Origin: Octopus bimaculoides
Taxonomy: Eukaryota
Reading direction: 5' to 3'
Length of the DNA stretch: 64,000 nt
NCBI RefSeq assembly: GCF_001194135.2
Contig: NC_068983.1
Coordinates: 30,492,732 to 30,556,731 of the forward strand
Part shown: positions 1 to 64,000 of the stretch, piece by piece
How positions within the stretch are numbered: the first letter of the stretch is position 1
How the letters are laid out: every line of letters starts with the position of its first letter
The notes under the pieces: generated by a model
Database searches by the model: none
Told to the model about the DNA's origin: nothing
The model's input: only the letters and a program-made list of their open reading frames with translations
Translations under genes and position numbers: made by a program

Positions 1-319
1 CAGTCATATCAGTTCGCTTACAATTTTAATGCTCTTTGCAAAATCCTGAATATCTAAATTTCTACTTGTTTTAGATTTCTTAGACTTTTTCCCTCGGCTA
101 GTAATTCATTGTTATTTAGCGATACAACTATGCTAAAGAATAATGATACCCACCAATAAATTGATTTAATTATTATTAATAGGTTATATTGACTATTTTA
201 ATTAATTACGATTGATTCTGTCTACAGTTAAAATACATGGTTCGTAAGCGTAATCCATTTTGAATGTTGCAAAACTATATCAGCAAGAGATATCGCTGTG
301 GTTGAAACAAGAAGGAACT

Positions 320-522
320 TCTACGTGGTCGCTCGCTCTGTAAGAAATAGCCATCAAACTTTCCTCACACTACAGCCTGGCGTCTTACAACACGACACAC
401 TGGATGATGTGGCCCTGGGCTCAATGTACTTGCGAAAATTCTGGTATAGTCATCGTTGGAATGCCTATGCTAAAGAAGTTTGGTTGCTCATAGTTGACGA
501 GGAGTTAAGTATCAACAACAAC
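320..522 (+). mobile_element. Interspersed (CAA)n-tailed repeat; degenerate copies at about 6860, 22960, 27090, 27400, 32700, 33530 and 35210
   Basis: Shared ...agaaatagcc..caaa...gtcatcgttggaatgcct...aacaacaac layout. Confidence 0.5.
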
Positions 523-1270
523 AGCATTAGTATAATAACTAATTCCTCATATCTCACTGTTATGTTAATGACTTGTAGCAAACAGCGTGTTACAAATAAT
601 TTTTAGCTAATTCTCTTTTCGTTCTTATAGTTAATAAATTGTGGCAAATGATTTGTTTACTGCTATAGTTAATTATAACAAGGAGCTAATAGCTTGGGTA
701 AATTTTAGCTGTTACTTGCATTTCACGGTATAGTAAATAACTAAGTTTGTAGCAAAGAATTTTTAAAAATAATTATCTCTATTTCACTGTTATAGCTAAT
801 AGCTTTGTTGCAAATAACTTCCAGTTTAATCACTAACATTTCACAGTTATAGGTAATAACTTATAGTAAATAGGTTTCTATTTAATTGCCTAGATCTCAA
901 AGTCATTTACAAGCTAAGAGCTTGTAAATAATTTTCAGTTTAATTACTCACCTTTCACTACCATACCTGATTGCTAATACTCCGTAGCTAATTTTCTGTA
1001 TATCACTGTTTTTATCCTTTGTTAATGTATTAGTTTTTCCTCACCCTTGTGAACAATGCAGTTTATCTTAGATTCCTTTCACAGCTCTGAAGATGACCAA
1101 GAACAAAGTTGGGTAAGGTAATTAATATAAAACAATTAACTCGAACTATTCTCATTTTGTTAGCCTTTGGCGAATAATCTAACAAATTTGCTATACGTTG
1201 TCTCAATGATATATATATTCTAAAGAGAATTAGAACTGTTCAAATACCTCCGCTGCATCCATCGTAACAG

Positions 1271-1456
1271 GACCAGTTTTATTAGGGACTCAACCATGCC
1301 TATACACGTCCCAGTGTAAGAAAATTCATCCTCTGAGTAGCTGCACTCTATCCAACACTATCAAGGACGAAAGTAATAGTGATAATGATGAGTATTTGCG
1401 TTGTCTTTGCCCGAATGACTACTTTATCGGCCTTTACAGAAGAAATTGTATAAAAT
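1271..1456 (+). CDS. Exon, EB/EGF-like 6-Cys module with acidic insert ([61 protein letters not shown])
   Basis: Acceptor catcgtaacag|ga, donor aaaat|gtaagt, 186 nt, phase 1-1. Same xP...C-x5-C-x8-C...CxC...C layout as the next two exons. Not in the ORF track. Confidence 0.75.
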
Positions 1457-4400
1457 GTAAGTATTAGTATTTTCTTTTTACCTGGTTGGATGAAAGGGAA
1501 TGTCGAACTTGGCCGAATTAGAATTCAGTGCGTTGAGAGACAATAGTAAATATCTCAAATCATTTATGTTTATGATTCTATCGATTTTGCAATGCTCCGT
1601 TTTAGATACATTAAAAAAAAATTAGAATCAAATTACGTTTACAACCATTTACGTTGGTCCAGATCATACGACAAGACTCTTGTCCCAAACGTGAGATTAG
1701 TTTACAATTCTGATGGTAAGCCAGGTCGATTTTGTCTTTCTTCCTTGTGAGCTCAATAAATATTATACAAGCATACAAACACTGAGGTTAATATTGTGTG
1801 GCAATTTATTCACCTCCTTTTCAATACTCATAGCCCCCTCTCCAGAGAGGAACACCGATAAATTGCTTTACTTGAAGGCGATACTCCAGTATAGATCATT
1901 CTAATAACTAAAAACACTGAATGTATAAAAGAATAACACCTTTGCCAAAAGAATTTCTTTTTGAGTAAAATCAGTTTGCTGATGGACGTTTAAGCATAAT
2001 TTTCAGGAAATTAGATAAAATGTATTACATCTTGCTTTCAGTCTTGAAAAGAATATCATTAAAATGTTGGTAAACAGTGAATACTTAACCGCACATGAAT
2101 ATCTTCTAATTAGAATGGAATATTTTGCAACCAGTCAAAAGTGTATTTCGACTGATGAAGTTATAACGAAAACAGAAGATGGCATTCTTTCATATATATA
2201 TGACATACGTAATGATTTCTTTCGATAAATTATCGAAGTAATTTGCATAAAAATATGAAAATCGTCATAGAAATTACCACAGAAATGGTTTGGAAAACAC
2301 AGAAATTATCACATTAGAATATAGATTTTGAAACATAATTTCACAAATATTATCATGGAAATTATCATAGAAATGTGAAATTGTCACAGAATTTCTCTCG
2401 CTGATCTCTTTGTGTGAAGTATACAACTGAAAAAAAAAAAAAAAAAAAAATTAGCGCAAGATATTTTGAAATTTTGACTTGGTCTAAATACGAAGATTAA
2501 ATCCTTAATTATACTATTTACTTATTTCCAGTGCCTCATAAATTAAATGACTCATGTTTAACTACATCGCAATGCTCCCTTGCTATTAAAAACAGTGTGT
2601 GTAATAAGTCACAGTGTATCTGCCGAGACAAGCATTTTGAAACAGACAGAGGAAGGCTATGTCACTCTTGTGAGTATCATCATTTCTCATTCAATAAATA
2701 TATTTTACATTATATACGCACATATACTCACCCACATAAATGTATATACGTGTGTGTATATATATATGTGTGTGTGAGTGAGTGAGTGTGTGTGTGTGTG
2801 ACCAAATGGTTACGACTTTCGCGATATCCTGAGTTCGGTCTTGGGCAAATATGATATTTAGCGTAATGATATATATATATATATATATANNNNNNNNNNN
2901 NNNNNNNNNNNNNNNNNNNNNNNNNNNNNNNNNNNNNNNNNNNNNNNNNNNNNNNNNNNNNNNNNNNNNNNNNNNNNNNNNNNNNNNNNNNNNNNNNNNN
3001 NNNNNNNNNNNNNNNNNNNNNNNNNNNNNNNNNNNNNCAGTCAAATCCTGACTCTAAACCACAATAAATGTTCATATAGCACAAGGAGCGAAGACGAAGA
3101 CAAAATAAACCAGCTATTTTTCAGCGTGGCGGTATCTCTTAGATACCCTGTATTATAATTTTAAATAATTATTACCTTTGATGGTTTTTATTCCCATGCT
3201 GGCCACTTGATAAAGTCAATATTTTAAATATCGATCTTATCCTTATTTATATATATATATATATATATATAGATATAGATATATATATATATAATCTTCA
3301 AGCCAGACTCAATGATGTCTGGATCTATGACACTTCCATCATTCGCCACGGCTCCAAATACCATCATAGAGGCAGGATTCTTAGTCTCAAACACAGGGGG
3401 TGCATCGGAAGGGATGTATACAATCACTCAAGAATTTCTGCGATTCACCTCAGGGTCTACAGTGAACTTCTTGTCAACATACACGAGAGTTTTTCCTGCA
3501 ACTTGATGCTTGATGAATGACAGAAGCTTTGAACATCTCTCGGCTCTGATTGTTTTAGCCTTGACTGTGAAGAGGTGACGACGTCGTCAAAAATAACTAG
3601 TCATGCCAAGGTTCCTGTTCACAGTGAATGGGTTGGCTTCAATCGAGCGTTTGAGGCTAGCGACAAACTTTGAATTGCTTGGAATCACTTCGAGTCTTGT
3701 GTTCTTTTCTATCAATCTTTTCCTCTTCTTTAAATGGTTTATACAAATGATAAACTGTTGATTTTGGAAGTTTCGTCGACTTGACAATTTAGCGTGCGCT
3801 AAAACAACAATAGCGGAACGATTCTGTTGTTCCATGACTTTCCGTTGTCGAATTATTTCGCTATTTACCTGAAAAATAAAGAGAAGGATTAGATTTTCAA
3901 GCAGGCAAGGTTTTGTCAAAAAAAGGAAATGTTAAACCCACTAAGTCAACTGTTTAAAATTGGTCTCAGTTTATCTGCAAGACCCTGTACTATGAATATA
4001 AAAAAAACACATACCAGTAACGATACCTCTACGGGTTTGCTAGATATGTTAGAATTACTAACTATGTCTCTTTGGTATTACACCCTATGGTCTGCAGAAA
4101 GCAAAGGGCATACTGAATAATGTAAACCTACCAACATTAGGTTTGAAAAAAATATATATAAATAACGTGGATAGAGTTGTAATACCTTTATTCACAGATC
4201 TACTCTGTCAGAACTGACTTGGGACTAGATATTACCAACACTTACTGATATATATACTTCGATGTAACAAATGGTGTGAGACTTGTTTGAACAGAGAACC
4301 GATACATTGTATTGTATTTATATAAGGGATAAGAATACGTTACAAAAAAGGTGCATGTTACATATAGAAAATTAGTGCTCAGATCGGACTAGATACTGAA

Positions 4401-7400
4401 ATCTAACGTTGAACAAAGGTAGATGGAATCCAGGCAGACAAGAGTTAGCTAAAAGCAATGTATCATCCGAGCTAATGAAAGTACAATAAAACAGAAGATG
4501 GGCAGGCGGTTGTTGATGGCGTCAAAATAGTTTCTGTGATATCAGAGTATGAACTTTCAGGATATCAATCTATCTATGAAGAACCACTATGAACCCTCGA
4601 TTCCCTGATTTTCCTTTCCTTTCATTCTTTATTTATTGTTTGATTCACATATATTTCTCTTTCTCTCTCTCTGGAATATTTTGAAGTACACACATCAAGC
4701 TATAAATAAAAGCATGCTAATATTGGGTTGAAAAATCCCTTTTCGATAGGCAAAGACTATAAAATTCTCCTGATGTCAACTAATATATATTGTTTCGATA
4801 CCATTAACAAGCGCCTGGCTCCCTTTATTTTATCAAACTGTATTTATATAACCACTTCAATCGATAAATTAAATTTTGAAACAAATTCACAAACAAAATG
4901 AAGATAAACCAAACCAAAAGCAAGTATACTATTCCCGTTTACTTTCTTTCTACTTACGAAACTAAATGTTTTGTAAATTGGGTAACGTTTTAAGAAGGTT
5001 GATACTATAAAGATTTCAGTGTGAGCTTTTTACAGCTAGAACTACGAATCAGTTATTAATTTTCTGTAATGTATGGGCTATTTTTGCATTTTTGCATCCA
5101 AGTATTCAGAGCAAGAACTAAGAATTCTTGTAAATAGTTAATACATTGTTGTTGGCACTCCGTCGCTTACGACGTCGAGGGTTCCAGTTGATCCGATCAA
5201 CGGAACAACCTGCTCGTGAAATTAACGTGCAAGTGGCTGAGCACTCTACAGACACGTGTACCCTTAATGTAGTTCTCGGGGACATTCAGCATGACACAGT
5301 GTGACAAGGCTGACCCTTTGAATTACAGGCACAACAGAAACAGGAAGTAAATGTGAGAGAAAGTTGTGGTGGAAGAGTACAGCAGGGTTCGCCACCATCC
5401 CCTGCCGGAGCCTCGTGGAGCTTTAGGTGTTTTCGTTCAATAAACACTCACAACGCCCGGTCTGGGAATCGAAACCGCGAGTCTGCTGCCCTAACCACTG
5501 GGCCATTGCGCTTCCACAGTTAATACATTAAGATGTAAGTAATAGTCACTGACAGTCATCTGTTAGAGATGAACTATTCTCTAGTCTAAAAGAAAGAGAA
5601 AATTCAATACGAAATGTAGTCATTAATACTATATTTCCCCGTATATTAATATTCCTCTTGAACGCTTACAACTTTCGAGTAACTATTATTGATATTTATC
5701 TGATACATTAAACATTTTGTCTTTCTTTCTATATTTTTGCAGTGCCAAAATTTGTTGGCGACAGATGTGAAACCCACTCGCATTGTTACTCTCGATTGAA
5801 TAATACAGAATGTGTCAAAAATAAAACTTGTATCTGTAAATATGGATTCAGCAGTTCGCCCGACGATTCGAAGTGTGTCTCACGTAAGTATTGCTATAAT
5901 GACAATAACGGTTTCAAGTTTTGGCACAAGGCCAGCAATTTCGGGGTAAGAGGCAAGTCAATTACATCGACCTTAACGCTTAACTGATACTTATTTTATT
6001 GACCCCGAAAGGATGACAGGCATAGTAGACCTAAATTCAATGTAAAGACGGACGAAATACCGTAAACATTTGCCTAGCATGCTAACGAATTCTGCCGCCT
6101 TTTAAATAATAATAATAATAATCCTTTCTACTGTAAGCACAAGGCCCGAAATTTTTGGGGGAGAGATAAATTGATTACACCGACTTCAGTGTTTCACTGG
6201 TACTTACTTTATCGACCCCGAAAGGATGAAAGGCAAAGTCGACCTTGGCGGAATTTGAACTCAGAACGCAAAGATGGATGAAATGCCGCTAAGCATTTTG
6301 CCCGGCATGCTAACGATTCTGCCAGCTCGTCGCCATAATAATAATAATAGTTATATCAGTAGTGGAGTAGTCACTACTGATAAGTTTGTAATTTTCAAAC
6401 GAAACTAGTAATAGATAGATAGATAAAGAGAGAGTTCAACTCCTTCAAACGTCAAATTTTCCCTTTCATTCTAATGGAGTCGAAATAATCGGCTATACCC
6501 ACCATCCAAATTGTATACCCATGTAAAAAGAAAATCAGCGTTAAATAAGATTTATTTACAGCTGTTACGTTCTTATTTCAATTCCTGCCAAGGTCAGCTT
6601 TACGTTTCATTCTTTCGATAAAATACGTACCAGTTCAGCACTAAGGTCGAATTAATCAACAACCCTCCCACCTCTAAAGTCATTGGCTTTTTTTTTTTGT
6701 TAAAATTTGAAATCATTACCAAATATAAGGAGAGCCTTGATTTGGAAGAATCCCGCGAGATCAACTTTTACCTTTCATTCTTCCTGAATCGATATAATCG
6801 ACTCATTCCTTTTCTATGTGCCTAGATTAGAATTTATTATTAACATGAAAGATCTTCTACGTAATCGTTCGACTTGCTGGAAATAGTAACCAAATCTTCT
6901 TCACATCGGATAAGAGACTTATACTCAGAAAAAAAAAATGAGAGATGGTTATGAGTGGAACGCTTTTGGTCGTATGCCTGCTTAATCAGGGACTGAACGA
7001 CAACAACATGTAAGTGGCCATCTTATAATAAAGATGAGCGTCAAGTGAGTCGTGTGTGGTTTCCATTTCCTGTTGAAACCAATTCACTTCAGTTACGCCA
7101 CCACTAATGGCTTTCATAACCACATAGAGTTCACACACGCATATGTGTTTGTAAGAATACAAATATAATATTCACATGTACAATTACACACAATAAATAT
7201 ATGTTCTAAAAGTGTGAGATATATTTGATTTCATATAAATATGAGATTTAAAATATTACAGTCGGATAAATGTTTTCTGTAATTATATGGTCATATGTCC
7301 AGCCAAAAACAGACTAATGGATATTAGTTTCTATGGCAGTAATACTTAAGAGCGAAAGCTAGAAATCAAAGTAGTAAAGGTGTCAAGAAAATGATATTTG

Positions 7401-10400
7401 GAGAATAATCTTAAATTTAAAGTTTATTTCTAGAAACAGAAACGAATCATGTATCAATGACTTTTTTCTATTTTGTAAACACGTAAAATATTCTAGTTTT
7501 AAATATCAGTTTAATTAAGTCGCAAAATCCATGATGATAGTAGCAGGCGAACTGGCAGAAGCGTTAGACCTTGCGGCATCCGTTCCAGTTTTTAGCATTC
7601 CGAGTTCAAGCAGTGTTGAAACACACACACACTCACACATATAATGTATACGGTGGGCTTCCTTCAGTTTTCGTCTACCAAATCCACTCACAAGGTTTTG
7701 GTCGGCTCGAGCCAATAGCAGAAGACACTTACCTAAGGTGCCACGCAGTGGGACCGAACCCAGAACCATGTGGTTAGGAAGCAAGCTTCCTATGTAAAAC
7801 TCTTAAATATAGATTTGGTTATTTCCTGAAACATGTTCATGATATCCTAATTTTTAGAATAGTTTTGATTGATCCCATGAAATACAATTTTAATTTGAAA
7901 ACTAGTTAATAGCATTGAAATTAATTCGGAAAAGCTATGCTTATTGAGCATAGCTTTTCCTCAAACCTGAGGAATCAAAAGGCAGGTTACCTGATTTTCA
8001 TGGTATAAAGTGACAGAGATCTCAACATTCCTCCGGAAAGGGATGCTGGACTGTTGCAGGGTACGAGACCAGCGATTTTGAGGGCAGTAGGCAAATCAAT
8101 CACATCGACACCAGTACTTGACTGGTGCTTTATTTTATCGACCCTGAATGGATGAATAGCAAAGTTGACTACGGTCGGATTTGAACTAAGAACGTAAGCC
8201 GGAAGAAATGTCGTTAATCATTGTGTGCGACACGCTAACGATTCTGCCAGCTCGTCCATCGGTTACATAGTTTTGTTCAATTTTATTTAAAGCTTTGCTT
8301 TATTTGAATCTGTGTTAATTTATAGATTAGTATCTATTTTTCCCTCTCCACATTGCAGGCCCGACATTACCTCCATACGTATCAATGCCACTTCTGAACT
8401 ATACAACTTGTGATGAGTCTAATTCATGTGGTCGAAATGAACACTGCGTGAACATTACAGAACGGAAATCAATATGTCAATGTATACCTGGTTATTCATC
8501 TACTGTAGGCGAAAAACTAAATTGTATAGGTATGTATTACTTTATAACAGATGTTTTAAAAGTTGCTTGTTTTGAATCCTGTCATTGTTGCTACACTGTG
8601 TTCTTTTGGCCAAGATACTCAGTTTTCAGCCGACGGAAAAAGCCCATTTATCAAACAGTGTGTAATAGAACATAGAATGACTTATCTGTATATAAAGTAT
8701 TAGGTAAAGTGCTCTGAAGTTTTTAGACGTTTCATTGAAATACTGTCAGGTTTGACTTCGCTTTCATCCTTCTTGCGTATGTTTATCTTTTACTTGTTTA
8801 CGTCATTAGACTGCAGTCATGCTTGGGCACCACCTTGAACATTTTGTAGAATGAATTGATCTAAGTATTTAATTTTGTTAAGCCTGGCTTGTAAGCAATA
8901 GCTAACACACACACACACACAAGTGTGTGAGACTAGCTTCTTTCAGTTTCCGTTTACTATATCTACTCACAAGGCTTTGGTCAGCCCGAGATTATAATAG
9001 AAGACACTTTTCCAATGTGCCACACAGTGAAACTGAACCCGGGACCATGTGGTTGGGAAGCAAGTTTCTTACCACACAGCCATGCCATCAAATAAGTATT
9101 GCTTAACTGTAGGTCGTCCCTGTTTTGGAAGTCTACAAAATGTCGTCGGTACTGCCCCTCTCTCCTAAGTAAGTAATGGACAATATCTGGTAATTGTTGT
9201 GTTGACCCATAATGAAAGAAGATTATTTCTCTGCCGGTGTGATTTGAACTGGATGAATTTATAATATTTTGCGTTGAACACTGTTAAGCCAACTGAAACA
9301 AGTGAAAGATTAACACACACAGTTATTAGAGGGAAAAGTGATATAAAGATTTTTCTTTTCTATTTATAATTATTTCATTTTACTTCAAAACAATTTTATG
9401 TCTACTTCTATTTGGTACATTGGCATCATATGTAGTATACTTGATGCAACTTTAATTCTTTCTGAGATCAAATAGCAGGAATATATAATCGTCGTGAATA
9501 AAGTTACACCAAATCGTAATATACACTGACAACTATTAATGTGATTTTGTCGAAATTTTGATACCTTTTACGCACCATAAATTTCAGTTTACTTCAATGA
9601 GAATATCATAATTACTACATTCTGTGCCAAAACAAACTCGTGGAAGAAACTGTTTAATTTCACTAATAAATGTGAATAATATTGCGAAGTTTGAAATATT
9701 AAACTAGATTTCGTAGAAGCTCTTAAAATGTTTCTAACAACTTTAAACTTAATGAGAGCTAAAGTAAATTTAGGCAAGAAATTATTATAAAGACTGCTAG
9801 CTAAGAAAGCTTTTGTTAATTTGTCAAAATATGACACCTTTCGTAGTCATAAACCAACATTATACCTTCCGTCATACAGTTCTATATTTATGAGATGAGG
9901 AATTATGTACATTATTTACATTCGACGGATATTTGTCCTCCTCTTATTTGTTGTTAACACAACGTTTCGGCTGATATACCCTCCAGCCTTCTTCAGCTTC
10001 TTCAGGTGTCTTGGGGGAAATTTCGAACCTGGGTTCTCATTCCTAAGGTATTTTTCGATGTTATTATTATTATTGTTAAGGTCACTGCTTGGAATATGCC
10101 CGTGGGCATATGGCGTAGTGGTTAAGAGCGCGGGCTACTAACCCCAAGATTCCGAGTTCGATTCCAAGTAGTGATCTTAACAATAATAATAATAACCTCG
10201 AAAAATACCTTAGGAATGAGAACCCAGGTTCGAAATTTCCCCAAGACACCTGAAGCAGGCTGGAGGGTATATCAGCCGAAACGTTGTGTTAACAACAAAC
10301 AAGATGAGGACAAATATCCGTCAAATGTAAATAACCTTCTATCATATTCTTGTTTGTTAATTTCTGGATATTTGTCAACTACGCACTTCGTATTTCTCTT

Positions 10401-11312
10401 TTGCTCACGTTTTGTTGGTCATCCTTATATCATATACCCAGGCCTATTCCCCATTTTTTTAGGAGGAGGTAGCCACAGCAAGACACACCAGGCATTCCAT
10501 TTATTTCCCAGCTCGAAGGGGCGAGCCTCGTTCTATGCTCTGGTTAAGACATAGAACGCAACCTCAAATATCAGCAGCGGGGCCCGACAGCATATGCTGG
10601 TTCTGTACCCCTTTGACCAACATCAAAATTCACTCATCCGTCCACTAACACTCTCCAAACTTTCCTATCACTTATAAACTCTCTTGCCTCTCTCACTCCA
10701 ACACCTAACAACCAAAGCTTTCCTCACTCCATCCATCCACACTAACCGAGGTCTGCCTCTGATTCTGCTGCCTACTACTTCAGCTTCATCACCCTTATTA
10801 CTATTCTCTCCATGTGGCCAAACCACCTCAATATTTGTCTATCCAATTTGATCACCACCGATCAAATATGATCAATAAAATCGGTGGCGTCAAACTGAAT
10901 GTGTTTTCATCTATTCTGATATTACTGGATCAGCTAACAATCTTACTAAAGCGATTTCTTTGTCGTAATATATCGGATTTCCAAATTTTTATATCAATGT
11001 TGTATAGAACATAACTCCTCACATTCTAGGGTTAAACATTTGTTGAGTTCAATACGTCTGCATGTGTGGTTTGATATCAAATTCTCCAAACGATCCTTTA
11101 ACATTGCATACGCTTCACGTTTAGCAAAATATTGTATTTTTGTGTAGTTTTAACCTGAATGTTAAAGACCTGGCTTCACTGAAAAGTCAATCATTCGTAT
11201 CTGTCTTACTGTATTTTGTATATTCAACAGTATAGTGTCGGTGTTTAATTTATACAGGCTTTTAGATTTGACACAGTAAAAAAAAAAGACTTTGCTAACT
11301 TTCTAATAGTGG

Positions 11313-11357
<45 letters not shown>

Positions 11358-14226
11358 CTCTTCTAAATGGAGTGTACTCAATGAATTAATTTACTCGGTT
11401 ATATCGGCATTATTTCATCGATCTATATGTATCGAATGGTTAAGTTCGCTTTTATTTCTCTCTCTCTCTCTCTCTCTCTCTCACATTACATTCTACTTCG
11501 CGCGTCGAATCCCATTGTTACAATAGAATTACAACAGAAGATAATCATATGAAGTTTTGGGTGATGGTGGGGCTTGTCAGTTACATCGACCCCACTGCAC
11601 AATTGGTACTTATTTTATCGACCCCAAAAGGATGAAAGCCAAAATTGTTTTAGCGGATTTTAACTCGGAATCAAAGACGGACGAAATGCCTCCAAGCATT
11701 TTGTTCGGAATGTTAACAATTTCACCAGCTCGCTGCCTTGGTACTACTAATAATAATGTCTATTATTACACACTTTTAGTGTGTGAAGTAGTTACTTCGC
11801 TGTCGAAAGAAAACCCCTATGTTGTTATCTCAAGTTTATTTTTGAAGATAAGAGACTAAGAAAGTCTAGTTTGAATTTGTGAAGACTGGTGGGAAAATCT
11901 TCGACACAAAAAGAAAAAAATGTAAGACTAACTTTTACATTAGCCACATGGCTGGAAGAAACGAAACAAACCAAAAAGCCAGTACCGTAACAGAAAAAAA
12001 AAATTAAAACAGATTTACGTACACAGAATGTCTTTCGACTTAGCGACAGAAATTCGGTGGTGCCTTATGGGAGGGAAGAGAAGGAAAAAGTACAGATGGA
12101 TCGAGAAAAAGATAGTAAGAACGAGAACGGATTATTGCGGAGATAAACCAGAGAAGGTAGGTCTGAAACGGAGAGGGGAATAGATGGAAATATAGATAAA
12201 CGGATATAAATAAGGGTGGATAGCTAAAAAGATAGGATAGAAAGATAAATGGAAGCGAGCGTTGAAAAGGAGGTGCGTAATTACAAAAAACGATATAGTC
12301 AATCAATGAAAACGATAGACAGAGAAAGCAGCAGAAAAGTAAATATGAAGAAATAAGAACTGATAGGTAAGTTGATACAGAGGGATAGAGATAAGTTATT
12401 TCTTTATTGCCCACGGAGGGGGAGGGGAGACCACATAGAGGAGACAGCACAGCCTGATTGGGGTCAGACACAAACATGATGGTTAAAAATTAATGCAGCA
12501 ATAAAATGATGAATTTGATGATACAAATTTCATTACAAAGTTACAAACATAAAAATGGGGCAAGGGAACAAGGTAAAGCTCCGACCCCACGAGCCCTGTT
12601 CTCCTGCCAACACCTTTCGGTACGACCTATGGCATGCGCACGAGGCGTCTTTCTCACACACAACACTCGTACTACACACGCCCATCTTTCTTTGAACATT
12701 CTCTCAGACAAACATCTCTCCAATCCCACTTTCCTTTTCAGGTGAAAAATCTCACCAACCCGAGGCCAGAGAGGAAGCTGTCTGTCGCTGATCCTTTCAC
12801 TCTTGTCTTCCATATCCCCTCTTTCGCAATTGCTACCACTGCAATTCTTACCTTCTTTCGTGAAGAAATCCAGTGGGTCAATTTTTAGAATTGACTCAGA
12901 CGACAACTGTACTCTTCTTGAACCCTGAACTGCAGGTGTTCCGCATAAGCCCACACTTGTGACAGGGATAGAGATAGGTATCGCACAACAAGGGGGAAAG
13001 CTAATATGCTTTTCAACCTCGAGGAAAATTAGTTTTAGACCAACCAGGAGATAAAAAAAAATTGGCCAGTAGAATGGTCATTTCGAAGATATAGAGGTTC
13101 TTGCACGATAAAGGAAGGTGATTGTGCTTTTTAGCTTCAGAAAAACCGTTTCTGCATCCTTGAATGTAACTACATCCGCTGCTCTCATGACTGATAACTT
13201 ATTATTGAGCTGGCAGAATTGTTAGCACTTTCTTCCAGCCCTTTACGTTCTCAGTTCAAATCCTGCCGAGGTTGACTGCTTTTTCATCCTTTTGGTGTCG
13301 ATAAAATAAAATAATCAATTACTGTATGTTGATGTAATCGACTAGCTCTTCCCAAAATTTCAGGCCTTGTGCCTATAGTAGAAAGGATTATTTAGTGGCT
13401 ATATCAAATATTCCCGTTTTTGTACAGAGCCTTATTCATTCTTTGTCTCACTTTCAAATCGTCCAAGTATCAAAAGGAATCCAATAATACATATAAATTA
13501 CCAGTACAACTTGATTATAAATACTTATGTGTATGTAGTTATATCTATGCGTTTAATAAACAAATATTTAGTCTCTCCGTAAAATAGGCTCCGTTTCCAG
13601 CGGCACGAAATACAGATCGATGTAACTAGTCTCCTCTTTAGTAATATTCAGAGATCGCTTGCTATTCCTTGTCTCCATGTTGTCGAGAGGAAATAGCATA
13701 CAAGTACTTATTAAAAATTATAAGATTGTGAATATTCTTAAGGGTTTACATTTCTTAAGACGATGGGATATAATATGAACGAGTTTGTTACTTCTAGCAG
13801 GTAAAGCGATCAGACAAAGTAGGCACGGGCAGCCTTTGTTCGGGGAGCAGGCTGCATTAGATATAGTACATCATCAGGTAGGCTGCACTATTAAAAAGAA
13901 AGACCCTAAGTTAATTTTTCGTTAGGTCCTTTGGCTGCAGGTTGTTAGAAATTGAAGTGGAGGTTTCCTCATTAGATCATGCTCATTGAGGAAGGTGTGG
14001 GTATGTGGTTAAGAAGATCGCGTTGCAACCGTGTTTTCGGGTTCAGTCCTACTGCGTGACACTTTGAGCAAGTGCTTTCTACCACAACGTTAGGTCCAAC
14101 TAATACCTTGTAAGAAAATTCGGTAGAGAGAAACTGTAAAGAAGACTGTTGTGTGTGTAATATATATATATATTCTTATTTTATCTAGTTTCAGCTCATG
14201 AGTTGTGGCCATGCTGGGGCACCGTC

Positions 14227-14263
<37 letters not shown>

Positions 14264-17200
14264 GTGTCTATTTCTCCCTCCCCCGTTTGATTGTTGGCTT
14301 GTTTGGGTCCTCTTAATTTAGCAAAAAATAACGACAAAAGTACTGGCAGCGATTTGTTCGAGCAAACCCCTTCAAAATGATACCCCAGCATGTCCGCAGT
14401 CCAATGACTCTGAAACAAGTAAAAGATAAGATTGGTTGTTGTTTTCCATTATATCTCTGAAATCAGTTGTTCAAGCTATGATTTTCTCTTGTTATATTCT
14501 CTTCAAGCATTGTGTGTCCCGAGCAACATTATGCAATGTGTTATTTTTTAAGACGAAAGGCTGATTTCGGGCACAGATAAACGTTATTTCTAGCTCACAA
14601 GTCCTATCCTCCCTTAGAATAGAGAGGAGGGAGATGGATCAGTTGGCTTGGGCTTGCTACTTTGAGGAGGCTTAATCCCCTTATTAGAAACAAACGAAGT
14701 ATCCTTTGTTAAATATGTACCAAAAGATAGTTTTTTTTGTTCTGTTACCCTTAGTATGCACCTTACATATACATTTATATACCAGTAATCCATGCAAAAA
14801 TCATACATATCTGGCACTGCTTACGAAAATATTTAATGAACAGCTTAAAATAGGACCTACATTTCACAAATTACCTGGGTCAATTACCATTTCCACTATG
14901 GCTAATACTTCACATTTAACCCAAGCCTATTACTAGATTTTCACGGAACTCGAAGAAGCGACCACCTAGAAACGTCTCTCGTTAAATAGTGTGTTCATTA
15001 GTTGATGTTTTACGTTTTCTTTGTGAGTAGCTACAAGAAAAACAAAATAGAGAAAAATAACTGTGATGATTGGTAGAAAAAAATATTCGCATAACAAACA
15101 GTCTTAATGTATTTTCCATGTGTTGTTTTTGTATAAAGATGGTCTGAGTATATTTAGTAACGATTCTACAGGCAAGGCGCCATTTTGTTCGCACGAATCT
15201 ATTTATAATTTATATGCATGCATGATTCTGTTTTCTTATTACAATAAGTATGCTGTATGTCGTTATACAGTGACTCTTTTGCCTCTCTTCGTGGCAGTGG
15301 GGTAATTTTGATGCAAATGTCATTTGCAAAATATTTAACATGTTCTATACATGATTTCAACATTTTCCACATTGAAAGCTTTGTATTGCAAGCAGTGAAT
15401 TGGCAGAGTCGTTAGTGTAAAAAAAGAAAAGAAAACAAAGTCTTGCTATATTTGTTTTTGCCTTTCTGCACTCTGAGTTCAAATCCTGCCAAAGTCAATG
15501 TTTTTTTTTTTTTCATCTTTTCGGGCTCCATAAAATACAGCTCCAGTCCAGGCAGCTGATTAACAAAGTTGTTAAACCGTTTTAAGCTTCTGAAGCATTA
15601 TTTGTTTTGACTGAGTTCTTAGGTGATTGATTCAATTCCGATGTTCGATTAAACACCGTCTGGTAACTGGGTGCCTGCAGCGGCGTTCATTCTAATTAGA
15701 AAAAATATGCCCAGATTTATATTTACTTGCCGACGTTGAAACATTAGCTATTGGCTGATAGTATTTTTCTCATTAGCATTTATTTCTAGTTGGTGTTTTA
15801 TTACTTCTATTAAATATTTCTACGCTAATTTAACCATTGTATTTCTTAATCATAGTATTTCTTTCTTTTCATACGGATGGCACGTCTACGTTATTTATTA
15901 GTATATGTCTCTAATATCACGATATCGGTCAACTGTGTGCTCACGATCTGCATTGTGTAAATTGACACTTTTATTTATCTCCTGTTTCATAAACCTCTAT
16001 TATATATATATATATACATACTTCGTATCTTTTTAATGGTGCATGTTTTTTATACCCGATATCTCACACTCGCTGTGTTTTCATAAGGAAATACAGAAAA
16101 CAGAAGTCAGCAACGAAATTAATATCTGAAGAGAAATAAGCAGTTGCCAATATTCTTTCGTTTAACACCGTTTTGTCAGCCTGGTCTGATAGAATCGCTT
16201 ACTTGTTTTTTTTTTCTTTGTGGAATTGACATTATTTATTTATATCCAGACTTCAAGAAGTTCTTGTTTTACCTTTCACACCCAACACGTTGATAGTTTC
16301 CTCCTGTTATTTACTTAACGTGTCAATAGACAAGTAAATATAAATATTTTTAACAAAGGCGCAAAGGGCCACATAATTTATAGCAGAAACGGATTATATC
16401 GGACTAGTATTTGACTGGTACTCATTCTGTCTACCAAGGAAAGATAGCCCATGTCAGCAGTAATTGAACTGAGAGCGCAAAGACACACATATATATATAT
16501 ATATATATATAGCATAGTACTTTTTTACATCGCTTAACCGTTTCTGCAATTAATCAGCCAAATAAATAGTAAAATGTCTAAACGATGAACTGATTTGTTT
16601 GTAGGAGATACTGATTTCACTCTGAGTACTGTCATATAGATGTGAATATTTCAAAACAATATGATAAATCACAGTGATTAAATACATAACCCCTCGGGTA
16701 TTTTCTTGTTGGGACGTTTTTATTTGATTTGAAGGCGTTTTGATATGCTGAATCCAAAAATGGTATCCATTTCTTACCATCATATCTAACAAGATAGCCA
16801 GAACCACCAATCATCAATGGGTGTTATGCGTGGACTTTAAGATGGTCAGTTTTCTCTTGGGGCAACAAAGTGGGTACACCAAATACCCACGCTTTTCATA
16901 ATGTATAATAGTAGAGCCAGGGAAAAAAATTGGGTGATTAAAGAATAATTGCAGCGTCAAGAATGATCGCAGTGTCTTCTAATGTGATTAAAGAGGCTTT
17001 AGTTCAACCAGAAAATCATCTTACCTCTACTTCATATCAGCCTTGGCATTATGAAGCAATTTATTAAATCTCAGAATAAAGATGGTTCTCCCGACTCATT
17101 CGTCACTCCTCTTGTCATCACTCATGTCACTCAGACTAAGCACAGCTTTTCGTCTCCAGATTATCATCCCTCTTGAATTTGATCCCTGTTCAAGTTATTG

Positions 17201-20200
17201 TAGTTTAGCTCCAGTTCAATCCTGACTCAATATACATCATCAAACGCGTTCTAGTCGTGACTATCACATCTGCATTTATGTCAGAGTATGATTAGTCTTT
17301 CCTTTTTCTATAACACTACAGTTTATTTAGATGGAGTTTCGCTGCCCTTTTTACCAGATCGAGCAAGCATCTTCCGTTCTTTTTTGTTGGTTTGTTTTTT
17401 TGTTTTCTTTATGGTTAAAAAATATTTTAAAAGTTTCATTCTTTATAAGTACGTTATTAGAGATCGGCTACTCATTCCTGTCCACACTTTATTCATGAGT
17501 TTCCTGCAGGTATTAACTTGCAATTATTACAAGGATACATTAATAATGTCTATCTCAAACACTTAAAATACAATTAAAATAAAAGTGAACATAGCATTGC
17601 ATTTCATATTTTATTACTGCTTTCATTTCTTTTCAGAGGCAATGACGTTTTTGCTACATATCGAGTTACGAGAAGAAGCTGGTACTTTCGACTACAAACC
17701 GTTATATTATATCTCAGAATACGCCAATAAATCGCACAAACAGTATGAAAATATAAGTAATCGGATTTTACGATCAGGGGTGAGTTACTTATGTCTAATT
17801 ATATCTTTTTTTCCCCACAAATATAAAATCAGTCATTAATAGTGCAGTAGTCGTAATTGATGTTCATGATCAAAAGCTTTCTGCACCTTCACACATCTTG
17901 CTTTCGGGATTAGTTTATCTAGGAATACATTAGCGTTTGCTTAATTTTTAAAGCCGTGTTGTTTGATATGAGATTTAATTGCTATATCTTACAGGTTACG
18001 CAACCATTTAGAAGCTTCCTGACTAATACATCGGTAAATATTTATAATAGAAGCTATGATGGTCGGGCCTTTATTCAAGGCATTAACTATGCTTGTGAAA
18101 TGAAATAACACTAATTGGGAACTGAAACCGGTTAGTTTGTCATATGGAAGTTTCGCTCATTTCTACAATACCTACCTCTTACTTAAGAAATAGTGGTGCC
18201 TTCTGATTCGATGTTTTTAGGCAAGGAAAATGAAATATTGTGACATTTAAGTGATTCCAAAAAGATACTGTTGGGGAGAGAGAAGCAAAATTCTCCTAGT
18301 AACAGCGGTACTTTGTACATATCGCTCAGTTATATGAGCGTATACTAATGTACAATTAGTTTCACACTTGGAGATTTGTATGTCAGTAAAAACTTCCCAG
18401 ATTTTCCTGACGGAGTGAAATTCTACTCTGTGCAATGCAGGTTTTGCAATATTTCGCAGAGATTTTAGAGCATTTGATATACTACATTGTGCTATTCGTT
18501 CAGGTTCTATGCGAGCTGAGTTCAAATCGCACTGAGGCCAACATTCTATTCAACATATTCCCTTCTCAGATTCATATTGCTTTTCGTCCTTGTCAATAAA
18601 AAAAGAATCCCTATTCGCATGAATATATATAATTAACATCTCGCATAATATGGATAACAGAATTAAACGAATATTCAGAGCACGATGTATAATGCATAGC
18701 AAGAAATTTTCCCCTCAACATCTGGATAATTAAACACAGCTCTAATAATCAATCAAAATTCCAATAAATAAACAAGCAAACAGGAGATGATAAATCAACG
18801 AATAATTTAATATAGCAGCGTTTTTCTTCTCCCTCTCTCCCTCAAAGACATCAGCTGTGATTAGACAGAGAGAGAGAGATTGACTGAATCCACCAGGTTT
18901 ATATTACCAAAGACACGTATTTCACCTAGGCACAGAGATGTCTATGTAGTTAAAAAGCTCACTTTGCAACCAATTGGTTTGGGGCTCATGCCCATTGCGC
19001 AACACCTAGGGCAAGTGTCTTCTCCTATAGCTTCGGGCCGACCGATGCTTTGTGAGTGAATTTAGTAGGCGGAAACTGTGTGTGTGTACCTTTTTGTTTG
19101 TCACCCCACACCGCTTGCAACCGGCGCTGGTCATTTTTTCTCTCTTGTAACACACCCCTTAACTTAGCGGTTCAGTAAAATGTACGATGGAATAAGTACC
19201 AGACTTAAATAAGTACTGAAATCGATTTATTCGACTAACACCCCTTCAAGGTGGTGTTCCGGCATGGTTAGTAGGCCAATGACTGAAACAAGAAAGGCGC
19301 CATTACGTTGGAGGCCCAACCTAGAACGATAAGCTGGAGGTAGCGAAGACAGAAGTCATTAGATATTCTGGAACAAAGCGTTCGTAACGGCTTTAGTTAT
19401 AAGTATCGATTTGTTAGAGTTCTTCTGAGTAAACACGTTGGAAAATGGTGGAGCACAGTTGACGAAATCGCACACTAGATTGTTACTAGATTTTTTTTCC
19501 TTTTTTTTTTATCGAATCCTGAACGGTAAAAAGATGAATGTTAACATGATGTACACAGGATTAGCACTCAAGACAAAGAACCCCAAGCTGAATTAAATTA
19601 TCGGACAGTAAGTGCGGTACCCTATTACTTTTGTCGACCTAAACAGTATTACGCATCTAGTGAAGTGCTCTAGCGTCCTGCCGCACCAGTGTATGGCCTG
19701 GTGGTTAGGATATTGCACATGCGATTGCAAGAATGTGGTTCTTGAGAAAAAAAAATAACAATTTCACATTGTTCCACTCAGTTGTAAATCGTTAAAGTTA
19801 CGAAGGACTGTCGTTCTGTTCAGCAGGGATGATGGCCTGCCCACCTAACCAGCGTGGTAGCATCATTCGAGGGTAAATCAACGCAGTGTATAACATTCGA
19901 TAGTCTGGCCGATACTGATGTATATGTACACACACACACACACATGCTCGATTTTAAAGTTGAACTCTAAGCAGATAAAGCTGTAAACAATGGTGTGTGA
20001 ATATTGAATTTTAAAAAAAAACCCTTTTAATAGAGAAATTAGAAAGCTTCGAGTTCAACTATTAGAAACGACTTATTTCACGTCCTCTCGAAGCTTCTAA
20101 ATTCTTATGATGTAGCTTTCTGTTATACCTGGTTGAGAGTAGAGAAATGTAAAATACATAACACACACACACACACACACACACATCGGGAGAGAGAAAA

Positions 20201-23200
20201 ATATAAGATAGATGCGTGCGCACACACACACATACATATAAATCTATTTTACATTTCCCTCTCCAGTTTTCACGTTTGTCTACGGTTTAGCAGTTGTTAG
20301 TAAAAGATAGTTATAACAGACTTTATTGAAACCAATACATCAGAATGAATATTTACGTTGTTGCTGCTGCGAATCAACCTTCCCCAACCCATCTGTTAGA
20401 CCAATGATCCAGGATTACATTAATGTATCTTTCTGGCTTTTAAGATGGTGTGGTGTAAGGCTGATTTAACTGCTGCTTTTAGTAGCAAATCTCTGTCTCA
20501 CATAAAAGTGCTCGCCGTGGCTCATCTGGTAGCTTTTACATTGGTGTAGGACAATGGTTCTCCGTCGGGGTCCATATGGCCCCTGAGGGTCCATATAAGA
20601 TTTTGTGGGGTCCACACCACAAAATAGCAAATTGGGGACCCACAATAGTATTTTAAGTACCCCTGAAAAAAAAAACTGTTTAAAATGTATGTATTGGCAT
20701 GTATGGCAAGCAACAGCTACGTTTCTTCTAACATTTTACGTAGTTCAACCTACACAAGTTAATGTGTGAAAAACCAAATAGGAATTTTGAAGAAGTTTCT
20801 ATAAAACTAATTTTTAAGCATCGAATGGCTATGGGGGTCTACCAGAATGAAATAGTAATTAAAGGGGTCCATAGGAAATAATGGTTGAGAACCCCTGGAG
20901 TAGGAGATCCCCAACGCGATAACAAGTGACTCATTCGTGTATAAATCGCATCGGTAATTTACTGTGAAATTTTGGTAAAAAGAAAAACCTTTTCTCTTCA
21001 TAATTTTAGCTTTGCCCTGTGTTGTCCTCTTCACAGTCTTTTCAGTTAAAATCAAGTACAAAATGGTGCGACTTACACACGAGTATATAAGGTAACTCGA
21101 GGTTTCTAAACCCTGCAGATTTCTTTTGTTTAAGAAGCCTTTTAAAGTATTAGACTGGTGTTAGTTTGATGCAAAGACCCCCGAGTCATGGTCCAGTTTT
21201 CTTTCTACCGCTCTAGTGTGCTGATGATTTTCTCCCCTTCTGATTATAAGTTTTGATTTCTAACATTGACACAAGACCGTTAAATGGATATCCAGTACTT
21301 GACTATAATTTATTTTATCGATTCTCGGAAAGATGAAAGATGACTCCGGAATGATTTAAGCTCATAATGTTGATAGCCATAAACTAAGACATTTTTCAGT
21401 CTCTCTAATGATTCTGCCAATCAGTGTAACTTCGATTAATTGCTCTGTAGATATTCTGTCCTAGATGCTTCCACTGCGCCGCTATAAAATTCCTACTTGT
21501 ATTGATTTCTTACATAAGCCGTATGCTTCCAGAGGAAGCACTATCGATTAAATCCACTCTAATATTAGTGTTTAGTCTTAGATCTTCTTGCATTATTGTA
21601 AATCTGCCGTAGTTCTGTCCGCGTTTATCCAACTGGTCCTTGTATATTTGAGGGTTTCCTGGAATTTTCAGTGCCAAATATTCTAGGATCGGCCCCTTTT
21701 CCGGATTTCATCTCCTTGCAATTTTTGTACACCGAGCTGCTAGCAGGCGCCAAAAATAACCTGCTAAGCGAAACCATGACGTAATTTTGAGGATCTTCTG
21801 TAAGCATCATTAGCTGAATGTCATTAGATTTTTGGCAACTTTTGCAGTCATTTTCCATGTTTCACTGCTATACAGCACTTTGGGCAGAGCTCTTGCATTT
21901 TAAAATGCACATCTTCTGTGCAGTACTGTTGCTTGTTGATCGAAATCTGGCACATATGCTGGAACAGGGCTCATACCTTGCCAAATCAATTATTACTAAT
22001 TGGATAATAATTACTATCTAGAGGATTAGAGACAGTGTATTAACAGGTTGAATTTACGTTGGAATATGCCCAAATTTAAAAGAGATAGTTGTTTTTGCTT
22101 TGCCATAGTCAGTTGTAATTGACCAAGTCTCATGACAAAAGACGCTCCAGCTGTGACTACCCCATATTTTTACTGCAGATATATATCTGCATTATCCAAT
22201 ACATCCGGGCTTATTAACGGTAATTTAGCTGCTATGTTTAGCAAGATGCTTTACTGTTCAGATTTCTCTCGATGGTTTATGAAAACAAATGATTTAAGTA
22301 ACAGAAAAATAGAGACGGGTTCAACTGATAAGACTGTGTGGAGTTTTGAGATATTTGAGAATGTAGTCATGCAAGAAATGTTAAAATATTTTAGAAAACA
22401 TAACTTATTTATTATATAGGGGCCATACAAACTCTCTAGGAAGTTCCAATATAAAGGGCTTATGAATCAGTTGGAAATAGAAAACAAATCATCCTAGTTT
22501 CACATTGTGCAATGCAGTCCTACATATATAGAAAAAACGAGATGGTCTCGGTTGGAATTCTGCGGCTAGGGCCGGATTAAGACCCATAGAGGCCTTAAGC
22601 ACTTAAAAGATTTTGACACTCCGTATATAATTCAAAATTTAAACAATAATAGACCATAGAATAATTTTTTTTATTTTTCAAAATGAAACAAAACTTAGTG
22701 AGATAGAAAAATAATGTTCAATTACTTCCACTTCATTTATATTTGAAAAGTTTTTCTCTTTTTTAATTGCAAAATCTTTGATCAGATTCTCATGACAACA
22801 TGAATACTTCAAAATTATATTTCCGATCACATAAACCACTTGAAATATTATTTTTGCAAGTGATTTCTTTTGTGCCGCAAACTATTTACCATTTTTCTAG
22901 TGCCCCCTTCCTTTGATGCCCGGTGTATATGCTTATTTTGCTTAATGACTAATCCAGTACTGCTCGGAGCTGACTAGGGGTTAAATAACAAGAACAAGCA
23001 GCCAAATAGCCCTTGTATCACAACCAAGTTTCATTAAAAGGGAAGGAGGAAAAGAATAAAGTAATGCTAGATTCGCTGAATGGTCACTGTTGCAATGTCT
23101 TCGATCATAGGCCCAATAAATCGACATTGACCTTGTGTGAAACCACAACAGCAATGTAGGGGCTTTATTTGATATTGTCAGGCATAATATCTTATCAATG

Positions 23201-24764
23201 TTGACAGTTAAAAAACTGGCAGTTAAAAACGTTTTTATAAAGACAATTTCCTCACTTTGTGCTAAGACATTCTTTTAGAATTATCTTATGGTGTATCTGT
23301 GAGCTTACTCAACCAGGAAATTACTAAACATCAAACCAAAGAATATAATTAGATACTCTGTTACTGTATTTTGTAAATGAATAAGGAACGTTTGATTTAT
23401 TACATCAACAAAATAATTTTGAATTGGGTGACTGCTTTTTAAAATAATTACAGAAAATTGCGAAGTATCCAGTCTGAGGACTACTTCCCCTACCCAGCCA
23501 GGAAAGGATAATAGCGCTACCTTTCTTCCTAGTACTAAACCGTGTATATGCATGCATTTATATCAAAACTTGGCGGTCAACCGTGTATATGCGTGCATTT
23601 ATATCAACTTGGCTGAGGCTGGTTGTTCCACCATAGAACAAAACTCAAAGTGGAAATGTCAACTCCTGATGTAATAAACATATACCATTTCTACCCAACG
23701 TATCAGATAATGCTTGCACTATATAGAATATATTTTCGTATACTTTACAGCGCTTACATTGCGGTGTGTGTGTGTATTTAGGGCGATCTGAAATTACCAA
23801 ATCCTTCAATGTAGTGCCCCAGCATCGACTTAATTATTAACAAAGATGGTTTTATTATTGACGTCATAGTTTATCCCTAGATCCACTCTGAATAAGCCTA
23901 TGATCAAAGGCGTTCTAAACATGACCATCTCGCCTTTTTTTATATTCAGGATTACATTAGCCAGCGTCTTCATTATGTGTGCGTATGTATTTGACCGCGA
24001 GCATAGTTTGACAGCCAGTGTTGGTTTGTTTACGTCCCGTAAATTAACGGTTTGGCAAAAAGAAACCGATAGAATAAATACCAGACTTTAAAAATGTACT
24101 GAGATTGATTTGTTCAACTAAACCCCTTAAGGAGGCAATCCGCATGGCCGCAGTCTAATAACTGAAACAGATAAAAGATAGTAGGGTGTGATTTTAATGA
24201 TCTCGCTGCTATTTCTAGCAGATCCTGCATAGAATCTTCTTTGGATCCAAGGGAACATTAAAAGTGAGCCTTGTCAAGCAAGCACCCCAAGCGATTATAT
24301 ATTCATTTATAAATATGTATTTATGTGCACTTATCAGCTGAGAGAAATAATATACTTCTGTTAATAAAGTAACAATTGTCAGACACCAAACTACATCATA
24401 AAAACATATTTAAAGCCAAAAAGAATAAGATTGGTGTTAATTTTACGAGAATCATATTCTTTATCCTTTATTGATGGTGTAGTTTGTTGGTTATATGCGT
24501 GTGAGGCTACCTGTGAATAATATAACACCAAACGAACATTAATAGTAACTTTTATTTAACTACACGAATAATTTTAAAATTTGTCATGAATTATAAAGTT
24601 TCGACATCAAGTCAACACAGCTGAAGGAATGATTCTGTAGCATTCATAATTAGTTGATTACAAAAGCTCTATATTGAGGCTTGTCAAGACGCGGTAGATT
24701 CAATCAACATATCCTATCCAAGCTGAGCAGACAGTCGTGAAAACGACTATTATAAAGACGAGGA

Positions 24765-24817
<53 letters not shown>

Positions 24818-27800
24818 CAGGTTGCCACACACTCTGAAAATTGGCGTTAAAAGTAGCCTTTATATAACCCTTGTAGCGGAAAAGTTCCTGAAGGATATAG
24901 TGATTTACCGCATGATGTCTGGCTGCTGATTGGCCAATAACGTGAAGAAGCCGTTGTTATATCATGACTTTAACTTCGTAATTCGACGACTCGGTTTCGA
25001 GTTTCGCTACAATATCTTAGAAAGGCAGTGAGTGGCAGAGTAATTTTTTGAATTCAAATTCTGCGGACATTAATTTCTGTCTTTTATCGTTATGGTAGTC
25101 AGTAATATAAATCCCATTACCTTAATCGACTACGTTCTTCCTCCAAATATTGTCTAATGCTAATGTTAGAAAATCCTCTTTGTTGGTTTTAAAAAAGGCG
25201 ATGAGTGGCAAAAAAGGGAGATTAAATGCCTCACAATATTTAATAATTTTCTTTATGTTCTGATTTTTAATCCTGTCATTGTTGACTTCGCATTTATTCC
25301 CTCTGGAGCTAGCTATTGTAATCGATTATATCACACCACCAATTGTGTGGCCTTATGTTTAAGCTATAAATTATTCTCAGCAGATTCTCGTTGAGGGGTT
25401 GGGATCACTAGGTGAAATTATGGGAGTTACTTAGTATGTACTAGTCAAAGAAACTCAAATGTTCCAGTTTAGTATCGTTCATGTTGACCTCCCAAATTTC
25501 TGAGGTTAACGTGGGTGAGGTTCAGCTATAGCTTTTATAGACTGACATCCGGGAAAAATGAGTTGTAAGAAATTCAAGTGTTTACAATGCAGTTTTGGCA
25601 ATGCTATACATGTGGTTTTGTAATGAAAGATATAATTAGTGATTGTGAAGTCTAGCACCTGTGGCATTTTATGAATATCTAAACTTGGTTATTGTATAAG
25701 TTACCTATATGGTACGCCTTCGCAGATTACGGCGACGAGTATTCCAGCTGATCCATAAACGGAACTACATAGTCATTATATCATAATGTATGTAAGTGGC
25801 TAAGGCGGCGAGCTGGCAGAATCATTGAGGTGTTGGACAAAAGCTTAGCAGTGTTTCTTTTGGCTGATTACGTTATGAGTTCAAATTCTGCTGAGAACAA
25901 CTTTGCTTTTCAGCCTTTCGGGATCGATAAAATACAAACCAGTCAAGTACTGGAGTTAATGCAATCGGTTTGCCCACTCCCCTCGAAATTGCTGGCATTT
26001 GCCAAAATTAGGAAGAACTATAAGTGGCTGAATATTCATGAACGAAGTTCAAACACAGTGTATGACTGTGAATTAGCAGTCGTAAGAGCGTCGAGTACAA
26101 TGCTTTCCGGTGTTTGCTTCGACTCTCTGCGTTCCGAGTTCAAATCTTACCGAGGTCAATTTTGTTTCCCATCCCTTGTAAATTAAAACTAAAAGTACCA
26201 ATCCAATATAATGGACTGGTTGGACTGTAAGAATGTCAGATGAGATACCTTCTGGCATTTTTCTCCTTGCTTTGCATTCTCAATTCAAATCCCACTATGG
26301 TAAACATAGGTGGTAGACTTAATCCATACTATTTTAACATCATTCCGCGACACCTTTCGTGTCCTTTGTTCACTCTGCTGTAAGAGTTTAGCCCAGGCTT
26401 CCGGATTGATGATACTTCTCGCCTTTCATCTCACCAATCTTGGAAGCCCAACCTTCTCTCTTGACTAAAAGAGAAACAAAATTTAACTCTTTGAATTACA
26501 GATTGAGTCCATACCACATGTTTCCACACAGCTTCTGTCTCTAATTTCACTCATAAGGTTTAGTTCAATCCGAGTCTGTGGTAGAAACAGTATTCCAAGA
26601 TGCCACACTGAGATGACATTGGATATCTCAAGTAGACTCCTTTAGTAATTGGTTGTAGCTACACACTTCGTGACCTTATAGAATTCTTGATCACACAGAT
26701 TATTTATCGATCTTCTTCCTTTCAGAGAAAGTTCTGATCAGGTCTTCTTTTCATTTTGTCGTAACTACTTCACACAACCTATGATATCTGTGAAAAAAGA
26801 CTTGAGTATCTTATTTTCTGTTTCTGACTTTCACCTTTGATTATAAGTCTACTGCTCTGAGGATGATCTGGAACTAAACAAAAAATAAAACCCCAATCTC
26901 TACCATAGACCTGACACTCTTCGGAAGTAATTTTGGTTTCAAATTTTGGCACAAATCCAGTAATTTCAAGGGTGGGGTAAGTTGATTACACCAATTCCAA
27001 GTGCTCAACTGGTACTTATTTTATCGACCATGAAAGTCAAATTCGACCTAAACCAGCAAGAAAAACGCCACCAAATTCCTTTACATCACATCCCTATCAT
27101 ATAAAAACGAAGGAACGACACATTCAATAATGTAGTCTTAAACATGCTAAAAGATAGAATAGTTACGGCTGAAATGACTTTGATTATATATCTGCTCGAT
27201 CAGGACTGATTTAGAACTAGGTACCATACCAAAGCGAACCAACCTCTCAGGTATGGACAATCGTTTTCGAGAGCGGGATGCATGAGACGTCTCGTCATTT
27301 GGTGAGCTGTGCTACTAAAAACATTTAAGGTAATTTTTCGTTGGCGTCATTCAGAAGTTTTGCGAGCCGTAGTTTGTTCACGACTGCTCTACACGGTTAC
27401 ATAACATGCTAGAAACGGCAGCTAATTTTTCTCAAATTTGAACTTCCTGCCTTCAAAAATTGGAAGACATTTGAAATGTCTAACTGATATGAATGGCCGT
27501 GGCCGGAACCATCACACCTTTGATTTTAAGTCTGTTGTTCTGAGGATGATCTGGAGTTAAACAAAAAAAAAAAAACCCAATCTCTACCCTAGATCCGACA
27601 CTCCTCAGAAGTAATATTGGTTTCAAATTTTGGCACAAGTCCAGTAATTTCGGGGGTGGGGTAAGTTGATTACACCAATTCCAAATGCTCAACTGGTACT
27701 TATTTTATCGACCATGATAGGCAAATTCGACCTTGGAGGAATTTGAACTCAGAAGGTAAAGACAAGCGAAATGCCGCTAAGCATATTGCCTGACGTACTA

Positions 27801-30800
27801 ACAATTTTGCCAGCTCACTGCCTTCTATTATGAAATAATATTAACAAACATTTGTTAGCATTTGTGTAAATCTTATGATTTTGGCCAAAAGAAGAAAGTG
27901 GCAATTGTATCGTAGAAGGGCTACTTTGAATTGAGTCTTCATCGTAGTATTGCGACTAGGTCGTTATCACAGATGCGATTAGTGTAACGAAAATGTTGAC
28001 ACCCACAAAACTAAATGAGAAGTGAATTTAAGGTATGTGTGCGCGCGTGTTGAAATGGCTAAACTGACTCTTTCGGTGTAATTATTTCAGTTGGAAACAC
28101 CGTTCTCAGATCCAGTCAATTACAAGTCCTTAAAAAGAAAAAAAAGAAAAGTAGTCGAAGAAAAATTGAAAAGTAGCATTAGTTTAATTTATGCACATTT
28201 ATGATTTATGAGAAATCGTTATTTCCGAGATCAGAAAATATTTAAAGTTTCTTCTATTAAAAGACGAAGCCATCTTCCAATAAAATTTGAATAGTTATAA
28301 AACCATACTTTCCTCTATATTACAATAGGCAACATCGGTTTCAGTTCGATATGTAGTCGTCTTGACCGTTGTCGTTTTTACTCCTTTAACCGATTATTCT
28401 TAATCATTTATCTATATGCTGGTTCTCAAATTGTTCTCTTGGTAAATAACAGTGAATGGATCTCCATCGGCTGAGATGATAAATAGTGCAGTTGTTTGAT
28501 CAACCGAATTGTTTATTCATTAAATTATGTAGTGTGACTATATATTAAGACACTTATTTGAACTCTTTAAGTAATCCTCCAGCAGAATCAGCGTGACAGT
28601 GTGAAACAATGCTAACCCTTTGAATTACATGTACAGCATATCAGACAGGCTTTTATAAAGTTTCGGTCTATCTTATTTTAGTCACTAGGCTTGGGTCAAC
28701 CCGAAGCCAAGGTAAAAAAAATACTTGCCCAAGGTGCTCTGCGCAGAGATTCTCTCATCTCTTTTCTGGCAAGTACGGTGAAGTTTATGCCACGTCGAAA
28801 TGTGACTGGAGCTGTCTACGATACTTGCCGAAATGATTAAAATATTAGTCAATTGATTAGTGTTATATTTTGCTCCCCGCATAATTATTTCTAACTAGAT
28901 TTTTGGTACTCCCAACATTAAATGTAATAGGGATAAATAATAATAGTAACATCCTTGCATAGTTACTATGATGTCGAGACATAACATCGCTCACTATTCC
29001 TTAAAATAACAAATGCATTTACTCTTTTACTCTTTTACTTGTTTCAGTCATTTTACTGTAGCCATGCTGGAGCACCGCCTTTTAGTCGAGCTAATCGACC
29101 CCAGGACTTATTCTTTGTAAGCCTAGTACTTATTCTAACCGCTAAGTTACAGGATCGTAAACACACCANNNNNNNNNNNNNNNNNNNNNNNNNNNNNNNN
29201 NNNNNNNNNNNNNNNNNNNNNNNNNNNNNNNNNNNNNNNNNNNNNNNNNNNNNNNNNNNNNNNNNNNNNNNNNNNNNNNNNNNNNNNNNNNNNNNNNNNN
29301 NNNNNNNNNNNNNNNNNNNNNNNNNNNNNNNNNNNNNNNNNNNNNNNNNNNNNNNNNNNNNNNNNNNNNNNNNNNNNNNNNNNNNNNNNNNNNNNNNNNN
29401 NNNNNNNNNNNNNNNNNNNTATACATACACGACGGGCTTCTTTCTGTTTCCGTCTTCCAAATCCACTCACAAGGCTTTGGTCGGCCCGAGGCTATAGTAG
29501 AAGACACTTGCCCAAGGTACCACGCAGTGGGACTGAACCCAGAACCATGTGGTTGGTAAGCAAGCTACTTATCTGAAAAGAATAATATTAGTTGATTATT
29601 CTTAACACTTCGACCTAATGGATAGCGACAAAATAAATACCAGACTGAAATATATTCTGAAGTAGATATGACTGACTGAAATTCTTGAATACAGTGCCCC
29701 AGCATGGCCCTAATTTAATACCTGAATCCAGTAAAAGAGTAAAAGAATGACAAAGATCAGAGAATATTTCACTCAATAGTAGTCAAGAACAATTTTCTTT
29801 GTAAATCTTGTTTTCTGCGAAATGATTTGATATTTAGCCATTTCCTGTTCTACGTATGAAAATATATGCTAATTAGTTTTTCGTCTGTTGGAAGGTATCA
29901 ATTAAAATAGGAACTTTTATGCTGTTTGACAGTATGAATTTCTACAGAGAAAATATGTTTAACATGCTGGCGCCTTTCATAATGGTCCGTTAAGATAATG
30001 CATTCTCATTGCTATTCTAACAATTGAAGAACTGAGTAAAGGTAGTACTATTTCACTTATTTTCGGTTTCAGCGCAGAAAGCAATGACTAACACTAGCAA
30101 AATTGTTAAGGATTTCCTTTCATTTCAGTTAAGAGACTTGATACCAATCGTATTAACGAATCCTTAATTCTAGCCTTGAAGAAGTCTAAGATTTAGCGAT
30201 TCCGAAAAATGGAATAAATAGAAAAACAAAAATTGTCTTGGTTGTATACATAAGATAACTTTATTTATTTATTGTTACCGAGGTGGGAGTGTATAACATA
30301 TGAAACTAACTGACGAAGGATCGATTGTACTAGACATAGATAAAATATTTTGTCAGTAAGTGTGACTATATATTAAGACATCGATGTATTTCTCTGGACT
30401 TACCACTCTAATAGCTTATAAGTAAATTGTTAACTGAAGCTTTTTTCTTTTTTTTTTATGGTTTAGTCAGAAATGTAAGTCACCTCAAGGTCCAGTCCTT
30501 GTTGTGGCGTAATGGCTTGTATATCTCAATGACTCTGAGTGCCATGCCAGCAGAACACAAGCTCCAGATCCGATTGCCATTAAATACGAATGTCGGTTTA
30601 TTTCACAAGACATGAAAACCACGTGTGTTAGGAAGAAAAAAACTGTGTAGCCTCCTCCTACAAATGAACTTAAGGTTTAGTGCCTCATCAATGTACAATA
30701 TGCTATAAATCAGACTGAGGTGCGTTAAATAAATTCTAAAATTCCAGTCCAATGCGATACTGTCAGCTTTGCTTCCTAATTCCTAATCTTTTGCCTATTT

Positions 30801-33800
30801 TAAAAATAATCATTATTATTGAATTGGCAGAATCATATGAGCGTTGAACAAACTGCCTCGTGGTGTTACTTTCTGATTCTTTACGTTTTGAGTTCATACC
30901 CAAAAGAACTCAACCTTACCTTTCGGAGTCAATAAAATAAAGCGCCAGTCAATTACTGAGAGCGATATAATTGAATCGATCAGAATCAATTATTATTAAG
31001 GATGACGAATTGGCAGAATCGTTAGAGTATCGGGAAAAAATGTTTCGTCATGTTTGTTTCGGCTCTTTACGTTTTGAGTTCAAATTCTGGCGAAGTCGAC
31101 TTCATCCTTTCGGGGCCGATAAATTAAGTACCAGTGAAATACTGGGATCGCTGTAATCGTCTAGTCCCTTCCCCGCAAATTTCAGGCCTTGTGCCTTTAG
31201 TAGAAAGGATTATTATTATGAAGGCGGTGAGCTGGTAGAATGGTTACCGCGCTGGACGAAATGCTTAGCGGTATTTCGTCCATCGCTACGTTCTGAGTAA
31301 AAATTCCGCCGAGGTCGACTTCGCCTTTTATCCTTTCGGGGGTCGATAAATTAAGTACCAGTGAAACACTGGGGTCGACTAGTCCCTTCCCCACAAATAT
31401 GAGGCCTTGTGCCTCTAGTAGAAAGGATTATTATTATTAATCTATATTTGAATACTACTTCGGCTCAAACAGTACATACACTTTTAGCTCGTGCGTGTGT
31501 GTTTGTTGATAGTTATTTCTTCTTATTCTTTTTTCTTCCAATTAATGACCCTATTGTTCACAAAATTTACTACAAGAAGTTCATTCTTGAAACCAGCCAT
31601 AAAGCTGGCGGCATTTTCACAAACGGCATTTGAAATTCGCAAATGAAACCACCAAACCTCCAAGAAGTTTCTACTTTATCATAGCAAGCATCAACGAGTC
31701 GGAAGCCAAACTGTTGTAGATTAAACATTAAAACCCTGGGGAATTGCGATACACAACTTTGTTTACTTTTGGGAGGCCAACTAAAAAGACATTTTATACA
31801 GTACTGTGGCGAGTGTATACGTACACTGTCAGAGGCACTGGTGGTTAAATGAAATATACGTTTTATATTCAATTTTAAATGCTGACAGCATCCGGTTTTA
31901 GTCGATGCTGACATGTTAAAGAAATAATGCGGTTCTACATTGCTTTGGTAATCTTGTTTTTCTAATCACAGCAGCAATCAGTGAAGCGTTGAAACAACAA
32001 CATAAGTGGCTCTTTTATTTCCAAGAGTATATAAACTGAAACGTTTGTGGAATCAAATATAGACTATCAGAAGAAATAAATATATTACAGTGATGCACAC
32101 TGTTGAGTTGTAAACTTTTGGTAAACAAGATATGAAACACAAGTTAAATTTTTGGTTGTTACTGGTTCACATCTCTTTACTTAGTTAAAGATAATAACAA
32201 AGCCTCCAACAGGAAAAAAAAATCTTATTTGGTTAAACCTCGAATAGCAATCGTTGCTTTTTTTTTAATTCTGAAGTCGGCGGTTTATTAACAAAACCAT
32301 TAGAGCTTCAGGCAAAATGCGTTGCAGTATTTCTTCCAGTTTTTTTTACGCTCGAAGTTCAAATCTCATCGGGGTCAATTTTTGCCTTTCATCCCCTGAG
32401 ATACGATGAAGTAAAATACCAGTCATGTACTGAGTGAGATTGTATCGACTAATCATTTTCCTTCAAAAGTTTTGTGTTTTCCGAAGAAATCCAATTACAA
32501 ATAAGATGGCGAATATAAATCCAGCAATATCGTTGAGCCCTGTATCTCAATACAGTCGTACGTAAGTGTTCATAAAAATATAACTTTGATATTTTGTGAA
32601 GTTCGTCCGTCTTAATCTTTGATGATTCATTGGCAAAGATAACCGTGAGTGAGCAATCATTCTGTTTATCCCAAACCCTTACCACTTGGAACATAACAGA
32701 CCAATGAGAAAGCATCTACGTGATCACATGGCGGGTTAAAAAACACAGCAGCTAATTGTTCAGGAAATCACACTCAACAGCTTAAAAAAAAATAGGGAAA
32801 AGACATTGGAAAAAATAATATACGATGGACATAGCTGAAATGTGATTGATTATAATCAATCATTGATTATTATCAATAAGGTAATAGAAGTAGCTGATCA
32901 GCCTTATTACTTACGGACAAACAATACAAGTGTGCTTATTTTCTGAGTTAACTGTAGAAAAACAAACTTGAAACGATAGAAAGCTGACTGTAGTTTTGAA
33001 ATCAATATGCCAATTTTAGCCAAAAGCCAAGTGTAAATGTAAACTGAACAGGAATTACGTGATTCTCAACCAGGATCCATATGGCCCTGAGGAGTCAATA
33101 AAAGATTTTGTTAAAATTTATATCTCCAATAAGTTGGTTATATTTCTACAATACACAAAATATTTTAATAATAATTTTTATACAATTCCTGATAATAATT
33201 ATAAAAGTATAACAGGATTTTAAAAAAATGAATGGCTAAGAGGGTCTGCCCGAGTAAAATAGAAATCAAAGGGTTCCATAGGTAAAAAAGTAGTTGAGAG
33301 ACACTGATCTAGGCAGGTCTAGAGCTTCCCAATAGCAACAAGGTGACTTTCATAAGCGATCATGTGTGATGGAATTGTGGCAATGAACTCGAGAATATTA
33401 CAACCATTTATATTAACAATAATATTTGTAATACGATTCTTTTGAAAACCACAAGATTTTTACACGACAAAAGATGGTATATAATGATACCAATTCTTTT
33501 TAACCAAAAGGATAAAAAAGGAGGTAGACTTCAAATCTACTGCCATTTGCTTCAAAGAACTCATTAGACAGTGTAGTTTTGGATAATCTCCAAAAAGTTG
33601 AGAAGGTCTCGGTTGGAAAGTCTTTGACCATGAACCTGTTCGGTCACGGTTGAACGCTTTGGCCTAAACAATATGTCCCTATTGCATGAATATAAAAGAT
33701 TTACAAAGACTAAGCAGTATCGTTTTCATCATCACAAGCTGCACGCACATGTGCGAGCACGCGTGTGCACACGCACGCACTTAGATACACACACACACAC

Positions 33801-34513
33801 ACGTTAATATTTTGTCTTTGAAATATTTTACAAGATTCTTTGTGTGGAATTCTGTGTTGAAATAGTTGTTGTTGCAATTTCGGAGTATCATACCAATAAA
33901 CGCATATCACTGATTGTGTTTTACGAGCTGGCAGAATTGTTGGCACGTCGAACAAAATGTTAAGTGTCATTTCTTTCGACTCTTTAACTTCAAATTTCGT
34001 CGAGGTTGATTTTGCCTTTCATCTTTTCGGGGTTGATGAAATAAGTACTACTTGCTCACTGGAGTCAATGTAATCGACCCCAGAAAAACTGCTGGTCCTG
34101 TGCCAAAATTTGAAACTGTTATTATTATTATCGTTGTTATTAAGGCAGCGAGTTAGCCGAATCGTTAGCGCGCCTTCTGAGTTCAAATTCCACCGTAGAT
34201 GACTTTGCCTTTTATCCTTTAGGGGTCGATAAAATAAGTACCAGTTTGGCATTGGGGTCGATGTAAACGACTAACCCGCTTCCCTTGAACTTACTGGTCT
34301 TGTGCCAAAATTTGAAACCATTATTATAATTACTCTTTTACTTCTTTCAGTCATTTGACTGTGGCCATGCTGGAGCACCGCCTTTAGTCGAGCAAATCGA
34401 CCCCAGGACTTATTCTTTATAAGCCAAGTACTTATTCTATCGGTCTCTTTTGCCGAACCGCTAGTTACAGGGACGTAAACACACCATCATCGGTTGTCAA
34501 GCGATGTTGGGGG

Positions 34514-34562
<49 letters not shown>

Positions 34563-34763
34563 CTATATAACGAGCTTCTTTCANNNNNNNNNNCTTTCAG
34601 TCATTTGACTGTGGCCATGCTGGAGCACCGCCTTTAGTCGAGCAAATCGACCCCAGGACTTATTCTTTATAAGCCAAGTACTTATTCTATCGGTCTCTTT
34701 TGCCGAACCGCTAGTTACAGGGACGTAAACACACCATCATCGGTTGTCAAGCGATGTTGGGGG

Positions 34764-34812
<49 letters not shown>

Positions 34813-37800
34813 CTATATAACGAGCTTCTTTCAGTTTCTGTCTACCAAATGCACTCACAAGGCTTTGGTCGGCCCGAGGCTATAGTAAAATACACTTGCC
34901 CAAGGTACCACGAAGTGGGACTGAACCCGGAACCATGTGGTTGTTAAGCAAGCTACTTATCACACAGCCACTCCTCAATTTTGATCAAACAAGAGTCCTT
35001 TCGTCACAGACTGTATGACCTTATCAATATTAACAGAAGGTGCGCATCAACTCGGTGGAGAAGCAGATGAGAGCACGTCATCAATATTGTCTCTTCCAAC
35101 TTACAAGCATATACTAAAAGCCAGTTGAAAGTAATTACTATAAGATCGCTCATAGGGAAATAGAATTATGGTTGCAGTCAGCCTCAGTTATGTCTTTCAC
35201 AATTAAATGTAGCTACACGTGCCAGTAAGAGGAGCTTCTATGTAGCCATTTAACCTGCTAGAAATAGCAGCCAAACTTCCCTCAAATCACATTCTACCGA
35301 CTTTAAAATGTGAGGATAATGTAGCCCAAGGTACTTCAGGTTTGAAAAATTAAAGACGGGATGGTTCTGACTGAACAATTTTGATCAAAGGTCAACTGGA
35401 CAATGCTGAGCATAGCACCAATAATTAACCAAATATTGCATGATGGAGTGTATAAACTGTTGATATATTGATTTGTAACCTAGACACAGGGCAAGACCAT
35501 GAATTTTCAGGAGAAGGGTATGATCGATTAAATTGATCACAGTACTTGGCTGGAACTCCTTTTATCGAACCCTTGATGGGTGAAGTAAATTTCAGAGAAA
35601 TCTCAACGGAAAGTGAACTATGTGTAGCATAATGATATTTAACATAGACTGAATGTTTCAGTCTTGAGGGAGCCATATTTCAGATTGTATAGATTCTAGT
35701 ACTTGATTGAGAAGGATTAAATGCAAAGTCAGCTTTGGAATTTGATCACAGAATTTAAAGGGCCGTGAAAAAATACCGCAAGACAATTTGTCTGACTCCT
35801 TAACGATTCGGCCAAACCATCATTTTATGCATGTCATATAGCGAGTGCAATCTCGATAAGTTACATCAAAATTACTATTTCTTGAGTTGTGACAGATCTA
35901 TTTTGTTATTTGAATTTAATTTCGTTTTTAAACAAAAGAAAACATTTTTTTTTAAATATCAATTATTTATTTTTTTCTTGCAGATAGATTCCATATATTT
36001 TTCAAACAATACTTTGGGTTATCAGTCAAGTTCTTTAATTAATATTTCACCTCTCAATAATGACTATGGAATTGAAGCAAGCGTGCTTTTATACTTAGAA
36101 TACAATACCAACTTAACAGTTGACGATGTTTATTCCGTCTTTGAGGATCATGTTAAAAGGTAAGTAGAATATTTTTCTAATTCTTTATCATTTCATACGC
36201 CAAATTCTAATACCCAGGTTATCTTTCTCTTCTTCGTCTTCTTTTTCTTCTTCGTCTTCTTTTTCTTCTTCGTCTTCTTTTTCTTCTTCGTCTTCTTTTT
36301 CTTCTTCGTCTTCTTCTTCGTCGTCGTCGTATTATATTATTATTATTATTATTATTATTGAGAGAATAACCCGAATAAGAGGGCAATGTAGACTGGGAGC
36401 GGCCACGGACACAAGTAGAAAGGACCCTCCACGATGTATGATAGAACATCTAGCATATATTTAGGACAATGTAGTTCGACGGTAAAGCTAGTAATAAGTA
36501 AATATAGGGAAATGAAACTTTTCCACATTACAATGGAAACCCCAACATTACGATATCGAATAGGCTACTTCAGGAAGCGCCACTCAGCGAAGGGATGTTC
36601 ATACACTTAATTGCCTACAGTAAAACCATTACAGCTTACGCCATCGCAGTACAACACACAGCGGTCAACCACCACAGTAATGACTTTGCTGTCTTCCCTA
36701 ACTGTTTCAGAAAGCGCACGTGGCATGGTCCCATCAGAACTAGATTTTTGGTGGATTCCGCTATGTGTAGTGTTGTAGGCAAGTGATATGTTGCTGGTCC
36801 TTCTCCATGTAAATTCTGAATATTTGAAAACCACTCGGTGAGCTCGAGTGATAGAGGCGTAACGTGACAACAAAGCACAATTTGGCCTTGGCAGACCATC
36901 ATGGGCGCGTGTAACTCGACCACAAGTAGATGTGTACGGCTTTTCAGTAGCACTTAGGTCGACTGTTCAGTACGAATGACAAGCCGCAACGCAGAATAGA
37001 TTTCAATGCTCACCTCAATGGCTTGTCGCAACTCTCGACAAGGGAGGTGGAGTGTTGCGAAAAGCTCATTACAGCAGCGGAAATACGGGAAGCGATGATT
37101 GGCTGAACGGAAGCAAATCATCTACTTTGAATGGTCTGCTCTACGAGTCTTACTTTTGTATACCAATCTTGTTCGGAGACTCCTTGGTAGATACATATTG
37201 CAACTAGTAGCAGAACGAAAGAATTCCCTGTTCTGTGAATCTAGGAATTGGTAGCATTGCTGACAAAGGACCCAAACAAATTTTTGGTCCATAACCTTGC
37301 TAAACGCAAATTTCAGAATTTTGGTCAAGGTATTTGCAAAGTGGTTGGCGTTTGTCGTCGATGGTCTGATTGAAGATACACAGACATGTACAATCCCAAA
37401 CAGATCTATTCACGACAACCTCCACCTCATGTGATATGTCATAGAGAGGGAGAGTAAGGAACTTGGCGTGGGTGGGGTCCTGATCAGTTTAGATCAATAA
37501 GAAGCTTTCGATAGGGTCGACTGCTTGATAGCTGTTTTCACGGCGGCTAATTTCGGTTCCGTTTTCCGAAGTTGGATTGTCGCAGTATACAGAGATATCT
37601 ATGTGGTGGTTAGGGTGAATGGCCACCTATTAAAATTATTCAGTATCGTGCGCCCTATCCTTTTAGGTTGTCCCCTCTCGTCCTTTTGTATGTGCAGATT
37701 CTAGAGACCTACTGCAGAAACTAGACAGGTTGAAGGGACATACTGCGTGAAAGAGGGATGTGGAAGAGCCAGCTTAGTATACATGGACGACGTCACCGTC

Positions 37801-40800
37801 ATAGAGTCGGACATCAAGGTGATAGGTATCATTCGAAGAGACTACAAAGTAGTGGAAGGAGCAAAATATTAGTGATCGTGCGACTCGGCACCTGGAGAGG
37901 CACGTAAATGCTATCCAACAGCATCGAGGTGCAGAGGAGCACTGGACTGACATACTGGTCAAATTATTCAGTTTGGTTTGGTCCGGATGTCCAAGTGGAG
38001 AACTGGGACGAGGGAACGAGTGTCAGCGTAGCCAAGTTCACTCAGAAAAGAGAAAGCTCTCTAAAATCCCGGGCATACATGGCGAATACTTACATGACCA
38101 ACACCATATATTACCGCCATGCCGTCAAGCCTTGCTTCAGTTCCCGTCCACCACTTTCTATGGAAGAGATTCATTCTACTGGTCAGGCGTTCTATTTGTT
38201 GTCAGCAGCAAGTGAGAAGAGGACTGGGCATATTGTGGCTGATAATGCACAGGCGTGAGCTGAGATTGCACCATCAAGGAGACGCTACATCTCTAGTGTT
38301 TCTTTGACGGTGAGCAGGGCATCTGACACCTAGTCTTGTTTGGGGTTGACAGCTCTCAGCCAGTTGGGCCGTGAGATTGATAAAAGTTGTACTGTGGCGG
38401 TCTATAGAGGGTAAGTAGCGGGAAAAAATGATGCTGTTCTTAAAAAGGCACTGGGCGTCGACAGGAGTCATGGTGTGTTACAAAGAACTTTTGGGACAAA
38501 GCCTATAAAAAGGATTTCCAAAAATCCCTGGCTTGGCAGTACTAACGGAGCATCGCCGGTTCGGGATAATTTACAGGTATGGAAGTGCCATCAGCTGGAC
38601 CTGCCCGAAATGCACGCAGTGGTGAAATCGTCCTACACGCATTCGTTCAGTTTTCGTGTATTGCTATCTAGTGGAGGTATGTTGAAGGATCCGGCTATCA
38701 GCTGAGTCCATTGAGAAGATCGTTCCGCCGCCTTCCTTGCTCCAAAATTTGAAACATTTTATATTATTAGAGCTGCGAAGGCGACGAGCTGGTAGAATCG
38801 TTAGCATGCCAGGCAAAATGTTTAGCGGTATTTCGTCCGTCTTTGCGTTCAGAGTTCAAATTCGGCTGAGGTCAACTTTGCCTTTCATCCTTTCGAATTG
38901 ATGAAATAAGTACCATTCGGGCGATTCGAGCTGTCTAGAGGGGCTAGTGGGGCACTACGTCATGTGTCTGGGATTTTCGAAATATAAAGGATAAAATTCG
39001 AAACTAATAATTAAGAGACATTTTATTCCTATATTTAATAAAAAGCAATAAACATTTTGTTCCAACATTTACATTTTTTACTCTTTGCAAAACATATTTA
39101 GAATTATATCTGTGAGAGCCACGAAATTCAGATTAAACAGCTCAACGTCAACCGTACGGTCATCCTTGGTTGGGTATCCGGATATTCTTGGAGTGCTTTT
39201 TCATGTTGCCTTACTTTTTTTCTTCCTCTCTGTTTATTGTATATACACACCCTAAAATGTTTGCTTACCACCATTTTATATAACAGTTTAGTCTGTGTGT
39301 GTGTGAGGTTTCTGTGGCCAATAATGAACGGATTATTTTTATTATTTATAAAATAGTATAAGATTACAGTAAGAATTACGTAAAAGAAGACATGATAGTT
39401 TGTGTATTTCTACGCATGACATAAATATTCAGCCTCGGGTGAAAATACCAAACGTGTGTCTCGTGTTTTTACAATAAGACTCTTGTCTAAATCCTTCAAT
39501 AACGTTTCTCGTATCTACGGAGAGTTTCAACAGATTTAGGTGCGAAAACGTAGAGAGATGAAAATAGAAGAGCACTTCATTATTTTCAGCTTGCGCTGAT
39601 GACCCTGGGACAGACAAAAGTAGTGTTGAGAAAAATAGCCGCAAGTAGGTGAGAGGTAATGTCCTTATCACGAAAAGGAAGACGGCGAGCTGACAGAATC
39701 ATTAGCACGCCGAGTGAATGCTTAACAGTATTTCGTCCGTCTTTAAGTTTTGAGTTCGAATTCCACCGAGGTGGACTTTGCTCTCCATCTTTCAGGGCCA
39801 ATGAAATAAGTAGCAGTTGAGCACTGGGATCGATGTAATCGACTATTTCGTTCCCCCAAAATTTCGGGCCTTGTGCCTATAAAAGAAAGGATTATCACAA
39901 GGAGGACAATTGGTTGAGTGCTAGATAAACTTTACAGTATATAGTTACATTCTTTTCGGTTTAAGTTCAAATCTCACCGAGATTGACTTAGTCTTTCATC
40001 CTTCCAAGGCCGATAAAACAAATATCAGAGAAGTACTGGAGATTGCACCTCTTTCATTTTGTAATTATTTTTCTTCAGCCCTCGGACTCGTAAGGCCAGT
40101 TACTCGGTTTCCATGGCATGTAAGTGACCGAACGGGAGGACGGTCCGTTGCAGAGTTCAAGGCCAACACTTTGGAGGGAAGGAGACAAATCGATTATATC
40201 GACCCCAGTACTTTTCTATTCAGCTATCACCCCTTCCTTTCTCATTCATAAACACAAGAGTATTATTATAGGAGATTATCTCGGTAGCCATGGGATCTAT
40301 GAAAATACAAAACCCAGAAACACCATCGGATCATTCTACACATCTGTGTAATTTTTCGCGCAATTCCACCCAGCCGTTTGACCGTGAATTCCAAGAAAAG
40401 AAAGAATCGCCCATGTCAAATTTATATGTATCAATTTCCAATATATACCTAATATTTCTTCACAGAAGAAAAGAAACTCTTGATGCATAACAATAACATG
40501 CTTTTTTCATATATAAAACGATTCCCCCTCCCGGAAAATGATGTCTTCATTACTAATTATTTTCATGTAATTTATTTCAGGACAAATGGTAAAGTAGGCA
40601 GAAGCGAACTCCGTATTGGTACTTCTTATCAGAATTCNNNNNNNNNNNNNNNNNNNNNNNNNNNNNNNNNNNNNNNNNNNNNNNNNNNNNNNNNNNNNNN
40701 NNNNNNNNNNNNNNNNNNNNNACCTCATTGTGTGTGATATTAGCTTGATATTTCCGGCTGAGGAGATTCTGATCTTGCGCTGCTAGGAAAATCCTTCTGT

Positions 40801-43466
40801 TTCGGCTTTCAAACCAACACTCTGCAGCCACTGAAGGGTTCTTCTTATATCTACATCAGCTTCCCCAGCTCGTTCGGGGTATTGCCCATGCAATGGTTTT
40901 CCTTGCCTCAGACTTGATATTTTACACTTTTTTGCTGCTTCAGTGGGTGGTGCATTCTCCTTATTTATTATCATTATTATTAAATCTGATTTCAAATTCC
41001 GCCGAGGTCGAGTTTGCCTTTCATCCTTTCGGGGTCGATAAATTAAGTAACAATGAAGCACTGGGGTCGATGTAATCGACTACCCCCACTCCCTCAAATA
41101 TCAGGCTTTGTGCCCATAGTAGGAAGGGTTATTATTAAGGCGGCGAGCTAGCACGAGTATTAACACGACGGGGGTCGATGAAATAAGCATCAGTTGAGCA
41201 CTGGGATCGATTAAATCAACGAGCTCCCTTCTCTTGTAAGTGCCAGAATTTCAGACCATTATTATTAAGATGGTGAGCTGGCAGAATTGTTAGCACGCCG
41301 GACAAAAAGCTTAGCGGCATTTCGACCGTCTTTATGTCCTGAGTCCAAATTCCGTCGCGGTTGACTTTGCTTTTTATCCTCTTTGGATCAATGAAATAAG
41401 TACCAGTTGACACTGGAGGTCGATGTAATCGACCTATCCTCCCCCAAAATTGCTGGCCCTAGGCCAAAATTTGAAGCCATTATTATTATTATTATTATTA
41501 TTATAGTGGCGGAACCGTAAAGCGGTGGCCGCTAATTTCCACACCCTAAAGCAATCATCGATTTCGAAGAAATATTATTATAGGCTTGTCGTGAACGGAG
41601 AGAATTCTATCTGAACGTTTTTAGAAATGGCCTACTGATACATACTGATCACCTACTCTCAACAAATGTCTGTTAAATTTGTGGTCTATTCTTTATACCC
41701 TTTCGACTAAGTCACAAACAACTATATCGATCACAATAACTACAATACAATTCAATTTACTGGCCATGGTTAATGAGAATTAGCCTAACTGGTGCTGGTA
41801 TGTGTATGTGTCTACACCAGTGTGTCTGTGTGTCTATACCTGCGTGTGTGTCTATACCCGCGTGTCTGTGTCTACACCTGTGTGTCTGTGTCTACACCTG
41901 TGTGTATATTCTCGTGTGTCTACACCAGTGTGTGTGCTCGCGTGTGTCTACACCAGTGAGTGTGCATGCGTATCTCTACACTAGTGTGTGTGTCTACACC
42001 AATGCGTGAATGTACGTGCGTGTCTACACCAATGCGTGTGTGTGTGTGCGTGCGTGCGTGCGTGTGTCTACACCAATGCGTGTGTCTACAACAAAGCGTG
42101 TGTGTCTACATCAATGTGTGTGTGTGCATGCGTCTATACCTGTGTGCGTGTGTGTCTACACTTGTGTACGTGCGTGTCTACACTTATGTGAGTGTGTACG
42201 TGCATGCGTATGCCTACACTTGTGTGTGTGTGTGTGTGTGCGTGTGTCTACACCAATGCGTGTGTGTGTGTGTGTGCGTGCGTGTGTGCGTGCGTGTGTC
42301 TACACCTGTATGTGTGTGTCTACACCTGTATGTGTGTGTCTACACCTGTCTGTGTGTGTCTACACCTGTCTCTGTGTGTGCGTGCGTGTGTCTACACCTG
42401 TGTACGTGCGTGTCTACACTTATGTGAGTGTGTACGTGCATGCGTATGCCTACACTTGTGTGTGTGTGTGTGTATGTCTACACCAATGTGTGTGTGTCTA
42501 CACCAGTGTGTGTGTGTGTGTGTGTGTTTATCTGCGCGCGCGCGTAAACTATGAGCTTCATGTTTTCGAGTGTTTAAATGATTAAACAAATATAGCAGTT
42601 GGATATTATGTAAACATTTGAAAATACATCGAGATGTTATTAGTTAACAGAACATCGATATTTGATTGGTTGGAATGTAAACCGTTTGAAAATGCGTCTC
42701 ATTTTCATTTATTCATTGTCATGTACAAACATACATAATACTTTAAATTATTCAGTATTATGCGCACCCCCCCCCCTTTTTTTTTTTGCTTCTTCAGTAC
42801 TGTGTACAACCTCTCCACCCACATATGAGCAAAGATATATTAATAAATAAAACAATCAACTCTTGTTAATGAAGATTTTGTATCAATGAATTTAGAAATG
42901 TTTTCGAGATATGGAAACAATTAAAATGTTCCTTGTTAGAAGATATGCCGGATATGCGCTCACTGACGTTATCTTGTTTGCTGAAGGATGGTTGGAATTT
43001 ATAGTAATGAACAAGAATTCCTACTATCCTCAGGCATTTAACTACACTCATATCCGACATAACCTCTGCCGATAAATCTTTTAATCGTGCAGCTCATTAA
43101 TGCAACGGCACATTAAAAGACAGTGGCTCACAAAATAGAACACATTACATAAAAAACAACATTAATATTCATTAACACAAAATTGGCAAAGATGAAATGG
43201 TTCAGTCATCCTTAAAGTTGAAATGTTCTTTCTAATTTTGCTAAAATTTTCGTACAGCTATATCTTACCTTAACATTATGTACGAAAATTGTCTCTACTT
43301 TCACTACTTCTATATCCTGTATGACCGTTTCCAACACAAGTACACAAAGCCTCCTTCTGCTACATGCTTCTAACAACCCTAATATCTCCCCATTCAGTAG
43401 TACATCTCTTTCAAAGGCGTTTATCGGTCCAAGTTTTTTTTGCTTACGGATTACAGTGAAATAAAG

Positions 43467-43523
<57 letters not shown>

Positions 43524-46360
43524 CTCGCTAAAACTCTTTTTAAAACGGTTTTTGCGACACCTGTATACATATAAACTTAGAGAAAACTAGTAGTAATACC
43601 CGTCGTTGATCGGGTAATTATTTTTACTCTTTCTCGGGAGCCACATTCAAAGTGTTATTATATATAGAGAGATTTACTCCTCCTGTATGTGTGTATTTTA
43701 TAAGAAATTTTGTAAGAATCGTTCAACGTGCTGCACAGTAGGACTGAACCCATGGTGACATGGTTGGAAAGCAAGCTTCTCAACCACACAGCCACGCCTA
43801 TAAAGGAGAGATACATTTTGGATAATATACTCCTTGATACAATATGCTTAACAAAAAGATGGGATGTTTACGGCGAGAAAACCATTGATTTTAATATTTA
43901 CTCGAGCAACGTAACAACTAACAACGCTACACTATACTGGGTGTTCCAGAATTAACAATCTGCTTCAATGAAATTCAGCAAATTTTTAAAAAGCTGACAG
44001 AATTTTATGTTTATTATCAAAACAAATAGATTTATAAATCTTACGTCAAACTTTTATTGAAAATTTTCAACGTCTGTATCCCTGCATACTTCAAATCTCT
44101 CTTTAGCGTTGGGAAACACGTTTTGAAACATTTCAGGAGTTAGCTCCTGCACTGCTAACTGAATGTGTCCTTTAAGCTCAGCTAAATGATTGCTCCATCT
44201 TTGGGATGGAGGTAAAGAAAATGATTGCTGTTGAATTGAAAAAAAGCTGTCATGGATAAATAAGAGGGATCCGACAGGAATGAGAATAAGATTATAAACA
44301 AAATTCAAAATTTATACACGTTTAACACATATTAAACGTGATAAACATAAATAAAAGTGAGGTTTTAGAAAAATGCATCGGATTTCACACAAATCATCAT
44401 TGATTCTTAATTCTGTATTTACTCGACCGACTAATCGGGGATGGGAACACGGAGGCGGGGTGACTAACTGCAGGTGGTGATTGTAGCTTCTGGTCACGCG
44501 GTCAAACTCGAATGGCCGCGAGTCACAACAGTTAGCAGTTTTTTTTTTTTTTTTGTATGAACATTTTGCATTATATAGTTCAGACATAGATGACATAGAA
44601 AGCGGACATGTTGCCGGGCCATGCTGCGTTGCACAGGATTGAAAACGTGAAACATCAACAGGGCACTTCTGGAGGATGGATGAATGGGTTTGTTGTGCCT
44701 TTACCCAGCCGCGCACACGCACATGGCCCGGTGGTGCGTGGGATGGTAACATGAAGCTTCAACAGGGTACCAACAAAAATTTTAATGTTCTTCTCATTTC
44801 CTCTACCAAATTGGACAAAAAGGTTTTCATAAAATATTATACACTACTTACAATGCATAAGTAGTGTCAATATTTTATTGTTGGAAAATGGCCTAAAACA
44901 AAGATAAAACCCAGTTACTAGATTAATTAATCACTTTCCTTTCCTCAAGATTTCAAGTGTGACCTATCTCTCCCTCTTCCCGCTCTGCAGTCGTTTGCAA
45001 TTTTGAACGAAAGGTTTGAAATTTTAACTTGCAGTTATTTCTAAGTATATAATGAGACATTTCCAGTTACCAACTGGCTAACAAGTTTAACTTCCGAGCA
45101 ATGGATTTACTATACCCAACTACATAGTTATGTACTTCCAAAATATTCCTATATTCACCATCATTATAGCTTCGTTAACGAGAGACCAAGATATTTAGAA
45201 CGCTGAAATGTCCAAGTCTAGCTAGCTATAAAACCACGGGGTGGAGGATAAAAATCCTTGCTGCTGTAGAATTAATGAATGTTTCAATAGCTCAATTTCT
45301 GTTTTTCTATTTGTTATATCAAAAAGTCTTCAGCTGTGCTCAATACGATAGGCATATCCCCACACTCTATAGAGGTGTCCAGTGTAGATAAAAGAACACA
45401 TTTTATATTCGAGAATATCTTAGATTTATAATGATTTCTAATATTGGGCCAAAATTGAAAATGTAGATAGAACTCTAGTTATATTTCACACATTCGAGTG
45501 TTTTCGGAAGTAATACCACCTTCCATTGCGGAAATAGTGCCGAGATTCTCTACAAAGCGAAAGGTCTTATCAGGTCCGAATACATTCGAACGTGTTAAAT
45601 ATAACTTTACACAAATATTTGTTTTCAACGTCATTTCGTGCGGCATCATTAATTTAATTATACCTAAACTCCGAGTGCATGACAAGTAATTATTTAAATC
45701 ACAATGGAAAGTCAAGGACAAAATCGATCCCAGCTGGATTTGAACTCAGAACTCGTCAAGATGGAAATAAATTTTCTAAGATATCCAATACGGTGTTCTA
45801 CCATCTCTACCACTTGTTCGCATTTTGTTTGCCATAAATATTCCAAGTAGCTTAAAGATGGAAGAAGACTATTAAAACATAAAAGCGAAAACAGTTGATC
45901 GTTTGTTTTAAAGAAATATTTTCAGGAACAAATAGTTTTAACAGCGACGAGGAAATATTCTTAAACTTTCTTAGTAAAAAGGTAAGAAGTAGAATTATAT
46001 ATACATGGACGAATTATTTCAAGTAGTATTTTATTTCAAATATGTAAAACCGTTTCGTTTTTTTGGCAATTTAACAAAACTTTTCGTTACTCATCAACCG
46101 AAAATGTTCGTCAGACAGGAAAGTCATATTACTGAATTATGACAGTTATGCTGTTAGCAGATTATAGGCTAATATATACTTAACTATTTTATTTATCCAT
46201 TTCCACAAAATGAAATGAAAGATTCAGCTAGCCTTTCATCAGTGTTTAATATATAAACACACAAATATAACTTTTGTTTTTGTCTGCTAGAATCCGTTTC
46301 AGTTGTTCTCACCCACCCCTTACTCCATCTCTCTCTCACTCTTGTGTGTGTGTATATATG

Positions 46361-46397
<37 letters not shown>

Positions 46398-46682
46398 AGA
46401 GTGTTAGGTGTGATGTACAGAATTAAATATTGAAAAGAAAAGTCGTCAGAATTTTGGAATAACTTCTTTCATTTATTTTACACATATATTAGCGCTTTCG
46501 TTCGTCTTTCGAACTTGTCAAATATAATTCTGTGAAAATACAGAGATCTTGCTTATTTATATAAGACAGGTGTTTTTTTTGTTTTGTTTATAACANNNNN
46601 NNNNNNNNNNNNNNNNNNNNNNNNNNNNNNNNNNNNNNNNNNNNNNNNNNNNNNNNNNNNNNNNNNNNNNNNNNNNNNNNNN

Positions 46683-46737
<55 letters not shown>

Positions 46738-49215
46738 AAACATTAGGTACAAAATAACAAGGAACAGATGAGGAAATTTTTTTCATTATCAACTGTCTAT
46801 TCTTCGGAATATTCGTGGTTCCACTGCATTAAGGTATTATCACATATCCCAGGGGCGCCAACAACATTAGATACAGCTGTTATGGAACTATGAAATAAAG
46901 ATGACCCACAAAAAACATGAATACTTTGTATGTCTAGGACATGAGAAAAGAAGAAAAAATATATTTAACTTTTACCACCGAAATGAGACAAAACGTAACA
47001 AGCTAGCACAAAGCGTATATATCTCTGCCGCTGAAGGAAAAATGAAATATTGAATGTTAAGTCTTAAACATATAATAGAAATGTTTTTTTATATTTCATC
47101 CCTTTAGTTGCAATAACAGTATTCGGTACACTTTCCAGAAAGTCGATATTTTAAAATATACCGCCTTCATAGCTAAAATATTATTTAGTGAGAGAACAGC
47201 TCACGCCATCAAAGTGACGCCGGGGTACAAATATACGAAGCATAATATACACATCATGACTACCCGTCTGATAAGGGTACATCAGGTACACGCATTACAA
47301 TCATATGTGCTGACCTCATATCAAGATAAACAGCGCATGACCTAGAATTTTCTTCAGGTGGAGTAGCCATCCCGGTCAAAAGATTCCTGAATAAGAGTTA
47401 TTTACAGGTGTTGAACGAAATGCTCATGTTTCCATTGGTGAATTATTTAAACCCCAAAGAATTCCTATCAACACATAGTTATGACGCTCCCGCGCTTCTC
47501 CTGCTCGTGACTAGAGATGCACATATCGTCAGCCACCAAGAGACATGCTCAACTGATTATGATCAAGCAAAGGCAAGCAAATCTGTGGTAATGAACAGAA
47601 TATTTGCTGTAGCTCATCTTTTGCACCGGCACAATAATAATGATTATTATTATTGATATGTAATAGATCATTTGGAGTTCTAAGTTAAATCAAAGTGTTA
47701 CGAGACACTTTTATACTATACTATAAAATACTGTGTGTATTTGTGTATGCCTCTTGTCTAAAAGTCTATGAGTTACATAAAACAGTTACTAATATGTAAG
47801 TTAATAGAGTAGGTATGTACAGGGTGCGGTGAATAAATTATCTAAATTATGCAAAACTGAAAATAACACTAACATCTCGTTTTAACGGATATATTTACCA
47901 AAATTATATTAAAATACCTTGAAATACTAAAGAGTAGATTTATTCAATAAAATCGCCATTGGCTTCAACCACAGCCTCCAGACGACTTCGGAATCTCTCG
48001 CAACTCTTCTGGACAGTCTCCTTGTTTAAATTGGTGAATGCTGCCATAATCCTTGCTTTGAGTTCATCCTTGGTGTTATAAGGAGTTTTTCAAAAGACTC
48101 CTTCAAAAACTCCAATTTCTCGTTCCTGAACTATTAACAAACAAAATGGGGGAGATTGAAAAAGAGGATAAAATTTTCATCAAATCTGACAAGAAAGTAA
48201 AAACTCATACGAAAAAAAAAAAAACCTGAATTCAACAAAATCTCTCAACATTAATTCGTCTCTACAATCAGATACAAAGAATTTTGGCGTAATGAAATAC
48301 CTTGGTGAAATACCTAGCTATGGATGACTAGTAATAATTTATAGTGATGGAAAAAATTTATTACATTAGGTATAGCTTTGAATCAATCGATGACCTCTAG
48401 ATTATGGCTCAGTGGATGTAAATATGATACTTTCATGATATTCGTTATGATTCTAGGCTGTATGTGCTTGCTTCTGTTCCCTATATCCTTTTTTCCCGTG
48501 GTCTCGGGAATTGTTAAATCTAAAGGAGAAAGTTTACGATTAAATTGTATTTGTGCTTTTTAAATGTAAAAACGGTTGGTGGTGACTCAAAGTTTGGTTA
48601 TGTCAACTGAACAAAATTCTTATGTGATTATTTTTCCCTAGTGGTTAATGTCATTACAAGTATTCCCTTTCGTTTTTTTGTTTTTGTATTTTTTTTGTAT
48701 GCTTTCGTAATAGCTACTCCCAAATCATTACTCCCATCTGACATCCTTTTACTCGCCCAGCAAACTTCAGTTAAATGCAGCAAAATGATAAGGAGAGCTT
48801 TCATCAATCTGTCTCATAGGCCCTGAAAGCTGTTTGGGAAGCAACCATTTTCCTCAACGTAATAAAAGCAAAAATTAATCGTAACCTTCTGTTCACAACT
48901 GAAATTAACAAGAACTAAACTGAAATTTACCGCACTAAATTTAATCAATATCTTTTACCGACCATTTTTTCTTCTCATCTGTTGCAGATTTTCTATAAGT
49001 ATAATACATTTGTAACTTCTAATCTTCTGCTCATTACTAACAAACAGTCGTGTTTGTTATTTCAGATGTGAACGAATGCTTATATCCCGATCTACACGAC
49101 TGTTCAGTTTATGCCTGGTGCATTAATACGAATGGAAGTTACCTATGTTATTGTAAAGAGGAGTTCCAAGACACATCGCCGAGATTGCTGGAAGAACCAG
49201 GCAAAATATGTTCAG
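1271..49215 (+). CDS. Partial multi-exon gene: (EB/EGF-like)x3 - EGF - SEA - cbEGF extracellular mucin-like glycoprotein; join(1271..1456,2532..2669,5743..5883,8359..8529,17637..17779,35984..36159,40581..>40637,49066..49215)
   Basis: All exons have AG acceptors; seven have visible GT donors (the exon 7 donor lies in an N gap). Phases chain consistently (1-1 x4, 1-0, 0-2, 2-[1], 1-1) and the joined translation gives recognisable domains with 12 N-x-S/T sequons. No signal peptide or TM found in the window. Confidence 0.85.
2532..2669 (+). CDS. Exon, EB/EGF-like 6-Cys module ([45 protein letters not shown])
   Basis: Acceptor cttatttccag|tg, donor tctt|gtgagt, 138 nt, phase 1-1. Confidence 0.9.
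3290..3987 (-). mobile_element. Tc1/mariner (maT/DD37D-like) transposon 5' half, decayed
   Basis: Terminus ta|cagggtcttgcag. Translated pieces [54 protein letters not shown]. Truncated at a (TA)n tract. Confidence 0.8.
5146..5515 (-). mobile_element. tRNA-derived SINE with (CAA)n tail (ggaggcgcaatggcccagtgg family); + strand copy at about 50721-51010
   Basis: A and B boxes, shared body aacacctaaagctccacgaggctccggcagg, tail ggagtgccaacaacaa. Confidence 0.85.
5743..5883 (+). CDS. Exon, EB/EGF-like 6-Cys module ([46 protein letters not shown])
   Basis: Long polypyrimidine tract, tttttgcag|tg, donor tcac|gtaagt, 141 nt, phase 1-1. Confidence 0.9.
5909..6340 (-). mobile_element. Tandem pair of Nin/Deu-like SINEs starting about 25 nt after the exon 3 donor
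   Basis: Two antisense units separated by (AAT)n. Confidence 0.8.
8359..8529 (+). CDS. Exon, Pro-rich linker + EGF domain ([56 protein letters not shown])
   Basis: Acceptor ctctccacattgcag|gc, donor atag|gtatgt, 171 nt, phase 1-1. EGF spacing with CQCxPGY. Confidence 0.9.
9912..10334. mobile_element. Palindromic (foldback) element: about 180-bp inverted arms with Penelope-type hammerhead motifs around a tRNA-like Pol III head
   Basis: Arms 9912-10095 and about 10161-10334 are near-perfect reverse complements. Centre has palindrome tatgcccgtgggcata, A box tggcgtagtgg (10111-10121) and B box gagttcgattc (10154-10164). Confidence 0.85.
10245..10290 (+). ncRNA. Minimal type-I hammerhead ribozyme-like motif (right arm); mirror copy at 9956-10010 on -
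   Basis: GACAC-CUGAAG(C)A-GGCUG/CAGCC stem II-GAAA-CG-UU-GUGUU. Stem I GACAC/GUGUU, palindromic stem III ACGU, GUU triplet. Right copy has A9>C; left copy has an intact core plus a 9-nt duplication. Confidence 0.6.
10560..10845 (-). mobile_element. RTE-clade LINE 3' fragment
   Basis: [10 protein letters not shown]...[20 protein letters not shown]...DRKVWR. Confidence 0.75.
12480..13000 (-). mobile_element. Tx1/L1-clade LINE 3'-end fragment
   Basis: Minus-strand frames give [49 protein letters not shown], consistent with a Tx1 ORF2 C-terminus; GC-richer than the flanks. Confidence 0.7.
16770..17075 (+). mobile_element. DNA transposase fragment, Chapaev3-like (CMC)
   Basis: [26 protein letters not shown]...[19 protein letters not shown] matches the recalled LLGQQ.GYTKYPC / LPPLHIKLGLMKQFVK motifs. 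Family name assigned from memory. Confidence 0.7.
17637..17779 (+). CDS. Exon, SEA domain N-terminal part ([48 protein letters not shown])
   Basis: Acceptor ttcatttcttttcag|ag, donor ggg|gtgagt, phase 1-0. Beta-strand followed by a Y..EY.N..S..Y helix pattern typical of SEA. Confidence 0.8.
20552..20897. mobile_element. hAT (Charlie-type) MITE with 8-bp TSD; related copy about 33057-33306
   Basis: TIRs caatggttctc / ggttgagaacccctg. Flanks gtgtagga (20544-20551) and gagtagga (20898-20905) match at 7/8. Confidence 0.8.
21500..21960 (-). mobile_element. RTE-clade LINE fragment
   Basis: [33 protein letters not shown], a degenerate LLYG.ETW...F...CLR.IL.I motif. Confidence 0.7.
22567..22962. 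mobile_element. hAT-derived non-autonomous element
   Basis: Imperfect TIRs tagggccggatta / taatccagtactg. Minus strand has [14 protein letters not shown], resembling a hAT C-terminus. No TSD seen. Confidence 0.5.
24768..24814. repeat. (TG)n microsatellite (others at about 34516, 46683, 43470 (TA)n, 59502 (ACT)n)
   Basis: Directly visible. Confidence 0.9.
30820..31428 (+). mobile_element. Head-to-tail array of three Nin/Deu-like SINEs
   Basis: Same unit as 59560-60247, linked by attatt tails. Confidence 0.85.
33925..34325 (+). mobile_element. Tandem pair of Nin/Deu-like SINEs
   Basis: Two units separated by attattatt. Confidence 0.75.
34344..34833. other. Identical 240-bp duplication around a 10-N gap (probable assembly artefact)
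   Basis: 34344-34583 equals 34594-34833, separated by N at 34584-34593. Confidence 0.8.
35984..36159 (+). CDS. Exon, SEA domain middle part ([58 protein letters not shown])
   Basis: Acceptor ttttttcttgcag|ata, donor aaag|gtaagt, phase 0-2. Continues the previous exon in frame across an 18.2 kb intron. Confidence 0.85.
36230..36360. repeat. Compound (TCT)/(TTCTTCGTCTTCTTTTTC)n, (TCG)n, (ATT)n repeat 70 nt after the exon 6 donor
   Basis: Directly visible; source of the poly-R ORF on -. Confidence 0.9.
36830..38745 (+). mobile_element. Old degenerate Tx1/L1-clade LINE (linker, RT, C-terminal CCHC)
   Basis: Frameshifted translation parallels the young copy: RLFS...[70 protein letters not shown]. 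Confidence 0.88.
40581..40637 (+). CDS. Exon (3' end lost in N gap), SEA domain C-terminal part ([R][19 protein letters not shown]...)
   Basis: Acceptor tttatttcag|g with the required phase 2. NGKVG resembles the NG.lG end of SEA domains. The donor must lie in gap 40638-40721. Confidence 0.65.
40722..40950 (-). mobile_element. R4/Dong-like (RLE-type) non-LTR retrotransposon fragment
   Basis: [10 protein letters not shown]...[32 protein letters not shown]. Clade inferred from the ETEG..AAQDQ motif. Confidence 0.7.
40985..41490 (+). mobile_element. Head-to-tail array of Nin/Deu-like SINEs (partial + deleted + full)
   Basis: Repeated ggggtcgat cores and ggcggcgagct heads after attatt tails. 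Confidence 0.8.
41790..42545. repeat. Cryptic minisatellite of gtgtgtctacacc motifs in a (GT)n matrix
   Basis: Dozens of gtctacac motifs and an internal ~90-bp duplication. Explains the C/V-rich ORFs in all three + frames. Confidence 0.9.
43586..43672 (-). mobile_element. 87-bp non-autonomous Helitron-like element
   Basis: A|TC...TATATAATAA start, subterminal hairpin tacccg/cgggta (43596-43615), CTAG|T end. Confidence 0.6.
43937..44260 (-). mobile_element. Tc1/mariner transposase C-terminal fragment
   Basis: Terminus ta|ctgggtgttcc. Minus frame reads [34 protein letters not shown]. Confidence 0.65.
46485..46526 (-). ncRNA. Decayed minimal hammerhead ribozyme-like motif (Penelope-like terminus)
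   Basis: UAUAU-UUGACAA-GUUCG/CGAAC-GAAA-GCGCU-A-AUAUA. All three stems intact, two core substitutions, followed by AATAAA. Confidence 0.4.
47188..47610. mobile_element. Interspersed repeat (probable SINE/LINE-derived family)
   Basis: GC-richer block catcatgactacccgtctgataagggtac...gatgcacatatcgtcagccac, recalled as a common Octopus repeat; not verified. Confidence 0.4.
47820..48090 (-). mobile_element. Mariner (maT-like) transposon 3'-end fragment
   Basis: Terminus ta|cagggtgcgg. Minus frame reads [49 protein letters not shown]. Confidence 0.8.
49066..49215 (+). CDS. Exon, calcium-binding EGF domain ([50 protein letters not shown])
   Basis: Acceptor gttatttcag|at, donor tcag|gtatac, 150 nt, phase 1-1. 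DVNEC motif and the CxNxxGSYxC beta-hydroxylation consensus. Confidence 0.92.
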
Positions 49216-49246
49216 GTATACTCTTATGTTGATTTTATACACTCTT

Positions 49247-49462
49247 GAGTGGCTGTGTGGTGAGTAGCTAGGCGCAGGAGTGGCTGTGTGGTAAGAGTAG
49301 CTTGCTTACCAACCACATGGTTCTGGGTTCAGTCCCACTGCGTGGCACCTTGGGCAAGTGTCTTCTACTATAGCCTCGGGTCGACCAAAGCCTTGTGAAT
49401 GGATTTGGTAGACGGAAACTGAAAGAAGCCCGTCGTATGCATGCGTATATATATATATATAT

Positions 49463-49500
<38 letters not shown>

Positions 49501-49709
49501 TTGTGTGTCTGGGTTTGTCCCCCCCAGCATCGCTTGACGACCTATGCTGGTGAGTTTACGTCCCCATAACTTTGCGGTTCGGCCAAATAGACCGACAGAA
49601 TAAGTACTAGACTTACAACGAATAAGTCCTGGGGTCGATTTGCTCGACAAAAGGCGGTGCTCCAGCATGGCCGCAGTCAAATGACTGAAACAAGTAGAGT
49701 AAAAGAATA
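49247..49709 (+). mobile_element. Full-length composite SINE (tRNA head, CORE-like domain, internal (TA)/(TG) microsatellite, conserved 3' half)
   Basis: ggcgcaggagtggctgtgtggt...ccttgggcaagtgtcttc...(TG)n...tccagcatggccgcagtcaaatgactgaaac. Other copies at about 7590, 8780, 14010, 18940, 29021-29570, 34335-34975, 51640 and 53200. Confidence 0.85.
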
Positions 49710-52437
49710 TATTAACACAAATCATACATACCTAACTTGATAATATAAACCAGGTCATGGATAATTTAGTACCGGCTTGCAGAGAAAAATTACTTTTTAA
49801 TGTTATTTTTATTTTATGGACTACCGCAGTCTGCAAGGTGTTTTTGTATTATATATGTAGTACGTGTCCTTGTGGTTATGGGTGTTGCACTCACGATCAT
49901 GAGATCGTGGTTTCAATTCTCAGACCGGCTGCGTGTTGAGTTCTTGAGTAAGCCGCTTCATTTCATGTTGCTCCAGTGCACGCGGCTGTAAATGGATAAC
50001 CTTGCGACGGACTAGCTTTCCGATCAGGAGTTGGCATCATTCAAAAGATAGAACGATGCAAAGTGCATTGTGACCAACGATGTGTAACAGCATCCTATAG
50101 TCTGGTCTTGTTTTTTTTTTTGTTATGCGCGTTTTGCTCCGGTCTGTGGAAAAATAGTCTGGTATGAAACCGGTATGTGGTGCAGAACAGATCTGGGGAT
50201 GCTAACATCCACTACACTTCCAAATCATACCCCTTCCTCCTACATTGCAATCTGATAAACTTCACCTGCGATTCCGTTTGGTCATTAAATATACTTCTAT
50301 CTCACATACACAGTCACAAACACATAAAAAACCTACATACACACATTCAAATACACCCATACACAAATCAATACACCCATCACAGGCCTCTGCATACAAT
50401 TATACACACACACACACATACACACGCGCGCATAAAGCCTACACAGACTTATTCCCACAAATACATATACAAAGCGCCTACACGCGCACATGCGTCCAGC
50501 ATAAACACACACACACATACACACAATATATGGTGTATAGTAACCAAAATGAAAGCCTTTTACAATATTCAATATGCACAAACTATCCAGTGCAGACCAA
50601 ACAGACCGTAAGCATTCGATTTGACGCTTCTGGTGTTAGTTTCAAGTCATTCTTACTTAGTCTACTGTAACAGAAAAAAACAACCTCAGAGATTATTACA
50701 AACAGATATATTCACTCTATGGAGGCGCAATGGCCCAGTGGCTAGGGCAGCGGACTTGCGGTCGGAGGATCGCGGTTTTGATTCCCAGACCGGGCGTTGT
50801 GTGTGTTTATTGAGCGAAAACACCTAAAGCTCCACGAGGCTCCGGCAGGGGATGGTGGCGACCCTTGTACTCTTCTACCACAACTTTCTCTCACTCTTAC
50901 TTCCTGTTTCTTGAGTAAAACGCTGCGATGAACTGGCGTCCCGTCCAACTAGGGGTAGGGGGAACACGTACGCCATCAAAACCGAGAAATCGGCACAAGG
51001 GGCTAAGAGGATTTCCATTCCATTCCATATTCACTCTACTCAACACTTACATTTAGAACTCATTTGAGCAACAATTACATAAACACGTGTGTACGTGTAT
51101 GTATATATGCATATTATGTGCGTAATAAAGTAAAACGAAATACCAATATTTTGTATGCATTTAATAGACGTGTTTCAGGTAATTATGCAAGAGACAAACT
51201 CTTTCTCAGTTTAAACGTTTCAGTATATGTGTGCGTATGTACATATTTTGGTATTATTTGGATAATGAATGTCGGCCGTGTATTGAAGTCGGTTCAATTA
51301 CATCACGAATGACGCATTTTTGCCATCTAAACAACGCACAATACTGTTAAAATAACATTTATTTTCTGAATTTTCATCGCATATCAGCAACCTGGTCACA
51401 TGCACTGTAAACTATGCACAATAGTTTTTATAGAATAATTCAAAATTTTTGAAGTAAGTTATACCTAAAAATTTAGCATTGTTGCGTGTAATGTAAACAA
51501 GTGTAAAGACTTGTTTACACTTGTTTATCTTAGATATTGCTTGGCTGAAGCTGTAGGTATAAATTATGAGGATGATCACACACGTACGTATATTTAATTT
51601 ACATGCGTACATACCTGTATGTATGTATGTATGTATGTATACTCTTTTACTTGTTTCAGTCATTTGACTGTGGCCATGCTGGAGCAGCGCCCTTTGTTGA
51701 GCAAATCGACCCCAGGACTTATTCTTTGTAAGCCTAATACATATTCTATCGGTCACTTTTGCCGAACCGCTAAGTTACGGGGACGTAAACACACCAGCAT
51801 CGGTTGTCAAGCGATGTTGGGGGACAAACACAGACACACAAACATATACACACACATACATATATATATATATANNNNNNNNNNNNNNNNNNNNNNNNNN
51901 NNNNNNNNNNNNNNNNNNNNNNNNNNNNNNNNNNNNNNNNNNNNNNNNNNNNNNNNNNNNNNNNNNNNNNNNNNNNNNNNNNNNNNNNNNNNNNNNNNNN
52001 NNNNNNNNNNNNNNNNNNNNNNNNNNNNNNNNNNNNNNNNNNNNNNNNNNNNNNNNNNNNNNNNNNNNNNNNNNNNNNNNNNNNNNNNNNNNNNNNNNNN
52101 NNNNNNNNNNNNNNNNNNNNNNNNNNNNNNNNNNNNNNNNNNNNNNNNNNNNNNNNNNNNNNNNNNNNNNNNNNNNNNNNNNNNNNNNNNNNNNNNNNNN
52201 NNNNNNNNNNNNNNNNNNNNNNNNNNNNNNNNNNNNNNNNNNNNNNNNNNNNNNNNNNNNNNNNNNNNNNNNNNNNNNNNNNNNNNNNNNNNNNNNNNNN
52301 NNNNNNNNNNNNNNNNNNNNNNNNNNNNNNNNNNNNNNNNNNNNNNNNNNNNNNNNNNNNNNNNNNNNNNNNNNNNNNNNNNNNNNNNNNNNNNNNNNNN
52401 NNNNNNNNNNNNNNNNNNNNNNNNNNNNNNNNNNNNN

Positions 52438-52630
52438 TAGACATATATATAGACATATATATATATATATATATATAGACATATATATAGACATATATAT
52501 AGACATATATATAGACATATATATATATATATATATAGACATATATATAGACATATATATATATATATATAGACATATATATAGACATATATATATATAT
52601 ATAGACATATATATAGACATATATATAGAC

Positions 52631-52660
<30 letters not shown>
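52438..52660. repeat. (ATATATAGAC)n / (TA)n compound repeat
   Basis: Directly visible; continues from gap 51875-52437. Confidence 0.9.
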
Positions 52661-52661
<1 letters not shown>

Positions 52662-53980
52662 TACCGGCATAATGCCTCTCCCAAGGTTTAATTGTATGTA
52701 TATATATATACATATATATATATACTGAGAGAGATACATGTACAAAGACACTTATGTATCTTGCATACAATACACAGACACGTACGCGCATTCTTGCACG
52801 CACGCATATTTTTTGCATATGGTCATATACTCGTCAATTTCACCGCTCTTACGAAAGTGTTTCCAACAATTAGGAATATAAAGTATTTTATGAATTCAGG
52901 AATGGTGCTTGGATACTTTAGCATTCTGTTCTTAAGTTAATCAAAACAACTCCAGCTGGTAAAGTAAGACTGTCTGCTTGTTTAGGTATTTGATTAGTTC
53001 GTGTTTGTTTCTATTATATTTCTTTGTATCTTCTTCGAATTATATTTTCAGTGAGAAAAGAACCACCCTCCTTACGAGAGTCGTAAGTACCTCTTATATT
53101 ACGTTGTTGTTGTTAGAGATTGTGTTGTTGATGAGTTCTGTCTGTCTTTCATTCATTCTTTCTTTATTTGTCTGTCTGTCTGTCTCTGTCTTTGGACTGC
53201 TGCCAAACTTTGGATTTAAGTCCCCATAATTTAGCGGTTCGTGAAAGAGACCGATAGAATGAGTACCAAATCCTTAAAAAAATAAGTCCTGGGGTCGATT
53301 CGTTCGACTAAAACACTTCAATTTCGTGCCCCAGCATGACTGCAGTCTCATGATTGAAACAAAAGGTAAAAGATGTGTGTGCATATATANNNNNNNNNNN
53401 NNNNNNNNNNNNNNNNNNNNNNNNNNNNNNNNNNNNNNNNNNNNNNNNNNNNNNNNNNNNNNNNNNNNNNNNNNNNNNNNNNNNNNNNNNNNNNNNNNNN
53501 NNNNNNNNNNNNNNNNNNNNNNNNNNNNNNNNNNNNNNNNNNNNNNNNNNNNNNNNNNNNNNNNNNNNNNNNNNNNNNNNNNNNNNNNNNNNNNNNNNNN
53601 NNNNNNNNNNNNNNNNNNNNNNNNNNNNNNNNNNNNNNNNNNNNNNNNNNNNNNNNNNNNNNNNNNNNNNNNNNNNNNNNNNNNNNNNNNNNNNNNNNNN
53701 NNNNNNNNNNNNNNNNNNNNNNNNNNNNNNNNNNNNNNNNNNNNNNNNNNNNNNNNNNNNNNNNNNNNNNNNNNNNNNNNNNNNNNNNNNNNNNNNNNNN
53801 NNNNNNNNNNNNNNNNNNNNNNNNNNNNNNNNNNNNNNNNNNNNNNNNNNNNNNNNNNNNNNNNNNNNNNNNNNNNNNNNNNNNNNNNNNNNNNNNNNNN
53901 NNNNNNNNNNNNNNNNNNNNNNNNNNNNNNNNNNNNNNNNNNNNNNNNNNTATTTGCTTTTTTTCATTTTAAATTTGCTC

Positions 53981-54012
53981 TAACCCTAACCCTAACCTTA
54001 GGGTTAGGGTTA
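53981..54012. repeat. Inverted telomere-like repeat (TAACCC)n-(TTAGGG)n palindrome
   Basis: taaccctaaccctaa cc ttagggttagggtta, a perfect 15-bp inverted repeat. Confidence 0.85.
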
Positions 54013-54873
54013 ATTGTTTCAGAATCGTTTGTTTATGTAGTCGGCTCTTAATGTATATCGGCTGAATGGACGTCAATGATTGGTTGAAATTACAGAAATA
54101 CGACAACTTTAACATGAAATAACTTGCGATGTACGTTTTTTTGTTAAGAAGACTAAGAGAAAAAGATGTTTCATATGACACATTCTACCAGTGTTCCAAG
54201 TTTCAAAGTGTTTCATTAATGAAAAATGTGGCCCCCCGTTTTAAAAAAGATCCGTATATCTTTCAAAATATTAAATATTGATTTCCTGAATATATTATTG
54301 ATTAGTTCTACGAATTTATTAATGATATAAAACACACACACATATATATATATATATGTATATGTGTGTGTGTGTGTATGTGTGTGTGTGTATACATATG
54401 TGTGCATATATAGATATGTGTGTGCATATATGCATGTGTGTGTATATACGTGTGTGTGCATATATATATGTTTGTGTGTGTGTGTTCGTAGCGGGACTAT
54501 TTAGCAACAAGAGGTCCGATGGCACGATTCGCTAGAATATTACCTACGCCATCGAAAAAAGCTGACCAGTCAAGACTTCACCTGGAACAGGCTCCAACAA
54601 CAATTTCATCTTGCGGCCCGCTTCTTTCTGAGCCTAGACATCACTATATATTCAGCGCACCTTAGCAACCAGTTACGCACTGGTGTCGATATAATCGACT
54701 GGCCACCTCTCCCAAAATGTTGGGCCTTGTGCCTAGAGTAGAAAACATTATACGATCTAGCACATTGCCCAGTATAACACCACCGCTAACACATCACGTC
54801 CACTTCTACGTGAAATTACTGTTTTAAGTATTCGTATCAGATTTCCTGTTTCCTCACCTTTGTTTTTCTGTAG

Positions 54874-54973
54874 ACATTGACTGGCATGTGTTCAGGCTAG
54901 ATGTTTCACATGAATCTCCACAGCCTATGACAGTCGCTAAATTAAAAAAAGAAAAAAGGAAACGAGCAACAAT
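54874..54973 (+). CDS. Possible downstream exon (DIDWHVFRLDVSHESPQPMTVAKLKKEKRKRAT)
   Basis: Strong acceptor cctttgtttttctgtag; only the phase-1 frame is open; weak donor at|gtaatt. No domain recognised. Confidence 0.3.
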
Positions 54974-55039
54974 GTAATTTATGTCTTATAAAGCGTTCAG
55001 TGTCAAGACTATATTAATACTATTGTTTTCTCTTTACAG

Positions 55040-55074
55040 ATGTTCAGAAGGAAACTGCGACACGCGATGGGGAT
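55040..55074 (+). CDS. Possible 35-nt exon (CSEGNCDTRWG in phase 2-1, or DVQKETATRDGD in phase 1-0)
   Basis: Strong acceptor ttgttttctctttacag and donor gat|gtaagt. Frame ambiguous. Confidence 0.4.
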
Positions 55075-55529
55075 GTAAGTAGTCGATAGTTTATATAGAG
55101 TGTAAAGTTTGAATGACAAACGCTGGTATTGGTATAGTACAAGCAATTTTACACATACGCACACACACTCACATAAATGCAAGAGCAAAATAAAACAGTT
55201 AAACTCTTCGTTATGATATCATAAATTACGTAATGCTTACACGTATTTTATTTACAAACACTAGTACGTTATGCGGTAATTGTTACGTAAGTGATTGCAT
55301 AATCACCTTGAAATGCCAGCTCTTTAGAAGTAAATTCTTTATTATAATCATAAGATCGTACATAGAATTGGACATAACAGGACAGACAATTACAAAAAGG
55401 TTATGTGAGTTCGAGTGATTCTTTTAAAAAGTTAATTATGAACAAACGAATGATTTATGGATAAAAGCATAAATTGCTTACTTTTGTTTTTAAATGACAA
55501 ATTGTCTTACTTTTGCCTTTACACAAGAA

Positions 55530-58345
55530 CTGTTTTGTTATTATTATTAAATAGATGGTAGAATACATTACATGGTAATAAAAGTAGCAGGTTTACCAAN
55601 NNNNNNNNNNNNNNNNNNNNNNNNNNNNNNNNNNNNNNNNNNNNNNNNNNNNNNNNNNNNNNNNNNNNNNNNNNNNNNNNNNNNNNNNNNNNNNNNNNNN
55701 NNNNNNNNNNNNNNNNNNNNNNNNNNNNNNNNNNNNNNNNNNNNNNNNNNNNNNNNNNNNNNNNNNNNNNNNNNNNNNNNNNNNNNNNNNNNNNNNNNNN
55801 NNNNNNNNNNNNNNNNNNNNNNNNNNNNNNNNNNNNNNNNNNNNNNNNNNNNNNNNNNNNNNNNNNNNNNNNNNNNNNNNNNNNNNNNNNNNNNNNNNNN
55901 NNNNNNNNNNNNNNNNNNNNNNNNNNNNNNNNNNNNNNNNNNNNNNNNNNNNNNNNNNNNNNNNNNNNNNNNNNNNNNNNNNNNNNNNNNNNNNNNNNNN
56001 NNNNNNNNNNNNNNNNNNNNNNNNNNNNNNNNNNNNNNNNNNNNNNNNNNNNNNNNNNNNNNNNNNNNNNNNNNNNNNNNNNNNNNNNNNNNNNNNNNNN
56101 NNNNNNNNNNNNNNNNNNNNNNNNNNNNNNNNNNNNNNNNNNNNNNNNNNNNNNNNNNNNNNNNNNNNNNNNNNNNNNNNNNNNNNNNNNNNNNNNNNNN
56201 NNNNNNNNNNNNNNNNNNNNNNNNNNNNNNNNNNNNNNNNNNNNNNNNNNNNNNNNNNNNNNNNNNNNNNNNNNNNNNNNNNNNNNNNNNNNNNNNNNNN
56301 NNNNNNNNNNNNNNNNNNNNNNNNNNNNNNNNNNNNNNNNNNNNNNNNNNNNNNNNNNNNNNNNNNNNNNNNNNNNNNNNNNNNNNNNNNNNNNNNNNNN
56401 NNNNNNNNNNNNNNNNNNNNNNNNNNNNNNNNNNNNNNNNNNNNNNNNNNNNNNNNNNNNNNNNNNNNNNNNNNNNNNNNNNNNNNNNNNNNNNNNNNNN
56501 NNNNNNNNNNNNNNNNNNNNNNNNNNNNNNNNNNNNNNNNNNNNNNNNNNNNNNNNNNNNNNNNNNNNNNNNNNNNNNNNNNNNNNNNNNNNNNNNAAGC
56601 AGAAAAGGAGTCGTTCCAACTTTCTTAGCCACAAATCGGGGCAAGGCACAACGGACAGGCGATAGGTGATTACAGATGCTATGAACACCTGCACCACCTC
56701 CGCTCTGCCCTTCAAGGACAGTCGCCTCCCGGACCACTTCCGGCTTATGGCTTCCACCTTGTTCACTACCTCACTCCAATTCTTCTCTGTCTGGGAGTCT
56801 GGACCAAACCAAACTCCGAGCAACTTAACAGGACCATCCGTCCAGTTTCCAACTACACTGGACGATATCGGCTTGTTCCTCCAGGTGCTTAGGCGCAAAC
56901 CGATGGACTTGTCCTTGTTAACTTTTGCCCCTGCCACCACTTCGTATCTTCTGAGAGCATCTTCTACACAAGGTAGCTGTGCTTCGTTGGACACGATGAG
57001 GGTGACGTCATCCGCATAAGCAGAAACAGACTTACCGCATCCGATTTCATTTGGGTTGCCGCCTAATCTCTCCAACTTCCGCAGCAATGGCTCAAGAGAT
57101 AAAACGTATAGAAGCGTGGACAAGGGACACCCTTGACGAACTGAACGCTTGATCGAAAACGGCTCTGTTAGGTAACCGTTTATCTGGACCGTGGACTTGA
57201 TGTCGCTATACATAACGGAGATCCACCCACGAAAGCCAGGGCCTAGCCCAGCCGCTTCGAGGACAGCCCCCAGGTAACGATGGTCAACCCTATCGAACGC
57301 TTTACTTTGGTCTAAATGGACTAATGCCCCTCCTTTGCCGGTTAATTTTCCAACCCTATCTAAGGTGTAGCGGAGAAGGTGAAGATTATCCTGGATCGAC
57401 CTGCCTGGGATTGCACATGTCTGTGCCTTCCCGACAAGTTTCTCCACGACCACCTTCAACCTCCTCACTAACACCTTTGCCAGAATCTTTAACTCTACAT
57501 TAAGTAGAGTTATGGGCCTATAATTACCGATGTTATCCCCCATGTTTGGATCTTTCTGAATCAGTGTCACAACTCCCCGACTCACAGAACTGGGAATCCT
57601 CTCGTTCTGCTGCCAGTTTGCATAGACACTAGCCAGTATATCTCCAAACAGTTTCGGCATGCAACGATAAAACTCATAGGGCAGACCATCTAGTCCCGGT
57701 GACTTTTCCCCGGCACACTCTGCCAACACCTCTCTTACCTCCGCGGGAGTGATCAGTCCTTCACAGCATCCAGCCTCGCGCGCCGAGAGTCGCGGTCCAC
57801 CGTTTAGGAAGTCCTTTAAGGTTTCTCCCCGCTCAAGCGGACTACCCTCCCCGAACAACCGAGCGAAATGCTGGTGAAAGACTTTCTGCATCTCCTCCTG
57901 CCCATAGATCTTGCGTCCCTGTTCGTCGGTTAAAGACTTAATACAGGACTTCTTGCCCTTCTGACACTCCTCATGACGTGCCCATCCGGCAACATTAATA
58001 CCTTCACGTTTCCCTGCACGTAGCTTAGCTCTAACTCTGCACCCTTCATGCTTGGCGTAGAGGTGACGGTGCAAGACCATCCTCGCTGCCAACACTCTAG
58101 ACGCAGAGCCAGATTCCATTGCCTCGTCTAATTTTTTAACTAATTCGCCCTCTATCCTAGTCTTATCTGAACTTAGCTGATTGCTAAATCTAATGGACTC
58201 CGAATGGATGGCTCTTTTGAGAGCGTGCCACCACACGGATCACAAACTTGTGACGTGTGAGGTACACGTAGATAAATGTCATAGACAGGGACCCGGGTTT
58301 TGGAAGATGAACAAGTCTCTTTTGAATTGTGAAGCTCTTTAGAAG
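55530..58345 (-). mobile_element. Young Tx1/L1-clade LINE, 5'-truncated, with inverted 5' segment; ORF2 linker + reverse transcriptase
   Basis: Stop-free frame 58236-56597 with KSPGLDGLPYEFY, NYRPITLLN, LDQSKAFDRVDH, VRQGCPLS, YADD. Probable (AAT)n tail near 55540. Gap 55600-56596. Endonuclease-end motifs on the opposite strand at 58235-58342. Confidence 0.93.
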
Positions 58346-58724
58346 TAGACAGTAATTCAATTCATTGTAGATACAGTTAAATGGCCGTCATCATCGTTCT
58401 GACGTTCACTTTTCCTTGCTTGCATGTGTAAGACTTGACATTATTGAACTGATTAACCAGTAGAATGTGGCTCATGCCGATATGGCAACATGGTAAGCCA
58501 AACAAAACTGAGCCAATAGGAAAAATATGTGATAGAGTAATGAGCTAATCAAGTGTTGTAAAGTCACGGTGTTACAATGTAGTTGATACTAAGTAGTATG
58601 CAGTTATTAAAAAAAAACTTTTAAAAAGCCCTGAGAAACGTGTTGTAACATAGTAGACCCGATTGATTATCGTTATGAAAGAAACCTATACCTAAATTTG
58701 AGACAAAATAGCTGTCTATTCGGT

Positions 58725-59339
58725 GGTTTATCATCATAATAAAACTGATGCTGTTCATTTTTAGTCAACTGAGTCAAAATTAGAGTTTTATCTCTCGAAG
58801 CAGTGACAGTACTGTCTTGATTGACTGGGTTCGTAAAAATTTCTGTAACCCATCCACCATGCTCCATAAAGGTTCCACGTAAAGTTATTTTCATAAGGAT
58901 TCTTGACGATTAGAGAAACAATCTTGATCTCTACCAAATGGCTAACAACAAAAAGAATGCGAATGGATCAAGCATCATGGTTTAGGATCTTGACAAGAAG
59001 GGTGTTGATGAGCTTTGTCCAGAAGTAATGGCAGAAAATACGAAATCGTCACACGTTTCTTATGTATTTCGTTTGGCCTGCTGACGGTCAAACTTTGGTG
59101 GTTATACAGATTATATTGTCTGTCTGGCATAAGTCTACTACCGCTCGATTAACATTTTAAAATCAACCTTCAGGGTGTGTGTAAAAATATGTTATCTAAT
59201 GGCAAAGGCAAATATGCTATATTTGGAATCAATGTCCTTGATATCGTGGAACTTTCGAACAATCCCTGCTGTTCTTGATAAAACATATTTCTGGATTAAT
59301 GCAACTCGCGTAGTTCTACTGATCTCGATAAAAAAAAAA
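58725..59339 (+). pseudogene. RACK1: RACK1 (GNB2L1) processed pseudogene: inverted N-terminal piece (58745-58894, -) joined to C-terminal piece (about 58925-59150, +), 3' UTR and poly(A)
   Basis: Minus: TLRGTFMEHGGWVTEIFTNP..D...ASRDKTLILTQLTKNE, about 24/44 identical to recalled human RACK1. Plus: GSSIMV*DLDKKGVDELCPEV...WPADGQTL..GYTD with stops and frameshifts. A10 at 59330-59339. Degenerate TSD at 58705-58724 and 59336-59356. Confidence 0.88.
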
Positions 59340-59501
59340 CTACCATGTCTATTGGTAACGGTATCTAGGGCACCTATAACTACTAGAAATGGATTCAAAT
59401 TGTGGCATAAGGCCGGTGATTAGTCGACTGGTACTAACCTTTATAGACCCAAAAAATATGAAAAGCAAATTTAGCCTCACTGAGATTTGAATTCGAGATG
59501 A

Positions 59502-59555
<54 letters not shown>

Positions 59556-59559
59556 AAAT

Positions 59560-60247
59560 AATAATAATAATGATAATAATCCTTTCTACTATAGGCACAA
59601 GGCCTGGGTTTTTGTGGGTAGAGGGACACGCATTCGCATCGACCTCAGTATTTGACTGGTACTTAATTTATCGACCCCGAAAGGATGAAAGCAAAGTCGA
59701 CCTCGGCGGAATTTGAACTCAGAACATAGCGACGGACGAAATACCGCTAAGCATTTCGTCCGGCGTGCTAACAATGATGATAATGATAATCCTTTCTACT
59801 ATAGGCACAATGCCTCAAATGTGGAGAAAGGGATTAAGTCGATTACATCCACCCCAGTGCGTAACTGGTACTTATTTCATCGAACCCGAAAGGATGAATG
59901 ACAAAGCTGACCTCAGCGGAACCTGAACGCAGAAAGTAGCGTCGGGCAAAATACCGCTAAGTATTTCGTCCAGCGTGTTAACGATTATGCCAGCTCACCG
60001 CCTTAATAATAATAATAATAATCCTTTCTGTTATAGGCACAAGGCCTGAAATTTTTGTGAGGTGGGGTGGGTGGGCTAGTCGATGACATTAAGTACCAAT
60101 ACTCAACTGGTACTTAATTTATCGACACCGAAAGGATGAAAGACAAAGTCGACCTCGGCGGAATTTGAACTCAGCAAGTAGTGGCAGACGAAATACCGCT
60201 AAGCATTTCGCCCGGTGTGCTAATGATCCTGCCAGCTCGCCGCCTTG
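59560..60247 (-). mobile_element. Head-to-tail array of three tRNA-derived SINEs (Nin/Deu-like core gtcgactttgcctttcatcctttcggggtcgataa)
   Basis: Three units of about 220 bp, joined through (ATT)n tails; the middle and right units start aaggcggcgagctggcag. Further copies at about 8080, 11540, 13200, 15400, 25800, 27615, 32270, 38775, 39675, 62090 and 62660. Confidence 0.85.
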
Positions 60248-61479
60248 ATAATAATTATAATATTCTCATATCGGCCACTTTACCAAACGATTTGAAATTA
60301 TATAGACAGCCGTCAGAAAGGGGTGAAAGGAACAGTGCGGCGTGGGGTATGCGGGCATTACGGCTGTTGTAATAATAATAATAATAAACGGAACAAAAAC
60401 GCCCATATCAAAACCAGGAAGAAAACCTTTTTAGTGCTTTGGAGGTATGCCATTTGGAATTGGAGCCAAAGAGCACCATGGCATGGGTAATATTTGGTTG
60501 TGGGGGTGGGACTGGAGCCGGGGTGGAGGATGGCGGATAGTGGGGGAAGGCTAATTTTAAGATCATGTGTAATTATGTACAAGTATATCTGTGCGTGTGT
60601 ATCACAGATGGGTGTTGAAAGCCTTGCTTGTATTTCTTCTAGAGTGTCTTCTTGCCATTCTGCAATACTTCTCTCCAATTCTCATCGAGTAATTGACTTC
60701 TGATGATAATCCTCATCGTATTTCTGAAGTTCGAAGTCGAGCGGTTTTTTAACAACTGAAAATGTCTTCGTCCATATGACTTGCAGTTAGTTACCTGTTG
60801 CTTGTATGAAAAGTTGCCCCTTCCTTTCGTTACTTTTATGCTCTTAATCCTTCCTTGCCTTAAGCATATTCATTAATCCACTCACATACTTCATTATTTC
60901 TTCTGTTTTTGGCTCTATCCATCTACATTAGGCTTCTTCTCTTTGTTCAGTCAACTAAAATCTACTTCCACTTCATCTTTTCAGTTCTAAATGGTACCAC
61001 TAACGAAGTTCAATATCATACGCAAGTTTCTCTCCTTTTCCCCCTCACTTAATCACCCTCTGTGTTTCTCTATCTCCCTCTTTTATCATTACACATGTAT
61101 ACAGTTGCTTAATGAGTAGAATGTTCTTTTCATTTCTCAATTTCTTAAGATAAGAAATGAAAAGACCAATCCACTCATATTAAGCAACTGTATCCCAACT
61201 TTTGCCCATCTCGGTATGTGTGTGTGTGTATGTATATAGATAGATATATATATAATATAAAACGATGGAAATGAGTGTTCAACACCGCATTGGTGAATAT
61301 AATTTCTTTACTTGTGAATTAAGGCTACCATTGGTTTCATGTTAAGAAAAGCAGGAAAATATTCAAGTGTCTTAATTTTTCAAGCCGATCACATAGAAAA
61401 AGTGTTCGCCTCAATTTTGGAAAACAGTTCCGCTTCGTTCACGTGGTTTCTCGTAAATTCGCGTAAATAAAACAATGAA

Positions 61480-61980
61480 GTTTGTGTGCTATGTGTAATA
61501 TCTGACAGGGATGTTGCATGCTTGTACAGCAGAGCGGCTTTCGACTCTTCAATGGTATGATTTTTACCTATAATTTTGTACGGAAACGAAACTAGGACTA
61601 CAACGAAGAACAGAGGCTGGTAACTACTCAAAGAGTTATGGAAAGATCGATGCAGAGAGTATCGCTGAAAGAGCACATCCGAAGCGAAGCGAGCAGAGAG
61701 AAATCTGGCGTGAGAGACATCATCACCGAATACAGAAGGAAGACATTCAGATCGACTGGACAAATCGCTTGGTTCACTGACAATCGGTGGACTCGCGCAG
61801 TTGTCGAATAGTATCCGCGCGAGCAGAAGAGCCCACACAGAAGGCCTCCAAAACGGTGGGTTGGTGAAATACAAGCGTTTGGAGCTATGTAGACGAGAAA
61901 CGCACGATCAAGAGACGAATGGACGGTATGTTGTGACCAGCGGTGTCGAAACGACACCCGACATTCTGGTTGATTAAGGT
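61480..61980 (+). mobile_element. RTE-clade LINE 3' fragment
   Basis: LPIILYGNET, MERSMQRVSLKEHIRSE, FTDNRWTRAVVE*YPREQK...RRPPKRW. Confidence 0.8.
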
Positions 61981-63633
61981 GATATATATATTGCGTGTGT
62001 GTGTGTGTGTTTATTCACGTCATAAGAATTTATAAACTTTCGAGAGAACATTAAATAATTGAATGTGGATCTCAAAGCACATAAAGCTGTAAATAATACT
62101 TTCTGTTGGTGTGGGTGGGGAAGAAGGACAAATCGATTACATTGTCCCCAAAAGGAGAAAAGGTGAAGTCGGCCTCGGTGGAATTTGAACACGGAACTTA
62201 AGAACGGACGAAATGCATTTTGCCCGGCGTGCTAACGATTCTGCCAGCTCGCCGCCTTAAAGCTGTAAATAATAGCATGTAAATATTGGGTTGCAAAAAA
62301 CCCTTTTGGCTGGAAAAAGTTGAAGGCTGCCTTTGGGGAACAAAGCCACATCTGCAGACGTGATTCTACCGACTCTGTAGTCTTCCACCGATCTAGTTAT
62401 CTGTAATCTTCTCCTTTGTACATAATTCGTTTTCCATTTATCATTTCTTTCCCTTTTACTGTTTTTACCATTCATTTTCCTTTCAGCCACTGTTTTTTAC
62501 CTTCTCCATTCCTTTAGTATGATAGAAAGAAGGAATGCAAAAAGAGACATTTGACTCCATCTTTTATAATGTGTGCATGTGGAGGAGTGGAATAGGATAA
62601 ATAATCATGCTAATTACCAGTTCAAGCCCACCCAAACAGTACCGACCTTCTATATTCACAAGGTGGCAAGCTGGTAGACTAGTTAGCATGCCAGACAAAA
62701 TGCTTGTGGCATTTCATCTGTCTTCATGCTTGGAGTTCAAATTCCACCAAGGTCAACTTTGCTTTTCATCCTTTCAGTGTCGATAAAAGTAAGTACCAGT
62801 TGGACACTGGGGTCGATGTAATTGAGTTACACCATCCTCCGAAATTGCTGGCCTTGTGCCAAAATTTGAAACCAATATACTTCTATATTCCTATGTTATT
62901 TCACTGTTTTTTTTTAATCTTCAATTTATATATATAAAGAATTGTGAATATTTTGACTCTTTACTCATAATGAAAAAAATAATCAATATTAGAAAACAGC
63001 TATACTTATTTATTTTTATCATGAAGAAAATATTTCTAGTAAGAGGAGATATTGTGCATATTATAAAGTTATCATATTTTATACAGAAATTTTGTTTTTA
63101 CAAAAAAGAGGAGTAAAAAAAAAACTTCTGGCATGCAGTTCTAATGCTTGTTCATTCTACCAGTGAAGCTGAACAAACTAAATTTTTTTTTTTTAAATTG
63201 ACAGAATTCTAATTCTTCTCCTTTCCTTTTTTTTTTATCATTTTTTTCTTTTTTGAAATATTTTGAGAATTTTGCTTGTCATCTTTATATATATTTAGAT
63301 ACATACCCACACACACGGATTTGGACAGGTTCTGAGTTGACTGAGTTGTAGAGTGGTGGTTCGTCTCTAAATTAGTAATATATATATATATATACACATA
63401 TATATATATACATATTTAAACATTATATAGTTATTACACTTGATTTCTTTAGCAGACCTATTATTATCAGTGTTGTTGTTGTTATTATTGAAAACATTCC
63501 AAGTCTTTCCAAAACATTCCAAGACTTGCTAAAGCAGCATGAGAAAAGAAAAGAGAACATTGCAATGTCATCGAATGCAAATATTTGGTCTCTGTTGAGA
63601 GAGAAAGAAATAAGTTTTGAATGGGATTCCTCA

Positions 63634-64000
63634 TCTATATATATAAAAATGAGAATGTCTGTCTGTCTGTCTATCTGTCTGTCTGTCTGTCTGTCTGTGT
63701 GAATCCCTAAAACTCGAAAACTACGCAACCAATTTCATTCAAATTTTACACATGCCTTACTTAGGGTTCCAGTTGTGTTTTAGTCAAAAAAGTTTTTAAC
63801 TTCTTGCAGAGTTCGAGCACACGGCAACATAATATCTCCTCCACTATTTAAGTATTACGTGTCAAAAGTGAAACAAAAACACTCATGTCAAATACTTCCA
63901 CTTTAAAAATGAAACTATTCCACTAACTGAAACAATCACATTTCGATACTGTAATGACAGATACTTTCACAGAGAGAGAAAGAGAGAAAGAGAGAGACAG
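63634..64000 (+). mobile_element. Helitron-like non-autonomous element, 5' part
   Basis: a|tctatatatataaaa, (tgtc)n, then aactacgcaaccaatttcattcaaatttt, typical of Lep1/DINE-like heads. Confidence 0.6.

What the first reader, a model, noticed from the sequence alone, without database searches (positions are those of the whole stretch)
58705..59356. RACK1 processed pseudogene with inverted 5' end, poly(A) and TSD
Seen: the RACK1 N-terminus (TLRGT..HGGWVT..ASRDKT) is on - at 58745-58894. It abuts the decayed C-terminus (GSSI.*DL..VDEL..WPADGQTL..GYTD) on +, followed by a UTR and A10. Flanks aaaatagctgtctattcggt and aaaactaccatgtctattggt look like an old ~20-bp TSD starting with AAAA. Positions that carry introns in vertebrate RACK1 (ASR/DK, IW/DL, DGQ/TL, from memory) are contiguous here. 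Roughly 600 nt of middle CDS is absent. Inference: an mRNA retrocopy made with 5' inversion, i.e. twin priming in trans on a host mRNA.
Basis: partly seen in the sequence, partly recalled or inferred. Interest (0 to 1): 0.8.

Follow-up and report, generated by a model that had tools for sequence, protein, structure and literature searches.

The report
Old RACK1 retrocopy with inverted front end

Summary
Two RACK1-derived pieces abut head to head.

- **Inverted 5' piece:** window 58688-58957, minus strand. It copies the mRNA from a likely TOP-type transcription start to nt 293 (codon 72).
- **Direct 3' piece:** window 58958-59172, plus strand. It copies nt 831 (codon 252) through the stop codon plus about 20 nt of 3' UTR.
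- **Match to parent:** BLAST E-values against Octopus bimaculoides RACK1 mRNA are 1e-42 and 9e-38.
- **Retrocopy evidence:** parental introns 1 (1189 bp) and 6 (707 bp) are precisely absent.
- **One event, one parent:** both pieces carry octopus-lineage states, and their divergence is equal within error (JC 0.25 and 0.21).
- **Geometry:** the cap end of the inverted piece joins nt 831 of the direct piece. This is the twin-priming layout, with 537 nt of mRNA lost.

- **Left TSD:** the proposed copy (58705-58724) lies inside RACK1 coding sequence (mRNA about 257-276), so it cannot be a TSD.
- **No replacement TSD:** no significant TSD exists at the corrected boundaries.
- **Poly(A):** the A10 run (59330-59339) sits 157 nt past the last detectable RACK1 homology, whereas the modern 3' UTR is only 64 nt.

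Five-prime-inverted processed pseudogenes are routine in humans (13-21%). This is a new, decayed instance in a cephalopod, not a new mechanism.

The parts
58688..58957 (-). Inverted 5' segment of the RACK1 retrocopy. Contents: 15 nt matching the genomic pyrimidine tract CTCTTCCTGTTGGCA (putative TOP transcription start), the 5' UTR (with 8- and 22-nt deletions), ATG at 58894-58892, and codons 1-72 (mRNA nt 1-293 of L009). The exon1/exon2 junction lies at 58792/58791 with no intron. Disablements: a 6-nt deletion after the ATG and a 2-nt frameshift at mRNA 261-262.
   Evidence: 78.8% identity over 269 aligned nt, JC 0.249+-0.035; the leftmost 39 nt map collinearly to the mRNA.
58958..59172 (+). 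Direct 3' segment of the RACK1 retrocopy: mRNA nt 831-~1053, i.e. codon 252 to the stop codon plus the first 18-21 nt of the 3' UTR. The exon6/exon7 junction lies at 58986/58987 with no intron. Disablements: W260 TGG->TAG at 58983-58985, several frameshifting indels, and the former stop TGA->TTA at 59149-59151.
   Evidence: 81.8% identity over 209 aligned nt, JC 0.208+-0.035; the 3' UTR start matches octopus, not decapod.
58957..58958 (.). Internal junction. The cap-proximal end of the inverted segment is joined directly to mRNA nt 831 of the direct segment. No recognisable filler or microhomology.
   Evidence: genomic upstream sequence of L008/L007 versus the window minus strand; start of the direct segment.
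59173..59329 (+). 157 nt of unassigned sequence between the last recognisable RACK1 3' UTR base and the A-run. It is not similar to the remainder of the modern UTR, to downstream genomic DNA of the parent gene, or to anything else in the window or in L007/L008.
   Evidence: alignment scores at the level of shuffles; only a self-hit in BLAST.
59330..59339 (+). A10 run, a possible remnant of the poly(A) tail. An ATTAAT hexamer lies about 30 nt upstream. The link to the retrocopy is unproven.
   Evidence: sequence; 9 A>=10 runs in 61 kb, so P is about 0.025 for one within 170 nt.
58705..58724 (.). It is rejected because it is the reverse complement of RACK1 mRNA ~257-276 (codons SLKGHNYF).
58606..58619 (+). 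Alternative, admissible but non-significant TSD candidate: ATTAAAAAAAAACT, preceded by TT, matching ATAAAAAAAAAACT at 59328-59341. If real, the insertion would span 58620-59329 and leave 68 nt unassigned at its left end.
   Evidence: repeat family D5; empirical p about 0.06.

Best explanation
This is an old processed pseudogene (retrocopy) of the single octopod RACK1 gene. It consists of two cDNA segments of one spliced mRNA in opposite orientation.

The most likely origin is one LINE-mediated target-primed reverse transcription event with a second, internal priming ('twin priming'):
- One cDNA was primed from the 3' end of the RNA and stopped at nt 831.
- A second cDNA was primed on the other DNA strand near nt 293 and ran to the capped 5' end of the mRNA.
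- The two cDNA ends were ligated (window 58957/58958), and 537 nt of the RNA (294-830) were never copied.
- The copy then decayed neutrally to JC about 0.21-0.25 (stop codon, frameshifts, UTR deletions).

Shown: mRNA origin, intron loss, extent and orientation of both pieces, equal divergence, octopod lineage, and the junction at the putative transcription start.

Inferred: the twin-priming mechanism, the identity of the reverse transcriptase (an L1/Tx1-like LINE is a candidate), and the A10 run as the poly(A) remnant.
For: - Both pieces are RACK1, with E=1e-42 and 9e-38 against O. bimaculoides mRNA. Protein level: 1.2e-21 and 5.6e-12.
- Exon-exon junctions 187/188 and 859/860 are contiguous in the window: 25/30 and 22/29 identity to the exon side, against 10/30 and 9/29 to the intron side. 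The parental introns are 1189 and 707 bp.
- The inverted piece continues 15 nt beyond the longest transcript contig. It matches genomic CTCTTCCTGTTGGCA at 10/15, all five differences being T in the window (four C->T, one G->T). It ends exactly where that C+pyrimidine tract begins, and the direct piece starts at the next base.
- The geometry is that of twin priming. The outer end of the inverted piece is its 3'-most mRNA coordinate (293). The inner junction joins the 5'-most ends of both pieces.
- Divergence is equal within error, JC 0.249+-0.035 versus 0.208+-0.035. Octopus-specific versus decapod states are 15:3 and 28:3.
- Only one RACK1 gene is annotated in O. vulgaris. P0239 is an N-truncated isoform of P0241.
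- No other RACK1 fragment occurs in the 64 kb.
- Human precedent: 21% of somatic and 13% of polymorphic processed pseudogenes carry such an inversion (PMC3996531; PMC12016303). 54% of inverted L1 insertions have cDNA ends more than 20 bp apart, and cDNA lengths of about 250-750 bp are typical.
- Octopus genomes carry L1-Tx1 LINEs (PMC13282606). An L1-ORF2p-like RT ORF lies 450 bp away.
Against: - No TSD can be shown. The best admissible candidate is low-complexity with p about 0.06.
- The A10 run is 157 nt past the last RACK1 homology, and the modern 3' UTR is only 64 nt.
- The left boundary (~58688) is defined only by loss of similarity.
- Microhomology at the priming site cannot be assessed after ~22% decay.
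- The 537-nt gap is larger than in about half of human cases.
- The neighbouring LINE has an intact ORF, so it is far younger than the retrocopy and cannot be the actual source.
Confidence: 0.65

Rival explanations
1. A conventional, collinear RACK1 retrocopy was inserted first. A later DNA-level inversion of its 5' part, plus a ~540-bp deletion, produced the present layout.
For: The copy is old (JC 0.21-0.25), so there was ample time for rearrangement. The outer boundaries and TSD are unresolved, so an inversion breakpoint at the left edge cannot be excluded. The region is repeat-rich, with a LINE, SINE-like units and microsatellites.
Against: One inversion breakpoint would have to fall exactly at the 5' end of the retrocopy. 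The putative transcription start abuts nt 831 with no flanking DNA carried along. A separate 537-bp deletion at the same junction would also be needed. Twin priming yields both in one step and is frequent for processed pseudogenes.
Confidence: 0.15
2. The structure is a multi-template chimera made by RT template switching. Reverse transcription started on another polyadenylated RNA (the unassigned 157 nt plus A10), jumped to RACK1 mRNA inside its 3' UTR, and stopped at nt 831. The inverted piece was still added by second-strand priming or end joining.
For: RACK1 homology stops ~43 nt before the modern poly(A) site. It is followed by 157 nt of unrelated sequence ending in A10. Template-switch chimeras are known products of L1-type RTs (own knowledge; Buzdin et al. 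2002-2003, not read here).
Against: The 157 nt match nothing in the window or in 57 kb of other Octopus DNA, so it is not a common SINE or LINE 3' end. A longer ancestral 3' UTR, or a later insertion or deletion, explains it equally well. Template switching alone does not produce the inversion.
Confidence: 0.1
3. Two independent RACK1 retrocopies landed next to each other in opposite orientation.
For: RACK1 is a highly expressed TOP mRNA, the class that gives many retrocopies (own knowledge).
Against: A 5'-only fragment (start..293) with no 3' end or poly(A) is not what TPRT produces. No T-run lies left of 58688 on the plus strand. The pieces abut with a 0-nt gap exactly at the mRNA start. They have the same divergence, and they do not overlap in mRNA coordinates.
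Confidence: 0.04
4. The pieces are fragments of a DNA-level (segmental) duplicate of the RACK1 gene, or the similarity is due to chance.
For: None beyond the similarity itself.
Against: Both introns covered by the pieces are precisely absent. The E-values are 1e-42 and 9e-38. No parental intron or flank similarity was found.
Confidence: 0.01

Closest known systems
5'-inverted processed pseudogenes made by human LINE-1 (twin priming; Ostertag & Kazazian 2001, Genome Res 11:2059; Cooke et al. 2014, PMC3996531)
   Same: An intron-less mRNA copy in two non-overlapping segments of opposite orientation. The inner junction joins the 5'-most ends of the two cDNAs. Segment lengths (270 and 215+ bp) fall in the human range. 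Exon order is shuffled without duplication.
   Different: The host is an octopod, and the responsible LINE is unknown. The TSD, the poly(A) at the expected site and the priming microhomology cannot be demonstrated because the copy is ~22% diverged. The inverted cDNA reaches the very 5' end of the mRNA. The internal gap is 537 nt.
Ordinary processed pseudogenes of ribosomal-protein and other TOP mRNAs
   Same: The source is a highly expressed TOP-type mRNA of the translation apparatus. The 5' UTR is included from the pyrimidine-tract start, and the copy is disabled by a stop codon and frameshifts.
   Different: It is not collinear: the 5' part is inverted and the middle 537 nt are missing.
Template-switch chimeric retrocopies (U6-L1 and mRNA-L1 chimeras)
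   Same: They could account for the unrelated 157 nt between the RACK1 3' UTR stub and the A-run.
   Different: Such chimeras join RNAs in the same orientation, whereas the two RACK1 pieces here are in opposite orientation.

Membership tests
Processed pseudogene / LINE-mediated retrocopy | Parental introns precisely absent | tested here: met
   Both parental introns that fall inside the copied parts are absent: intron 1 (1189 bp) at 58792/58791 and intron 6 (707 bp) at 58986/58987.
Processed pseudogene / LINE-mediated retrocopy | Copy corresponds to the transcript (UTRs included, starts at the transcription start) | tested here: met
   The 5' UTR is present. It extends 15 nt past the longest transcript contig into the genomic C+pyrimidine tract CTCTTCCTGTTGGCA. 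That this tract is the transcription start is an inference from the TOP motif.
Processed pseudogene / LINE-mediated retrocopy | Poly(A) tail at the mRNA 3' end | tested here: inconclusive
   Only ~20 nt of 3' UTR are recognisable. The A10 run lies 157 nt further on. The modern UTR is 64 nt.
Processed pseudogene / LINE-mediated retrocopy | Target-site duplication flanking the insert | tested here: not met
No significant direct repeat exists at the corrected boundaries. The best candidate is A-rich, with empirical p of 0.06. Decay may have erased it.
Processed pseudogene / LINE-mediated retrocopy | Located away from the parent gene and non-functional | tested here: met
   No other RACK1 exon occurs in the 64 kb, whereas the parent gene spans ~8.3 kb. 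The copy carries a TAG at W260 and several frameshifts.
Twin-priming 5' inversion | Two non-overlapping segments of one RNA in opposite orientation, with the 3' segment in the poly(A) orientation | tested here: met
   nt (-15)..293 lie on the minus strand and nt 831..~1053 on the plus strand. The A-run is on the plus side.
Twin-priming 5' inversion | The inner junction joins the 5'-most ends of both cDNAs, and the outer end of the inverted segment is its 3'-most coordinate | tested here: met
   The transcription-start end (58957) abuts nt 831 (58958). Nt 293 lies at the outer edge, 58688.
Twin-priming 5' inversion | Both segments have the same age and the same parent | tested here: met
   JC 0.249+-0.035 versus 0.208+-0.035. 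Octopus versus decapod states are 15:3 and 28:3. A single annotated parent gene.
Twin-priming 5' inversion | A single TSD encloses the whole structure, with microhomology at the internal priming site | tested here: inconclusive
   The boundaries are defined only by loss of similarity. There is no significant TSD. Microhomology cannot be read after ~22% divergence.
Twin-priming 5' inversion | An L1-type (APE endonuclease, poly(A)-using) LINE was active in the lineage at the time | not testable with these tools
   L1-Tx1 families exist in O. vulgaris (PMC13282606). A neighbouring RT ORF is closest to human L1 ORF2p among solved structures (E=2e-35). Activity ~55-70 My ago and trans-mobilisation of mRNAs were not tested.
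Template-switch chimeric retrocopy | Two different RNAs fused in the same orientation, sharing one poly(A) and one TSD | tested here: not met
   The two RACK1 pieces are in opposite orientation. The origin of the 157-nt 3' stretch is unknown.

The most novel reading that the evidence does not exclude
An octopod LINE reverse transcriptase (plausibly of the L1/Tx1 clade) mobilised a host TOP mRNA in trans ~55-70 My ago and made a twin-priming 5' inversion. If so, both trans-retrocopying of mRNAs and twin priming are properties of invertebrate LINEs, not peculiarities of mammalian L1. A genome-wide census of inverted retrocopies in cephalopods could then measure this.
Probability: 0.5. Interest if true: 0.4.

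Novelty: new member of a known kind. Interest (0 to 1): 0.3.

Why it matters
The find shows that cephalopod genomes hold mRNA retrocopies with the same 5'-inversion architecture that marks LINE-1 activity in mammals. This points to a LINE in the octopod lineage that can copy host mRNAs in trans and be primed from both DNA strands. On its own, the find is a single decayed pseudogene with no sign of function. Its value is as a lead for a genome-wide screen, not as a discovery. It is also a caution: a TSD-like match read by eye next to an A-run turned out to be part of the inserted sequence.

Tried and rejected
- **Protein search with the pseudogene's own translation:** found nothing because it shares too few exact words. 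A 92-aa query returned only short fragments. The parent was reached only after the Octopus RACK1 sequence was rebuilt from PDB alignments.
- **Two paralogues:** two protein clusters with consecutive O. vulgaris accessions suggested them. This was rejected, because P0239 is an N-truncated isoform identical to P0241 from M72 on.
- **Extending the inverted piece left of 58688 into mRNA 294-450:** alignment scores equal those of shuffles.
- **Aligning 59173-59336 to the rest of the 3' UTR and to 260 nt downstream of the stop in O. bimaculoides and O. vulgaris:** z about 0.
- **The missing middle hidden beyond the neighbouring LINE:** no RACK1 hit anywhere else in the window by blastn or tblastn. 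Assembly gaps at 51.9-56.6 kb could hide sequence.
- **A chimera between the LINE at 55.5-58.2 kb and the inverted RACK1 piece:** rejected. About 450 nt of non-coding, non-LINE-like sequence separate them, and the LINE ORF is intact, hence much younger.
- **TSD search at the corrected boundaries:** nothing significant.
- **Rfam and tRNA scans of 57.5-60.5 kb:** nothing.
- **Exact-ORF look-up of the 73-aa pseudogene ORF, to find the source assembly or orthologous contigs:** not on record.
- **Literature:** no paper in the library links twin priming with cephalopods or molluscs.

Full report
**What is in the sequence.** The minus strand read from 58894 downward translates to MKITLRGTFMEHGGWVTEIFTNPVNQDSTVTASRDKTLILTQLTKNEQHQFYYDDK. 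The plus strand from about 58958 gives GSSIMV*DLDKKGVDEL..., then WPADGQTL and GGYTDYIV in shifted frames. Both hit RACK1 chains of the PDB. The best hit is 9eho_hh, at E=1.2e-21 for residues 5-58 and E=5.6e-12 for residues 252-305.

**Finding the parent.**
- The pseudogene's own translation was too decayed for the word-indexed protein search.
- I rebuilt the 9eho_hh sequence from PDB alignments and searched with it.
- The closest clusters contain Octopus vulgaris/sinensis, O. bimaculoides, Argonauta and Sepia RACK1.
- This gave four sequences:
  - an O. bimaculoides mRNA contig (L009, 1103 nt);
  - the O. bimaculoides gene (L008, CM046621.1);
  - the O. vulgaris gene (L007, OX597834.1);
  - an O. 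vulgaris-type mRNA (L001).
- The L009 protein is identical to 9eho_hh over the 316 residues recovered from it.
- The second O. vulgaris protein, P0239, is only an N-truncated isoform of P0241. I therefore see one parent gene, not two paralogues.

**Extent of the two pieces.**
- BLAST against L009 gives window 58888-58688 = nt 91-293 (78.3%, E=1e-42) and window 58958-59169 = nt 831-1050 (76.2%, E=9e-38).
- Pairwise alignment extends the minus-strand piece through the 5' UTR to L009 nt 1 at 58942.
- It then continues 15 nt further (58943-58957). There the window reads TTCTTTTTGTTGTTA against genomic CTCTTCCTGTTGGCA just upstream of the transcript contigs, in both Octopus genomes.
- That tract is a C followed by pyrimidines, the signature of a TOP-mRNA start. 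This is an inference, since no cap-mapping data were available.
- The next base, 58958, is already nt 831 of the direct piece.
In full: 58688-58957.
- The direct piece is 58958-~59172: codon 252 through the former stop (TGA->TTA at 59149-59151) plus 18-21 nt of 3' UTR.
- The intervening 537 nt of mRNA (294-830) are nowhere in the window.

**Retrocopy, not gene fragment.** The O. bimaculoides gene has seven exons. Both are contiguous in the window.
- Across 188-217 the window matches exon 2 at 25/30 and intron 1 at 10/30.
- Across 831-859 it matches exon 6 at 22/29 and intron 6 at 9/29.
- The missing introns are 1189 and 707 bp.
- The copy is dead. It has a 6-nt deletion after the ATG, a 2-nt frameshift at nt 261-262, TGG->TAG at W260 (58983-58985), several further indels, and 8- and 22-nt deletions in the 5' UTR.

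**One event, one parent, how old.**
- JC distance to O. bimaculoides is 0.249+-0.035 for the inverted piece and 0.208+-0.035 for the direct piece. These are indistinguishable.
- At sites where Octopus and decapod RACK1 mRNAs differ, the window carries the octopus state 15:3 in the 5' coding part and 28:3 in the 3' part.
- The start of the 3' UTR matches octopus, not decapod.
- One published calibration sets JC 0.09 at about 25 My and JC 0.2 at about 56 My (PMC13282606). On that scale the copy is roughly 55-70 My old.
- That is older than the O. vulgaris/O. bimaculoides split (13-33 My, same paper). The estimate is crude, because the distance also includes change in the parent.

**What fails.**
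  - The 39 nt 58688-58726 have their best hit on the whole 1.1-kb mRNA exactly at the collinear position, nt 266-293 (22/28). Only 12 of 5000 shuffles reach that score anywhere.
  - The shared 8-mer TGTCTATT has an empirical p of about 0.024 at random places in the window with the same geometry. It was also picked post hoc.
- At the corrected boundaries I find no significant direct repeat.
- The best admissible candidate is ATTAAAAAAAAACT (58606-58619, preceded by TT) against ATAAAAAAAAAACT (59328-59341). It is low-complexity, with empirical p about 0.06. It would also leave 68 nt unassigned at the left end.
- On the right, RACK1 similarity stops at ~59172.
  - The remaining 43 nt of the modern 64-nt UTR, and 260 nt of downstream genomic DNA from both Octopus species, do not align to 59173-59336 better than shuffles.
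  - The A10 run (59330-59339) has about a 2.5% chance of occurring within 170 nt. It is modest evidence for a poly(A) remnant, no more.

**Mechanism.**
- The internal geometry is what twin priming predicts. The inverted segment has its 3'-most mRNA coordinate (293) at the outer edge. Its 5'-most coordinate (the start) sits at the inner junction, joined to the 5'-most coordinate (831) of the poly(A)-oriented segment.
- A later DNA inversion would need one breakpoint exactly at the 5' end of the retrocopy plus a coincident 537-bp deletion.
- Two independent insertions would need a 5'-only cDNA without a 3' end, landing with a 0-nt gap at the mRNA start.
- In humans, 21% of somatic and 13% of polymorphic processed pseudogenes show this inversion.
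- More than half of inverted L1 insertions have cDNA ends more than 20 bp apart. Typical cDNA lengths are 250-750 bp. The 537-nt gap and the 270/215-bp pieces are therefore unremarkable.
- I put twin priming at about 0.65. The outer hallmarks (TSD, tail, priming microhomology) cannot be read in a copy this old, so the mechanism rests on the internal geometry alone.

**Surroundings.**
- About 450 bp to the left, on the minus strand, lies a 5'-truncated LINE. Its ORF (55519-58236) is open and is interrupted only by a 997-N assembly gap.
- It has a Pfam RVT_1 domain (E=3e-29). Among solved structures its best match is human L1 ORF2p (E=2e-35, against 5e-21 for R2).
- Its intact ORF makes it much younger than the retrocopy, so it is a neighbour, not the source. 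It does show that L1-like RTs live in this genome, in line with the L1-Tx1 families reported for O. vulgaris.
- To the right are a (TAC)n microsatellite and two SINE-like units.

**Novelty.** I found no paper in the library linking twin priming with cephalopods or molluscs, and none on octopus retrocopies. The phenomenon itself is textbook for mammalian L1. I therefore file this as a new member of a known kind, of modest interest. It is a lead for a genome-wide screen, and the claimed TSD is refuted.

Noticed in passing
window 55519-58236 (- strand): A 5'-truncated LINE with a long open ORF (905 codons including a 997-N assembly gap). It has an RVT_1 domain, and its best solved-structure match is human L1 ORF2p (E=2e-35). 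No endonuclease domain lies upstream. Its intact ORF implies a recent insertion.
   Followed up: partly
window 59559-59900 and 59390-59500: Two tandem SINE-like units about 210 bp apart (...AATCCTTTCTACTATAGGCACAAGGCCT... / ...GACTGGTACTTAATTTATCGACCCCGAAAGGATGAA...). The same element also occurs in introns of the Octopus RACK1 gene (L008 ~12393, L007 ~12465 and 28875). A partial third unit lies at 59390-59500.
   Followed up: partly
window 59504-59555: A perfect (TAC)n microsatellite of about 17 units, followed by (ATA/ATG)n, directly upstream of the SINE-like unit.
   Followed up: no
window 2890-3037, 29169-29419, 34584-34593, 40638-40721, 46596-46682, 51875-52437, 53390-53950, 55600-56596: Eight runs of N (assembly gaps, 10-997 bp). 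Three lie within 7 kb left of the finding, so sequence there is unknown.
   Followed up: no
window 41960-42585: A long imperfect (TG/CA)-rich low-complexity tract that yields spurious 'CVCVCV' ORFs in several frames.
   Followed up: no
L008 9908-9922 and L007 equivalent: The Octopus RACK1 promoter region carries a C+pyrimidine tract (CTCTTCCTG) just upstream of the transcript contigs, consistent with a TOP-mRNA start. The old retrocopy is indirect evidence that transcription started there.
   Followed up: partly
PDB 9eho chain hh versus L009: The RACK1 chain of PDB entry 9eho is identical to O. bimaculoides RACK1 over the 316 residues recovered from the PDB alignment. That ribosome structure is therefore evidently from an octopus.
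   Followed up: no
proteins P0239 / P0241 (O. vulgaris CAI9738230.1 / CAI9738229.1): The 90%-identity clustering puts two products of the same O. vulgaris RACK1 gene into different clusters. This mimics a pair of paralogues, but the 246-aa protein is just an N-truncated isoform.
   Followed up: yes
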